A stretch of DNA of 64,000 nt, taken from positions 1,216,001 to 1,280,000 of the forward strand of contig OY969564.1 of the NCBI GenBank assembly GCA_963701095.1, read 5' to 3'. Positions 1 to 64,000 of the stretch are shown piece by piece. The notes beneath the pieces were generated by a model that was given only the letters and a program-made list of their open reading frames with translations, did no database searches and had not been told where the DNA came from. Within the stretch, counting starts at the first letter, position 1. Each line of letters begins with the position of its first letter. This DNA is from an uncultured Methanoregulaceae archaeon. Its GTDB lineage: Archaea > Halobacteriota > Methanomicrobia > Methanomicrobiales > Methanospirillaceae. Both the position numbers and the translations under genes were made by a program.

Positions 1-393
1 TTGGCGCGAATTATAGATGAAAAATCTCCCCCTAGCCAGATTACTGGGCTTGAACAAACTGTCCGCTCCATAACTGACAGGGGAAAACGGGCCCTTGTAT
101 ATTGCAGGTTATGCATTCTTTCTCGCGACAGGTCGGATATGAAAACGGCCAAAAGAATGCTCAATAATGCAATAAAAGAGTCGGATATAATCAGACCCCT
201 TTCAAAAAGAGCCTATATACGTTGCGATATAGCAATAAAGCTGTATACTGCGGGGTATGAGAGTGTTGCGCAGGATATCCTGGACAATGCCATCGATGCT
301 GCAACAAATATTAGGCAGTCAATTCTTCGGGATGAAGTATTCAATGAATTAGGACTTGTTATCAGGATATTACAAGAGGGTGCACCTGAATGA
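1..393 (+). CDS. Hypothetical alpha-helical repeat (TPR-like) protein, probably the C-terminal part of a gene starting left of the window
   Basis: Open frame from the window edge with helical repeats (KRALVYCRL / KRAYIRCDIA; MLNNAI / ILDNAI); stop overlaps the next ATG (ATGA). Confidence 0.55.
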   Translation: MARIIDEKSPPSQITGLEQTVRSITDRGKRALVYCRLCILSRDRSDMKTAKRMLNNAIKESDIIRPLSKRAYIRCDIAIKLYTAGYESVAQDILDNAIDAATNIRQSILRDEVFNELGLVIRILQEGAPE

Positions 394-683
394 AAACTCT
401 TGAGATTATGATTACAGGAAGAGTGCAGAAGGTGGGATTCCGCGCCTGTGTAAGAAAATTTGCCTTGGATCTTAAAGTGACAGGTACTGTTATGAATCTT
501 GATGACGGAAAAGTCCAGATCTTTGCGACAGCAGAACCTATAATTCTTGAAAAATTTATTTCGATGATTTATAGTTGTCCCCGGGCTGTAATAAGAGATA
601 TCCAGACTACAGAAATGTTAACCCGGACATATTCTGAATTCTCTATCATCAAGAATAATGGAAGAATTAGTACATTATTGTAA
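390..683 (+). CDS. acyP: Acylphosphatase
   Basis: ITGRVQKVGFR and GTVMNLDDGKV match the acylphosphatase motifs GxVQGVGFR and GxVxNxxDGxV. Confidence 0.85.
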   Translation: MKTLEIMITGRVQKVGFRACVRKFALDLKVTGTVMNLDDGKVQIFATAEPIILEKFISMIYSCPRAVIRDIQTTEMLTRTYSEFSIIKNNGRISTLL

Positions 684-1611
684 ATTTTTCTTCTTTCTGA
701 ATCGCTTTCAGATAATTATTAACCTGATGATCAAGTTTTTGATTGTCAATGGATTCTTTAAAATCTGAGATCAGCTTCTTGATTAAAGCGTCTGAAAGCA
801 TGCATCGCGTCGAAGTTTGTTCATAATCCCCGGGTTTCAGAACATTCCGGGCTATATTACATACAATACGGTCGATCATCCCTGCCTTAAAAGGTCCGAT
901 AAAATCCCGGATAAGTGAACCAGGACCTTCATGCAAAAGCCCGAGATCAGGATCAAGACGGGCACCTATGACAGAAACACAGCAATTTCCAAAAAGCATT
1001 GCATAACCGAAAGAAAAGATTGCATTTATCGGATCACATTGGGGCCTCACGGTTCGTCTCCTGAAATCAAAACATTTCGGTATATCTCTTGAAAGTATTT
1101 CATAATACATATTCATCGTCAGATCGGACAACCGACGGATCTCTTCCATTTTCACCAGATACTCGAGATTGTTGAGAGCATTATGCAGAATCTGCAGTTC
1201 CCCTTCGTATAAGATATAGGATCCACGCTCTTCCTGAAGTCTTTCAATTGCAATAAGCCGGGATTTTAGGGAAGCTTGTGCAATTGCAGTTGAGTAACGG
1301 TGTCGAGGTGAATCTTCCTGAAGACGGCGAATTTCTTTATCAGAGGAATTGCCAAAAGGCTGCAGTATTCCCACCGGTGTCCCGTCAGGTTCAAAAAATG
1401 ACACATAAGAACCATTTTTCAAAAGGTGCGAAATTGTAGTGGAGTTTATGTTATGGCCACCCACAATAAGCAGGTTTTTTATTTCATCAAAAGGGTATTC
1501 TTCAATGGTTCCTTTATTAAGGATAATTAATTTCTTCTGTGTTGACTTGATATGAGCGCCAAAACCATACACTGCCAACCAGGGAATCGCTCGTGTCATA
1601 GAAGTCTGCAT
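667..1611 (-). CDS. cas1: Stand-alone Cas1 homolog (Cas1-solo), probably catalytically impaired
   Basis: Cas1 motifs RRTVRPQCDPINAIFSFGYAML and LDPDLGLLH, plus a Cas1-like N-terminal beta domain; no other cas genes or array nearby. Confidence 0.85.
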   Translation of the reverse strand: MQTSMTRAIPWLAVYGFGAHIKSTQKKLIILNKGTIEEYPFDEIKNLLIVGGHNINSTTISHLLKNGSYVSFFEPDGTPVGILQPFGNSSDKEIRRLQEDSPRHRYSTAIAQASLKSRLIAIERLQEERGSYILYEGELQILHNALNNLEYLVKMEEIRRLSDLTMNMYYEILSRDIPKCFDFRRRTVRPQCDPINAIFSFGYAMLFGNCCVSVIGARLDPDLGLLHEGPGSLIRDFIGPFKAGMIDRIVCNIARNVLKPGDYEQTSTRCMLSDALIKKLISDFKESIDNQKLDHQVNNYLKAIQKEEKFTIMY

Positions 1612-1774
1612 GAAAAGCTTGATTTATTCTACAGATTAAAGCATCGTTTTTGTCGTTGATTTCTCAATAGTGTGCCAGGTATTCCTTTTCAGGAAATGAA
1701 TTATGGCATTGAATAACGAAACATAAAGGATATAAGATTCTATAGGTCATGCAATAGCATAACAGGTGAAGGGA

Positions 1775-3063
1775 TTGTTCTGGGATAAGAAGGTAGAAAC
1801 ACTTAAACCTGCCGACCTTAAGGTCCTTCAGTTGAAACGGTTAAAAAAAACCCTCCAAGCAACACAACATGTTGAATTTTATCAAAAACAGTTCAAAGCT
1901 GCCGGAATATCCGCAGCTAGTATAAAAACTCTTGATGATGTCCAAAAATTACCCTTCACAAAAAAACAGGATCTCCGCGACGGATATCCTTTTGGATTTT
2001 TTGCGGTTCCAATGCAAAAGATTGTGCGTATTCATACAACATCCGGGACTACCGGAAAACCCACCGTAGTTGGGTATACCCGACGGGATCTTGATACTTG
2101 GGCGAATCTTATCGCCCGCAACATGACTATGATTGGCATCGGAAAGGACGATGTCTTTCAGAATATGGTCAATTATGGAATGTTCACCGGAGGATTAGGA
2201 TTCCATTACGGGGCAGAGCTGATAGGAATGACCGTGATCCCGAGTGCGACAGGAAATACCCGGCGGCAGATAGAAATGATCCGGGATTTTGGTGTTACCG
2301 CCATTCACTGCACGCCTAGTTATGCCATGCATCTTTCTGAGGTCGCTGAAGAAATGGGGGAAACGCTCGAAAGCCTGAAAAAGGGTATATTCGGGGCTGA
2401 GCCATGGTCTGATACCATGAGAAATACGCTCGAAAATCGCCTTGGTCTTACAGCGTACGATTCGTATGGGATGAGTGAGCTCTTTGGGCCGGGGTAGCAT
2501 TTGAATGTCTTGAACGTGATGGCCTGCACATCTGGCATGATAGTTATCTTGTTGAAATCATCGATCCAAAAACGGGTGAATGCCTTGCCGATGGTGAAAG
2601 GGGAGAAATGGTGATAACGCCCTTAGTGAAAGAGGCCATGCCGCTCGTACGTTACCGCACGGGTGATGTCACTATGCTTATGAAAGATGGATGCCTCTGC
2701 AAGAGAGGAAACAAAATCGCACGGATCAGTGGAAGAAGCGACGATATGCTGATTATCAGAGGTATCAACGTTTTCCCATCCCAGATAGAACATGTTCTGC
2801 TACGGATTCCAGAAGTTGGCAATCAGTTTATGGTGTATGTGGACAGGATCAATCATCTGGATGAGATGACCGTGGAAGTCGAGATCAACAGAAGCCATTT
2901 CAGCGGAGAATTGGCAGATCTGGCCAGGATTCAGAAAAAAGTGGTTAAAGAATTGCACGATACACTTGAACTGCGTACAACGGTAAAATTGATGGAACCC
3001 GGTTCCCTGCCAAGATTTGAAGGGAAAGCAAAACGCGTAATCGACAGAAGAGGTGACATCTGA
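1775..3063 (+). CDS. paaK: Phenylacetate-CoA ligase family protein, copy 1 (one frameshift near 2491-2494)
   Basis: TTSGTTGKP, YGMSE and GSLPRFEGKAKRVIDRR motifs. Adding one G to the G4 run gives PGVAFECLERDGLHIW and joins ORFs 1766-2497 and 2608-3063. GGTGA precedes TTG 1775. Confidence 0.85.
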
Positions 3064-4365
3064 TGCAGTACTGGGATCCAAGAATAGAAGAGATGCCGGA
3101 AGAGGAACTTCAGAAGGTCCAATACAAATTATTAAAAAGTCTTGTATGCCGACTTTATAGTTTTTCCCCCTTTTATCATGATCGAATGAAAGAGCTGAAA
3201 TGTCCATCCGGACAATATCAAGGCCTTATCAGATATCAAAAAACTTCCCTTTATGTTCAAACGGGATCTTCGGGATAGTTATCCTAACAGGATTTTTACT
3301 GCTGCCCAAGATGAGCTTGTACGATACCACGTTTCTTCCGGAACAACAGGAAAACCCACTGTTGTCGGTTATACCCAGAAAGATCTCGACATCTGGACTT
3401 CTTCTCTTGCCAGGGGACTTACAGCCATAGGACTCGGGAGGGGTGACGTCATTCAAGTCAGTTACGGGTATGGTCTATTTACCGGAGGACTCGGTATGCA
3501 TTACGGGGCAGAACGAATCGGTGCAACTGTACTTCCTACGAGCGTCGGAAACACCGAGCGCCAGATCGAATTAATGCAGGATCTCGGTGTGACGGCAATA
3601 GCCTGCACACCTTCCTATCTCCTTCATATGGGTGAGGTCGCAGAAAAAATGGGGGTCCATATTAAAAAAGATACATGCCTTAAAGCAGGAATCCTTGGTG
3701 CTGAGCCTTGGACTGAAGGAATGCGCACGAGGATTGAAAACTGGCTCGGCATCAAAGCTTTCGATATTTATGGAACAAGTGAGCTTTCGGGACCAATGTT
3801 TACCGAATGCGCCGAACAGAACGGTTTTCATGTCTGGTCGGATATCGCCTATGTGGAAGTAATCGATCCAAAGAGCGGTGAGCAACTCGAACCAGGAGAA
3901 AAAGGCGAATTAACGATCACGATGCTCCAGAAGGAAGCACTTCCCATGATCCGTTACCGTATTGGGGATATTTCATCCGTTGAGGTGGATACATGCCCGT
4001 GCGGCAGGACAAGCCCGCGAATCAAGCGGATTCAGGGAAGGGTAGATGATATGCTGATTATCCGAGGCATCAATGTATTCCCGTCGCAGGTAGAATACAC
4101 ACTGATGTCAATTCCTGAAGTCGGTCAGCATTTCCAGATTGTTGTGGAGCGTTCAGGCGCACTCGATGACATGCTTGTGAGAGTCGAATTGACTAAAGCG
4201 TCTTTCAGCGACAAGATTACAGATCTTATGCAGATTCGACAGAACGTAGAACACCGGCTCAGAAATGCACTGAATGTTGCAGTCAATGTTGAGTGAGTTG
4301 AGCCGGGATCATTACCGCGGTTTGAAGGTAAATCAAAAAAAGTGATCGATAAGAGGGTGTTATGA
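3063..4365 (+). CDS. paaK: Phenylacetate-CoA ligase family protein, copy 2 (frameshift near 3198-3200; in-frame TGA at 4294-4296)
   Basis: SSGTTGKP and YGTSE motifs; the frame continues past the TGA as VEPGSLPRFEGKSKKVIDKRVL*, paralleling copy 1. Confidence 0.85.
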
Positions 4366-4366
4366 A

Positions 4367-4801
4367 ATGGATGCGAAAAAGTATGTGATCAAACAGATCT
4401 CGATATTTTCGGAAAATCGCCCGGGCAGACTGGCGTCGGTCGCTCAAGCTCTTGGGGAGGAGAACATCAATATTCTTGCATTTAGTATTGCAGAAGCAAA
4501 TGGTTTTGGCGTTATCCGGGCGCTTGTGGATAAGCCTGAAAAGGCTTATGAAAAACTGTCATCGCTTGGATTTAACGTCGCATTCACCGATGTAATCGCG
4601 GTCCAGATGAAGGATCAACCTGGAGGTCTTTTTGAGATTGCAAAAGTTCTTGGTGATTCCGGGATAAATATCGAGTATTCCTATGCTTATTCAGGTAAAA
4701 AAGCGGCGGTATTGATCCTTCGTGTTGATCTTGTAGATGACGCAATCGAAAAAATTCTCTCCTCCGGTGCGACGCTCCTGGAATATTCTGTCTTTCACTA
4801 G
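4367..4801 (+). CDS. Tandem ACT-domain protein
   Basis: QISIFSENRPGRL and DQPGGL...INIEYSY, two ACT repeats; common paaK neighbour. Confidence 0.85.
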   Translation: MDAKKYVIKQISIFSENRPGRLASVAQALGEENINILAFSIAEANGFGVIRALVDKPEKAYEKLSSLGFNVAFTDVIAVQMKDQPGGLFEIAKVLGDSGINIEYSYAYSGKKAAVLILRVDLVDDAIEKILSSGATLLEYSVFH

Positions 4802-4808
4802 TCCATTC

Positions 4809-6095
4809 TCATTTCTTTTCCCATTTTACTAGTTCCGACACTACAGAAAGGGTACTCCCACGGCGGATCTCTTCACGAATCCTTGATTCCGTTTTTTTTA
4901 CTTCAAGAGCTCTGCGAGCAATTTCGTAGGCCCGTTCCGCGGGAATTACAACAACGCCGCTTTCGTCACCGGCTATCCAGTCACCCGGGCGAATGTTCTG
5001 GCTACAACACTGTATCTCTGCATTAATTTCACCGAATCCCTTGGGCTCACCGGCGTTGGGTACTATGGCTCTGGCGAACACGGGAAACTTCATGTCTCTG
5101 ATGTCATCGATATCACGGACTGCTCCATCTATTACGACACCTGCTATGCCTTTTTGGATACAGCTTAACGTAGCAAGTTCGCCCCACGGAGCGACGTGGA
5201 CCCCACCATCGTTATTGATCACGATAACACTACCCGGATCGGCAATATCAATTGCTTCAACAGGTTTTGCCCAATCTCCCGCCGCCGTTCGTACTGTTAC
5301 AGCCTTTCCTGCCACTTTTACCTTTCCACAGAGAGAGATCAGTCCCGGTAGTGCACCTTTCCTGTGCATCGCGTCACTGATGTTTGGGGTCGAGACCTGA
5401 ATGAGCAGAGAATGAATTTCTTCTTCAGGATTCTTTTTTTCTAAAACCCCGGCAGATGGACTATCAATAGATTGACGGATCAAACGAGTCGAACTCGTGA
5501 CATCAGCGGAACGGGCAATCCACCCACCGATAATAACGATATCTGCACCCTGTTTCACCGCCTCACCAGCAGTAGCGGCGTCAAGCCCGCCTGCGACAGC
5601 AATCGGGAGATGGATTTCTCCCCGAAGTGCAATGAGAAGGTCCAGCGAAGTCTTTCCAATCATCTGCTGATCGATACCAACATGGGCGGCGATAATATCC
5701 ACACCAAGGGATTCAAGTTCACGTGCTCGTGCCACAGGATCCCGGACATTGATTAGATCTGCCATCAGTCGGGTTCCGTATAACCGGCTTGCCCGGATCG
5801 CTTCCGATATGACTGCATCATCAGCATCGGCAAGAATGCAGACTATACTTGCCCCGGCTTTTGCGGCCATTTCGACTTCCATAGTGCCTGTATCAGCAAT
5901 CTTCATATCCGCCACAATCACTGCATCTGGGAATTGCTGACGCAATAAGCGGATAGCCTGCATGCCTTCGCTCTTAATAAGTGGTGTACCGGCTTCAATC
6001 CAGTCCGCCCCACCAGCGAGCGCTTCTTTTGCTATGTGCACAGCCCGATTAAGTTCGAGAAGGTCCAGTGCAACCTGCAGGACTACCTTTTTCAT
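4809..6095 (-). CDS. hxlA: 3-hexulose-6-phosphate synthase fused to a C-terminal RraA/MenG-like domain
   Basis: [18 protein letters not shown] and DMKIADTG (HPS/OMPDC barrel); then [13 protein letters not shown] and DGAVRD (RraA-like). Confidence 0.85.
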
Positions 6096-6191
6096 GAGCT
6101 ATGATGGGTTGTATGGGATTTTTAAGTATTGTGAGATGGATCCTCGAATTCTACTATGAAAAAAAGAAGAATGCATATTTTTGGAAGATTA

Positions 6192-6695
6192 TCATTTCTT
6201 AAAGACATCAGAAAAAACTAAATTTTTTATTTCCTTTTTAGGGGCCGGGTTAATTTCCGAGGGTAATCCTGCAGGCACCAGTGCCACCAGGGTAAACTTT
6301 TCCGGAACATTCAACAATTTTCGCAGATCTTCGGCATATTCCTTTTTATCGCCGGCAACCCAACACGATCCTACGCCATAAGCCTGCAAGCCAAGGATAA
6401 GATTTTCTGTCGCGGCACAGCAATCTTCCAGGTAGTATTTTGCATTCCGTTCACCGAAAATCGCAAAGCACAGAGGTGCATCGGCAATAAATTTTCCATG
6501 GTCTGTAAAAGCTGCTATTTTTTCAAGCAATTCTTTTGAGCGAATGGTACCGATCAGCCATGGTTGCTGATTCATGGCCGTAGGGGCATGAAATGCACAT
6601 TCGATGGCATCGTGAATGAAGGATTCATCAATTGAATCGGGCTTGAATTTCCGAACACTATGCCGACCCTTGATGACTGCTGTTATAACATTCAT
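6192..6695 (-). CDS. Nitroreductase family protein
   Basis: RHSVRKF, APTAMNQQPW and GVGSCWV motifs. Confidence 0.85.
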   Translation of the reverse strand: MNVITAVIKGRHSVRKFKPDSIDESFIHDAIECAFHAPTAMNQQPWLIGTIRSKELLEKIAAFTDHGKFIADAPLCFAIFGERNAKYYLEDCCAATENLILGLQAYGVGSCWVAGDKKEYAEDLRKLLNVPEKFTLVALVPAGLPSEINPAPKKEIKNLVFSDVFKK

Positions 6696-6741
6696 ACAAC
6701 GGATATGGAGAGGTGGCGGATAAAAATGTTATGGATATGGA

Positions 6742-7785
6742 TTAAGGCTGTTTTTTCAGGATAATTACTACCATTGAAAATACCGAAATCACGGCGAGGA
6801 TTAAACCAAAACCGGAAGCTTTTGTCGGCGCTGTTTCCACCGGTATAGATTGGGCAACGGTTGTAGGTTCAGATTGTGAGGTTGTTGTTACGGTGAGCGA
6901 AGGAGTAGTATACTGTATTGATGGCGTTGTTGCGGGGGTTGAAGTGATTACTGTCGTCGGTGTGAATGTTGTTGGTTGCACCGCTTGACTGTTCGTCGTT
7001 GACACTGTTGAAGGTACGTTAACTGAGATCAATGGATTCTGCTCCTGATCAAGAACCGTAGTCTGCTGACTTATCGTTTTACCGGGAATTCCATAATTAT
7101 CATACATACCGTTTATGTCGCATTTTGCCCAGATGAGATACGTTCCTGTTGTATACTGTGAATTTCCTGTATCCCAGCTCCATGGTAGCTGGTAAGAAGG
7201 ACTTGAAAGTACAAGATTTTCAAGGGAGTGTAACCCTCCTGAACTATCGAAAAGCGAAGAATATTGACCACCACTGGGTGCTTGTATATAAAGGGTAATA
7301 CCTTCTGTTGACGAACTCCCTCGTGAAAATATCTGGTTCAAGTTAGAATCTATTTCGAAGGTTGCCTGATCCCCGCGCGGGATCCATTTGTTTGTAACAT
7401 CCAGATTTATCGACGAATCTATTACCCTGATCGAAAGCGAAGGATCGTCAACGGTAAAAGCTATACCATCCTCTTTTCCCTGTGAATTAATCCGGTACCA
7501 GGTTCCTGTGTACTGCTCGAATGGCGAAGGGGATACATAAAAATTCGACGACGAAGAGACAGGGTACGTATAATCCGGGGAACTTGTCGCGATAGCTGCA
7601 CCGGATGCCCACCAACCTATAGAAGTATCAGTTCCCACTGCGGCTGCAACATTAAGACCCTGTTCACCAATGTAAACCGTACCACCCTGCTGGACAGTTG
7701 TGTACGCACCCGCCATTACCGGGACAGCAAGAAGAGACATGCATATAAAAACCATCCCGAGCCGCATCCTTGTGTCGGATAACAT
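6742..7785 (-). CDS. Exported surface glycoprotein (DUF3821-like) with Thr-rich linker and PGF-CTERM-like anchor
   Basis: Signal peptide, GGTVYIGEQGL, T/S/P-rich stalk, C-terminal ASGFG + hydrophobic helix + KK. Confidence 0.7.
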   Translation of the reverse strand: MLSDTRMRLGMVFICMSLLAVPVMAGAYTTVQQGGTVYIGEQGLNVAAAVGTDTSIGWWASGAAIATSSPDYTYPVSSSSNFYVSPSPFEQYTGTWYRINSQGKEDGIAFTVDDPSLSIRVIDSSINLDVTNKWIPRGDQATFEIDSNLNQIFSRGSSSTEGITLYIQAPSGGQYSSLFDSSGGLHSLENLVLSSPSYQLPWSWDTGNSQYTTGTYLIWAKCDINGMYDNYGIPGKTISQQTTVLDQEQNPLISVNVPSTVSTTNSQAVQPTTFTPTTVITSTPATTPSIQYTTPSLTVTTTSQSEPTTVAQSIPVETAPTKASGFGLILAVISVFSMVVIILKKQP

Positions 7786-7903
7786 ATCTTGAATTCTGTT
7801 TTGCTCTTAAAATAAGTGACGATCCACCCTGTTCAGTTACTACATTTTCTTTAATATGAGATGCTCTGGGGCCAGAAATCTCGTAAAATGCAAAAAGACA
7901 GTA

Positions 7904-8458
7904 TTAGTCCGAACAGATCGAATCAAAATTCTGATAAACCCTTTTTCCATCAACGGTGTGACTTACTTCCGGATGCCATTGAAGCCCGTAAATCTTTTTC
8001 TTCGGATACGCTATAGCCTCAACATCACAAATACCGGAACTGGCAAGAAGGGTAAATTTTTCCGGTACCCTGCAGACTTCATCTGCGTGTGAGGCCCAGA
8101 CCGGAATTTTTTCCGGGTATCCCAAAAGGATATCATCATGATCACAAATAGAGATTTCAACCGATCCATATCCGCCAGATTTTCCCTCGTGAACCTCTCC
8201 GCCAAATTTTTTTGCAACAATATGAAGTCCCAGGCAGATCCCTAGGACAGGAAGTCCAAGATCCAAATACTCAGCGCACCTCCCGGCACGCTCGATTGCC
8301 GGGCCTCCTCCTAGAATAATTCCGCGGAATTTTGAACCTACCTCCTCTTTGGGGGTAGTATTGGGAATTAACGCAACCTCAATATCGAGATCTCTCAAGG
8401 CGCGATGTATCAAATGATTGAACTGCCCGTAGTTGTTGACCACGCAGATGGGAAGCAT
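7904..8458 (-). CDS. guaAA: GMP synthase, glutamine amidotransferase subunit A
   Basis: NYGQFNHLI, GICLG and QWHPEV, class I GATase triad. Confidence 0.9.
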   Translation of the reverse strand: MLPICVVNNYGQFNHLIHRALRDLDIEVALIPNTTPKEEVGSKFRGIILGGGPAIERAGRCAEYLDLGLPVLGICLGLHIVAKKFGGEVHEGKSGGYGSVEISICDHDDILLGYPEKIPVWASHADEVCRVPEKFTLLASSGICDVEAIAYPKKKIYGLQWHPEVSHTVDGKRVYQNFDSICSD

Positions 8459-8498
8459 TGTTACCAGATCCTTATGACAAATTGGTTATTAAGACTGT

Positions 8499-9509
8499 TC
8501 AGCTGTAAACCTGAACAATCTCAAAAATTTTCCTTTGAATCTGTTCAGGCGTAAAACCCATAACAGAGGCCATAAGCATTGCTCCTCCGGCACCAGTTCC
8601 TTCCTTAACCTCGCCTTTACAGTAACGGGCAAGCCCGTCATGACCAAGGTTATCAAAGCCCGGATCGACATAATACATCGGAACCCCTATCATCGCTGCA
8701 AGTTCCTGTACATTTGCTGTTCGGTCATCTCGGACAAATACCGTGGTTACTACTGCAGGGACAGGCCCATTCATCGCTTTAATAAGACCGCATACAGCCA
8801 GCATCTGGGTTCCTCCTGCTAGAACCACAGTTCCCGAGAACATATGTGCAATGCCTGCTGCAACAGGGATCATTGGATCTCCGGCATACCTTATTATCTC
8901 AAGAGGGTCCTGCATCGCATCCGGAGGGATGCCATGTAACACCTGCATGCAGATCGCCTCTTTCTGATCTACTGGATTTTTGACAAAACTGCTGCTGACC
9001 GTAGCAGGATATCCAAGAGCACGGAGTACGCAGAGAGCACTTGTTGTTCCTCCGGGAACACATTCTCCAAGGATTAGCAAATCTCCAGATCCTGACAGGA
9101 TTTTTCCGATTTCCTGGCCACGGGTAAAAAGTTTTTTTGCCAAGGGAACCGCCGCACTAAACCGCGGATCACTCCCAACCTGCCCAAAAGCATCCAGAGA
9201 AGAAACCGTCAGAGGATATTTCAGCCCGGCATTAATAAACAGAGGAGAAACACCGGTGAGCTCGATCATGGCACGTGTGATGGAAGCTGGCGTGGGGCAT
9301 CCGGTTGGTGTGTTTGGCATGACGGACTGGCTGGTTATCCGACCGGTTGTAACCAGTTCGGCATCAAGATTTGGTGTAAGGAGCGTTTGTTCAGGTGTCG
9401 GGCCTGCGCCAGAGATGCCGGGTATTGTAGAAATATATGTATTTCCGAGTATTACACAAAAAACAGGATTGTTTCCATGGATTTGGGGTGTACCGGTAAG
9501 GAATGCCAT
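8499..9509 (-). CDS. cobT: Archaeal nicotinate-nucleotide:dimethylbenzimidazole phosphoribosyltransferase
   Basis: PGISGAG, GECVPGGTT, LAGGTQM and KEGTGAGG motifs; divergent from cobZ/cobS. Confidence 0.85.
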   Translation of the reverse strand: MAFLTGTPQIHGNNPVFCVILGNTYISTIPGISGAGPTPEQTLLTPNLDAELVTTGRITSQSVMPNTPTGCPTPASITRAMIELTGVSPLFINAGLKYPLTVSSLDAFGQVGSDPRFSAAVPLAKKLFTRGQEIGKILSGSGDLLILGECVPGGTTSALCVLRALGYPATVSSSFVKNPVDQKEAICMQVLHGIPPDAMQDPLEIIRYAGDPMIPVAAGIAHMFSGTVVLAGGTQMLAVCGLIKAMNGPVPAVVTTVFVRDDRTANVQELAAMIGVPMYYVDPGFDNLGHDGLARYCKGEVKEGTGAGGAMLMASVMGFTPEQIQRKIFEIVQVYS

Positions 9510-9609
9510 ATAACTCAGGTTATATTCATCTTTTTTCCATTCTGTTTGAAGATATCGACATCTCGTGTCATAACCATATAATAGGAGAGTATCCCATTAA
9601 ATTTCTAAA

Positions 9610-10044
9610 ATGTTTGAGATCGAAGATCGGCTGGAGAAAAAGGGGATAACCATTGATGCCATGGTCGATGCTGCCATGGGCCTATATGTGTCCCACGGGA
9701 TCCCTGAAGAGCAAGCTTCTAAAAATATCAAAGAAAAAATGCTGAAATACCTTAAGGACCCGAATGTATCTTCGCTATTGCTTGGAGCGGTGCTGCTTGA
9801 GGAAGAGCTTTTCGAAAAGCGTAAAAATTCAGAGATTGCTGACGACCCTGTATTTTTATTAAGCGATGAGATCATTGGGATGGCTATCGCCGAATGCATC
9901 GGTGGAACGTATGCGAGATTCGAATTTACCCGGTATGATCAGAAAAAACCGGGTATCCTCGCCACTCTTGGCCCTTTTCTGGATGACGCTGTGGCCGGTC
10001 TTATAGCGGGGTGTACGTCTCGTTTGTACAGTGAATGCGTATGA
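9610..10044 (+). CDS. cobZ: Alpha-ribazole phosphatase CobZ (PgpA-like)
   Basis: DPNVSSLL, DDPVFLLSDE, YDQKKPGIL and PFLDD; coupled to cobS. Confidence 0.8.
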   Translation: MFEIEDRLEKKGITIDAMVDAAMGLYVSHGIPEEQASKNIKEKMLKYLKDPNVSSLLLGAVLLEEELFEKRKNSEIADDPVFLLSDEIIGMAIAECIGGTYARFEFTRYDQKKPGILATLGPFLDDAVAGLIAGCTSRLYSECV

Positions 10045-10751
10045 AACCAATCCTTTCACTTTTGCAATTCACTACCATAATACCTTTGGGAAAGCAGCAG
10101 GATTTTGATCATTTTGCCCGGCATTCCTGGCTTTTCCCGTTATCTGGATATGTTATCGCATTTCTGATCGCTATCCCGGTATTTTTCATTACGGACAGGA
10201 CACTTGCAGCAGCTGTAGCGGTAGCGGGAGTAATCTTCCTTTCGGGAGCGCATCATTTCGATGGACTGCTGGATTTTGGCGATGGTTTGATGGCACAGGG
10301 AGATAAAGAAAAAAGGACACGCGCCCTCACAGACAGGTACGTGGGGGCTGGGGGAGTGGCAGCTGGACTCATCGTCACTCTCCTGCTTTTTGCTGGGCTC
10401 ATTAATGCTCCATCCGTTATCCCTTCGCTGATTATTGGAGAAGTTTGTGCAAAATTTTCCATGGCCTTCCTCACAGCATATGGGACACCTTTCAAAAACG
10501 GTATGCACAGTTACCTCCACCAGTTTGCGAAACCATATTTCCCCTTCCTTTCGCTCCTGCTTTGCATCCCTCTCGTTTTCCTTCCGGTATCACGTTACCA
10601 GCTGGCAATCTCGGCGATAATCATGATATTGTGTCCTCTCGTGCTCAATGTAACTTCTGAAAAACTTTTTGGGGGGATCAATGGTGATGTTGTGGGAGCT
10701 GCAAATGAAATAACCCGTGCACTTGTTATTGTTGCATTGGCGCTGGCATAA
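10041..10751 (+). CDS. cobS: Adenosylcobinamide-GDP ribazoletransferase (cobalamin synthase)
   Basis: HFDGLLDFGDG and GGINGDVVGA; polytopic membrane protein. Confidence 0.9.
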   Translation: MKPILSLLQFTTIIPLGKQQDFDHFARHSWLFPLSGYVIAFLIAIPVFFITDRTLAAAVAVAGVIFLSGAHHFDGLLDFGDGLMAQGDKEKRTRALTDRYVGAGGVAAGLIVTLLLFAGLINAPSVIPSLIIGEVCAKFSMAFLTAYGTPFKNGMHSYLHQFAKPYFPFLSLLLCIPLVFLPVSRYQLAISAIIMILCPLVLNVTSEKLFGGINGDVVGAANEITRALVIVALALA

Positions 10752-10869
10752 ATTCCACACATTTTATTCCAAATGCTGGGAGAGGAATCCTATCCAACCG
10801 TTCTTCCAATTGAACCAATTTCAGATGATTCAAAAAACTATTTTCCTCCCGCCTTCATCCGAAGATATC

Positions 10870-11166
10870 TTAATACAATTTTCGAAACCCTTCATTTTTA
10901 TCGTCATCACATTCTATTGCAGATCCATCCCGAACCAACGCATTGAACATCAATGCAGCATTCATAAGTGTTTCATCGGCAACGCCCAGATGACGTACAT
11001 CTTCGAGAGCTTTTATCTGAGGGGACGGAGCCAAGCGTGTTCCTACTCTGACTCCCTGACAGTGCCTGCAATATGCGCAGTTGCTGTAAACAGATACGGC
11101 ACCGGTTGCGCATTCTACAGTGACCCGGTTTTTTGAGACGTCTCGTTGGAAAGATAGTGTTTTCAT
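10870..11166 (-). CDS. Small Cys-motif hypothetical protein
   Basis: Clean 98-aa ORF between cobS and tuf, with CAYCRHC and two further Cys. Confidence 0.6.
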   Translation of the reverse strand: MKTLSFQRDVSKNRVTVECATGAVSVYSNCAYCRHCQGVRVGTRLAPSPQIKALEDVRHLGVADETLMNAALMFNALVRDGSAIECDDDKNEGFRKLY

Positions 11167-11324
11167 GAAAGAGAATAATCAAACGAAGATATGAGAATAT
11201 CGAAATGAATTCTCACCTGAAAAATGTGATGGGAATCAAAATACTTTAAATAGATGCGTCTCATATATGTAATACTCGCATAGATAGACGGTATGCGGAT
11301 AAGCCCATTTTGGGAGGAAACATT

Positions 11325-12602
11325 ATGGCATCTGATAAGCCCCATTTAAATCTGGCTGTCATCGGACACATCGATCACGGAAAGTCAACCACCGTAGGTC
11401 GGATGATGTTCGAGACGGGTGCAGTACCTGCACATATTATTGAAGCCTACCGCAAGGAGGCTGAATCGAAGGGTAAGGCGACTTTCGAATTTGCTTGGGT
11501 CATGGATAACCTCAAGGAAGAGCGTGAAAGAGGTATCACGATCGATATTGCACACAAGCGGTTCGACACCCCCAAGTTTTACTTCACAGTTGTCGACTGT
11601 CCAGGACACAGAGACTTCGTGAAGAACATGATCACCGGTGCATCACAGGCAGATGCCGCAATCCTTGTCGTGGCAGCTCCAGACGGTGTTATGGAACAGA
11701 CCAAGGAACACGTATTCCTTGCACGAACCCTTGGTATTACGCAGATCATCATTGCCATCAACAAAATGGATGCAGTAAAATACGATGAAAAGCGCTATAA
11801 CGAAGTCAAGAAGGATCTTTCCGATCTTATCAAAATGGTCGGATACAAACCTGAAGAAACTCTTTTCATCCCGATCAGTTCCCTTCAAGGCGTCAACATC
11901 AAGGTAAACAGCCCGGAAACCCCGTGGTATAAGGGCCTGCCATTAATTACTGCACTTGATACCTTCAAGGAACCTTCAAAACCAACCGACAAACCACTCC
12001 GGCTACCAATTCAGGATGTGTACAGCATCAGTGGTATCGGAACCGTACCGGTCGGCCGTGTTGAAACCGGAATTATGAAGAAAGGTATGAAAGTCAGCTT
12101 TATGCCCGCGAATAAGGATGGAGAAATCAAGTCCCTCGAAATGCACCACGAGGAAATCCCGCAGGCAGTACCCGGTGACAATATCGGGTTCAACGTCCGT
12201 GGAATTGCAAAGGGCGACATCCGCCGCGGAGATGTTTGCGGTCCTGCTGATCAGCCACCGACAGTCGCCGAAGAATTTACTGCACAGGTCGTAGTTCTTC
12301 AGCACCCAAGCGCAATCACCGTCGGTTATACACCAGTCTTCCACTGCCACACAACTCAGACTGCATGCACATTTATGGAACTCAAGAAGAAACTTGACCC
12401 GCGCTCTGGTCAGACCAAGGAAGAGAATCCGACATTCTTAAAAACCGGTGATGCGGCGATTGTCGTGATCAAGCCGACAAAACCCATGGTCATTGAGAAT
12501 GTCAAGGAACTTCCGCAGCTGGGCAGGTTTGCCGTCCGTGATATGGGAGCAACGATCGCTGCCGGTATGTGCATCGCGATTCAACCGAAACAGATGAGAT
12601 AA
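11325..12602 (+). CDS. tuf: Translation elongation factor EF-1alpha
   Basis: [26 protein letters not shown] and NKMD; GGAGG before ATG 11325. Confidence 0.98.
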
Positions 12603-12619
12603 TATTTTTGGTGATCGAA

Positions 12620-12928
12620 ATGCAAAAAGCCAGAATTCGCCTGACAGGAACAGATTTCAATAAAGTAGAGACGGTCTGTGACAGGATCCGCGAGATAGCC
12701 GAACGCACAGGAGTAAATCTGGCTGGACCCATCCCGCTTCCGACAAAGAGGCTCGTTGTGCCAATCCGTAAAAGTCCTGACGGAGAAGGCACAGCAACTT
12801 TTGATCGCTGGCAGATGAGAGTGCATAAAAGACTCATTGATATTGATGCAGATGAGCGGGCACTCCGCCAGCTGATGCGAATTCAGGTGCCAAAAGATAT
12901 CGGAATTGAAATTGTATTAGAAAGTTAA
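12620..12928 (+). CDS. rpsJ: 30S ribosomal protein S10
   Basis: KARIRL, GPIPLPT and HKRLIDI; follows tuf. Confidence 0.97.
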
Positions 12929-12939
12929 AGGTGCGGCCC

Positions 12940-14571
12940 ATGGAAAAAGCCGCTTTTTTTTCCAGCAAACTAAAACAAATTTTCACTTTTGAAAGAGTAT
13001 TTCTTTTAATTTTCCTGCTTGCTATTATTCTGCGATTCTGGCATCCGGATCTTAAATTATTCCATCATGACGAAGCCATACATTCATGGTTTTCTTTTAA
13101 CCTTCTGACAAAAGGATCATGGATTTACGATCCCAGTTATCATGGCCCCTTCCTCTACTACGTCACTGCCGGGATGTTTTCGCTCTTTGGTGCCTCCGAT
13201 CTTGTTGCGAGGTTACTTCCGGCATTATTCGGCACGTTACTCGTACCTCTGGTTTATTTTATATACCGGCTTGGGTACATCACAAGGGCACAGACCCTGA
13301 TCATTGCCCTTTTCCTCACAATTTCCCCGGATATGGTATATTTCTCCCGTTTTCTTCGTCATGATATCTTTATGCTTTTTTTCACGATGCTTCTTCTAGT
13401 GGCTCTGCTTTATTATTTTGAAAGGGGGCAATTACGATACGCAATTATTGCGGCTATTGCAGCAGGGGGAGCATTGTGCTGTAAGGAAGAGATGCCGTTT
13501 ATATTGTTGATTTTTATTACTTTTTTTGGGTACGCAATATGGAAAAAACGCATCAATCTACCCCCACAATGGAAAAATGACCTTATTATAGGATTATTAA
13601 TAATATTCGGCATTCTTGTTGCCCTGTATTCAGCATTCGGAATGCATCCGGAAACCCTTGTGGGACAAAATTTCCAGATAAATTCGACAGGATGGTATCA
13701 GGCAGTTGATCACTGGGTATCTATGTCTAATGAACAGAGACTTGGCGGTCCGTTTTATTTCTATATTCCCTTGTACCTGTTGTATGAAGTTCCGATCTTC
13801 CTTCTTGCAATACTTGGAACATTGCAATTTATGTTCGAAGATTTCAACCTGATCCTGGCCGGGAAACGTCTGAAAAACTGGCTGTTTAAACGTCGTTTCG
13901 AACTTTCAATCAACGATCTGGCTCTGACAAGTCAGGCCCAACTCAGAAATCCTAAAATTATCAATCATAAGTCGGATCTCTTCTTCCACTTTGTATTTAC
14001 TGGATGATCCTGACCATGGCATTTTATGCATATGTCGGTGAAAAAGTGCCATGGCTCATCATACACCAGCTGCTCCCGATGTCTTTTGTAGCCGTCTACA
14101 AACTAAACTGGCAGAAAGCTGCTTTTGCCCTGATAGGTTGCCTGTTTTTGATACTGATAACCTGGCACGTCGCTTTTATTCCTGCAGACATCAATGAGCC
14201 CATTGTTCAGGTCCAGAATTCAGAGGACCTCCGGCAAGTCATGAGCATAATGGATAATTCGAGTCAAGTTGTTCTGGCATCAGAAGATTACTGGCCATTA
14301 CCCTGGTATTACCGGGGTGATCGATGGGATAAGATCACATTCTACGGCCAAAAACAGGAAATTGACCTTCTCACAAAGAATAGTCCGGGCGTCATCATCC
14401 TCCATGATACGGAGAGTTATAACACAATACCGGGCTATAATAAAACGACCTATAAACTGGATTACTGGTTCTCGGTACTATGACAACCAGAACAGGCTGT
14501 TAGATTATTATTTCCACCGGGATGGAACAATGGGAAGTATTAATCTCGATGTTTTCACGAAGCAGTATTAA
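12940..14571 (+). CDS. GT-C fold membrane protein (TIGR03663/Agl23-like); frameshifts near 13990 and 14478
   Basis: FHHDEAIH, YDPSYHGP, YFSRFLRHD, KEE and GEKVPWL; three consecutive ORF pieces join with single-base corrections. Confidence 0.75.
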
Positions 14572-14795
14572 CATTTTTTATTCTGTTAAAAACCGGTTTC
14601 AATAAGAGAGATACTTTAATCGGTTCAACATTATCCAAAACAACCGAGCGCCAATGCATTTCACCACAACCTTTTTCGGGGGAGGAATCATCTGACAATA
14701 GCTAATTGCAGGAAAATAGTAAATCTGTTTGATTCAGATTTAATTTCACGTTATTTTTCCCCGACAGAATTTTGCGAAGGAAAAAATGGATTTCC

Positions 14796-15941
14796 TCATC
14801 CCAGCTCATCCCATCGGGAACGTTTGCGGTAAATTATAATACCAACAACAATTAGCACAACGGCAACGACACCAACGCCAATCAACAGAACACTGGAACT
14901 GAAGATCGAGCCAATATCCCCAAGGGCCCCAAAGGGATTCCATGTGGTTGTGACCTGGATATAGAACGCCTCTGCATCGTTATAGGATTGATTTCCTTCG
15001 GTATATGCCTGTTCGGCTTTTGAACGTGCCGAGGCAAAGTTGCCGCTGGTAACGAAATCATTTGCTGCTGATATATAACTCACGGCAATTTCCCGTTCAT
15101 TTATAATCGTTGATAATTTGGGATCGTTTGCGGTACTTTGGTTACCTTGGAAAAATGCAATTAACGTATCCACATTGTTTACTGGTCCTTGAGCAGTCGA
15201 GATCTCCGCTTCTGCCCAGGATTTGTCAAGGAGAGACTCTCCATTAGAAATATCTGATGTCGCGGTGGTGATATCGTTTAATGCGGTGGTATATTGAGTT
15301 GCAGGTAGAGCCTGAGCCTGGGTGATCTGGCTTTGGGCTGCATTATATTGGGCTTCGGCTGCTGAAGTATCAACCCCGAGTGCTGTTTTTTCGTCAATAT
15401 CGGTTTTTAGCTGGCTAAGCTGGGCATTTGCATTGGCAATTGCAGTAGACACATCAGCGGGATTAACCACCATTGCAGTCGCAATATAGGGAGTCCCAAT
15501 CTGATTGCCATTTGTATCTTCTTCATAAATCTGGACTAATGTCTGGTTCGAAGTCTGCGTTACGGTAGGTGTAGTACCTGCCAGTGTAACACCTACTGAA
15601 ACGTCATCACTCGACTTGTATGTCAGTAAAAAACTGCTTATATCAAGAGTTTCCTGTGCGCTTTGAGTGGGTGCTGTCGGGTTTCCGTTTACATAAATAA
15701 TGTACGACCATTGAGGGGAAGTAAGTGCAGTTGACATTACCAGATCGTTTAATGTCGATGACCCGCTGGGCTCCTGGACCGTAAAAGAAAGATCTACGGT
15801 TGTTCCTGGAGTTAATGCCCCGCTGCTGGGGTTTATTGTCATGGAGTTCACTGAAAATGCATATGAAACTGCTGGCACAAGAATTGCTAACAGGGCCAAA
15901 ATTAAAATTAACCGTTTTAATCCCATCATCATTAACCTCAT
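14796..15941 (-). CDS. Exported single-pass membrane protein (beta-rich N-domain, helical stalk, C-terminal TM helix, short RKRSRWDELG tail)
   Basis: Signal peptide, S/T-rich domain, Ala/Gln-rich helices, TM anchor; overlaps the cetZ stop (true start could be a Met near 15926-15932). Confidence 0.7.
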   Translation of the reverse strand: MRLMMMGLKRLILILALLAILVPAVSYAFSVNSMTINPSSGALTPGTTVDLSFTVQEPSGSSTLNDLVMSTALTSPQWSYIIYVNGNPTAPTQSAQETLDISSFLLTYKSSDDVSVGVTLAGTTPTVTQTSNQTLVQIYEEDTNGNQIGTPYIATAMVVNPADVSTAIANANAQLSQLKTDIDEKTALGVDTSAAEAQYNAAQSQITQAQALPATQYTTALNDITTATSDISNGESLLDKSWAEAEISTAQGPVNNVDTLIAFFQGNQSTANDPKLSTIINEREIAVSYISAANDFVTSGNFASARSKAEQAYTEGNQSYNDAEAFYIQVTTTWNPFGALGDIGSIFSSSVLLIGVGVVAVVLIVVGIIIYRKRSRWDELG

Positions 15942-17128
15942 TCGAACAACGGTTCGATACCTTCTTCAAACATATTCGATTTCTTCTCCTTGGATTTTAT
16001 AACCTCTTCTTTTGTTTCCTTTGCAATATCAAGAAGTTCTTTTATACGGGGGGCGTTGCCTACAGTCGCGAGCATAACGACTGCTGCGACATATTCACTG
16101 TTTACCGGATAATCCCCTCCCCTCACTTCAACGCCAGCTATATTCTCTTCGACCCAGCTTTTGGCTTTTTCCACACCCTTCCGATCCATCTCATCCGGGG
16201 GTCCGGCGATTAGAACCAGTGCCCGTTCAGCCGTTGAATAATCACAGGGAAGCGTAAGGCGGCCAAGCATCGCACGCCGTACAAGACCGACTATTTTTGC
16301 CGAGCGGTCCTCACCCATGAGTACCTGTTCATTTGCCTCTTTCTTCCCACCGAAGGTATCCTTGATATTCTCCCGGATGCCCCCGAATATCCCCCGCTGA
16401 TGTTTGGTATGGGAACTGATAACGTCGCTGACAGCGTAACCTACAGAGGTGATACCGCCTCCGCGGAGAGTGTTGATAATCTCACTTGAGTCAACAACCA
16501 TCTCACCAACACCCGCTTTACCCACTTCACCTGCGCGAAAAAGAATGGCAAATCTCCGCACGACCTCATTATTGAGCCTGTGGAAAGCACTTTTTACACT
16601 TTCCCCTTCATTCTTCCACGCACTGTTATCAAAAATGAAGGTATTGTCTGCTTCGTTCACCAACGTTGTCAAACTGCGTGCGGCATTATAGGAATAAAGC
16701 CTCCCCTCTTCCGGTGCTGGAATAATACCCAGTGCATAGACCGGCTCCCGGTAGATTCGCTTGAGATGGCGTGCCAAGACCGGAGAGCCGCCGGAACCGG
16801 TTCCTCCACCCAATCCCGCTACGATAACAAAAGCATCAATGTCGTGTGTTCCCCGGGAATCTACAGCATTAATGATACTGTCGATCTCATCAGCGGTAAC
16901 TCTCGCCCCGGTCACGTTATCCGTTCCTACCCCGTGACCCTTCACCAGTGTCTGGCCGATGAGAATTCGATCTTTCAATTCAATGTGTTTGAGACCCATC
17001 AGATCGGTCCTAGCGGTATTGACGGCAATACCACGGAAACTGTTGGTTCCGAGCTTCTTGTCCTGTTCAATGAACATGTCGACAATTTTGCCCCCGGCCT
17101 GACCAAAACCAATGAAAAATACCCGCAT
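15938..17128 (-). CDS. cetZ: Tubulin/FtsZ-family CetZ protein
   Basis: IGFGQAGGKI, GHGVG, GLGGGTGSGG, FDN and EMVVDSSEIINTL; lacks the FtsZ N-terminal extension. Confidence 0.9.
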   Translation of the reverse strand: MRVFFIGFGQAGGKIVDMFIEQDKKLGTNSFRGIAVNTARTDLMGLKHIELKDRILIGQTLVKGHGVGTDNVTGARVTADEIDSIINAVDSRGTHDIDAFVIVAGLGGGTGSGGSPVLARHLKRIYREPVYALGIIPAPEEGRLYSYNAARSLTTLVNEADNTFIFDNSAWKNEGESVKSAFHRLNNEVVRRFAILFRAGEVGKAGVGEMVVDSSEIINTLRGGGITSVGYAVSDVISSHTKHQRGIFGGIRENIKDTFGGKKEANEQVLMGEDRSAKIVGLVRRAMLGRLTLPCDYSTAERALVLIAGPPDEMDRKGVEKAKSWVEENIAGVEVRGGDYPVNSEYVAAVVMLATVGNAPRIKELLDIAKETKEEVIKSKEKKSNMFEEGIEPLFE

Positions 17129-17321
17129 CTGGTTACACCATCCAATGGGCTGACGGATAGATATTCTCTTTTAATTCTTTTAAGTTCTTTGTTTTAAGAA
17201 CTTTAATTTCTGCAATACAAAAACTTTCTTACAAAATACCGTCACATTTCGTCGCATCTTTTCTTGACAGTTACAAAGCCTTTTTCATTGTATGCCTGAC
17301 AAATAATATTAGTAACACACC

Positions 17322-18548
17322 ATGAAAATAGGGATACTCGGGGGAGGCATGTGCGGGCTCGTCGCCGCCAATGCCTTAGCCGGAGAGCATGATGTGGTAA
17401 TGTTCGAGAAAATGCCCTTCTTAGGAGGGTGCCTTGCATCGTATCACATCGATGATTATTGGATCGAACGATATTACCATCATTGCTTCTCTGGCGATGA
17501 ACAACTTTTTACCCTTATCCGGGAACTCGGGTTATGGGATAAACTTGAGTGGAGAGAAGGTAGCACCGGCTACTTTTCCGGCGGTACACTTTATCCGCTT
17601 ACAACACCACTGCAGATCCTGCGGTGGCCGGAACTATCGTTCATCGATAAAGTAAAACTTGTCTCGCTGACGTTTCGCGCCAAAAAGACGGATCTTCTTT
17701 CTTTGGATGACATCCCGGCCGAAACATATATTCTTGAACACCTCGGTCCTCGCATATATTCTTCATTCTTTGAACCCCTGCTAAGAAGCAAATTCGGAAA
17801 AAACCGGAGCAAAGTATCAGCGGCGTGGCTTATCAGCCGCATCGCCATCAGATCAAACAGAGGCGTTTCCGGAGAACACTTGGGGTACCTAAACGGTGGT
17901 TTTCACCAGATTATTGACAAACTTGAAAAATCAATAATTAACAAAGGAGGCATTATTCATCAGCAGACGCCGGTCACCTCACTTTCAAGAAATGACGCCC
18001 ATTGGGAGATCAACGGTGAAAGAGTGGATGTTGTTTTATCCACGATTCCACCGACAGAGCTCGCTACTTTAGCAGGAATTACAATGCCCGATATCCCTTA
18101 CCAAGGAGCAGCCTGCATGACCATGGGGATTGAACGCGACGTCTGCAAAGGTGTTTATTGGATCAATATGAAAGATGAAGGGCCGTACGGTGCGGTTGTG
18201 GCACATACAAATTTCGTCCCAAAAGAACGATATGGGGAACATATTGTCTATTTAGCTTCGTACTTCAGTGGTTCTGTCCCTGTAAGGCTTGACCAGAAAA
18301 TGAGAGATGATTTCTGTTCGCGCTTCAGTCTGCAGGAAAAGGATATTCATTGGAGCAGGATGGCTATCGACCCTTGGGCAGGTCCTATTTACACAACCGG
18401 ATATCGTTCTCTCATCCCCGCTTATGAAAAACATGGTATTTATCTGGCCGGCATGTTTTCTGAAGAAAATTACCCTGAAAGGAGTATGGAGGGATCAATC
18501 AGGGCAGGTACCCACATCGCTCAACGCATCCGGGAGAAAGTACATTGA
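17322..18548 (+). CDS. FAD-dependent oxidoreductase (amine oxidase/HemY-like)
   Basis: GGGMCG Rossmann motif, LGG, ERYYHH and YPERSMEGS; first gene of a glycosylation-type operon. Confidence 0.8.
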   Translation: MKIGILGGGMCGLVAANALAGEHDVVMFEKMPFLGGCLASYHIDDYWIERYYHHCFSGDEQLFTLIRELGLWDKLEWREGSTGYFSGGTLYPLTTPLQILRWPELSFIDKVKLVSLTFRAKKTDLLSLDDIPAETYILEHLGPRIYSSFFEPLLRSKFGKNRSKVSAAWLISRIAIRSNRGVSGEHLGYLNGGFHQIIDKLEKSIINKGGIIHQQTPVTSLSRNDAHWEINGERVDVVLSTIPPTELATLAGITMPDIPYQGAACMTMGIERDVCKGVYWINMKDEGPYGAVVAHTNFVPKERYGEHIVYLASYFSGSVPVRLDQKMRDDFCSRFSLQEKDIHWSRMAIDPWAGPIYTTGYRSLIPAYEKHGIYLAGMFSEENYPERSMEGSIRAGTHIAQRIREKVH

Positions 18549-19264
18549 TGGCAAAACCCGAAGTGACTGCGATTATTCCGGTATTTAATGACCGGCCCGC
18601 ACTCGAACACGCAATTCCCGAATCTCTCAAAGCGCTTGCCGCGATTACAGAAAATTTCGAGATCATAATCGCTGAAGATGGAAGTACAGACGGGAGTGCA
18701 GAGTTCGTCCAGGCGTGCGAACTACAATCAGACCGGGTGAAGTTATTGCATTGCAATACACGTCAGGGTCGGGGAAAGGCCCTCAACAGGGCAATAAGAA
18801 AAGCACAGGGCTCAATTGTCTGCTACTATGATGTTGATCTGGCAACAGATATGCAGCACCTCCACCACCTTATAGATGCAATCCGGCAGGGAGGGGATAT
18901 TTCCACGGGATCACGCCTCCTCCCGATGAGCGACATCCAGCGGACCGAAAGCAGGGAAATTGCAAGCCGCTCCTACAATTTTCTTGTAAGGTTTATCCTT
19001 AGAAGCAGAATCTTCGATCACCAATGCGGGTTCAAGGCTTTTAACAAGGAAAAAATACTTCCTGTCCTTCCCAGTATCCGGTCAAATCACTGGTTCTGGG
19101 ACACTGAATTGCTTGTCAGGGCACAAAGAAAAGGATACAGGGTCACAGAATTTCCTGTCAGGTGGCGGGCAGGTAAAGGAACAACAGTCAGGGTAGAGGA
19201 TGTATTTGAGATGGGATCCTCTATCCTACGTCTCTGGTGGCAGATCCATGTATCGAAAAATTAG
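18548..19264 (+). CDS. GT2 polyprenol-phosphate glycosyltransferase (AglD-like)
   Basis: IIPVFN, EDGSTDG, DVD, DHQCGFKAF and WFWDTE motifs. Confidence 0.85.
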   Translation: MAKPEVTAIIPVFNDRPALEHAIPESLKALAAITENFEIIIAEDGSTDGSAEFVQACELQSDRVKLLHCNTRQGRGKALNRAIRKAQGSIVCYYDVDLATDMQHLHHLIDAIRQGGDISTGSRLLPMSDIQRTESREIASRSYNFLVRFILRSRIFDHQCGFKAFNKEKILPVLPSIRSNHWFWDTELLVRAQRKGYRVTEFPVRWRAGKGTTVRVEDVFEMGSSILRLWWQIHVSKN

Positions 19265-20228
19265 TGCAATCCTTATCCCGAGCCTGATCGCTATCGGAAT
19301 CATTGTTTATATGCTCTATCGTGTATGGGGCGATCTCCTTACTGCACTTCAGCACATTGTTCCCGTTTATCTGGGAGCGGCAATTATTATCTGCCTTTCC
19401 GCATGGTGGTTAAGGGGGTGGCGATACCACCGGATCCTTCTTGGCCTTAATTACCAGATCGGTGTTATCTTCTCGACGGCATGCGTTTTTGTAAGCCAGA
19501 CGGTCAACCTCATTGTCCCTGCAAGGCTTGGAGATTTTGTGAGGATCTTCATCCTGAAGCACGATTATAAAACAACATACTCCGAAGGAATATCTTCGAT
19601 TGTCGTGGAGCGAATCTTTGATATTATCGCTATTGCCCTACTGGGAGCTGCATCCCTCTTTTTTATCCCGAACCTTCCCGGATGGATCAATGTTTACATC
19701 TTCATAATGATTGCAATCCTGGCGGTATCATTTGCGTTCTTCATCCTCCTCATATTTGTAGGAAAACTGACGACGACCAACAAGTATGTCAAATTCATCC
19801 TGACAATGCTTGAGGAAATCAGAAGGGCTTCGTTATCATTTCGCGCGATTCTTATTCTTGGAGCATCATCCATTGTGATCTGGATGCTTGATACCCTTGT
19901 CTGCTATTCTGTAGCTACGATGTTTGAACAACAGATTCCTTTTGCAGTAATTATTCTAGCAATTGTACTCGGGAACCTTGTAAAAGCTGTACCAATTACC
20001 CCGGGAGGTATCGGGACCTACGAACTCGTTGTATCGGCGACATTTGCTATTACGGGTGTTGCACCAGCAGTGGCCTTTCTGATAGCGGTTATCGATGATC
20101 TCATCAAAAACCTGGTCACCCTGGCCGGAGGTATAGTTTCGATTTACTATCTTGGTGATTGGGTTATTCCCACTATTAAGTCGGCCCTCTCTTCAAAACT
20201 GGACGGAGGGAAAAATCCTGACTCCTGA
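19248..20228 (+). CDS. Flippase-like lysylphosphatidylglycerol-synthase TM family protein
   Basis: PARLGDFVR, ERIFD and PITPGGIGTYE; multi-TM. Confidence 0.85.
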   Translation: MYRKISAILIPSLIAIGIIVYMLYRVWGDLLTALQHIVPVYLGAAIIICLSAWWLRGWRYHRILLGLNYQIGVIFSTACVFVSQTVNLIVPARLGDFVRIFILKHDYKTTYSEGISSIVVERIFDIIAIALLGAASLFFIPNLPGWINVYIFIMIAILAVSFAFFILLIFVGKLTTTNKYVKFILTMLEEIRRASLSFRAILILGASSIVIWMLDTLVCYSVATMFEQQIPFAVIILAIVLGNLVKAVPITPGGIGTYELVVSATFAITGVAPAVAFLIAVIDDLIKNLVTLAGGIVSIYYLGDWVIPTIKSALSSKLDGGKNPDS

Positions 20229-22218
20229 ATTCCAGATCCTTTCCGTTGCAAGTTGGCTTGTCGTGGTGACATTTTTACAGCTTTCGCTCTTTCCGTCCCT
20301 GAAAAAATGCCTGGGTCAATACGCTTTCCCTGCCTCCTTTGCGGCGTCGCTCCTTATCTTTACCCTCCTGACCTGGTATTGTGGTCTTGTTCAAATTCCC
20401 ATCCAGATCGCGCTTGTTCCTTTCATCCTGCTCTTTGGGTACCACATCTACCACCGCAATTACGCATGGAACGAGCTGAGAAAAGAGTGGAAATGGGAGC
20501 TCATTTTCCTGATATTCTTTTTTTTGATGCTCACGGTCAGGTTTGTAAACCCGACGATATCCTATGCTGAGAAATTCATGGACCACGGGTTTCTTGCATC
20601 AATAATGCGAAGCCCGATCGTACTCCCTCTTGATCCCTGGTTTGCCGGAGGCTCTATGGACGTCTACTATTACTTAGGCTACTGGATTTTTGGCTGCCTC
20701 GGTATTATCAGTGGAGTTCCGTCAAACATTGCATTCAACCTTTCGCTTCCGACAGTCCTTGGTATCGCGGCAGTCATGGTTTATGCAATTGGCTCCATGC
20801 TTCTCGAACGGTTTCGCTGGCTGCCTCTGCTCCTCTTCTTTCTCCCTAACCCCTCGCTAATCTACCAGATTATACTCGGTAACCCACTCAGCACGGCACT
20901 TTGGAACAGTTCGCGCACGATCACCAACACCATTAACGAATATCCCCTGTTCTCATTTACCTGGGGGGATCTTCATGCCCATGTCATTTCGATATTTAAC
21001 CAGGTATTCTTCATTTTTCTGCTTATTTATCTGTACAAGTACTGGGAGTCTCTTGAGGCGAGAAGTAAATGGCTCATATGTGGTCTTGCTGCACTTAGCC
21101 TCGGCTCAATGCCTCTGATCAATACCTGGGATGTCCTGATATTCGCCCCGATTACCATCATCATAGCAGCGTTGATCATATTTCGGGGATGGAAGAAAGG
21201 ACTCGACTATTCATCGTGGGTCCAGCTTGTTTTGATCCCCCCCCTTTCAGTCCTTATCTACCTTCCCTTTTACATAGTGCTCAAAACCAGTACCGGGGGT
21301 ATAGGGATCGTAAAGATACCTTCTGATCCGATCCAGTTCCTGCTGGTCAATGGCTGGTTTATTTCCATTTTTCTGCTTTTTCTCATAAAAGATATTCGGG
21401 AACGGCCGTATCTTTTGATAATAGTAGTCCCGTTTATTCTTACGGGCTACTTTGCCGCTGCAATCGCTGCCATTCCACTCATTTATTTTATTGCAAAAAA
21501 GGAGCGTAGCGTCCCCGATATTCTTGCCATCTTCGGGCTCTTGATCCTTATCCTTGTGGAACTGTTCTACCTTAAGGACAATATGGGAGACACTTATTTC
21601 CGGATGAACACGGTTTTTAAATGTTACGTCCCCGCATGGATCATCCTCAGCATCAGCGCATTTTCTATGATAGGGATTTGGTTTGCAAAGCCGGGGCGTA
21701 TCCCGGTTCTTCCCGCCAAAAAAAGTGCAGCCCTTGCGGTGCTTGTTATAGGCGTCCTCTTTGTCATTCCTTTTTTTGTCCCCCTTAATCTCAACTACGG
21801 TGGTTGGACACTCGATGGGCTGAGCTATCTCGATACTACCCATCCCGGCGACGCCGGGGGGGTTGCATATCTGCGGAACCTGACCGGTGATGAACGCATT
21901 GTCGAAGCCGTTGGTGGAGACTATACCTATTATTCCCGGATCTCGTCGTTCACCGGTATCCCGGCAATACTCGGTGAACCTTTCCACGAGTTTATGTGGC
22001 GTGGAGATACCACCGGCTGGTATAGTGCCCGACCTGCAGATATCAGGTCTATTTATGAAAACCCCGATCAGACAATTTCTCTCATGAAAAAATACAACGC
22101 GACCCTTCTTTATGTCGGAGATTTAGAGAGCCAGACCTATAATGTAAGTCTGCCGGCAACCGGGCTGGAGCAGGTGTATTCAGGCCAGGGTACCACTATT
22201 TACCGCATTGCCGGGTGA
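20152..22218 (+). CDS. DUF2298 / YYY-motif membrane protein (predicted GT-C type)
   Basis: EKFMD, DPWFAG, YYYLG, INEYP, GDLHAH and RMNTVFK; start uncertain (CTG 20218 follows GGAGGG). Confidence 0.8.
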   Translation: MVIGLFPLLSRPSLQNWTEGKILTPEFQILSVASWLVVVTFLQLSLFPSLKKCLGQYAFPASFAASLLIFTLLTWYCGLVQIPIQIALVPFILLFGYHIYHRNYAWNELRKEWKWELIFLIFFFLMLTVRFVNPTISYAEKFMDHGFLASIMRSPIVLPLDPWFAGGSMDVYYYLGYWIFGCLGIISGVPSNIAFNLSLPTVLGIAAVMVYAIGSMLLERFRWLPLLLFFLPNPSLIYQIILGNPLSTALWNSSRTITNTINEYPLFSFTWGDLHAHVISIFNQVFFIFLLIYLYKYWESLEARSKWLICGLAALSLGSMPLINTWDVLIFAPITIIIAALIIFRGWKKGLDYSSWVQLVLIPPLSVLIYLPFYIVLKTSTGGIGIVKIPSDPIQFLLVNGWFISIFLLFLIKDIRERPYLLIIVVPFILTGYFAAAIAAIPLIYFIAKKERSVPDILAIFGLLILILVELFYLKDNMGDTYFRMNTVFKCYVPAWIILSISAFSMIGIWFAKPGRIPVLPAKKSAALAVLVIGVLFVIPFFVPLNLNYGGWTLDGLSYLDTTHPGDAGGVAYLRNLTGDERIVEAVGGDYTYYSRISSFTGIPAILGEPFHEFMWRGDTTGWYSARPADIRSIYENPDQTISLMKKYNATLLYVGDLESQTYNVSLPATGLEQVYSGQGTTIYRIAG

Positions 22219-22308
22219 ACCCGCACAGTTAAACATTTTGTGAGATACCGGACAAAAGATATCCGTACCGCTCGCAAACCTTTATTTCTGCTCCTGATGA
22301 AATGATAT

Positions 22309-22371
22309 GGCTGCATCACTGCTGACTGATGAGTAATGAAGGGGCAAACTGGCTCCTGAATGAGGTGAGTT
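22309..22371 (+). promoter_or_regulatory. Putative L7Ae autoregulatory K-turn leader
   Basis: CTGA 22322-25, TGATGA 22327-32, GA-flanked GGGG/CTCC stem and CTGA 22356-59 next to the GAGGTGA ribosome-binding site. Confidence 0.55.
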
Positions 22372-22740
22372 ATGGCAAAAGGATACGTAAAAACCGAGGC
22401 TCCTGAAGAGCTCCAGAACAAGGCGCTTGAAGCCCTTGAAGTTGCAAGAGACACCGGGAAGATCAAGAAAGGTTCCAACGAGGCAACAAAAGCCATTGAA
22501 CGCAGCGCTGCACTGCTTGTTTTAATCGGCGCTGATGTCGAACCAGCAGAAATTGTTATGCATTTCACTCCCCTGTGCGATGAGAAAAAGATTCCTTATA
22601 TCTTCATAAACAAACAAAACGACATCGGTGCCGCCAGTGGCCTTGACGTAGGTTCTGCCGCTGCAGCGATCGTTAAGCCCGGCAAGGCAAAAGAAGTGAT
22701 TGAGGATCTCGCAAAACAGCTGGTTGCCTTAAAGGCATAA
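22372..22740 (+). CDS. rpl7ae: 50S ribosomal protein L7Ae
   Basis: [24 protein letters not shown] and KIPYIF. Confidence 0.97.
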
Positions 22741-22749
22741 GGTGAAATC

Positions 22750-22959
22750 ATGGCTGACGACGCAACGCCCGCAGAAGTCATCGAGGTAGTCGGTTCCACC
22801 GGAATGCATGGGGAAGCGATGCAGGTCAAGTGCCGGATCCTTGATGGCAATAATAAGGGGCGCATTATCACCCGCAACACGGTGGGCCCTATCCGGGAAG
22901 GAGATATCATTATGCTCCTTGAGACCGAACGCGAGGCAAAGAAACTATCGAGGCGGTGA
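22750..22959 (+). CDS. rps28e: 30S ribosomal protein S28e
   Basis: [21 protein letters not shown] and ETEREA. Confidence 0.97.
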
Positions 22960-22964
22960 ACCGG

Positions 22965-23156
22965 ATGGTCGAACAACATATCTGCAGTTTCTGTGGAGTA
23001 CAGCTCGAACCGGGCACCGGCAAGATGTTCATTAAAAAAGACGGCACGATATTTTATTTCTGCAGCACAAAGTGCCAGAACAACCACAAACTGGGCAGGG
23101 TTCCCCGCCGGGTTGAGTGGACTTCTGCCGGGCAGAAAAGTACCAAGAAGGAGTGA
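22965..23156 (+). CDS. rpl24e: 50S ribosomal protein L24e
   Basis: CSFCG, PGTGKMF, FCSTKC and PRRVEWT. Confidence 0.95.
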
Positions 23157-23164
23157 TCCTTGTT

Positions 23165-23617
23165 ATGGATCGCACCTTCGTTATGGTCAAGCCTGATGGC
23201 GTCCAGCGTGGACTTGTCGGAGAAATTGTCTCAAGGCTCGAGAAAAAAGGACTTAAACTCGTGGCAGCCCGTTTCGAGGTACTGCCCGAGGCAAGAGTTA
23301 CCGAACAATACCGAGAGCATCTTTCCAAAGCATTCTTCCCATCCCTTAAAACATATATCATGGGAGGTCCTTGTTTCCTGATGATCTGGGAGGGAAGGAA
23401 CGTTGTCGCAATTGTCCGTAAGATAATCGGCGCGACAAATCCGCAGGAAGCGGCTCCAGGCACCATCCGGGGCGATTTTGGTATTGACATTGGCAGGAAT
23501 GTAATTCATGCTTCCGATTCACCCGAGAGTGCCGCACGGGAGATTGAAATCCACTTTAAACATTCAGAACAATTCGGATACACCCGGATCGATGAATCCG
23601 TGTTATACGAATACTGA
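23165..23617 (+). CDS. ndk: Nucleoside diphosphate kinase
   Basis: [18 protein letters not shown] and NVIHASDS. Confidence 0.97.
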
Positions 23618-23663
23618 ACTTTTTTCCGTAACCTCTATTATCCATGAGAACGGTCTTATCTTC

Positions 23664-24314
23664 ATGGCCGGCGACCTTTTAAGTTTCTCCCTGCTGTGTC
23701 TTTCTTCCATTATCATTATCGTAAATCCCCTGGGAGCAACGCTGACCTATATATCCCTGACAGAGAACCTTGAAAAGCCTCTCAAAGAACAGATTATAAG
23801 AGACGCATGTACTATCGCACTTATAATCCTTGTCGTTGTTGGTATCGCCGGGACCATAATCCTTCAGGTTCTTGGGATCTCTCTTGAGGCGTTTCGGATC
23901 GCTGGAGGAATCTTGCTTTTTGGCATCGGTATGGAAATGGTATATGCAAAGACTTCGCGCACCAAACTTACAGCAACCGAAAAATATGAATCCCGGGATA
24001 ATGAAGATGTCGCGGCGATGCCACTTGCCATCCCAATGATAGCCGGTCCTGGAGCAATCACTACCACAATCGTACTCACCAACGAAGCTACAGGCATGTC
24101 CATGGTTGCATGGCTTGTGATCTTTGCATCGATTGGCATTGCAATCGCAATCACCTATTTTATGATGAAATACGCAGACTATATCATAAGGAAGATTGGC
24201 CAGCGGCAGTATCGTGTCATCAACCGGCTGATGGGGATTCTGCTTATTGCTATATCAGTCCAGTTTGTAATTACCGGACTAATGGTCGCGTTTCCGGTAT
24301 TAGGGGGATCATAA
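23664..24314 (+). CDS. MarC family membrane protein
   Basis: IVNPLG, FRIAGGILL and PLAIPMIAGPGAI. Confidence 0.9.
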   Translation: MAGDLLSFSLLCLSSIIIIVNPLGATLTYISLTENLEKPLKEQIIRDACTIALIILVVVGIAGTIILQVLGISLEAFRIAGGILLFGIGMEMVYAKTSRTKLTATEKYESRDNEDVAAMPLAIPMIAGPGAITTTIVLTNEATGMSMVAWLVIFASIGIAIAITYFMMKYADYIIRKIGQRQYRVINRLMGILLIAISVQFVITGLMVAFPVLGGS

Positions 24315-24520
24315 TGTCTGAATGGGATATAACAACAGTAGGTCTGATACTAGTCGGTTGCAGTATTATCGCGGCAGGTCTTATCCTGGCTGCAATCCTT
24401 CTTGGATTCCTCCATTCAATGGCTCGGTTCCTTTTACTTACCACAATTATTCTTGTGGTAATGGGAGCGGTAGTTATCCTGTACGTTGACCGGAAAAACG
24501 GGCAGAATACCAAATCTTGA
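24314..24520 (+). CDS. Small two-TM hypothetical protein
   Basis: ATG overlaps the MarC stop (TAATG); two hydrophobic helices. Confidence 0.55.
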   Translation: MSEWDITTVGLILVGCSIIAAGLILAAILLGFLHSMARFLLLTTIILVVMGAVVILYVDRKNGQNTKS

Positions 24521-24539
24521 TTTTTCAGGAGATGGAGCG

Positions 24540-25338
24540 ATGCTATGCTGCAGCGCCCAGATATGTGGTGTTTGGGAATCACCCAAAAAAACGCTTGAAG
24601 CGGCAGAGGATATTTTTGATAATGCTTCCAAATGCGGTGCTGCCCTTATCTCGTTTCCCGAGCAGTTTGCTACCTGCTGGGACCCGGTTTCGACAAAAAA
24701 TATCGAAGATATCACGGGTCCAACGGTAACCGGGCTTTGCAGAATGGCAAAAAAGTTACTCTGTCGGCGTCGTCGGATCGTTCCGCGAAACCTGCATTCC
24801 CAAACCAAAGAATACTGCGATTGCAATAGATCGTAACGGTGAGATTCTCGCGAAATACTCAAAAATCCACCTCTTCACGCCCGGACACGAAGATTATGCT
24901 TTTACACCGGGCACCGGGCTTGCACCTTTCACCTTTGAAGGTGTCCGTTTTGGCCTTGCAATCTGTTACGATCTTCGTTTCCCGGAGATTTTCCGGTTAT
25001 ACCGGCGGGAAGGCGTCGATGCCATTATTGTTCCTGCAGCATGGCCAGAAAGCCGGCTGCACCATTGGGAACTCTTTATCCGCGCCCGGGCGGCGGAAAA
25101 TCAGATGTATATTGTGGGCGTAGATGCAACGGGGAATACTCCCGTAGATAGTTATGCAGGTATGTCAATAACAGCTGATCCCTATGGGACGATCATTGCA
25201 AGAGCTGGTAAAGAAAACGAACTTTTGTACTATGAAATCGATCCCTGTATCGTTGAAAATGCCCGCAGGGACTTTCCTGTGCATAACGACAACAAAGAAG
25301 CATTGTATGCCTCCCTTCATCGAAAGGATACTAGATAG
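24540..25338 (+). CDS. Carbon-nitrogen hydrolase (nitrilase superfamily); frameshift near 24755
   Basis: FPEQF; removing one base gives YSKIHLF...ICYDLRFPE...PAAWP...ARAAENQ, a complete E-K-C triad. Confidence 0.85.
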
Positions 25339-25390
25339 TTTACTTCCTTTAACGCTTGTCTATATGTAGCCGGAAAACCAATAGATAGCC

Positions 25391-26597
25391 ATGTACCATC
25401 TCGTATGCGTTAACTGCGGCACGACGTATCCCGCTGACGAGATCCTCTATAACTGTAAAAAATGCGGCCATCTTCTTGCGGTGGAATATCCTCTCGATAC
25501 AATCACCGTACTTCGTTCAACCTGGAATTCACGACCTCTCTCGGTTTGGCGATATAAGGAACTATTGCCGGTAACCATCGAGCCTGTCTCTCTTTTTGAA
25601 GGAGGCACGCCACTATACCATTTAAAACGCCTCGGGGACGAGATGGGCCTAAAACACCTCTATGCCAAGCACGAAGGCATGAATCCATCGGGCTCTTTTA
25701 AAGACCGGGGGATGACGGTGGGAGTTTCGATGGCACTCCAGCTCAATAAAAAAAGTGTTGCTTGTGCAAGCACGGGAAATACCTCGGCGAGCCTGGCAGT
25801 ATATGCAGCAAAAGCGGGCATTCCTGCAATTGTACTGCTTCCGGCCGGGTATGTCAGCTGTAGGCAAGGTGGCCCAGGCATTAATGCATGGCGCTAAGGT
25901 TATTTCTATCCGGGGAAACTTCGATCGCGCACTCGAAATGGTTCATGACCTTTGCCTTACGCATGGTTTATACCTCCTGAACTCAATCAACCCTTATCGC
26001 CTGGAAGGCCAGAAAACAATAGGATTTGAGGCGATCGATCAGCTGGGAAGCGTTCCCGATCGGTTTGTCCTGCCGGTAGGAAATGCTGGAAACATCTCTG
26101 CAGTATATAAAGGGCTGCTGGAACTCGAAGCACTCGACTTTATCGACCGGCTTCCAAAAATGACCGGCATCCAGGCCGCAGGAGCAAGCCCCATAGTAAG
26201 GGCGGTAAAAGAGAACCTGACTTCCGTAATAACCGAAACGCATCCAGAAACCATTGCCTCTGCAATCCGGATTGGTGCCCCGGTCAATGCCGAAAAGGCT
26301 CTGGTGGCGATTCGTAAAACCGGCGGAACGGCAGAATCGGTAACTGATGAAGAGATTCTTGCTATGCAACGTGATCTTGCACGAAAAGAGGGAATTGGCG
26401 TGGAGCCGGCATCTGCGGCGTCTGTAGCCGGTATTCGCAAGCTCTGCGAGGCGGGCGCAATAGACCGTGATGAGAGAATTGTGTGTGTAGTTACCGGTCA
26501 TCTTTTAAAAGACCCGGATACGGTGATCAAGCAATGCGAACCACCTCTGGAGATCGACGCAGACCTGCCATCGCTACTCTCTGCGCTGCGCTTATAA
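25391..26597 (+). CDS. thrC: Threonine synthase; frameshift near 25856
   Basis: N-terminal Zn-ribbon CxxC pairs, NPSGSFKDRG, ASTGNT, PVGNAGN and VTGHLLKD across two overlapping ORFs. Confidence 0.9.
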
Positions 26598-27166
26598 TTT
26601 TTGTCATAGCACCCGCCGGGGCACTTAACGCCACCTACGAAGTGCTTCCCAACGCTACTTCGTATGCCGCTCATGTGGAAATTAACGATACCTCAACGTA
26701 CCAGTTTGCAAACGCGGATTTACTCGGGGAAAATATCCCAATCAATGTCACGAATGTCTCCCTGGTTGCAGATAATGGCACTCTTGTGGATTTTAACGGC
26801 AGTACCGATTGGTACTCTCCGTCGGTTATCACATTCCCAAAAGGCAACTATACTATTTCCTACGTGACTTCCCTTCAGGATAACCAGATGCAGGGATCAT
26901 TTCTCTTACCTTATAACGTAAGCGTGTACCTTCCCGGGCAGTATGATGTACGTAATCCGTTCCTGGCAACTTTGAGTCCCGGGGCAAATGTGACTCGGTT
27001 TCCGGATAATACTACAGCAATAACGTGGAATGATACAACGTCTTTCAACCTCCGGTTCTATGATCAGGCCCGGGAAAACCTACTCTACGTGTTCGGGGAA
27101 TTCATGATAATTCTGGCAATTATCCTGCTCACACCGTTTTTATTGATGAGAAAACCGCCTGAATAA
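26534..27166 (+). CDS. Exported single-pass membrane protein (DUF5803-like)
   Basis: GGTGAT before ATG 26534, signal peptide, many N-x-T/S sites, LRFY then a TM helix. Confidence 0.6.
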   Translation: MRTTSGDRRRPAIATLCAALIIFVIAPAGALNATYEVLPNATSYAAHVEINDTSTYQFANADLLGENIPINVTNVSLVADNGTLVDFNGSTDWYSPSVITFPKGNYTISYVTSLQDNQMQGSFLLPYNVSVYLPGQYDVRNPFLATLSPGANVTRFPDNTTAITWNDTTSFNLRFYDQARENLLYVFGEFMIILAIILLTPFLLMRKPPE

Positions 27167-27259
27167 ATTCAATCATTCCAGCTATTTTTAGAATTAAACT
27201 GACCTGAATCCGATTCAAAACGGCAAGACTTTTACCGATATCTACCCAGCTCAGGAATA

Positions 27260-27535
27260 ATGATACGGGTCACTGCTACAGCAAACGGGAGGGTCCAAGG
27301 CGTAGGGTACCGGCAATATGTGTCAGAATGCGCTCACCAGCTTGGTCTGCACGGATCTGTGCAGAACATGCATGATGGTTCCGTATACATAATTGCAGAA
27401 GGGCCCCCTGCAGCCCTTGATGACTTTATTCGTCTTGTGCGAGCCCGTAATGATCCGGTAATCCGAGTCGAAGATCTGCAGGTAACAGAATGCCAGGCTA
27501 CCGGAGAATTCAAAGGTTTCTGGGTTAAGTGGTGA
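27260..27535 (+). CDS. acyP: Acylphosphatase (second copy)
   Basis: GRVQGVGYR and GSVQNMHDGSV. Confidence 0.9.
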   Translation: MIRVTATANGRVQGVGYRQYVSECAHQLGLHGSVQNMHDGSVYIIAEGPPAALDDFIRLVRARNDPVIRVEDLQVTECQATGEFKGFWVKW

Positions 27536-27606
27536 AAACCGATTAAACCACAATCTGCCGTAAAAATAATCTGTCTTTTTTAGAGCGGGATAAAAAAAGG
27601 TAAAAA

Positions 27607-28551
27607 TTACTGGAGCCCGAATGACTTCAGGGTCACATCGGTGTTAACCGCACCAACGTGATAAACGCTGCCGTCCGAAAGCTCGTTGATAATAACTTCT
27701 GCCGGAGAGAAAAGGGATGTATCGATCTTGTAAAAATCATATCCCGCTTCTTTGAAGATATCATTGAACGGTTTACCATAGCCCTTGGACTTACTGCTGG
27801 GGATTTTTTCGAGATAATCCTTAATTTCCGGCGCATTCATCGTCAGCTGGATCTGACCGTGATATATGGTCGCATCGTTTGTAACCCCCATCGCCCGCTT
27901 CGCTCCCCGCACTGGGGGGATTGGGGCCGTTCCGATCGCAGATGAAATTTTCCTTGTGTCAAAACCAAGCTCATTTAACTTGTAGATCGCGGTCTCCACG
28001 CACCGCCCGGAAACCTGGATAGACCCGACAATAGAAGAGGTAGGCGCAACCACAGCGCATGCATTTGCCACATCAACATGGCATTCCTCGGCAATCTTCT
28101 CCATGACCTCGCCGTTTGGCAGGTGATCGGATTCCAGGCAGATCACTGCACAATCGTAATCATCTTCGTAATCGATCACTTCAAACGTATGCTTGGGTTT
28201 AAGAGAAAGCGCCCGAGCAGGACCGCTTCCCATGGCAAAGTAGTTACCAACCTTCACAGTCCAGCCAGCCTTTTGCGCGCCGAGACAGGCAATCGAGGGA
28301 AAATCTGTATTCACGTCGATGAATGGCTGGGGGAATTCTTTTATCTGCCCCATCCTGAAGTTGACCTCCCCCAGACCGCCCATGCAGATCTCGGTAAATG
28401 CCCGCCCTGCTGCATACCCGCCCCGTGTACTTACTCCACAATCTACAATGCGTGCGCCATTGTCCAGTTCATGGTATGCTGCATTGAATTCCTCGGCCAG
28501 ATCGGCGAGGTTGTCGAATATTTCAAGTGCCAGTTCGTTAACACTTAACAT
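27607..28551 (-). CDS. mch: Methenyltetrahydromethanopterin cyclohydrolase
   Basis: MLSVN, CMGGLG, QKAGW, MGSGPARAL, TNDA and LFSPA. Confidence 0.95.
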   Translation of the reverse strand: MLSVNELALEIFDNLADLAEEFNAAYHELDNGARIVDCGVSTRGGYAAGRAFTEICMGGLGEVNFRMGQIKEFPQPFIDVNTDFPSIACLGAQKAGWTVKVGNYFAMGSGPARALSLKPKHTFEVIDYEDDYDCAVICLESDHLPNGEVMEKIAEECHVDVANACAVVAPTSSIVGSIQVSGRCVETAIYKLNELGFDTRKISSAIGTAPIPPVRGAKRAMGVTNDATIYHGQIQLTMNAPEIKDYLEKIPSSKSKGYGKPFNDIFKEAGYDFYKIDTSLFSPAEVIINELSDGSVYHVGAVNTDVTLKSFGLQ

Positions 28552-28620
28552 AGAAAAACCCCTGTCTCATAAGATGAGGGTTCTCAAATAGATAAGATTT
28601 TTGAAAATATTCCGACGACT

Positions 28621-29745
28621 TTATAAAAGGTAGGCAAGGACCTTGGCCGGCTCATACCGGAGCGTAATGACCCGGGTCCTTCCCTTTCCGCTACGGTACT
28701 GGAGATTGACAAGCCTCATTGCATCCATCTTCTTGATAATCTCGTAGAATCGAGTATACCCTATAGGCACCTGCTCTTTTATGGATTTGTAGACGTCCCC
28801 GGCATTCATTTCGGAACCTGACACACTTTTTGTCGCAAGTTCCCTGAGAATCCTGCGCTCTTCATCCTTAAGTGTCCTCAACGTATATTCGAGATGGAGA
28901 TACTTAGACACGGCATATGCGCCACAGATATCCCCGCGTTCAATACTGCGGCGTGCATCCCTCTCTGCGTTGAGCGCTGCTCTTTTCAGGAGATCGATGC
29001 CGACCCGCAAATCGCCGCTCTTTTGGGTCTGCTCCACGACAAGGTCGAGCATCTCTTCGCTTAACACACCGGTAAAAAAACCCTGCATTGCCCGGGCTCT
29101 CATGATATCTTCAACTTCGGCATTTCCGTAAGGTGGGAAATAGATCTCAGTAGGCCGGAAAACCGAAGCGACCCTGGCATCCACTGCCCGGGAAAGATCA
29201 ACATCCGGGTCACTGATAATTACAATCACACCGATCCGGACGCCCTCGTATGATTCATGGGCCCGCAGTAGCGTATAAAGAACTTTGTTGAGTTCATTTT
29301 CGTAGAGAAGGTAATTGGCGTCGTCAAGTGCCACTAGCAACACATATTCCTCTTTCTGGAGGATTCGGGCAACAGCATCAAAGACCTGTTTGAAAGAGGT
29401 TCCCGAAGACGGAGGGAGATGACCGGATAGTTTCCTGTATATCTGGGAAAGAATTGCAAACTTCGTGTTATCAATTTGGCAGTTGACCAGAACCGGCACC
29501 AGTTTCTTTGTTGTCTCTTCGATCTCCTGGAAAAGTTTCCTGATACTCGTGGTCTTACCAGAACCGGGTAAACCTTTGCAGATCGTATTGAGGGGGCGTG
29601 CACCCCGGAGGCCGGGCCGGATCTGGAACGCTAGTTCGCGCATCTGCGTGTCACGGAACTCGAACTGTTCGGGAACATAATCAATCTCGAAAACATCAGG
29701 GTCCCGGAACAATGACTCGTCCCACATCAGCAGGTTCTTTTTCAT
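28621..29745 (-). CDS. cdc6: Orc1/Cdc6 family replication initiator
   Basis: DYVPEQF, GLPGSGKTT (Walker A), VALDD (Walker B), FPPY, GDLR and a C-terminal wHTH. Confidence 0.92.
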   Translation of the reverse strand: MKKNLLMWDESLFRDPDVFEIDYVPEQFEFRDTQMRELAFQIRPGLRGARPLNTICKGLPGSGKTTSIRKLFQEIEETTKKLVPVLVNCQIDNTKFAILSQIYRKLSGHLPPSSGTSFKQVFDAVARILQKEEYVLLVALDDANYLLYENELNKVLYTLLRAHESYEGVRIGVIVIISDPDVDLSRAVDARVASVFRPTEIYFPPYGNAEVEDIMRARAMQGFFTGVLSEEMLDLVVEQTQKSGDLRVGIDLLKRAALNAERDARRSIERGDICGAYAVSKYLHLEYTLRTLKDEERRILRELATKSVSGSEMNAGDVYKSIKEQVPIGYTRFYEIIKKMDAMRLVNLQYRSGKGRTRVITLRYEPAKVLAYLL

Positions 29746-29998
29746 CGTTAGTACACCATCTACGTTGTCAATGATAACAGCTCTGGTTTCTGATGCGAAA
29801 TCGCAACCGCATCTAAAAGCCAATCGAAGAGTATTCTATATAAATAAAAACGAAATCGCAACACGAGACCGGCCAGATTGGAGACCTATATTGCATGAAA
29901 ATCATACAGGGAGTTGGTATCGAACAGAAGAGAAGGGAAAACCAGGAGAGCCTTGTGACACTCCCCCATTATAAGTTTTGGATAAATGCTGTTTCTGA

Positions 29999-30195
29999 CT
30001 ATTGGCGAGTATACGGCGTCAGAACGGTCAGGCGTGTCTTGCAGTGCCGGCAGGAAACCACCGGGTATTCCGGAAATGATCTTGCGGCATTTTGTTAACA
30101 ATTATGCTTTCAGCTGCGCAGGAAGGACAGGTGAACCGGATTACGTAACCGGCCCTTGTGCCCTTAATCTCGGGATAGGATTTTTGTGCGGACAT
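29999..30195 (-). CDS. Small zinc-ribbon protein (about 65 aa after one-base correction near 30062)
   Basis: MSAQKSY...FTCPSC...HFRNTR, then in the neighbouring frame VVSCRHCKTRLTVLTPYTRQ*. Confidence 0.55.
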
Positions 30196-30522
30196 TATCA
30201 GGATAATTCTTGTTGTTCGTTTAACCGGCATCTCCTTTCTCGAGGAAGTCCGGACTGTGATCCAAAAAAAGTCTTGCGTGTTGCCGGGCCAAGGACATAA
30301 ATTCACGGCCGCATTTAAAGAGCAAAACCTTTGATGATTACAGTACCTTTAGCGGCAGAGCACATAGCATTATGGTAATAAACCATATCCGAATCCTGTT
30401 TTCGTACACGCTACGATTGAGAAAAACCTCGTTTTCGTCTTGGATCTATCCAGATTTTCTTCCGGGATACATATCTTCAACATGTCACACACCCTTGAAT
30501 CCTACAACACGTTGTTGATTGA

Positions 30523-30861
30523 ATGGCCGATTTTCGTAAAAAAAATGCTCAAGAAGTGAACCTGAACGCGACTAATCCTGACGGCACCCCTGTTGTCCGC
30601 GTCCGGTTACCCAAAAAATGGAATAATGAACAGTTTGCCATTGCCCAGACCATGCATGGGGCAAACCATATTTCTGTCCGAAGCCTTGACGGTGTAACGC
30701 TCATGGGCAGGATTAAAGGAAAGATAAAAAAACGAGTCTGGATCCGGGAAGGCGACACCATCATTATTGTTCCCTGGAGTTTCCAGGAGGGAAAATGCGA
30801 TATCATCTACCGGTATCTCAAACCCCAGACGGACTGGCTGAGGAAAAACCGGTATATCTGA
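30523..30861 (+). CDS. eif1a: Translation initiation factor aIF-1A
   Basis: RVRLP, GRIKGKIKKRVWIREGD, VPW and DIIYRY. Confidence 0.92.
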   Translation: MADFRKKNAQEVNLNATNPDGTPVVRVRLPKKWNNEQFAIAQTMHGANHISVRSLDGVTLMGRIKGKIKKRVWIREGDTIIIVPWSFQEGKCDIIYRYLKPQTDWLRKNRYI

Positions 30862-30974
30862 TTATGAAACGGTCAGGATACCGATTATCTCGAATCTTTT
30901 TCCCAAAAACATCTGATATTTTTACTAACTTCATTTTTTAAATAAACCACTCGTGGTTCTTAAAGGAAAGAGGG

Positions 30975-31253
30975 TTAACTGGTTGTATTAGGCTGGAGGA
31001 GGAGACGGCCACGGGAGGTAAGCCGGAGAAGAATCTCGCTGCTGGATTTTCCGCCATCCAGATAACGTTTGGAAAGAAGGATACGGACACCAGACCGGAC
31101 ACTGCTTTCGCTCCGGGCGGGATGCAAAACGTTCACGACATGATTTATATGACAGCCTTGTTTATTGGCTACGGCCTGGAGTATGTCAATCTGGACATCA
31201 GTAGGTACAAAGATCTCGGGAGTTTCAAAGGAGATTTTTTCCATAGTTTCCAT
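30975..31253 (-). CDS. Small winged-helix-like hypothetical protein
   Basis: Helix-turn-helix spacing and an LRLTSRGR wing motif (MarR-like). Confidence 0.5.
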   Translation of the reverse strand: METMEKISFETPEIFVPTDVQIDILQAVANKQGCHINHVVNVLHPARSESSVRSGVRILLSKRYLDGGKSSSEILLRLTSRGRLLLQPNTTS

Positions 31254-31447
31254 AGTAGGTCCTGGTGATTTTTTTTAAAACGCGAGATGGGTGATGATTT
31301 TTGATCCGCCCGGCGAATCACCATATTATTATTGGACTTATGAGATGATGTAACCATGCATGGCATGACCGGTATATACACAATAATCAGGGAACTGAAA
31401 GAGCATATCCGGGCACGATTATCTGGGTGCGTAGCATAACGTAATTA

Positions 31448-32083
31448 ATGACACAAGGCCGTACTCCTCATGCATTCGCGTCCCTATGCGATGCCGCACG
31501 CTCGCTTGGTGCAACCAACGTAAAAGTTATCTCCGTATCGGACATTGTCGTCGAGAACCGCGTGACGCTCAAGTGCAGGGCAGGTTGTATAGGATACGGG
31601 AAGAAACTGACCTGCCCACCCTTTGTCCCGACACCGGATGAGTTCCGGAAGATTCTTACTGAATACAAGTATGCTCTGCTGGTAAAGTTCATCTCCCCGG
31701 CCAATGCCGAAGCTGATGTAATCTGCTCCATCTACAGGTACTGGCTTGACCCGGATGCACCTCCCGATAAAAAGGGAGCGGCTACCCGATTCTGGAAAGA
31801 CCATTTCAACGGCACTGGTGCGTTTGCCCCTATGATGCTCGAACTTGAACGGACTGCATTCAACGCGGGGAACCCCTTTGCCCTTGCTTTTGTCAACGGC
31901 TCTTGCCGGCTCTGTGAAATTTGCAACGTGAAGGGAGGTATCTGTATCCATCCAGCGCAGGCTCGGATACCTGAGCACGCCGTTGGTGTCAACATGGTAA
32001 AGACTGCAGAGAGGGCAGAGATGCCGATCCGATTCCCGGTGCAGGGGCATCCGGAGCTCATGGCGTTGCTCCTGATAGATTAA
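31448..32083 (+). CDS. Predicted metal-binding protein (DUF2284-like)
   Basis: KCRAGC...YG...CPP and GSCRLCEIC...C.HP...E.VG motifs. Confidence 0.75.
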   Translation: MTQGRTPHAFASLCDAARSLGATNVKVISVSDIVVENRVTLKCRAGCIGYGKKLTCPPFVPTPDEFRKILTEYKYALLVKFISPANAEADVICSIYRYWLDPDAPPDKKGAATRFWKDHFNGTGAFAPMMLELERTAFNAGNPFALAFVNGSCRLCEICNVKGGICIHPAQARIPEHAVGVNMVKTAERAEMPIRFPVQGHPELMALLLID

Positions 32084-32397
32084 CGAGAACTAAAATAAAT
32101 AAAGGCAAGAATCTGTTATTTAATGTTGGCAGAAGATGAAAGTAACCCCATAAAAGTTTAGATGAGGTAACTATCTATTTTCTGACCCCATTCGGCCTCC
32201 GTTTTTCCAGATATTTTAACTTCAGACGGTGTTTTTAAAAAGAGGGCCCGACAGCTGATGATTTCAAAAAAAAGACGGATCATGATCTGAAGAGTCCGGT
32301 TAAAGAAAGGAGGACTCTTCCCTTATCCTTCACCTAAACAGCTCCATCCGTATCTCGATTCCATAAGAAAAAATTGAAAGAATGCGGGAGTGTGGAT

Positions 32398-33243
32398 TTA
32401 GTAGGGGGGAGATTCATTCACGCCAAGGAAATTGAGCGTGGTCTCACCATACTCAACGGGTGCATACAGCGATCCGATATGGGGGAGGTCCTTGAACTCC
32501 ACGAGCCATGATCCGTTGATCTGGCCCGCGATCTGGTGTGTTACGTTCGGGGGAGTGAGGATATCATCTGTTCCAACAGCGAGCATCACGCTCTTGTTGA
32601 TCCCCGACAGCTGGTCCCAGGTACCATTCCACGCAAGGTTTGCCTCGGCCTCATTTTTCAATCCCGCAGGTGCTGATTGGTTAAAGGCCGTTGCCTCGAT
32701 CACTGCGTAGAGCACTTTGGTGTCTGGAATCCGTATGCTATAGGTAACGGATTCAAGCACCAGCTTCCGGACCCGTTCGGGATGATCGATCACCAGCTGT
32801 TGGGCTATCGAGGACCCCATCGAAGCCCCATATACGTTCATACTCGTATACCCTAGAGCGGGCATTAGGGCGGCAGCATCGTCAGAGTACTGGGATATCG
32901 CCGGCGTCGCATTGGTATCGCTGCTGTACCCCATCCCCCGGTTGTCATAGATGTACACATGGTACTGCGAGGCGAGGATCCCAAGGAACGTCCCGTTCCA
33001 CATATTGTCCATGGTGCCGTTGAACCCGCAGATCATCAGGAGCGGCTCGCCGGTCCCGAACTCCCGGTACCCGAGCCGCACCCCATTGACATCGGCATAC
33101 TGGATGGGAATGGATGTGACATTTATGGCAGGGGCAGGAGTGACCACCGGAGCTGCTGCTGTTGTGCTGCTCGTGCACCCGCTGACGAGGATGACTGAGA
33201 GAAGGATGGCAATTGCGAGGATAGTGGAGATCAGTTTTTTCAC
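32398..33243 (-). CDS. Lipoprotein-type alpha/beta hydrolase
   Basis: GTG 33243 after a G-rich RBS, signal ending VSGC, DNRGMGYS, nucleophile GASMG, GTDD and PH. Confidence 0.8.
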   Translation of the reverse strand: MKKLISTILAIAILLSVILVSGCTSSTTAAAPVVTPAPAINVTSIPIQYADVNGVRLGYREFGTGEPLLMICGFNGTMDNMWNGTFLGILASQYHVYIYDNRGMGYSSDTNATPAISQYSDDAAALMPALGYTSMNVYGASMGSSIAQQLVIDHPERVRKLVLESVTYSIRIPDTKVLYAVIEATAFNQSAPAGLKNEAEANLAWNGTWDQLSGINKSVMLAVGTDDILTPPNVTHQIAGQINGSWLVEFKDLPHIGSLYAPVEYGETTLNFLGVNESPPY

Positions 33244-33390
33244 AAAAACACCCCCGATCGATGGAACGATAGGGATGATGCATAATCGGAATAGGGGAAT
33301 ATGAACGTTGTTATTTTGAGGTTTTCCAGCGTTTCCGGCGAAAATATTTGGGGGGATACCTTTTAACCCGGTTAGTGACATCCTGAGATA

Positions 33391-34458
33391 ATGAATTCCA
33401 GAACGCAGCTCCATCTTGCTTGTGTAATTGTACTTGCGGTATTCACCATCTTTGCCGCAGGCTGTACCGGGACAGCACCATCATCCGGGCAGGGTAGAAC
33501 CGGGACAACAGTGAACGTGTCATCGGGAAACACGGGTATTCACACGATTTTTGTCGAACCTAATGACGGCCGAACTCTGATTCTCAGAACGATTGCCGGC
33601 GCACAAAAAACCATCACTCTAACCATCTACCAGCTCGACGATCCGGAGATTGTTACCGCCCTGGCTGCAGCGCAGGAGCGGGGCGTTTCGGTACGGATCA
33701 TCTACAACAATGCCTCGTTTGCGGCTGAAAATGTGTCCAACCCGAACGAGTACGCAATCGCAAATCTCACCCCGCTTGGGGTGCAGATGATGCCTGGTTC
33801 TCCCGTATTTGTCCTCACCCACCAGAAGACGCTCACCGCAGACGGGTCGGTAGCGCTCATCATGACGCTTAACCTGGACCCGACATTCTTTGGGACCACG
33901 CGGGATTTTGGGGTCATAACCAATGACCCAGCAGAAATACAGGAGATCGAGAAGGTTTTCGAAGCCGACTGGAATTACCAGAACGTGACGCCGATACAGC
34001 CATCGCTCGTCTGGAGCCCGGTCAATGCGCGGGAAAAGATCCTCGGCCTGATTAACGGTTCCACAAAGACGCTCGACGTCTATAATGATGCAATAACCGA
34101 CCCGCAGGTGATCGGGGCACTTTGTAACGCAGCCAGACGGGGGGTTGCCGTACGGGTGCTTGCGGCCGATAATGTGGGTAGTAACGGGACGAACGTGAAT
34201 GCACCGGCCCTTGCCACGCTCACTGCCAGCGGTGCCCAGGCAAAATCGATTGCGTCGCCGTACATCCATGCCAAGGTGGCGGTTGCCGATTACGGGACAC
34301 CCCATCAGGTCGCATACGTGGGTTCGGCATATTTTGCTGCGGAATCCCTGGACCAGAGCCGCAATCTAGGGATCCTTGTAACTGAGCAACCGATCCTCGA
34401 CCGGATCGAAACGGAGTTCAACCAGGACTGGAAGGTTCCCGCTGTCTCGGAACCTTAA
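33391..34458 (+). CDS. Lipoprotein-type phospholipase D superfamily protein (two HKD motifs)
   Basis: Signal ending AAGC; HQKTLTAD and HAKVAVAD. Confidence 0.85.
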   Translation: MNSRTQLHLACVIVLAVFTIFAAGCTGTAPSSGQGRTGTTVNVSSGNTGIHTIFVEPNDGRTLILRTIAGAQKTITLTIYQLDDPEIVTALAAAQERGVSVRIIYNNASFAAENVSNPNEYAIANLTPLGVQMMPGSPVFVLTHQKTLTADGSVALIMTLNLDPTFFGTTRDFGVITNDPAEIQEIEKVFEADWNYQNVTPIQPSLVWSPVNAREKILGLINGSTKTLDVYNDAITDPQVIGALCNAARRGVAVRVLAADNVGSNGTNVNAPALATLTASGAQAKSIASPYIHAKVAVADYGTPHQVAYVGSAYFAAESLDQSRNLGILVTEQPILDRIETEFNQDWKVPAVSEP

Positions 34459-34464
34459 ACAGAT

Positions 34465-34492
34465 AAAGGGGCCTGTAGCCCTCCTTTTTTTT
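34465..34492 (+). terminator. Probable terminator (short GC stem plus T8)
   Basis: GGGGC-ctgta-GCCCT followed by eight T just after the PLD stop. Confidence 0.45.
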
Positions 34493-34627
34493 CCGTTACC
34501 AGCCCGTGCGGAAGTACGCCGGCCCGACTCCATACGATTGCCGATGCCCAAGCCTTATCTGTGGCAATCGCAGCCCGTGTCACTGTTTACCATTTGCATA
34601 TAATGGCAGAGCGGGTGCAGCGGAAAA

Positions 34628-36163
34628 TTACACTGCACTAACGGACGGGGTGGTGTTGATATTGAGATACTGCCCCGTTTCCCGCATATAATTCGGCCAG
34701 GTGATTTCCATCCCGCCGTTCGGGTTCCCCGTCTTTGCAAACCGGGTCCATAGATCCACGACATTGTCGGCAACCGCCGGATCCGTGCTGATCCCGGGGA
34801 TCCTGAAAAGCAGGACGAGCTCGCTACCATGAAATGCCCCTTCGGGCTGCCCGGGAATAATGTAGGAATACCGGTACATGTACGTGTCCGGACTGATGTC
34901 GCTCATTGAGCCCGCTGCGAACTTCACCGAATCGATGAAATCCGCGTTCTCCATGATCTGTGCAAGCTGGAGCTGGACTTGTGCCGTGGAATTGGCCGGG
35001 TACCGTGCAAAGACTGCATCGGCTTTGGTGCCGAACCGGCTTGTAAGGAAAGACCGGTATTCCGCAACGCTCATGTTGGCATCCGCGGAGAGCGTTGTCC
35101 CATCATTGGCGTTGTTCCCCACTATCAGGGGAACCGCGTCCTCCTGGTGATTGAGATACAGGTTGTCAAGGGTGTCCGGGAGGACCCACCCGTCAACGTT
35201 GGGCTCGAACATGACGGTATGGGTGCTCCAGAACTCTGACTGGGATGACGGGGTTGCATTGATCAGGGAATCTGGGGTGAGGTTCCTCATACAAACAATA
35301 GCATCCGGGCCGGAGCACCCGAGGCTTTGGGCATACTGGATCCCAAACTGTTCGGCATAATCCTTCGGATGGGTGGCGTTAATGATCGCCCCGTTGGCCC
35401 AGAAGGGACCGCTCTCCACGATTGCCTGGGAAAACAACCCCCTGCTCCCGGGGGAGACCAGGTGAATGTAGACGCTTTCGGCCCCGGCGGACTGACCAAA
35501 GATCGTCACCCGCGAGGGATCCCCGCCGAACGCGGCGACATTGTCATGTACCCATTTCAGGGCAGCCTGCTGGTCGAGGATCCCGTAATTGCCCGAGGCA
35601 TTGTGCGGCGATTCACGGTCCAGATCCGGGTGGGCCAAAAAGCCCAGCGACCCGAGCCGGTAGTTCGTGGTGACGACAATGACCCCTTTCTCTGCAAGGG
35701 TTGTACCGTTATACATCGGCATGGAGCCTTCAACGCCCGTAAATCCCCCTCCGTAGAAGAAGACCATGACCGGCAGCCCGGCACTCGCGTTCTGTACCGG
35801 GGTCCAGACGTTGAGATAAAGGCAGTCCTCGCTCACGTTCAGCGCAGGGGCTCCCGGCAGTGAAGGCTCTGAGCCTTTTTGCGCCTGGGGGCAGGTTGCC
35901 CCGTATTCCGTTGCCGCCTTCACGCCCTCCCAAGGTATAACCGGTGCCGGGGCTCTCCAGCGGAGATCCCTGACAGGCGGGGCAGCGAACGGGATCCCGA
36001 GGTACACCCGGATGCCGTCCTGGTTTATTCCCGATACGGAGCCGGCATCGATCTTTACGATTGTTGAGTCCTGCACTTGTTGCGTACAACCTGAAATCAA
36101 TACTAGTCCGGCAACAATAAGGCAGGCTGCCAGAATATACCCCTTACCATGAATCCTTTGCAT
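34628..36163 (-). CDS. Lipoprotein-type type-B carboxylesterase/lipase
   Basis: Signal ending ISGC; GIPFAAPP, SEDCLYLNVW, YGGGF, NYRLG, FGQSAG and FHGSE. Confidence 0.9.
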   Translation of the reverse strand: MQRIHGKGYILAACLIVAGLVLISGCTQQVQDSTIVKIDAGSVSGINQDGIRVYLGIPFAAPPVRDLRWRAPAPVIPWEGVKAATEYGATCPQAQKGSEPSLPGAPALNVSEDCLYLNVWTPVQNASAGLPVMVFFYGGGFTGVEGSMPMYNGTTLAEKGVIVVTTNYRLGSLGFLAHPDLDRESPHNASGNYGILDQQAALKWVHDNVAAFGGDPSRVTIFGQSAGAESVYIHLVSPGSRGLFSQAIVESGPFWANGAIINATHPKDYAEQFGIQYAQSLGCSGPDAIVCMRNLTPDSLINATPSSQSEFWSTHTVMFEPNVDGWVLPDTLDNLYLNHQEDAVPLIVGNNANDGTTLSADANMSVAEYRSFLTSRFGTKADAVFARYPANSTAQVQLQLAQIMENADFIDSVKFAAGSMSDISPDTYMYRYSYIIPGQPEGAFHGSELVLLFRIPGISTDPAVADNVVDLWTRFAKTGNPNGGMEITWPNYMRETGQYLNINTTPSVSAV

Positions 36164-36569
36164 ACGAAACCTTTTCCCTTTCAGTTACCAGAACGTAACA
36201 AACCGTTTCCGGCATGGTAACGGGATGAAATCCCATTCCTGCCGGCGTAAATTTATGTACTCCCTTTACGGTATGGGGTGTATCATGCTGACGGTGTTTA
36301 ACCTTTTGGATCTTCAGGCACGTCCACAAAAACTTCAATCTCCAATTCCTCCATAGGACTGGAATGTCCTGCGGAAGAAGGCCGTTCAATGGATTCTTTT
36401 GCGTTGTCGGGACTTTAGATATTCAACATTGATCAATCACGATGATGTCACTTTATTAAGTCCCGTTACCCAATAGCATTCAACAACAAGATGGAACCTC
36501 CTTTTCACCAAAAACAAGGATTATAAATTCCCCGAATATTTATTACCATCATCATCCTATGGGGGGGAT

Positions 36570-37163
36570 ATGCGAAGATCTGTTCTCGCAGCATCGGCCC
36601 TGGCGCTTATCCTGTTCGTGGCATTTGTACTGTTGCTTTTTCCCTCTACTGACACCATTCCATTTACAGTTACCGGAAAAAAAGGAGAGATTGAGTTCCG
36701 CCAGTACCCTCCTCTGGTACTTGCGACGGTTAATAATTCAGAAGGCGATAATGGTTTCAACCTTCTTTTTGCTTACATTACCGGCAACAACAAACCCCAC
36801 ACTAGTATATCGATGACCGCTCCTGTCATAATGTCGCAACAGATCGCCATGACTGCCCCGGTGCTGTCCAGTGGTGGATCGATGTCATTTGTGATGCCCG
36901 CAGGAAAAATCCGGGATGAGATCCCGGATCCCCTTGACAACCGTGTTACGATTACCACTGTACCCGGTCGGGAAATTGCCGTGGTCCGTTTTAGTGGATA
37001 TGCCTCCCAGAAGGACATCGATGCAGAAACTTCCCGTCTACTGGAAGGGTTGGCGAATGCTAACATTACGCCCGCGGGCCAACCGTTTTTAATGCGCTAT
37101 AACCCACCGTGGACCCCCGGTTTCCTGCGCCGGAACGAAGTGGCGATAGAGATACAACATTAG
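36570..37163 (+). CDS. SOUL heme-binding family protein
   Basis: EFRQY, FNLLFAYITGNN, MTAPV (twice), MSFVMP and YNPPWTPGFLRRNEV. Confidence 0.9.
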   Translation: MRRSVLAASALALILFVAFVLLLFPSTDTIPFTVTGKKGEIEFRQYPPLVLATVNNSEGDNGFNLLFAYITGNNKPHTSISMTAPVIMSQQIAMTAPVLSSGGSMSFVMPAGKIRDEIPDPLDNRVTITTVPGREIAVVRFSGYASQKDIDAETSRLLEGLANANITPAGQPFLMRYNPPWTPGFLRRNEVAIEIQH

Positions 37164-37259
37164 AATGCATTTTTGGATTCTGTAACTTGGTCAGGAGTCG
37201 AATATTTTTTTAGGTGTGAGGGATTTGATAAACTCCTGACAAAATAACAAATTATGGGG

Positions 37260-37754
37260 TCAGTTGAGGAGAAATACCCCTGCATTCAGAGCAGTCGCAA
37301 TGCAGACCCATGCGATGTAAGGAACAAGAAGGAGTGCAGCAGGTGTTGATACCTTGCGGAAGGCCAAAAGTGTTGCGACGATGAGCGCTAACATTACGAG
37401 AATACATACGAGGCCAGCAATGGGAGAATGCAATCCAAAGAAGAGCACCGACCAAAGGAGGTTTACGCTAAGCTGGGCAGCAAACAGGATAATTCCGGTC
37501 TTTAAGAATTTATTTTCCTCTCTCTTGGAAATGAAGAGATAAAGGGAGATACCCATCAGGATGTAGAGAATAGTCCAGACCGGGCCGAATACGTAATCCG
37601 GCGGTGTGAACCAAGGTTTGTTGAGCGTCGTATACCATCCACTTAGCCCGGTCACCGTGAAGATTCCTACAACGGCTCCCGAAACTACCGGTACCAAAAT
37701 ACAGACCGCAGCCAATCCAGCCGATCGAAGGTTAATCTTGTCCATGGTTTTCAC
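37260..37754 (-). CDS. tspO: TspO/MBR family tryptophan-rich sensory protein
   Basis: WYTTLNKPWFTPP.YVFGPVWTILY, NLLWS.LFFG and LLVPYIAWV. Confidence 0.92.
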   Translation of the reverse strand: MKTMDKINLRSAGLAAVCILVPVVSGAVVGIFTVTGLSGWYTTLNKPWFTPPDYVFGPVWTILYILMGISLYLFISKREENKFLKTGIILFAAQLSVNLLWSVLFFGLHSPIAGLVCILVMLALIVATLLAFRKVSTPAALLLVPYIAWVCIATALNAGVFLLN

Positions 37755-38040
37755 ACTTTGATTGGTAATCTCTCATACCGGGAGGCATCCCGCCGATATC
37801 CTTGGCTGAATTCAGCTGACAGGTATATAGTCCCAACAATAAGAACCTGAAGCGCGAACACAAATTCATTCAGGTTCACAAATCCACAAATGCTGGTTAA
37901 ATGTTTTTATGATTCTGTAAAGTTGTCGGAAGATAATATACTTATTCCATAATTAGTTCAAATTATATCTCCCGCGGATTTGTAAGAACCTTTTTCAGTA
38001 AGTTTTATTCAATCAAAATATAGATTATATTTATACATTT

Positions 38041-38103
38041 TGTGGCGATGATGAAAGTTACCCCCACTGAACATTCATGATGATGCAGGGGACTGATGCC
38101 ACA
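38041..38103 (+). ncRNA. Box C/D 2'-O-methylation guide sRNA
   Basis: Terminal stem TGTGGC/GCCACA; C ATGATGA 38048-54, D' CTGA 38067-70, C' ATGATGA 38077-83, D CTGA 38093-96; intergenic with an AT-rich upstream region. Confidence 0.9.
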
Positions 38104-38108
38104 TCATA

Positions 38109-39260
38109 TCAGGAAAAGAGGAATGACAGGAACGCTGTGGCTTCCCGTGTCCCAAACATCCCGTTTCGTGCTTCTTTCTCGGTCAGGCGCTTGCAGGTAT
38201 CCGTACCTTTGCCCGTTACTACAAACGGCACCGGGTCACGGGAATGTGTCTTGATCCGGATGGGGGTCGGGTGATCCGGAAGAACAGCTACGATACCATC
38301 AAACTCCTCCCGTATGGCACCCACTACTTTGTCCACATTTTCGATAGCCCGTACTTTTTCCTCAACACTTCCCAAATGCCCCGCTTCGTCCGGGGCTTCG
38401 ATATGGACGTACACAAAGTCGAGGCGTTTAATTGCATCAAGAGCATAACATGCCTTTGCCGTATAATCGGTGTCGAAGTACCCCGTGGCTCCGGGTACGT
38501 TGATGACTTCCATCCCGGCACAGCGTGCAATCCCATTGAGAAGATCGACTGCCGATATCATGCCTCCCGTTCGATTATATTTCAGGGAGAACGCGGGGAA
38601 TGCCGGCTTTCTCCCGCCGCTCCATGGCCAGATCTGCGTCGCCGGCGGTTTTCCCGCTTTTACCCGGGCCACGTTCACCGGATGTCCCTTAAACACTTCG
38701 CGGCTCGTTTCCATGCAGGATCTAAGAAGATCCGCATCCCCGTTCCGGGGGAGGTACCCAGCGATTGGTTGTCCGACAATATCATGCGGGGCTGTCGAAT
38801 CTGCTGCCAGTCCGTTAGGGACGACAAGGAGGTTGCGGTAGCTGACCCCGGCTTTTAAGGCAACGCCGGGTAGTTCCGGGGCAAGCGAGGTAAAGAGTGC
38901 GGCTCCTTCAGCACTGGAGATATGGCCTGCGGAAAAATCCACCATTATCTCATCTTTAACCGTTACAATATTGCACCGGTACGCGACATCGGTCGGTGCG
39001 AGATCAACACCCATACTCAACGCTTCAAGGGGGCCTCTTCCGGTATAGTACTGTGCCGGCGCATAACCGAGAATGGACATGTTCGCAATATCACTTCCCG
39101 CTTCAAAACCTTCGGGTATTGTCTGCAGCATCCCGCACGCGCCTTCCTTTGCCATCTTGTCCATGTGCGGGGTCTTAGCATATTCAAGGGGGGTTTTTCC
39201 ACCGATCTGGGCGAGAGGTTCATCCGCCATACCATCGCCAAGAATCAGGATGTATTTCAT
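38109..39260 (-). CDS. apgM: Cofactor-independent phosphoglycerate mutase (ApgM type)
   Basis: GDGMAD, GSDIAN, GRGPLEA, HIEAPDEAGH and PDHPTP. Confidence 0.92.
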   Translation of the reverse strand: MKYILILGDGMADEPLAQIGGKTPLEYAKTPHMDKMAKEGACGMLQTIPEGFEAGSDIANMSILGYAPAQYYTGRGPLEALSMGVDLAPTDVAYRCNIVTVKDEIMVDFSAGHISSAEGAALFTSLAPELPGVALKAGVSYRNLLVVPNGLAADSTAPHDIVGQPIAGYLPRNGDADLLRSCMETSREVFKGHPVNVARVKAGKPPATQIWPWSGGRKPAFPAFSLKYNRTGGMISAVDLLNGIARCAGMEVINVPGATGYFDTDYTAKACYALDAIKRLDFVYVHIEAPDEAGHLGSVEEKVRAIENVDKVVGAIREEFDGIVAVLPDHPTPIRIKTHSRDPVPFVVTGKGTDTCKRLTEKEARNGMFGTREATAFLSFLFS

Positions 39261-39270
39261 AAAAAATCCT

Positions 39271-40202
39271 TCACAATGCCTTGAGGAGATCACGTGTCGC
39301 AATCCTCACGCTGTCCTGTGATCCGATCTCTGGCTTCCAGCGCCGGCTTTTGATTCGATCAATGGATAACTGCATCCGGGGCACATCACCCACCCAGCCG
39401 CGTTCGCCTCCCGTAAACCGGAATTTTATATTGGGCAGGTGCATTTCTTCGGCAACGATCTCTGCTATACTCCGTACGTCAATCCAGTCCTCGGAGCCGA
39501 TATTGTAGATGTTAACCGTGTCCCGCGACCGCAAAGCAAAGAGCATGGCGGCAACGCATTCATGCACTTCAAGATAGGACTTAACCTGTTTCCCGTCCCC
39601 GAGAATCTCGAGCTCGGCCGGGTTTTCTTTGAGTTTCCGAATAAAATCCGTGATGACCCCATGACCGCTGCGTTCCCCAACGATATTTGCAAACCGGTAT
39701 ATCCAGGATTTCATACCAAAGGAATGGCAGTACGAAGAGATCAGTGCCTCGCAGGCAAGCTTAGTCGCCCCATAGACCGAAACAGGAAGCATCGGTGCGT
39801 AGTCCTCCGGGGTAGGGATAATTTTTGCATCCCCATAAACGGTGGATGTGGAGGTAAACACCAGTTCCGGGACGGCGTACAGGCGCATCGCTTCGAGCAC
39901 CCGGTAGGTGGCCATGATATTATTCTGCAGGGTAGGGTCCGGGTTGATCGCGCTCTGCCGGACATCCGGATCTGCCGCAAGATGGAAAATCCGGTCTGCC
40001 CCTTCGAGATGTTCCTGCCAGCCATCGCCGAGCAGATCGCTCTGTATAAACCTTACCTTGTAATCGTCGATATGCCGGGCGATTGTCTGGCGACGCCCGG
40101 CGAGAGAGAATCGATGACGAGTACTTCGTTACCCTGTGCAACGAGCGTGTCAACCAGATGGGAGCCTATGAATCCTGCCCCGCCTGTCACCACATCAAAC
40201 AT
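39271..40202 (-). CDS. NAD-dependent epimerase/dehydratase; frameshift near 40100
   Basis: N-terminus [16 protein letters not shown] lies in another frame; HLAA, STSTVYG, YGATK and GWVGDV. Confidence 0.88.
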
Positions 40203-40241
40203 CAATACCTAATATGTAGCCCATGCTATAGGATTACTGCT

Positions 40242-41120
40242 ATGTTCATCGGGATTGACCACGGCACAACCGGCATTCGCTTCGCATCAGAAAAGAACAG
40301 GTTCAAACTGACGCGCGAGGAAGCGACCGGATTTTCGTTAGAAGCGCTCGAAAGGCTCTGTCCAGCCGATGAGATCCAAGGGATCGCCATTTCCTATTCT
40401 ATGGGGGATAACTTCTCAAAGATCACCCGGATTGAAAAGGTAAAAAACCGGGGGATTGTCAGCCGTGAAGGGGCAGGCAAACACATTGGGGGGGGCACGA
40501 AAGTTTTTGATGAAATTAAAAAAAGCGGTATACCCGCTATAGTCATACCCGGTCTGCACCGGGGGTCACCTACCGATTCCCGGTTTAAAGCCTACTCCCA
40601 CCAATCCAGCCCCGAGAAGATCGGGATTGCGTATGAGGTCTGTCATGATCTGGGTGATGATGTCGTAGTTTCCGATACCAGTTCCAATACCGTGACTCTT
40701 CTTATCTCGGCGGGAAGACTGGTCGGGGCTTTTGATGCCTGCATTTTTGCCCCTGGCTCCTTGCACGGCGCACTTGACGTCGATGCTATCCGCCGCATTG
40801 ATGCAGGAAAGGGTACTGCAAATGAGGCATTCCAGCAGGCCGGGGTCAATTACACGGTTCCGGACGAAAACAATCTCCGCATAAGAACCGTTGCCATGTT
40901 TTCGGCGATGGAATGCGCCGCACTCCTCCTTTTAAACCCACGTGCGAAAATTGGCCTTGCCGGTTCACTTGCGCCACTTATCGCACCTGAAGTAGAATCA
41001 CTACTTGGCACCGATGTCACTGTGTATGATGAATGGTGCGCATCCTCCGGCCTCTCAAGACTTGCCCACGACGTCTTTTCCGGGGCCGAGGATATCCTCG
41101 GTCTTGCTGTGGATATCTGA
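40242..41120 (+). CDS. Methanogenesis marker protein 12 (ASKHA fold)
   Basis: MFIGIDHGTTGIRF, YSMGD, GAG..IGGG, SH..SPEK and SSNTV. Confidence 0.85.
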   Translation: MFIGIDHGTTGIRFASEKNRFKLTREEATGFSLEALERLCPADEIQGIAISYSMGDNFSKITRIEKVKNRGIVSREGAGKHIGGGTKVFDEIKKSGIPAIVIPGLHRGSPTDSRFKAYSHQSSPEKIGIAYEVCHDLGDDVVVSDTSSNTVTLLISAGRLVGAFDACIFAPGSLHGALDVDAIRRIDAGKGTANEAFQQAGVNYTVPDENNLRIRTVAMFSAMECAALLLLNPRAKIGLAGSLAPLIAPEVESLLGTDVTVYDEWCASSGLSRLAHDVFSGAEDILGLAVDI

Positions 41121-41451
41121 ATTATGATATTGATCCAGGTGAAATTGGCTTTCTATTTTCAGAATGAAAGGAAAACCCACCTTTTTCGAAAATATCATTA
41201 CATTAAAATCCCACGGGATTCTTTTATAAAACACACAAATAATCAAGATCCGGCTTTTTTCCTTTAAATCAGATGTATGGAGATTTTTTTTCAAAAAAAT
41301 TACTTATCAGCATTATTAATAATGATAAATGATGATAGTACTCTGCAAAAATCTTGAAGCAGAGTAGGATGAACTACCGTGTGTAAAGTCACGATAATTT
41401 ACACAACTGGTTCGTTAATTTATCATGTAAAATTATTAGGGGATTTTTCCT

Positions 41452-41997
41452 TTGAGAGAACTACGTATCCACGGCAGAGGGGGCCAGGGATCGGTCACCG
41501 CTGCAGAACTGATTGCAGTTGCTGCATTTGAAGGAGGCGTTTTTTCGCAGGCTTTTCCGGCGTTCGGCGTTGAAAGGCGTGGCGCTCCGGTTCAGGCATT
41601 TGTACGGTTTGATGACCGGAAGATCCGGCTGCGGAGCCAGGTCTACGAGCCGGACTATATCATTGTCCAAGACAGCACGCTCATAAAGGACGTGAATGTT
41701 TTCTCCGGCGTGAAAAAAGGCGGAATCGTTATCGTCAATACTGAAAAAGCCCCGGATTACAAGGTGCCGGAAGGCGTAAAACTGATAACCATCGATGCAA
41801 CATCCATTGCCCTTAAGGTGATCGGCCTTCCGATAACAAATACATCGCTCATGGGGGCATTTGCCGCTGCAACCGGGGAAATCAAGTTCAATGCGCTCAC
41901 GAATGCACTCATGCACCGGTTTCCCAAAGAACTGGCTGAGAAAAATATCGAAGCTGCCCGCCAGGCGTTTGAGACGGTTAAGGGGGCGACGGCTTAA
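41452..41997 (+). CDS. porC: Pyruvate:ferredoxin oxidoreductase gamma subunit
   Basis: HGRGGQG and FGVERRGAPV. Confidence 0.9.
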   Translation: MRELRIHGRGGQGSVTAAELIAVAAFEGGVFSQAFPAFGVERRGAPVQAFVRFDDRKIRLRSQVYEPDYIIVQDSTLIKDVNVFSGVKKGGIVIVNTEKAPDYKVPEGVKLITIDATSIALKVIGLPITNTSLMGAFAAATGEIKFNALTNALMHRFPKELAEKNIEAARQAFETVKGATA

Positions 41998-42257
41998 TGG
42001 CACTTGCTGTCGGATGTCGTGCCCGTCCCGGAAAAGGACGGGATAACAAAACCGGTTCGTGGCGTGTTTTCAAGCCGGTCTTTGACCATGAAATGTGCTC
42101 CAAGTGCGGGACATGCCAGACTATCTGCCCTGAAGGATGTATAACGGTTGATGCAGAGGGGTTCTTCGATCCCGATTATGCGTACTGTAAAGGGTGTGGC
42201 ATGTGTGCAGAAGAGTGCCCTAAAAAGGCAATCACTATGATTCAGGAGGAGAAGTAG
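41997..42257 (+). CDS. porD: Pyruvate:ferredoxin oxidoreductase delta subunit (2x[4Fe-4S])
   Basis: KTGSWR and two CxxCxxCxxxCP motifs. Confidence 0.9.
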   Translation: MALAVGCRARPGKGRDNKTGSWRVFKPVFDHEMCSKCGTCQTICPEGCITVDAEGFFDPDYAYCKGCGMCAEECPKKAITMIQEEK

Positions 42258-43412
42258 ATGCTTGAAATCACCGAGGGTTCGCATGCTGTTGCAGAGGCTG
42301 TGCGGCTCTGTCGTCCGCAGGTCGTTTCTGCGTACCCGATCACCCCACAGACTCATATCGTCGAAGCGCTCGCCGATATGGTGGCTGACGGGAAACTAGA
42401 TGCCGACTATATGACGGTCGAAAGCGAATTTTCTGCTTTATCCGCCTGTCTTGGGGCAAGTGCGGCAGGATCCCGTGTATATTCAGCAACTACTTCCCAG
42501 GGACTTGCCCTGATGTTTGAGGTCTGCTTTAACGTTGCCGGTATGCGTCTTCCTATAGTCATGACGATTGCCAATCGTGCTCTTGGGGCGCCTCTTTCCA
42601 TCTGGAACGATCAGCAGGACTCGATTGCGCTGCGTGATTCCGGTTGGCTCCAGTTTTACGCAGAGGATAACCAGGAAGCAACCGATCTCCATTATATTGC
42701 CTACCGTGTGGCGGAAAATCCCGCAGTCTTACTCCCGGCGATGGTCTGCTTTGACGGGTTTATCCTCTCCCATACCTACGAACCCGTGGATATGATCTCC
42801 CAGGAAGATGCAGATAAATATCTCCCGAAGTTTGCGCCTAAGGAACGGCTTGATGCGGCCGACCCGATCAGTTTCGGGATGTACGCAACACCCGATTATT
42901 ACCTTGAGTTCAGGTACAACACAGATAAAGCGCTCAAGGATGCAAAATCCGTGATCCAAGAGGCAGGTGCAGAGTTCAAACAAATGTTTGGCCGGGATTA
43001 CAGTGCGATGGTCGAAGGATACCGGATGGATGATGCAGAGACAGTTATCGTAGCGATGGGTTCGATCTGCGGTACCATAAAGGACGCGATTGACGACCTC
43101 CGGGCCGAAGGAATGAAGGTAGGGCTTTTGAAAATACGCGTGTTCCGGCCGTTCCCGTCGGACGAAGTAGCCCAGGCACTAAAAGGCGCAAAGCGGGTTG
43201 CTGTACTTGATAAAAACATCTCCCTTGGCGCAAAAGGTGCTGTCGCGCTTGAAGTTAAAGACGCCCTCTACGGCTCCGGGATTCCGGTATATGATTATAT
43301 CATTGGTCTTGGCGGAAGAGATGTACGGAAGAAGGATATCCGGGAAGTTATCTTGCTTGCCGGGAAAGGGCAAGGCGATACGTTCATCGGCCTGCGAAAA
43401 GAGGTGATTTAG
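42258..43412 (+). CDS. porA: Pyruvate:ferredoxin oxidoreductase alpha subunit
   Basis: [17 protein letters not shown] and RVFRPFP. Confidence 0.9.
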
Positions 43413-43414
43413 TC

Positions 43415-44311
43415 ATGGTTGATAAAACCTGTGAACTTTTCGACTGCGGACACCGCGCCTGCGGGGGATGCGGGGCGGCGCTTGCAGCCCGGCTTATGCT
43501 CAAAGCTGCAGGAACAAATACGATCGTCGTCTCTTCGACCGGGTGCATGGAAGTATTTTCCACGCCGTATCCCGAGACTGCCTGGAAAGTGCCTTGGATC
43601 CATTCACTTTTCGAAAACGCCTCAGCGGTCGCTTCAGGGATCGAAGCGTCGCTCAAAAAACAGGGACGGACCGAGAAAGTTGTCGTGATGGCTGGCGATG
43701 GTGCGACTTTTGATATCGGGATGCTTTGCATCAGCGGGGCGTTCGAACGCGGCCATGATATTACCTACATCTGCTATGACAACGAAGCTTACATGAATAC
43801 CGGTATCCAGAGGTCCGGGGCTACCCCGTATGATGCGAGCACGACGACAAGCCCGGCCGGGTCGCATTCTTTTGGGAACAAACGGCCTAAAAAAGATATG
43901 CCGGAAATTCTTGCAGCCCACGGTTCTCCCTACGTGGCAACAGCATCAATTGCCTATCCAAACGACCTGATCCAGAAGATAGAGAAAGCAATCAATACCA
44001 CCGGGCCGACCTACGTGCAAATCCATGTGCCCTGTTGCACCGGCTGGGGGTTTGAAGGCGAACAGACTCTGGCAATCGCAAAACTTGCCATTGAGACAGG
44101 TCTCTGGGTAAATTATGAAATGGTGGATGGAAAAGTCACTAAAGTAAAAAAAGTTATCAGGAAACCTGTCGAGGAATATCTCAAGACACAGAAAAGATTC
44201 CGCCACTTGTTCAAGCCAAAGAGACAGGACACGGAGATTGCGGCCATCCAGGCGATAGCTGACAAAAATGCTGCAAAATACGGCACCGAAATAAAGATTA
44301 AGAGAGAATAA
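43415..44311 (+). CDS. porB: Pyruvate:ferredoxin oxidoreductase beta subunit
   Basis: [15 protein letters not shown]...DNEAYMNTG (TPP motif) and PCCTGW. Confidence 0.9.
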
Positions 44312-44478
44312 AGTCAACCCATTTTTTGGTTTAGTTACGATTTTAGGACCCTTTTGGTCAATGCCAGTTCCGCGCGGTTGTATGGGTTCGCGTGACCATC
44401 CTTTCTGTAGGTGTGCATATTATTATAAACAAATACAGACGGTTTTAATAAGTTCCAGTCTGACATAAGTAAGTTATC

Positions 44479-44550
44479 GGGCTCGTGGTCTAGCGGTATG
44501 ACGTCGCCCTTACACGGCGGAGGTCGCCGGTTCGAATCCGGCCGGGCCCA
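44479..44550 (+). tRNA. tRNA-Val (TAC)
   Basis: Acceptor GGGCTCG/CGGGCCC-A, anticodon arm TCGCC-CTTACAC-GGCGG, T-arm GCCGG-TTCGAAT-CCGGC; no intron, CCA not encoded. Confidence 0.97.
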
Positions 44551-44615
44551 TCGGTTCTAAATTTCTACGTCTCTGGCGTAGACCTCAATATCTGCCATAA
44601 AGTGTTAAAAAAAAT

Positions 44616-45224
44616 TCAAGGGGTTGGTGTTGTGGCTGCAGCGCTTACGTTACTCCCCTTTGTTATTCCGACGACCTTTATGTCGAATGTGAGGTTCTGG
44701 CCTGCGAGGGGAGAATTCGCATCTATAGCTACCCCAGCGTTGGTCACATTGACAACAGTAACAATAGCTATGCTGCCATCTTGTGATCTCTCGTACAATT
44801 TTTCACCGGGTGTGAGTGTCTGGTTCGCCGGGAATTGGCTCAACGGGACTATCCCAACGAGGTCCGGGTTGTAGGCACCATAGGCCTGCATATACGGAAT
44901 AGATACCGTTTTTTCCTCATTTAATTTCATACCCACTACCGCAGCATCGAAACCATGGATGAGCTGACCGGATCCAACCGTAAATGTCAGTGGGGAGGAA
45001 TTTACGTTCGTATCAAAAACCGTTTTATTATCAAACATGCCGGTATACGTTACATTAATCGTATCCCCGACTGCCACAGAGAGCGGTGGATTGAATACAA
45101 ACAGATATGCAGCTACACAGATGATGATTACCGCAACAACCGCTATGATACCGATTAATTTGTACTGTTGTTTGCTTTCTGTGGCCTTTTTCTCTTTGCC
45201 TTTTTCTTTCTCGGATTTCTTCAT
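44616..45224 (-). CDS. Membrane-anchored FKBP-type peptidyl-prolyl isomerase (SlyD-like)
   Basis: YTG...FDT, GSGQLIHGF, AYG and DANSPLAGQNLTFDI; basic N-terminus then a TM helix. Confidence 0.88.
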   Translation of the reverse strand: MKKSEKEKGKEKKATESKQQYKLIGIIAVVAVIIICVAAYLFVFNPPLSVAVGDTINVTYTGMFDNKTVFDTNVNSSPLTFTVGSGQLIHGFDAAVVGMKLNEEKTVSIPYMQAYGAYNPDLVGIVPLSQFPANQTLTPGEKLYERSQDGSIAIVTVVNVTNAGVAIDANSPLAGQNLTFDIKVVGITKGSNVSAAATTPTP

Positions 45225-45336
45225 GATTCTCGCATCTAGGATTAGCCGGTAAACAATATACCATTACCTCTCAGATAAATACCTAAGAATTATCGGGGAA
45301 GCAGTACATTATTTGATATTTACGGAGAAGGTTGTC

Positions 45337-46445
45337 ATGGAGAGAAAGGACCCTATAACCATTTCAGGAGCCATTTTATCCTTGCACAAAACACTCCGGG
45401 AAGAAATCCAAAAAGAACAGGAACGGGATCGTTCCCTGTATGCTGCGGGGACATCGGGAAGGGTAACCCTCATCATCCTCGGTGCGGCGATACTCGCAAA
45501 TATCATTGTTTTCCTCAAAGATCCGTTATTTCCCCTGCTTTTTATTTCCGCCAGTTTTTTCCTGTTTATGATCTATTTTATCACGCTCCTCATTCCCCAT
45601 AACCTTCGTCACCCTTCCCTGCCACAGACAGAAATTTCCCGATACCTCACGGGACTTCGCGTTACCGGCATAACCACGAGCACAAAAAGGTTTACCGGGT
45701 CTTTCTTAATGCTTTTTTTATCAACTGCCGCCCTCTCTTTTACGGATTTGCCCTTATCTTTTCCATAGATATTGTGCTTGTAATCGCCATGGCTCGTTCG
45801 GGAGCACTCTCCCCTTATCACACCGGGATTGTCCTTTTTGAATCGTCCGCCATCATCCTATTCTATTTCCTCGTCTGGAAACTGGAGCCATACACAATAG
45901 ATTTTTTTTCCGATGTCTCCGGGATGAAAAATCACCTCCTCAAAAAAAAGGTCCCTGAGCAGGTCGTTTCTTTCCTGTTCCTGCTCGGAGCGGCACTTGC
46001 TCTTGTTGGTATTGTCACAACGATAATTCTGCTCCCGGGAATGACATTCAATGACTTCCTCTCGGTTTCAGAAGTCAAGGAGCTCGGGAATTTTTTTATT
46101 GCCGTTAGTGTGATGATTTTCACATTATATGTGATCGTAAGATATATTCACGGCATTACCAGCCGTGATCTGCTTGACCGGTTCACCAAAAACAAAACCG
46201 ATTGTCTCTACGGCCAGATCGAAATTACAGTAGACACTTCCCGGTTTTCCTGTGCTGAAGGACATACAGACGATACTGATTTTTCCGCATTACAGCAGGC
46301 AGCCGATCTATTACTCGAAACACAGATCTATCAGGTCGAGAAAAAGACCCTTCTCGGTACCTTTCCTGTCTATATCGTCAACCCAGATTTTTCCTGGGTA
46401 TTCTCCCTTCAGGCACCTCAAGACGAAGAAATTCCCAACCATTGA
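45337..46445 (+). CDS. Hypothetical polytopic membrane protein; frameshift near 45696
   Basis: ORFs 45313-45768 and 45774-46445 join through RVFLNAFFINCRPLFYGFALIFSIDIVL with one added base. Confidence 0.6.
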
Positions 46446-46543
46446 CATTTTCGATTATCTCCGGCATTTATCGCATGGTTTGTCTTAATTACCCCGATTG
46501 AACTTTATTTATAGATGGAAAACTCATCTAACACGTGGTGCCT

Positions 46544-47438
46544 ATGTCAGAAGAAATAAAAACCGCAGAGGTTGCGGGAAGGAAAGTACAAATGGGATCC
46601 TGCCCAGATGAGAAAAATTCAGGAACACCCCTGCTTTTCCGAAAAGGCATGTCATGCCTTTGGCCGCTGCCATATTCCTGTGGCGCCGAGATGCAATATC
46701 CAGTGTAATTACTGTATTAGGGATTTTGATTGTGTTAATGAAAGCAGACCCGGTGTAACTACCCGGGTTCTCAACCCCAATGAAGTTATGGAAATGGTAA
46801 AAAAGGTTACGGAAAAATACGACTATATCAAGGTCATAGGTATTGCCGGTCCCGGAGATCCTCTTGCAAACGAAGAGACTTTCGAGACGCTTCGCAGGCT
46901 TCACGAGCAATACCCGGGAGTGATCAAGTGCATCAGCACAAATGGTCTCCTTCTGCCAGACAAAATCGATCTGCTCCAGGAATATGATGTAGGAAATATT
47001 ACGGTCACGCTCAATGCGATAGACCCGGAGATTGGGGCGAAGATCTACCAGTTCATCGATTATAAGGGAAAACGGTATACAGGTATCGAGGGGGCAAAAT
47101 TGCTTCTCTCACAACAGTTGAAGGGAATTGAGATGGCGGTGGCACGGAATATGATCGTTAAAGTAAACACAGTCTATATTCCGGGCATCAATGAAGATCA
47201 CATTGTGGACATTGCAAAGAAGGTCGGCGAGATGGGGGTTTATACTTTCAACCTCATTCCGCTTATTGCCCAGTATAAGTTCGCCGATATTGCCCCACCC
47301 ACACCTGAAATGAAACGGAAGATGCAGGATGCCTGTGGAAAGTATGTCAAACAGATGCGGCACTGCCAGCGATGCCGGGCCGACGCAATAGGGAAACTCG
47401 GGCATGATGTACAATCATGCATGTACGAAAAGAAATAA
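46544..47438 (+). CDS. nifB: NifB-type radical SAM protein (short archaeal form); frameshift near 46591
   Basis: HPC, CNIQCNYC, ESRPG, AGPGD, TVTLN and CQRCRADAIG; ATG 46544 joins after removing one A. Confidence 0.85.
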
Positions 47439-47553
47439 TCCCCTTTTTTCTCTAAACGTTCACTTCGGTTTGCAATAGAAATAGAGATCTCTTCCTAAAT
47501 CCCCCACTTTTTTTCGCACTCCGTCGATATGAATCTGCGGGTTTAATACGAAT

Positions 47554-48039
47554 TTAACGAGCGATCCCAAGTGTTGGATAGATAGGTTTCGTTGCATTAG
47601 CACTCGTAATAATGTGGTTCATTTCCCCGATAATTGACTCAAGCGAAGGGGGGACATCGGTCTCCTGGGCCCTTACGGTTTTTCCCTGATAACTGATAGT
47701 ATAGGTCATAATGTTCTCCCCCTGATTCGCAGCAGGATAGTTTGTCTGGAGTTCGGAGAACTGTGATTCGTTAAGTAACACTGAAATGAGTGAAAGATCT
47801 GTGGCATTCAGCGTGATTTCGGCATTTGATGAAACTGTGGAGATCACTGAGACCCCATTGTCGAAAATGATCAGGCGATCGTTGACGTTGGAAACGCCCC
47901 CGGTCCGATGGTAGTCAACAAGTATCGAGGGAGGCGAAGTTGCGGTGGGAGTGAGCGATTTTGTTCCTAAACAGCCGGTGCACACAAGAATGAGACCAAG
48001 AACAAAAAGGGTGAAGAAGGGGATTATTTTAATACGCAT
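47554..48039 (-). CDS. Hypothetical lipoprotein
   Basis: Signal ending TGC; YHRTGG...L.I..NG pattern. Confidence 0.6.
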   Translation of the reverse strand: MRIKIIPFFTLFVLGLILVCTGCLGTKSLTPTATSPPSILVDYHRTGGVSNVNDRLIIFDNGVSVISTVSSNAEITLNATDLSLISVLLNESQFSELQTNYPAANQGENIMTYTISYQGKTVRAQETDVPPSLESIIGEMNHIITSANATKPIYPTLGIAR

Positions 48040-48065
48040 CACTCCGGAGGTGTGGTCTTTTCGGG

Positions 48066-48394
48066 TTATAACTGAAGGATATCTGTTTTTTTGGTTTTTG
48101 CCGCTGATTTGCGTTCAGGCAGCACATCTTCGAGAGCTTTTACGAGACTGTCCGTCTTTTCATTATTAAAGATCGCCTTAAAAGCTGCAGCTCGGTGGCG
48201 TTCATTATCATGATACCTTTTTTCTTCATGGGAAGCCCGTGTTCGTTCTGGGGATTGATATCAATCGCAAGCGAAGCAGGGCGGTTTTTTGTTGCAGGGA
48301 GCCGGATTATGGCAACCCCGGGAAGTGTAGTCTGTTTCCGTTCCCAATCGCCGCCTTCTTCAATGAAGGCCTTGAGCGTTTCAGTTAATTCCAT
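48066..48394 (-). CDS. Conserved hypothetical protein; frameshift near 48190
   Basis: DWER..T..PGV...RLP....P..KKG; the neighbouring frame continues AAFKAIFNNEKTDSLVKALEDVLPERKSAAKTKKTDILQL*. Confidence 0.6.
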
Positions 48395-48548
48395 GAAAGA
48401 ACTGTTAATCTATATATTAAAAGTCTATCCGTTCCTTTGTGAAAATAAAGAGAGATAATGTCCTATATAAAATAATAGAGATGAATTTTTTTTGTTTGCC
48501 AGAATCTAAAACCTTTGAAACCAGAATAGCTGAACAGAGCAGTTTATC

Positions 48549-49409
48549 ATGCCAAGGATCGTGCTTTCTCCTCAAGAACCCTTTTCACTTGACCAGACCC
48601 TCGGATGCGGACAAGTTTTCCGCTGGAACCGTTTTCCTGATGGGAGCTGGATTGGAGTCGTGGGCGACCGGGTAATCCGGTGCCGGCAGAAAGGATCAGT
48701 CCTGACATTCAACGGTGCAGACGAGACATTTATCCGGCATTATTTCTCACTGGACCTCGACCTCCCCACAATTCTGGCATCGATAGATGTGGATCCATTC
48801 ATCCAAACAGCGATTGAACAATGCAGGGGCCTTCGTCTTGTACGACAACCTGCATGGGAGTGCCTCTGCTCGTATATCTGTGCCACAAATTCCAATATTC
48901 CTATGATCAGGCGTCGAATCGCTTCCCTTGCTGAAACGTTTGGCGATGAAATTGAAAAAGGTGAAACGAAGTTATTTTCATTTCCTCATCCATCAAGGAT
49001 CACCTGCATTGATGATTCCAACGCTCTTGCTGCGTGCAAGCTCGGGTACCGGCAACCCTACATATTGAGTACTGCCCGTGATGCAGCGGCTCAAAAAGAT
49101 TGGGCCATAACCATCGCCGCGATGCCGTATGAAGCAGCACGCACACAGATAATGAAGTTTTCTGGTATCGGGCCAAAAGCAGCAGACTGTGTCCTGCTCT
49201 TTGCATTCCAGAAATATGATGCCTTCCCGGTCGATGTCTGGATCCGGCGGATGATGAGAGAAAACTACCTTACGACACTCAGCCAGGACGGTGCGCTGAG
49301 CGATCGGGAATACAACGAGATACTGATATTTGCCAGGAAACATTTCGGGAAGTATTGCGGGATCGCCCAGGAATATCTGTACGCGGCACGGGAAGGTTCA
49401 AAGACCTGA
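48549..49409 (+). CDS. ogg: 8-oxoguanine DNA glycosylase (OGG1-like, HhH-GPD)
   Basis: TLGCGQVFRW, GLRLVRQ, LGYR, GIGPKAADC and FPVDVWI. Confidence 0.9.
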   Translation: MPRIVLSPQEPFSLDQTLGCGQVFRWNRFPDGSWIGVVGDRVIRCRQKGSVLTFNGADETFIRHYFSLDLDLPTILASIDVDPFIQTAIEQCRGLRLVRQPAWECLCSYICATNSNIPMIRRRIASLAETFGDEIEKGETKLFSFPHPSRITCIDDSNALAACKLGYRQPYILSTARDAAAQKDWAITIAAMPYEAARTQIMKFSGIGPKAADCVLLFAFQKYDAFPVDVWIRRMMRENYLTTLSQDGALSDREYNEILIFARKHFGKYCGIAQEYLYAAREGSKT

Positions 49410-49421
49410 ATCATCCCATAT

Positions 49422-50401
49422 ATGTCAGAACCCGGTCTCTCCGGACACATGATATCCATGAACCTCTTTTCCTTTCCCATCCTGCGAAAACCGATCGTTG
49501 CACTTATAGGTGCAACCGTACTTTTTGGGACGGCAACACCTCTCCTGAAAATTCTTGTTGACGGGATGTCACCTCTGATCCTTATTGCGCTTTTATCCGT
49601 TGGATCAGGGGTCGGGATCCTCTGCTGGCGGATGGTGAGTGAACCCCATTATACGAGAGAAAGACTACCAGTCAGCAGAAGGCAAATGTCCCTTCTGGCA
49701 GGAACGATCGTTATAGGCGGCTTTGTGGCGCCGGTGATCCAGTGTTTTGCTCTCATCGTTACTCCAGCGGCAACAGCGGCACTGCTTTTAAACTTCGAGA
49801 TCGTGTCTACGGTCCTGCTTGCTTTCTGGGTGTTTCATGAACCGGCAGATAAAAAAATGGGATTGGCCCTTGTGCTTATTTTTGCCGGCAGCATCCTTCT
49901 TGGCTGGAATGGCGAGGGTATAATCGGTATTTCCCTTGGGGCACTCGGAATTATCCTGTCCGGATTTTTCTGGGGGGTGGACAACAACTGCATGGCGCAT
50001 ATTACCGCATATCCACCCGGGCATATCGCATTATGTAAGGTGATTTTTGGCGGAAGTATCGCTACAGTGCTTGTATTAGTCCTTGGCGAACATCTACCTG
50101 GCGTTAACCTGATCCTTCTTGCATTACTAACCGGATTCTTTTCTTTTGGCCTTGGCCTCATTTTGTTTATTGTTGCCCTTCAGGGTATGGGCGCAGCCCG
50201 GGCGGAGCTATTTACGCGGCGGCACCGTTCATCGGTTGTATAGCTTCCCTTTTTGTCTTTTCCGATCCACTCGGCAGCCAGTTCTGGTTTGCTGTCCCTC
50301 TCTTCGTCGCAGGAGCGCTGATAGTTATTCGCGAACAGTGGATATTGGATAACGGTTCCGGAATGGTGGGAGCACCAGCTTTCAACCCTGACAGGAAATA
50401 A
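49422..50401 (+). CDS. DMT/EamA family transporter; frameshift near 50203
   Basis: LFGTATP, LLLNFE and WGVDNN; continues GAIYAAAPFIG... to TAA 50401. Confidence 0.8.
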
Positions 50402-50449
50402 GTCCTTCCTAAAAAATTAACTTTCTAAAAATAGCTACCATCAGGATTT

Positions 50450-51676
50450 TCAGGTTCCAATATCCCAGCTGCACTGGTATTTCTTTTGGGCCGCACTGAG
50501 CTCATCGATGGTAAGACCAAGAGAAGCCAGTTTGAGCCGGGCAACCTGTTCGTCGATTTCCTGAGGTACCTCATACACACCGCCCTTGAGAGAATCGCCA
50601 TGTTCTGCGATGTACCGGGCACAGAGCGCCTGAAGGGCGAAACTGAGATCCATAACCTCGATGGGGTGGCCCATCCCTTTTGGTGTGGCAAGGTTCACGA
50701 GCCTTCCTTCGGCAAGCACATGAACCGGTTTTCCTTTGAGGATATAGGTCGTGATCCCGTCACGCTCAATGATCGAATCTGCCTGTTTTGCAAGCCACAC
50801 TAAGTCGATCTCGACGTTGAAGTGGCCGGCATTTGCGAGGATTGCACCCGGTTTGAGTTTCCCGAAGTGATTCTTTCCGATTACGCTGGTATTTCCCGTT
50901 GTGGTGACAAAGATGTCTCCGACTGCGGCTGCCTGATCCATCGTCATAACATGGTACCCATCCATGTGTGCTTCCAGTGCCCGGCGGGGATCAATTTCAG
51001 TGACAACAACCTTGGCGCCAAGACCATGGGCTTTACTGGCAAGACCCCGGCCGCAGTATCCATACCCTGCAACAACGAAATATTTGCCGGCTATCAGGGT
51101 GTTTGTGGTTATCATGATCGCGGAAAGTACGCTCTCCCCGGTACCATGCACGTTGTCAAAGAACCGTTTCATTGGTGTATCGTTGACCGCAACCACAGGA
51201 AATTCGAGTTTTTTCTCTGCTGCCATCGCCCGCAGCCGGTGGATACCGGTCGTCGTTTCCTCGCAGCCCCCAATTATTTTCTTAAGCAGTTCGCGGCGTT
51301 TTGTGTGCAAGTAATAGATGAGATCCATCCCGTCATCGATGGTTATTGACGGCGCGGCATCAAGAACCTGTTCGATGGCTGTGTAATATTCTTCAACCGT
51401 GCAGCCGCGTTTTGCGTAGCAATGAACATTTTTTATTTCGTTTAATGCCGCTGCCACATCATCCTGCGTGGAGAGAGGGTTGCATCCGGTTATGTAGACC
51501 TTTGCCCCGCCGGCAGCAAGCGTCTGGACGAGGTTTGCGGTCTTGGCCTCTACATGGAGTGCCATTCCTATGGTCATACCCTTAAAGGGTTTGTCTTTCT
51601 CAAATTGTTTTCTTATAGAGGCAAGCACAGGCATGTACTGCGCGGCCCAGTCAATCTTCAACTTACCGGTATTCAT
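50450..51676 (-). CDS. ahcY: Adenosylhomocysteinase
   Basis: HVEAKT, CNPLSTQD, EETTTG, GYGYCGRG, GHFNVEI, GRLVNL and GHP. Confidence 0.96.
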   Translation of the reverse strand: MNTGKLKIDWAAQYMPVLASIRKQFEKDKPFKGMTIGMALHVEAKTANLVQTLAAGGAKVYITGCNPLSTQDDVAAALNEIKNVHCYAKRGCTVEEYYTAIEQVLDAAPSITIDDGMDLIYYLHTKRRELLKKIIGGCEETTTGIHRLRAMAAEKKLEFPVVAVNDTPMKRFFDNVHGTGESVLSAIMITTNTLIAGKYFVVAGYGYCGRGLASKAHGLGAKVVVTEIDPRRALEAHMDGYHVMTMDQAAAVGDIFVTTTGNTSVIGKNHFGKLKPGAILANAGHFNVEIDLVWLAKQADSIIERDGITTYILKGKPVHVLAEGRLVNLATPKGMGHPIEVMDLSFALQALCARYIAEHGDSLKGGVYEVPQEIDEQVARLKLASLGLTIDELSAAQKKYQCSWDIGT

Positions 51677-51823
51677 GAAAACACCCGTGCAACCCGTCTG
51701 CCCGCGGGCATGGACTGCTCAATCACGTACCCAGTAAATAGGGTGATAGATGCAGATAAACTTCCCCGTGAAAACAGTCTGGCAGATAGGTAGATAGCAT
51801 TTTAGAGAGAAAACAAGAATGAA

Positions 51824-52630
51824 ATGGTGCTGACGCGTCGGATTATCCCCTGTCTTGACTTAAAAAATGGCCGGGTCGTAAAAGGGACAAATTTCCTTGG
51901 TCTGCGGGACGCCGGTGACCCGGTAGAACTTGCCGAACGCTACAACGAGCAGGGAGCTGACGAAGTCGTGTTTCTGGATATTACCGCTTCCAAAGAGAAA
52001 CGCGGTATTATCATAGACGTAATCCAACGTGCGGCCGACCAGCTCTTCCTTCCTCTCACGGTTGGTGGCGGTCTGCGATCTCTTGACGATATCCAGCAGA
52101 TTCTCCGGGCAGGCGCCGATAAAGTAAGCCTGAATACGAGTGCCGTGCATGAACCAAGCCTGATTACCCGGGGCGCAGAATCGTTCGGAACCCAGTGTAT
52201 CGTAGTCGCGATGGATGTCCGCCGTAATTTCACGCCAAATCCCACGGCCAAACCAGTTACACTGGATGACGGGAGTACCTGTTGGTACGAGGTTGTCATT
52301 TATGGCGGGAGCAAACCAACAGGTAAAGACGCAGTGTTATGGGCTAAAGAGGCTGAAGAACGGGGTGCCGGTGAGATTCTCTTAACGAGTATGGAAACTG
52401 ATGGAACCAAAAACGGTTTCGATATAGCAATTACCCGTGCAATTTCAGAATCGGCAAATATACCGGTAATCGCGAGCGGTGGTGTTGGGACCCTTAACCA
52501 TTTCTATGACGGATTTACAAAAGGAAAAGCCGATGCCTGCCTTGCTGCAAGTGTTTTTCACTACGGCGAATTTACCATTTGTGATGTGAAAAAATATCTT
52601 AAAGGAAAGGGTATCCCGGTACGGCTCTGA
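51824..52630 (+). CDS. hisF: Imidazole glycerol phosphate synthase cyclase subunit
   Basis: RIIPCLD, VVKG, FLDITAS, VGGG and IASGG. Confidence 0.96.
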
Positions 52631-54227
52631 GATCGATTTCAAACGCCGCAACCGGTTGTTCCAGCTCAAATGCGATCAGCACAGACGGATGGAGCTCTCC
52701 AAACACACCCACTTTTTTTCCACTGACGTTAATATCGACCCGTCTTCCCTCTATAAATGCCGCATCTTCAGATATTTCGGCAACGTACACTATGCCAAGT
52801 TCACGGAGCACGGCATCTGTGTTGGCATATGCTTCAGAGAAATCCGCAGCTGTATGAGTACTAACGGCTGCCAGTCGTTGTGTAGTCTTAAGGTCAGAAA
52901 GCACATCGCCGGTTGCAAAGAGACGTTGCGGGAGTTCCCGGTGCCGGTTGACCTGAAGCATCTCCAGAAGGAGGGGCAAAATCTCCGTTCTGACCACTGT
53001 GTACTCTTCGCTAATGGGGTGCATGAGATGGAGAGTAGAGGAGAGCCGCGGCCGATTGAGGTAATCGCAGAGCACTTTTTCATTTGTCAGTGTGAAAGGC
53101 ATCATCTCCAGGTACCCGAGGCCTGAAAGAATGGCGCGCACCTGTGCTGCGATCTTGTTTACCGGGTGTTGCGTCCCAATAGAGAATGTAGGGGGAATTT
53201 CTACACAGAAGTTCTCGTACCCGTACGCGATCGCAACATCTTCAAAAAGATCCCAGTCGTGCATAATATCTGCCCGGTAACAGGGCACCTGAACCCTGAT
53301 CTTGTCTGTCCCGATGGGTTGTGCCCCTAACCGCATTTTTTCCAGCAGTCCTGCCATTTGTGGTGCAGAAAGTTCAACACCGATAAGATCCGTGCATTCC
53401 CGGACGCTCACGGTACGTTCTGTCGGGTTAAGATCCGGAATGACTGTCCCGTTAATTTCCACACTTTCAATAGCGGCGCCCGCTTCGGCCATAGCGGTAC
53501 AGATAATGTTTGCTGCAACGCTGACTGCCCTTTGATCGGTACCGGTAACATCAAGAAGTATGTTTTTTGTCCCGGTCGTTACCCGGGTTCTTTCCCCGTT
53601 GATAATGGGCGGGAACGAACAGACATTGTCCTCATTGTCAGTAATCAACGGAAAAAGAGGGAAATCCTTCACAATCTTTGCGTAGTCCCGGCCTTTCGGG
53701 TGCTCTATAAGGATTTCATCGAGGCTCAGCTCTTTGGTAAAATCGAGCGGGACAAATTTCCTGCTCCGTGGCGCTGCCGTATAATGGAACGGCGCTGTGA
53801 TAGTGTCGAGATCATGGATGCCTATTGCAACCTTACTCCGGCCCCTCCCGACAGCCCAGTGGAGTGCCTCCTGGAGTGCCATGATGGAAAGGATGGACTC
53901 ATCGTCGAAAGAGACGTTTCGGATGACTGCTGAAGCCAGAAAAGGGCGGACATTTTCTAGGTTTGGATCGACAGTGAAGCTGATCCCGGATGGCTTTACA
54001 GAATATACCGGAAGGCCGGCCTCAATATCCAGAAATCCCCGCATGGCACGGGCCACACCTTCAACGGAGAAGAGATCAGGACGGTTTGGGAAGAACTCCA
54101 CGTCAGCATGGTCTTCTTCAAGGCGTTCGATCTCAGACCCTATCATGGGAAGACGTTTTAGAATGGTGTCACGGTCGGTACCAGTGAGTCGTTCAAGATA
54201 CTTGTAGGAGAGACTAATGATCGCCAT
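52599..54227 (-). CDS. pheT: Phenylalanine-tRNA ligase beta subunit
   Basis: [34 protein letters not shown] and GELHP. Confidence 0.95.
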
Positions 54228-54228
54228 G

Positions 54229-55677
54229 TTACGCCTTCCTCCCGGTTTGCGCAGGGGCATGAACGGGACTCCTTCTGATCCATTCGAGATCGCTCTGGTA
54301 CAACTGCCGCAGATCCTTTAAACCCAGCCGCAGCATTGCAACCCGGCTTACCCCAAGTCCCCACGCAAGAACCGGGCACTTCACACCCCACGGATCGGTT
54401 ACTTCCTGACGGAAGACACCTGCACCACCCATTTCAACCCAGCCAAGACCATCGACCCAGATCTCGGGTTCAACCGAAGGCTCTGTGTAGGGAAAAAAGC
54501 CCGGCCGAAACCGCACATCGGAAAATCCCATCCGCTGGTAGAATTCCTTTAAGAACCCGAGCAGATGGCGGAATGTGACATTTTTGTCCATAACGATACC
54601 TTCGAGCTGCTCGAACTCGGGTGTGTGGGTAGGATCAATTGCTTCCCGGCGGTAGACCCTTCCAATGCAGAAAGCCTTTACCGGAGGTTCAGGATGAGTG
54701 GCAAGATATTGGATTGAAAGACTGGTCGTATGGGTGCGGAGTACACACTGCTGCGCTTTCCCGGGGTTCCATTTCCCGCCCCAACCAGTCGAAGAGGTGT
54801 TCCCGCCATGTTCGTGCATATCACGAAGACACTCCCATCCTTTGGGAAGCGACGCTTCCTCTTTGAGATAAAATGTGTCCTGCATCTCACGTGCCGGGTG
54901 ATCCTGAGGCTGGAAAAGCGCATCGAAGTTCCAGAAAGCACTCTGCACGATCTCACCGTGCATTTCTGTAAAACCCATTTCAAGGAGGATCTGGCGCATC
55001 TCTTCGATGAGTCTTTGGTAGGGATGGGATTTACCCGGGTAGATGGTTTTTGGCAGTTTTTTAACGTCATACTTACGGAGGTTTGCTGTCTTCCATGCAC
55101 CGGAAAGGATCTGGTCCCGGGTGAGGGTGCCAATTTCTTCTTTGAAGTCAATACCCTGATTTACAAGAGCGGTTCCCTTAGGAGTGATGGAAATAATATA
55201 CCGGACAGTCTCGGACTCAACAAGGATCCCTCGCTTGATCAAGTCTTTTGTATTTTGCTCACCGGAAACCGGATTCTTCAATGCTAATTCTTCCGCTTGT
55301 GTGGACTTGTTTTCGTTTTTTGTTACTAAAGAGCCAGCAACCCGGATGAGCCCTTTTTTTCGTAGCTGGCCAAAACCGATTTTAAATGCCGGATGGCCCT
55401 GAAGATCGGCAAGAGTTGTACCCGGTTTGACTATTTTGAGTATTTGCGTTTCGGGCAGCCCGTTCTGGAGATATGTCTTTCCTTCTTCGGTGTATTCGAA
55501 TTCCTTCTCAACAATTCTCTCAACTTTCGCAAGCTCTTTGTCTTCGGCAAGGTGCGCCCACTGGACAACTGCTTCCGGTGTCGCATTAAGGAAACAGGCG
55601 AGATTTACTGCATTGGCCTTCTTCTCCTTTGAAAGCGCAGCAAGCAGCCTTTTCTCGTTTAATGTCAGTTCCGCCAT
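54229..55677 (-). CDS. pheS: Phenylalanine-tRNA ligase alpha subunit
   Basis: [28 protein letters not shown] and FPYTEPS. Confidence 0.96.
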
Positions 55678-55682
55678 TTGCC

Positions 55683-56938
55683 TCACACCTCGATTCTCTC
55701 TGCTGCCACATCCATCTTCTCCTTGAAATCCTTTAAAAATGCCACGACCCGGTCTGCAGTCTCCCTCTTACACTGCCCACAGGTAATTTCACCGGAACAG
55801 CACTTGCGATGGATTTCCGCAAGTTCTGCATCATCGGTCACCATATGGAACATGTTAAGCAGGTAAAGCGTGCATTTATTCGGTTCACCACCGAGCCGCC
55901 GTTGTTCCTCAAGGGTCATCCTGCCCCCGGTAAGACCGCTCATTACTTTCTTTCGCACCACCGCTTCGGGTTCAAAAAATGAAATCAGGCTCTCGGGAAT
56001 GCTTGACGACATTTTGCCGCCGGTGAGGCCGGGCAGGAAGATATGGTACGTGGATGAGGGGGTGTAAAACGCATAACCTCCACAGACCCTCTCAATTTCT
56101 CTGACCTTCGCACTTACATCATCACATCCGGCGCCCGGATATCAATATGGCCCTCATATTTCTTTGCGTAAGGAAACGCTTTTTTTATTGCATCAAGTGC
56201 TGAATCAGGGGCGTTCTTCGAACGTACACTTATGTACCCATCCCGTTCTTCGACAATGAACATCCTGAATTTATTCGCGATTCCCCGAGTGAGCCGGATG
56301 TGGGGGTCCTGATCGATTCCTACGGGAACCAACGTGGGGGCTGGTTCTCCTTCAACCTGCGGGTACAGGATATCGGCAACCTGTGTAATTACACTGTCAG
56401 CGTGAGCGAGAGCCGTTTCCGGGGAAAAACCGTAGATCGCATTTAGTTCGGAAAAGTTTACCTTAGTTGCTGCCTCGAAAGCTAGATCCTTGAGTCTGTT
56501 ATTTTTGCTTTGGAAATAGGTCTTTCCTTCAAAGCCAAGAGCATAAAGACAGGAGAGGTATTCCTTTCCATATTCCCTGCATTTCTCCCAGGAAAGTCCC
56601 CGAACTGCATATGCTTCCCGATCCGCTATGGTTACATACCCGGTTGCCCCCTGCTGCACATGCCAGACAATTTCTTTCATAAGCATGAGATGACCGAGAT
56701 GGGGATGGCCGCTTGGCATAAACCCGGTCAAAAGATAAAACGGCGTACGGTTCCGGATGGCACGGGCAATCGGGAGATAGTCGCGCTGGCCGACCACAAT
56801 GCCCCGGCGCATGAAATAGGGTATCTCGGGCAATTCGGAAAGTATCGGAGCTATCGGATCGATACCAAATTCGGCAAATGTCTTCTCTACATCAAGAGAG
56901 GGGGTGCTTGACCAGGGATTAATCGATGATTCAGGCAT
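55683..56938 (-). CDS. trpS: Tryptophan-tRNA ligase; frameshift near 56135
   Basis: TGFMPSGHPHLGH and PVGIDQDPH upstream; GLTGGKMSSS in the downstream frame. Confidence 0.93.
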
Positions 56939-56980
56939 ACCGGGTAACTCACTGGGATAATTTTGGGGAGGGTATCATTT

Positions 56981-57991
56981 TTAGAGTTTTATACGGGCGA
57001 ATTCGACGAACTGGATTCCGTTAGTATGTACACAGCCAAACAACATCTTCTTTTTGACGCTGTGGGCCATCCTGACTGAACGGGAGATAACGCTCATGGG
57101 CAGGACTGCCTCTTTTTCTATCGCATGCACCAGCATGTCGGAATGAACATTCTTTCCACAGTAAACCCGGAAATGATGGCCGAACTTGTAACCGGTCCGG
57201 GCAATAAAATCATGCCGGCGTAGTTCGGTGTAGACTTTGTCTTTAGCAGCGAGTTCCGGATCATTTGCTTTCGCAACTTCAAAAAACTCTGTTGAGTTCA
57301 GCGGCGAATCTTCTCTGGTAAGACGAACAATTTCCTTTCCCATCAGATACAGCAGTTCTACCGGTGTAATCATAAGCCGTTCTTCATCAAAACGCTTACC
57401 AAAACCTGCTTTTTCCAGTTCAGACTGAGGTGGCACCCGGATCATTGCAGATGATCCAACCAGTACGGCATCGGAGAGCTCAATTCGGGGAAGAGGAATA
57501 CCGGGGTCAGCCAGTTTCTGGATCTTGATCTCGTAGTAGGTCAGTTCTTCCTCATCGTCGACAACTGAAAGTACGTATTGTTTACGCATATTCCTTGCAG
57601 TGACTACTTCTTCGATCAGATTCGTAAACCGGATCGGTTCTCGCTCCGAGAGGACGCGGACAAGGTAAAGCGACTCACCGGTACCTGGTTTTTCACCGCG
57701 CCGGAATACCCGAAAATCGTGCGGACCTGTCTGGACGACATAACCACGTTCACGCAGATCGCGGTACACGAGGAAGCTTCGCAGGAAATTGCGCTGGTTG
57801 GCGTACTCATAGAGGAGGGTATCAAACGTGTAGCCCGGAATCTCAATCCTCTTGCGGTGAAGCAGGTAGAGGGCTTCCTGAGGCGCGAGTCGTACCCCGT
57901 CACCTTCGGGTCGCCCATACCCGCTCTGGTCGTACAGCACCCGTCCATCCCTTCCAGTCAGCACAGATGTGCCGTCAAAAGACGCCTTCAC
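56981..57991 (-). CDS. endA: tRNA-intron endonuclease (two-domain type)
   Basis: Duplicated VY.DLR.RG domain; GYKFGHHFRVY, HS and AHSVKKKM. Confidence 0.93.
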   Translation of the reverse strand: MKASFDGTSVLTGRDGRVLYDQSGYGRPEGDGVRLAPQEALYLLHRKRIEIPGYTFDTLLYEYANQRNFLRSFLVYRDLRERGYVVQTGPHDFRVFRRGEKPGTGESLYLVRVLSEREPIRFTNLIEEVVTARNMRKQYVLSVVDDEEELTYYEIKIQKLADPGIPLPRIELSDAVLVGSSAMIRVPPQSELEKAGFGKRFDEERLMITPVELLYLMGKEIVRLTREDSPLNSTEFFEVAKANDPELAAKDKVYTELRRHDFIARTGYKFGHHFRVYCGKNVHSDMLVHAIEKEAVLPMSVISRSVRMAHSVKKKMLFGCVHTNGIQFVEFARIKL

Positions 57992-58283
57992 TGCCAGATC
58001 TATTGTTGCCGAAGCGTTATAAGTGCACGGGAAAAAGGAACGTGCCCTTATGCGCGTCCCGGTATTTCCAGATCGAAATCCTTATGAATTACAATAATCT
58101 GGAACAATGCCTATTAAAAGGTAAAAATCGAACATGTATAGTCAGATTGTATCTCATAAGTATGCTTATTTGCACGTCCCCGAGAGTGGATTAATTCCGG
58201 GAATATTTGGGTAATACTATAAGGTACATTGATCACCCACACACCGGATTCATTTCAGCAGCCAATTGTACGCGGCGAAAAAA

Positions 58284-58925
58284 ATGATGGTGCATCAGAA
58301 CAGCGACCTTGGATGCCGACGCAGGAGTAACATCAACCTCGCGGGTTTTCTCGCGAGGTCAGCGGTAAACGGTCCTGGCATCCGGGCCGTTATCTGGGTG
58401 CAGGGGTGTCCGATCCAGTGTAAAGGTTGTTTTAACCAGGCATTCTGGTCTTATTCTCGAGGCAATCTGGTTTGTGCAGATGATATCACCGACAGAATCC
58501 TTGCTACGAAAGATATCGACGGGGTTACGTTTTCCGGGGGAGAGCCGTTTGCACAGGCAGACGCACTTGCATCCGTGGGAGAACAGGTTCAGGAAGCAGG
58601 GTACACGGTCGTGACCTATACAGGGTATACGTTCGAGCAGCTTACCTCAAGTGCAGATCCTGCATCGAGCCGGCTCCTGAATGTTACCGATCTTCTCATT
58701 GCAGGCCCCTATATCAGAGCCCAGGCATGCAATCACCCATATATCGGTTCATCAAACCAGCAGCTCATCTCCCTTACAGAAAGGGTTTGCACGGATTTCG
58801 TGAATGAACAAACCGATAGTGAGATTATCGAATTTTCGATTACACCAAGAGGAGTAATCACGACGACTGGTTTTCCGCAGGAAAACATGGTCCGCAAGAT
58901 TGCTACCCTCTGCAGGGAAACGTGA
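58284..58925 (+). CDS. NrdG-like radical SAM (4Fe-4S single cluster) protein
   Basis: NGPG.R.VIWVQGCPIQCKGCFN, GVTFSGGEPF, YTGY and GSSNQ. Confidence 0.88.
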   Translation: MMVHQNSDLGCRRRSNINLAGFLARSAVNGPGIRAVIWVQGCPIQCKGCFNQAFWSYSRGNLVCADDITDRILATKDIDGVTFSGGEPFAQADALASVGEQVQEAGYTVVTYTGYTFEQLTSSADPASSRLLNVTDLLIAGPYIRAQACNHPYIGSSNQQLISLTERVCTDFVNEQTDSEIIEFSITPRGVITTTGFPQENMVRKIATLCRET

Positions 58926-58929
58926 TATC

Positions 58930-59328
58930 ATTTCACATTTCAGCCGTATTCGAACTACCTTCCGGCACCGTGAAGCATTAATCCAGTGCATGCAGGAGCT
59001 CGGCTATACAGTCGAAATAGAGACCACCATCAGGGGCTACCACGGCCAGCACAACGTGGACATTGCTGTGAAAAATACGGGAGGATACGGACTTGGTTTT
59101 GTAAAAAACCCAGACGGCACGTACGACATGGTAGCGGACTGGTGGGGCATTTCAGGAAAAGGCGAGAAAAAGATTGCCGAAGAACTCAAACAACAAGCAG
59201 AAAAAATCCAGAAAGAATATGCAAAAAAAATAGTGCTCGAACAAACAGCTGCCGACGGATTTTCCCTGATCTCAGAAACCGAAGAGTCAGACGGGACCGT
59301 GCGGATAGTTGTCAGGAGGTGGAAGTAG
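58930..59328 (+). CDS. DUF1257 (Ycf35-like) protein; expected start position reads ATT
   Basis: SHFSRIRT, L..LGY, IRGYHG, GF....DG.Y..VADWW, Q.EY and terminal IVVRRW. Confidence 0.8.
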   Translation: MSHFSRIRTTFRHREALIQCMQELGYTVEIETTIRGYHGQHNVDIAVKNTGGYGLGFVKNPDGTYDMVADWWGISGKGEKKIAEELKQQAEKIQKEYAKKIVLEQTAADGFSLISETEESDGTVRIVVRRWK

Positions 59329-59331
59329 TCT

Positions 59332-60891
59332 ATGCAAATTGCTGAACCCGATTTTTCCCGCAGGTTGAATGTCTCGCTCAGGGCCCGGGTTACGCTGATT
59401 GTAGTGATTACACCGGAAGAAGAACGGGTTGTTTCGCAAATCCATGATGTCTGCGAGAGATGGGATCCTCCCCGCCAGTGTATCGCCTGGGATAGCGTCG
59501 ATGGTTTTTCTGTGATCGTTGGCAATAAAAATTTCATGAGCCAGTCCAAGGACCCACTCGCGGCACTCGATGATATCGTCAAGACAGGAGAGGATGCAAT
59601 TGTTATTCTCAAAGATTTCCACGAGTATTGGAACAATCCTCAGGTAAAACGACGGATTCGCAACTTTTCGCAGGCATTCCGGTATAACCGGCGCACGATT
59701 GTGATCGTGACCCCGACACCGCGGGTGCCGGATGAGATCCGCGACGATGCGGTAATCGTGCATTTTCCGCCACCTTCGGCAGCAGAGTTATCTGCTGATC
59801 TCGATACCCTGCTTGCCACAAGTGGCATCGCTTGTTCACTATCTCCCGCAGGCCGGGAAAAGATTATCCAGGCCGCCATCGGCATGACCCTGAACCAGGC
59901 ACGCCGGGCATTCTCAAAAGCGATTGTGACCCATGGCACGCTTGACGACCGGGATATTGATGCGATCATCGCGGACAAAAAAGACATCCTGAGCTCCTCG
60001 GACGCACTTGAGTTTTATAGTTATACTGAGGCTCCGGAGAACGTTGGGGGCCTTGCTGTGCTCAAGGAATGGCTTTCCTTGCGTGAACGGGCATTCACAC
60101 AGGATGCACGCGACTTCGGGCTCCCGTCGCCAAAAGGTATCGCGTTGATCGGAATCCCCGGCACCGGTAAAAGCCTCACTGCAAAAATGATCGCCGATCT
60201 CTGGCACTTACCCCTGCTCAGGCTCGATGTCGGGGCACTCTTCGGCAGCCTCGTCGGAGAATCTGAGGAGAGAACGCGCCGGGCGCTCTCACTTGCCGAG
60301 ACTATCAGTCCCTGTATCCTTTGGGTGGACGAGATTGAGAAAGCATTTGCGTTTGGCAGCGGGGATGCAGGCACGAGCCAGCGGGTCTTTGCCCACCTTC
60401 TTACCTGGATGCAGGATAAAACTTCTCCCTGTTTTGTAGTCGCCACGGCCAATAACATCGCCGCCCTCCCACCGGAACTCCTACGAAAGGGCCGTTTCGA
60501 CGAAATATTCTTCCTCGACCTTCCAACAACTGAAGAGCGTCGCGAGATTTTTACGGTGCACCTTAAGAAACGCAAATGCATCCCTGCTGAATTTGATCTC
60601 GATTCCCTTGCGCAGAAAAGCGAAGGCTACGTAGGCGCCGAGATCGAGCAGACGATCATTGATGCGATGTACCGGGCATTCAGCGAGAATATGCGCCGGG
60701 TAACGACCGCTGACATTCTTCACTGCATGAAAACACAGGTCCCCCTTTCTGTCTCACAACGGGAGACGGTGGCAGCTCTCAGGGGCTGGCTTGCTGAAGG
60801 TCGGGCGCAGTCTGCATCGCGGGTAGCCACGACACCATCAGGGAACGGAAAAGTGATTGCACTGGAGACTTTTGATAACAGACACGCTTAG
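59332..60891 (+). CDS. Ycf46-like AAA+ ATPase
   Basis: Degenerate N-domain (EEER, ILKDFH), GGL..LKEWL, GIPGTGKS, LWVDEIEK and TANN..LPPELLRKGRFDEIFF. Confidence 0.9.
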   Translation: MQIAEPDFSRRLNVSLRARVTLIVVITPEEERVVSQIHDVCERWDPPRQCIAWDSVDGFSVIVGNKNFMSQSKDPLAALDDIVKTGEDAIVILKDFHEYWNNPQVKRRIRNFSQAFRYNRRTIVIVTPTPRVPDEIRDDAVIVHFPPPSAAELSADLDTLLATSGIACSLSPAGREKIIQAAIGMTLNQARRAFSKAIVTHGTLDDRDIDAIIADKKDILSSSDALEFYSYTEAPENVGGLAVLKEWLSLRERAFTQDARDFGLPSPKGIALIGIPGTGKSLTAKMIADLWHLPLLRLDVGALFGSLVGESEERTRRALSLAETISPCILWVDEIEKAFAFGSGDAGTSQRVFAHLLTWMQDKTSPCFVVATANNIAALPPELLRKGRFDEIFFLDLPTTEERREIFTVHLKKRKCIPAEFDLDSLAQKSEGYVGAEIEQTIIDAMYRAFSENMRRVTTADILHCMKTQVPLSVSQRETVAALRGWLAEGRAQSASRVATTPSGNGKVIALETFDNRHA

Positions 60892-60897
60892 CATCCT

Positions 60898-63689
60898 ATG
60901 AAAATTCCTCCCCTATTTCCGGTTATCGGCCCTTTTTTTTCCGGCGTTCGGTTCGTGGTATTGCCAGAGCTGCGAAATGCGGGGATCTCCAGGCAGTCCG
61001 CAAACTCACCGCCATTGTTTCGTCCTGCCCGGATAAATTTTCCCGTTCCAGGGCTCTTGAGGTCCTTGCATCGCTTTCATCGCAGGCTGCCATCGACGAA
61101 TTCTGCAAAGAGGTGATAATCCGGGATAATCAGGAACTTGAAAAAGTTGCTATCAACCAGGCATACACACCTTTGGAACCGGGATCGAGGGCGGTTTTTC
61201 TTTATGTCACCGGGCAGGATGAAGCGTTATGCCGGTTCGATCCTGATGCCCATCACCCGTTATTAGCTAATGGGTATGCTACGGCACCGGCCAGAATAAA
61301 AAACCGGGTTCTCTGCGGTGCTTCTTCTCCCCGCATGGACCGGATTCTTGCCCATGCACTAATCGGAACTGACCCGGTGCGCGCTGCAGGTATATTGACC
61401 TACCTTGAGTGGGAGGTAGTCATCTCCGGTTTGACCCGGGAGAAAGCATGGGATGTGCTGTGGCTTTTGGTTATTGCTGCACCTCCATCACTTACAGTAG
61501 TAGTTTTAGAAAACATGAGGGTTGCCGGCTGGAAACCGTTCGGTGACAGCATGCGGGTCTTTGAGGATCTGATCAACGAGCTTCCGGAAGGATGGGCTTA
61601 TCCCGCTCCTGAAAAACCTATCCTATCCATGAGCGACCAGAACAGCCAGTGCCTGAGACTTGCATTCTCCCGTGATGGCACTCTTCTTGCGGCAGGAAAA
61701 AGCGACGGGAAGATTGCAATCTGGCAAGTCTCCTCAGCCCGGCTTTTAACCTCCCTCTCAACAAATGCCGGATCGATCAATTTCATTTCATTCACATCGG
61801 ACAATACGAACCTTATCATAGGCGGGCGCACTGGAATGATCGCCTGCTATGGCATTCCTTTAGGAAACACGATCTGGTCGGACAAAGGTCGCCCGTTTTC
61901 TTGTGTTGCAATGTCAAGAGATAGAGAAGAAATTATTGTCAGTGATGATCAGGGAAAGATTACCCGTCTTATGTGTCAGACCGGCAAAATTCTGCTCACA
62001 ATATCAGGACTCATATCCAAGGTTACGGTCATTTCCCTTTCCCCTGACAAAAAATATATTGCTTTTGGCCATATGGATGGCACCATTTGCTGTAAGGAGG
62101 CAGGGACCGGCACAGATGTATGGACAGTGCCGGGTACCGGCAACGCTGTAAGGGCCCTTGCATTTACCGGACAAGACAACCAGCTGTTCGTAGTTTATGA
62201 ACGAGTTCTCCCTGCCCTTAGGGACGGAAATACAGGAATTTTCCTTAGGACTTTCGATGGATTTTCCGGTCGCCCCTCCTGTTATGCGATATCAGCGGAA
62301 AACAGTATGGCAGGGATTGGCAGCGATGATAGAGTACTTCGTTTCTGGAACATGCATGATAAAAACCCGATAGCATCATTTCCCTTCTACAACCGCATCC
62401 CGACATGCTGTTGCCTGACACCTGATGCTAATCTAGCCGCTGTCGGTTGCAACGATGGAACGATCTTCTTTTTCAGTGTTCACGAAAGACAGAAAATAAA
62501 AGAATTCCGGGGGTGTAAACAATCCGTCGCCACCTGTTCGATCTCTCCGGACGGAAATATTCTTGCTACGACGGGAGGAGATGGAACCGTCACCCTCTGG
62601 AGTATTCCTACCGGAGAACTTCTCCGGACACTCCGGAGACCGGCAGGTGCGATAACCGCCCTTGCTCTCACTTCCAGCGCTGCTGGTGCCGGCATAATTG
62701 CAGGCACTACTGATGGCAGGATCCGCATCTTCTCCTGTGAAGATGGCGGACTTGTAAGATCTATCGATATGTACACACCATCGATCACGACCCTTGCCGT
62801 CAGTCCTGATGGAACATACCTTGCCTGTGCCGGAAAAGACGCAAGCCTTCGTTTCTGGGACCTTGCCAAAGGAGGCCTTGTTGCCACGTGTGATACGCCC
62901 AAATCGAGTGTGCGGTGTCTTGCCTTCCTGCCGGATAGAGCCGCATGTATTTCCTGCGGTTGGGATGGAAAAGTGCGGATCTGGGATGTGACAGGTGGAA
63001 AACCGCAGGAGATCCTGGTCGGGCATTCGAGTATTATAACCTGTTGCAGTGTAGATCCCCGAGGACGTTTTTTTGTCACTGGAAGCAATGACACGACCCT
63101 AAGGATCTGGCAACTGACCGGTGAAAAAACGAGTGTCGTTCTCAGGGGTGCGAAGCAGGAGGTGAGTGTCTGTGCGATTTCCCCGGACGGGACACTCCTT
63201 GCCGCTGCTGGCGCTGATCCTGAGATCCAATTATACCATTTTCCGGAGGGGATTGTTGCAGGAACTATCCCCCAGATCCCAGGAAGACCCTCGGCACTCG
63301 CTTTCACTGATGACGGGCTTATGATTGTGGTTGGATATGATCATGGCACCACCGCGTTTTATGCTGTCCACGGACATTCCCTGATCCGGATTCTGCCCAC
63401 CCACTCAGGAAAAGTTACCGGAATCGTTGCTATAAAAGGAGAGGACTGCTTCGTTACCAGCGGTACTGACGGGATGATCCATATCTTCCGGATCCCTTTT
63501 ATGCGGCCCTTATCCCGGACCTCATTTACAGACCTTGCTCTTGCCCGGGAACAGGCTGCCGTTACTGGATCTACGGCAGCACAATGGAGGTTCCTATGCC
63601 ATCTTCTATCCTTTCGGTTCCAGAACGAAATCGAACTCTGCCCGACATACCGTGATGCAGGAATATATGATATCCAAATTGTCGGGTGA
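60898..63689 (+). CDS. Large WD40-repeat protein with helical (HEAT-like) N-terminus; frameshift at T8 60933-60940
   Basis: Roughly 14 repeats of the S.DG..LA.G..DG...W type; ATG 60898 joins the long ORF if one T is added. Confidence 0.85.
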
Positions 63690-64000
63690 TTCTCGTGAAC
63701 AGGTACGCACAACCCACCCTGCCAACAGTTCAGCTCGGCGTAGACTTCGGAACCAGTTCGCTGGTCATTTGCATACCAGGACAAGGTAACGACGGATTCC
63801 GTACTCTCGCATTCCCCGGGTGGTCACAGGAGATAACCGGAGCGATTTCTGGTGAAGCGGTCAACGCTGTACCGGTATTGATCCTTTACGATCAGGACGG
63901 GAAGAGAACCATTGGTGATGAAGTTACGCGTGCGGGTGCTGCTGATCATCCAACAACGGCACGTTGGATCCGAAAGTACCTGCTCGAGGAGAGCCCGGTG
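63686..64000 (+). CDS. Hsp70/DnaK-like ATPase, N-terminal part (runs off the window; absent from the ORF track)
   Basis: GTG overlapping the WD40 stop (GTGA) opens 105 stop-free codons: ...VQLGVDFGTSSLVI...VPVLILYDQDGKRTIGDEV..., matching the Hsp70 phosphate-1 motif GxDFGT. Confidence 0.75.
   Translation, partial: MILVNRYAQPTLPTVQLGVDFGTSSLVICIPGQGNDGFRTLAFPGWSQEITGAISGEAVNAVPVLILYDQDGKRTIGDEVTRAGAADHPTTARWIRKYLLEESPV

Follow-up and report, generated by a model that had tools for sequence, protein, structure and literature searches.

Ycf46 and Ycf35 have been retained from cyanobacteria to algal plastids and have no known mechanism. Relatives of both are encoded in a 64,000-nucleotide stretch of a Methanoregulaceae genome (hereafter the window), beside radical-SAM, WD40 and Hsp70-family genes, which raises the question of whether these genes form one unit and what that unit does. 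The initial annotation proposed a five-gene operon encoding a dedicated protein-recognition and remodelling module in a methanogen, possibly for conflict or stress response.

A six-gene operon and its products

The operon consists of six intact genes, encoding a radical-SAM protein, DUF1257, a Ycf46-type AAA+ ATPase, a helical/WD40 protein, a lid-less Hsp70 and DUF2997 (Table 1). The five genes first proposed are real and in the order given, all on the + strand and divergent from endA, with intergenic gaps of 4, 3 and 6 nt followed by a GTGA overlap. The fifth was correctly read as Hsp70-like from a GTG start, with GVDFGTS present. Retrieval of the DNA to the right of position 64000 showed that this gene continues beyond the window and is followed by the sixth, DUF2997. 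Profile searches recovered Fer4_12 (E 2e-33), DUF1257 (E 2e-22) and DUF2997 (E 4e-12). The WD40 assignment also held, whereas the proposed HEAT repeats found only a weak HEAT_2 match, scored on an intact relative and below cut-off (E 8e-4).

The 6-nt gap before the WD40 gene requires a frameshift at a T run near 60932 to be erroneous. In short-read contigs from runs X1, X2 and X6 this T run is longer by one base, and at window-equivalent 64875, within the Hsp70 gene, those from X1 and X2 are shorter by one; X1 and X2 are possibly the source of the same DNA, while X6 comes from another study. With both corrections, the WD40 and Hsp70 proteins reach about 930 and 541 aa, matching intact relatives. 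Both frameshifts are assembly errors; given the short-read contigs, we rejected phase variation and programmed frameshifting as explanations for the T run. The ATT start of DUF1257 is also present in short-read contigs. Some relatives hold extra genes between DUF2997 and nfo (a CAP-domain protein and others), which we left out of the unit because they are variable and mostly on the opposite strand. A scan for sigma-70 promoters and terminators gave results at chance level.

Table 1. Features of the operon, its predicted operator and the distant regulatory genes. Coordinates are window positions unless given for contig C1 of the genome (G000).
Feature	Position	Strand	Description
endA, tRNA-splicing endonuclease	56981-57991		divergent from the operon
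Operator box 1	58075-58092		predicted ribbon-helix-helix (RHH) site; score 17.1, fourth among single sites of the genome
Operator box 2	58149-58166		predicted RHH site; score 13.1
Operator box 3 region	58200-58228		predicted RHH site
Radical-SAM protein	58284-58925	+	213 aa; Fer4_12
DUF1257 (Ycf35 family)	58930-59328	+	132 aa; ATT start
Ycf46-type AAA+ ATPase	59332-60891	+	519 aa
WD40 protein	60898-63689	+	about 930 aa; ATG 60898; helical N-terminus, WD40 propellers, acidic C-terminal tail
Hsp70-family protein	63686-64000, on to G000:C1:1281312	+	about 541 aa; lid-less, phosphate-2 motif lost
DUF2997	G000:C1:1281330-1281533 (window-equivalent 65330-65533)	+	67 aa; Pfam E 4e-12
3-TM protein	G000:C1:1834569-1835057	-	163 aa; three predicted membrane helices
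RHH protein	G000:C1:1835204-1835518	+	104 aa; predicted repressor
RHH paralogue	C1:1068829-1069128	-

The radical-SAM protein carries CxxxCxxC and NGPGxR and is activase-type in sequence, with the PFL-activating enzyme as its nearest solved structure (E 1e-19). It falls under all NrdG and PflA cut-offs (TIGR02491, 107 against 126), and its C-terminal hairpin weakly resembles the start of DUF2997 (hhalign E 5e-4, probability 31%). The class III reductase of this genome has its own NrdG2, which scores above cut-off; the TIGR02495-positive gene, separate from the operon, is at L344:1820-2638. A search for Gly_radical gave no match in the genome, which is 86% complete. These results support the earlier description of an NrdG-like protein without a glycyl-radical partner, that is, an orphan activase of the glycyl-radical type.

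The C-terminal domain of the AAA+ protein has intact Walker A and B motifs, sensor 1 and an Arg finger, with Walker A present in 69/69 sequences; the N-terminal half lacks Walker A (GxxGxGK, 0/69). Its pore loop is mostly Leu-Val-Gly (LV 51, FV 10 and YV 5 of 69), mostly without the usual aromatic residue, which makes full threading doubtful. At about 500 aa, with an inactive N-terminal half, one active classical AAA domain, a DUF1257 neighbour and similarity to cyanobacterial Ycf46 over its full length, the protein is of the Ycf46 type, an assignment made by likeness and context because no curated Ycf46 model matched in Pfam or NCBIfam. It matches phrog_8638, evolves slowly (dN/dS 0.06), and its L033 orthologue matches at 43% the L109 copy, whose upstream gene passes NF052617 slr0373. 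Identity as Cdc48/p97 was rejected, with TIGR01243 at 106 bits against a cut-off of 803 and no Walker A in the N-terminal half.

The Hsp70-family gene is distinct from canonical dnaK, as first suggested: three dnaK-grpE pairs lie elsewhere in the genome, and neither grpE nor dnaJ was found between endA and nfo. In a model of the L033 orthologue (pLDDT 84), an actin-like nucleotide-binding domain is joined to a beta-sandwich peptide-binding domain. Its top Foldseek matches are lid-truncated DnaK, BiP and Hsc70 (E 5e-29, 17-19% identity). The modelled fold lacks the alpha-helical lid and ends in strand 532-541; homologues, at least 120 among the matches listed, are 526-555 aa long. The phosphate-2 motif DxGGG occurs in 0/38 close Methanoregula copies and 12/22 distant copies, is intact in G109, and is present in 120/120 homologues found with a motif-bearing query. 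The close Methanoregula copies have lost both DxGGG and GrpE; their peptide-binding domain is retained, as is the acidic tail of the WD40 protein. For the Hsp70 in this lineage, whose main ATP motif is lost, the role of adaptor is more likely than the previously proposed one of remodelling ATPase.

WD40 paralogues reach five or more in a single bacterial locus and share the same C-terminal tail on otherwise divergent proteins. All genes are under purifying selection, and gene-wide dN/dS gave no sign of diversifying selection on WD40 (0.28 for the whole gene and 0.18 for its final 45 codons). Across 16 hand-picked pairs, the tail and the peptide-binding domain had dN/dS of 0.18 and 0.19 against 0.25-0.36 and 0.28, and are the most constrained parts of two fast-evolving proteins.

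DUF1257 has invariant S2 and H3 at its N-terminus, and Cys28 of DUF2997 is invariant. Fold searches with the DUF1257 model (pLDDT 81) returned, as candidates, KA1/TBP-like folds (Z at most 6.9) and two unnamed viral proteins. DUF1257, DUF2997, the AAA+ N-terminal half and the RHH protein had no sequence match among solved structures, and Atlas look-alikes of the two DUF proteins all scored <0.9; one Atlas cluster of 207 aa, 71% of whose members carry DUF2997, is similar to DUF1257 (score 0.80) and gives no more than a lead to a pairing of the two. As candidate radical sites, we dropped the DUF1257 "RGY", which is universal, and the tail Gly, which is missing in L042 despite an intact radical-SAM gene. 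The GYxG loop of DUF1257 differs in L061/L087 and has been deleted from L235, with the radical-SAM gene intact in each, and the aligned loci contain no invariant glycine that could serve as the site.

Co-inheritance and a shared promoter motif

The five genes co-occur widely in archaea and bacteria. They stand in order in 64/73 archaeal loci, with 8 of the 9 others cut by contig ends, and DUF2997 lies 3' of the Hsp70 gene in 65/67 loci. All six genes occur in 8/43 metagenome loci, in several orders. In many bacteria the set is shuffled and comes with a GrpE-like gene (Pfam E 2e-7), and DUF1257 and DUF2997 are neighbours in most bacterial loci; the gene set is not special to methanogens. Parts of it also occur separately. 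Some loci have the AAA/DUF core but neither a WD40 nor an Hsp70 gene. In another family of archaea the same core of four genes encloses an SF1 helicase, and radical-SAM and AAA+ genes lie inside a contractile-injection locus. The radical-SAM gene is missing near a Pseudanabaena plasmid copy, and the long loci L196 and L214 have the Hsp70 without the core. Phage L338C carries AAA+ and the DUF pair, and viral contigs yielded one DUF1257 locus and one AAA locus; among 80 viral loci there was no system Hsp70 (best identity 33%).

In its host family the operon is single-copy at a fixed housekeeping site, and it has undergone many clean losses as well as exchange between lineages. On a quick endA tree, in which one row (L313) is wrongly labelled absent, at least 14 gains or losses are needed. 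The endA-nfo site is empty in 23/27 endA loci of genomes first scored negative and in the nearest relative, G271. Cassette exchange is seen in L061/L087, where dS is 0.14-0.26 in the operon and 0.63-0.89 in the flanks, and L034 is discordant.

A new feature, predicted from sequence, is a conserved operator upstream of the operon that also precedes a distant gene for an RHH protein and the divergent 3-TM gene. Homologues of the regulator are named Arc/MetJ-type RHH by JGI and NCBI; it had no Pfam or PDB match, and we provisionally take it to be RHH from these names and the beta-alpha-alpha pattern of the family. The 3-TM protein had no Pfam family above cut-off. Box 1 is conserved in 38 aligned upstream regions, box 2 is among the best-conserved columns of that alignment, and the pattern of the box 3 region was found in 35/65 upstream regions. 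When a scoring matrix, the source of the box scores in Table 1, was trained solely on the RHH/TM promoters from 12 other genomes, the operon promoter came out first in this genome, with boxes 1-3 forming the top cluster (39.1, next 27.2). An earlier matrix, built mostly from Methanolinea boxes, scored the operon's own box low (11.6), gave only two top sites and showed no genome-wide excess over shuffles. Repeated boxes 11 bp apart precede both RHH paralogues of this genome and the RHH gene in G338 and G339; similar boxes occur in G109, while the strict pattern had no match in G109 or G266.

The six operon genes, the RHH gene and the membrane gene are inherited as one unit. The RHH gene is present in 45/47 DUF1257-positive, operon-bearing genomes of the family against 6/70 negative ones; the Fisher values (5e-4 and 3e-23) are overstated since kin are not independent. 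All eight genes lie together in two genomes, G109, where the 3-TM gene is the first gene of the operon, and L070, and G014 has stops in both the operon and the RHH gene. RHH occurs without the operon in 6/117 genomes, and in a smaller sample G012 has RHH without the operon, yet its TM gene and boxes are intact. The 44 bacterial and metagenome loci scanned yielded neither an RHH nor a TM homologue. The idea of one dedicated, conserved module stands, enlarged to six genes with an RHH regulator and a membrane protein.

Proposed mechanism and alternatives

Our preferred reading, held tentatively and at a little less than an even chance, is a repressed, stress-induced remodelling machine. The RHH protein would hold the operon off through the operator boxes until stress, the presumed inducing signal, relieves repression. 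The Hsp70 relative may then take hold of the WD40 protein's acidic tail and hand it over, with its catch, to the Ycf46 motor, which a predicted DUF1257/DUF2997 adaptor would serve in acting on a putative client. The radical-SAM enzyme might place an oxygen-sensitive radical on a core subunit, thereby providing a redox switch. In favour of this reading are the inheritance as one unit, the tail shared by WD40 paralogues, the constraint on tail and peptide-binding domain, and, for stress and redox, the cyanobacterial parallels described below; the unusual pore loop, the lack of an invariant glycine, the copies without some of the genes and the genomes with RHH but no operon speak against it. A bolder reading, rather unlikely in our estimate, is a new class of oxygen-gated machine: under anoxia the activase would place a glycyl radical on the DUF2997/DUF1257 adaptor, at a Gly-x5-Cys by the Ser-His terminus, and oxygen would cut or flip it, licensing a Ycf46 motor fed tail-tagged propellers by an ATP-free Hsp70 adaptor, under control of the RHH repressor and a membrane sensor.

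The main rival is an anti-virus or conflict system, with WD40 as variable receptor and the AAA+/Hsp70 core as a threshold switch leading to dormancy or an effector. The repeated gains and losses, empty sites (including that of the nearest relative), cassette exchange, discordance of L034, WD40 paralogues, and the core's presence around a helicase, in an injection locus and in a phage are consistent with it. However, the eight genes contain no nuclease, toxin or other effector domain, PADLOC matches are generic only, the viral loci lack the system Hsp70, and the operon is a single copy under purifying selection at a fixed housekeeping site; we consider this rival somewhat unlikely. In a metal or Fe-S pathway, to which we assign a small probability, the DUF1257 Ser-His and the DUF2997 Cys would bind a metal or a cluster, and maturation of a dedicated metalloprotein would fall to the chaperones. 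The invariant residues fit this reading, as do the MSH motif, near-universal in Ycf35 in the available text of PMC13060386, and the Fed7 neighbour with its link to an iron-limitation phenotype in that of PMC4284462. Against it, no client metalloenzyme co-occurs, Ser-His is missing from the DUF1257 relatives of L284 and L378, and the arrays of tail-tagged WD40 paralogues are left unexplained.

The WD40 protein might instead be the client, its tail an address tag for folding, export or assembly by Hsp70/AAA+, perhaps at the membrane protein. The constant tail on divergent paralogues and the operator shared with the 3-TM gene would suit this, but Methanoregulaceae loci have no accompanying genes for a channel or for secretion, and the AAA/DUF core exists without WD40 or Hsp70 genes; we rate this reading as unlikely. 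That housekeeping chaperone genes and a reductase activase lie side by side by chance, as the automatic names dnaK and nrdG-like might suggest, has next to no probability: the three housekeeping dnaK-grpE pairs and NrdG2 are located elsewhere, the set persists in both domains despite shuffling, and conserved order, loss as a block and RHH co-occurrence refute it.

The system places Ycf46 and Ycf35 in a larger putative machine with defined partners, a candidate docking tag and a predicted regulator and operator, so that their function becomes a testable question. Handles include the 104-aa repressor, a 150-bp operator, the 45-residue tail, motif-bearing and motif-less Hsp70s, and sister genomes whose empty sites are natural knock-outs. 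Were a radical-SAM activase to act on a chaperone adaptor, it would bring a new chemistry to protein quality control, and the oxygen-gated reading, if true, would give a mechanism to the plastid orphans.

Comparison with known systems

DnaK-GrpE-DnaJ with ClpB forms the Hsp70/Hsp100 disaggregase. The operon resembles it in placing an Hsp70 fold beside an AAA+ motor, with a GrpE-like gene in bacterial copies, but the archaeal operon has no lid, DnaJ or GrpE, DxGGG is lost in close Methanoregula, and the AAA+ domain, unlike ClpB, is Cdc48/PAN-like behind an inactive half. The NrdD-NrdG and PFL-PflA pairs share the activase-type radical-SAM protein with NGPGxR and CxxxCxxC, but no glycyl-radical enzyme is linked to the operon, and NrdD has its own NrdG2.

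The NTP-dependent ternary conflict systems of Kaur et al. 2020 (PMC7159879) are alike in combining a chaperone-type NTPase core with propeller/HEAT scaffolds; its available text describes a GTPase theme with Hsp70 and GrpE and an FtsH theme with a radical-SAM gene, and in that text Ycf46, DUF1257 and DUF2997 are not described. Unlike the ternary systems described there, the eight genes lack MoxR, vWA, TRAFAC GTPase and effector-associated domains. In PADLOC 2023, the five proteins scanned gave only generic AAA, WD40 and radical-SAM/viperin-like matches and no partner models of IetAS, CBASS TRIP13 or viperin. No paper on the gene set was found, in line with the initial view that no characterised system has this composition, though subscription papers or supplements could hold a mention.

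Another close system is the cyanobacterial and plastid ycf46 operon (slr0373-slr0374-slr0376; Synpcc7942_0416-0418) with the duf2997-ycf35-fed7 cluster; both systems have a Ycf46-type AAA+, DUF1257, DUF2997 and an Fe-S partner. The available text of PMC13683863 also describes a CopG/RHH-type gene linked to the ycf46 operon and, with that of PMC7496141, induction by severe oxidative stress and ppGpp. The duf2997-ycf35 genes adjoin that for Fed7, an Fe-S protein described in the PMC4284462 text as partner of a DnaJ-like protein. Beyond these shared parts, the archaeal system, hosted by a strict anaerobe unlike the cyanobacterial and plastid carriers, adds the radical-SAM activase, the lid-less Hsp70, the tail-tagged WD40 protein and the 3-TM protein.

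Gene content and predicted regulation of the operon

The initial annotation had placed five same-strand genes beside endA, encoding radical-SAM, DUF1257 (Ycf35), Ycf46-type AAA+, WD40 and Hsp70-like proteins, and all five were confirmed at those positions in the window. As an account of the operon it was one gene short, since reading beyond the window end revealed a sixth, DUF2997, ending only a few bases from the convergent nfo. The source genome, G000, is a single 2.63-Mb contig (86% complete), in which the Hsp70-like gene is split over two frames. Contigs from three short-read runs (X1 and X2, which may represent the source sample of G000, and X6) have one extra T at an upstream position, and those from X1 and X2 are one base shorter at a downstream position. 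Because short-read contigs differ by one base at each, we attribute both reading-frame breaks to assembly errors. Two further genes, trpS and a DEAD-box helicase gene, also look split, which fits single-base errors in this assembly. The DUF1257 start codon is ATT, and short-read contigs agree. Relatives have ATT (locus L039) or CTG (L033), and the amount of this subunit may be limited by non-AUG initiation. Elsewhere in G000, consecutive vWA, PP2C and protein-kinase genes (Pfam), 17 kb downstream of the operon, form what we take to be a TerY-P-type triad, and this one methanogen genome has three full dnaK-grpE pairs.

The 290 bp upstream of the operon are strongly conserved among 38 aligned copies and contain GTAwTAC-type boxes. 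Repeated boxes are sites where ribbon-helix-helix (RHH) proteins repress. A matrix built from the operon boxes identified two outstanding sites in G000, each upstream of one of two paralogous 100-aa genes whose homologues are Arc/MetJ-type RHH by source annotation and which are labelled RHH here. One paralogue and a 163-aa gene whose product has three hydrophobic segments (TM) are divergently arranged; the second paralogue has its own boxes, no TM neighbour and an end shortened by a stop. The pair with boxes also occurs in G338 and G339, and the pattern search did not pick it up in G340. A reverse matrix, made from 20 boxes in RHH/TM promoters of 12 genomes other than G000, ranked the operon promoter top in G000 (39.1 vs 27.2 for the next); the median for 65 operon promoters was 27.7, and 1 of 4753 AT-rich windows reached 30.

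Among 117 genomes of the family, namely G000 and 116 others with completeness of 90% or more, DUF1257 and RHH were both present in 45 and both absent from 64, with DUF1257 alone in 2 and RHH alone in 6; outside the genus, both lists comprised the same 16 genomes. Among operon-less genomes, G004, G015 and G020 have RHH without a TM neighbour and have lost most or all boxes, G022 has an RHH gene with stops, and G012 is the exception, with RHH, TM and boxes all intact. In single-contig G109, RHH (reverse strand), TM, radical SAM, DUF1257, AAA+, WD40, Hsp70 and DUF2997 are contiguous in that order, and at locus L070 the TM-RHH pair lies 340 bp from the operon end with no gap between. No RHH or TM homologues were found in the bacterial loci scanned. 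This predicted regulon is a new finding of the present analysis, and these genes very probably constitute one co-regulated unit.

Coordinates of features (w, window or window-equivalent numbering)
Feature	Coordinates	Other numbering
trpS	w 56114-56938	
DUF1257 start codon	w 58930-58932	
Upstream one-base difference	near w 60932	
Downstream one-base difference	w 64875	
DEAD-box helicase	L001:14266-15632	
vWA/PP2C/kinase row	L002:6844-10267	w 82844-86267
Second RHH paralogue	L342:4830-5129	G000:C1:1068829-1069128
dnaK-grpE pairs	G000:C1:897429, 1452217, 518761	
CAP-domain gene	L034:16262-17368	
Core with SF1 helicase	L378:7991-17784	
Treponema plasmid pair	L283:7354-9509	
Distant core	L377:3303-9794	
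FGE-sulfatase-domain gene	L227:293-1078	
Pseudanabaena plasmid copy	L112:7130-29426	

Distribution, exchange and selection

Searching with the AAA+ protein returned 79 loci, 73 of them archaeal. The five genes stand in order in 64 of the 73; contig ends interrupt eight others, and the remaining one (L066, in genome G014) shows decay, with stops in radical SAM, DUF1257 and RHH and the WD40 gene gone. The six bacterial loci have AAA+ alone or with DUF1257. DUF2997 comes next after Hsp70 in 65 of 67 loci. Within the genus, 14 of 36 genomes had the AAA+ protein, compared with none of 24 from other families of the order. Of 301 genomes in the phylum, 15 had DUF2997; within this family the figure was 8 of 19. 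Nine loci (L034, L037, L046, L047, L053, L062, L066, L068 and L069) carry an opposite-strand gene in the DUF2997-nfo interval, assigned as zinc-ribbon and CAP-domain by a Pfam run on L034 only.

The Hsp70 family is widespread (1021 matches at E 1e-20; those named include Anaerolineae, Gemmataceae, Armatimonadota and cyanobacteria). Of 80 metagenome loci we examined 43, the remaining 37 being mostly 25-29% matches resembling ordinary DnaK. All six genes occurred in 8 of the 43, arranged in several gene orders; most of the rest were short, and two long loci had Hsp70 without the core. A GrpE-like gene is an addition in bacterial copies, which frequently also have multiple WD40 paralogues. A Pseudanabaena plasmid copy has at least five, most tailed, with toxin-antitoxin insertions and no radical-SAM gene. 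In a divergent subfamily of the system, a gene with an FGE-sulfatase domain (Pfam, run on L227 only) precedes grpE and Hsp70 in L227, with similar arrangements in L229, L224 and L223.

A smaller core of AAA+, DUF1257, DUF2997 and often radical SAM accompanies other cargo. On a Bacillus plasmid this is an HhH membrane protein; in another archaeal family (L378) all four core genes flank an SF1 helicase and two large unassigned genes. In phage L338C it has no obvious cargo. A Treponema plasmid carries radical SAM and Ycf46-type AAA+ inside a contractile-injection locus, with no DUF1257 or DUF2997 found nearby. In L377, from another archaeal family, distant AAA+, DUF1257 and DUF2997 genes sit amid small mobile-element-like genes.

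Thirty genomes initially scored negative yielded 27 endA loci: nfo adjoins endA directly in 23, the operon turned out to be present in one, one is truncated and two lack nfo. The nearest relative, G271, has an empty site. On a quickly built endA tree (88 rows) the presence/absence label changed 17 times, with no fewer than 14 of these changes required by well-supported branches. In two cases sequence comparison points to whole-cassette exchange between lineages. In 16 hand-picked close pairs, every operon gene was under purifying selection (dN/dS: AAA+ 0.06, DUF1257 0.11, DUF2997 0.18, radical SAM 0.25, Hsp70 0.26, WD40 0.28; flanking genes 0.05-0.10).

Protein anatomy and a possible mechanism

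The AAA+ protein has an intact C-terminal ATPase, an N-half without Walker A and a pore loop that is mainly Leu-Val-Gly. Structure modelling gives a lidless Hsp70 that matches lid-truncated DnaK. Its DxGGG motif is missing from all 38 close copies. Among 22 distant copies 12 have the motif, as do all 120 homologues retrieved with a motif-bearing query, and in G109 it is intact as DFGGGT. Full-length WD40 proteins, with identity as low as 26%, share a C-terminal helix that leads into two acidic strands; within their respective genes, constraint is strongest in this tail and in the peptide-binding domain of the Hsp70. Ser2-His3 in DUF1257 and Cys28 in DUF2997 are kept. The radical-SAM protein most closely matches PFL activase. 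It is distinct from the housekeeping NrdG, and no target glycine proved to be invariant. Oxygen cleaves glycyl radicals.

DnaK and ClpB cooperate. We tentatively propose, at a little short of an even chance for the scheme as a whole, a repressed remodelling machine whose constant core would be AAA+, DUF1257, DUF2997 and radical SAM, with the tail-tagged WD40 protein and Hsp70 as an exchangeable input module to which bacteria add GrpE. The tail may be held in the Hsp70 groove, in Methanoregula possibly without an ATP cycle, and AAA+ would remodel the captured complex.

What this machine would serve may be stress or defence. The stress reading leans on analogy with cyanobacteria: there, a CopG-like gene is part of the ycf46 operon, which is up in severe oxidative stress and with ppGpp (PMC13683863; PMC7496141), and duf2997-ycf35 adjoins Fed7, an Fe-S protein binding a DnaJ-like partner (PMC4284462). 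Defence is a somewhat less probable alternative, kept in play by the patchy distribution, cassette exchange between lineages and conflict-type cargo beside the core in other loci, but the eight genes encode no effector.

Comparison with known systems

All six operon proteins are members of known families, although by membership tests they are not DnaK, Cdc48 or NrdG. In a scan of five of its proteins the gene set matches no system in PADLOC, and it matches none of the NTP-dependent ternary conflict systems in the passages of Kaur et al. 2020 (PMC7159879), and a passage of PMC13060386 describes Ycf35 as uncharacterised. The initial annotation's proposal of an undescribed system is supported: no description of the gene set was found in the papers and listings searched. 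We conclude that this is a real, undescribed system, with eight genes in this family.
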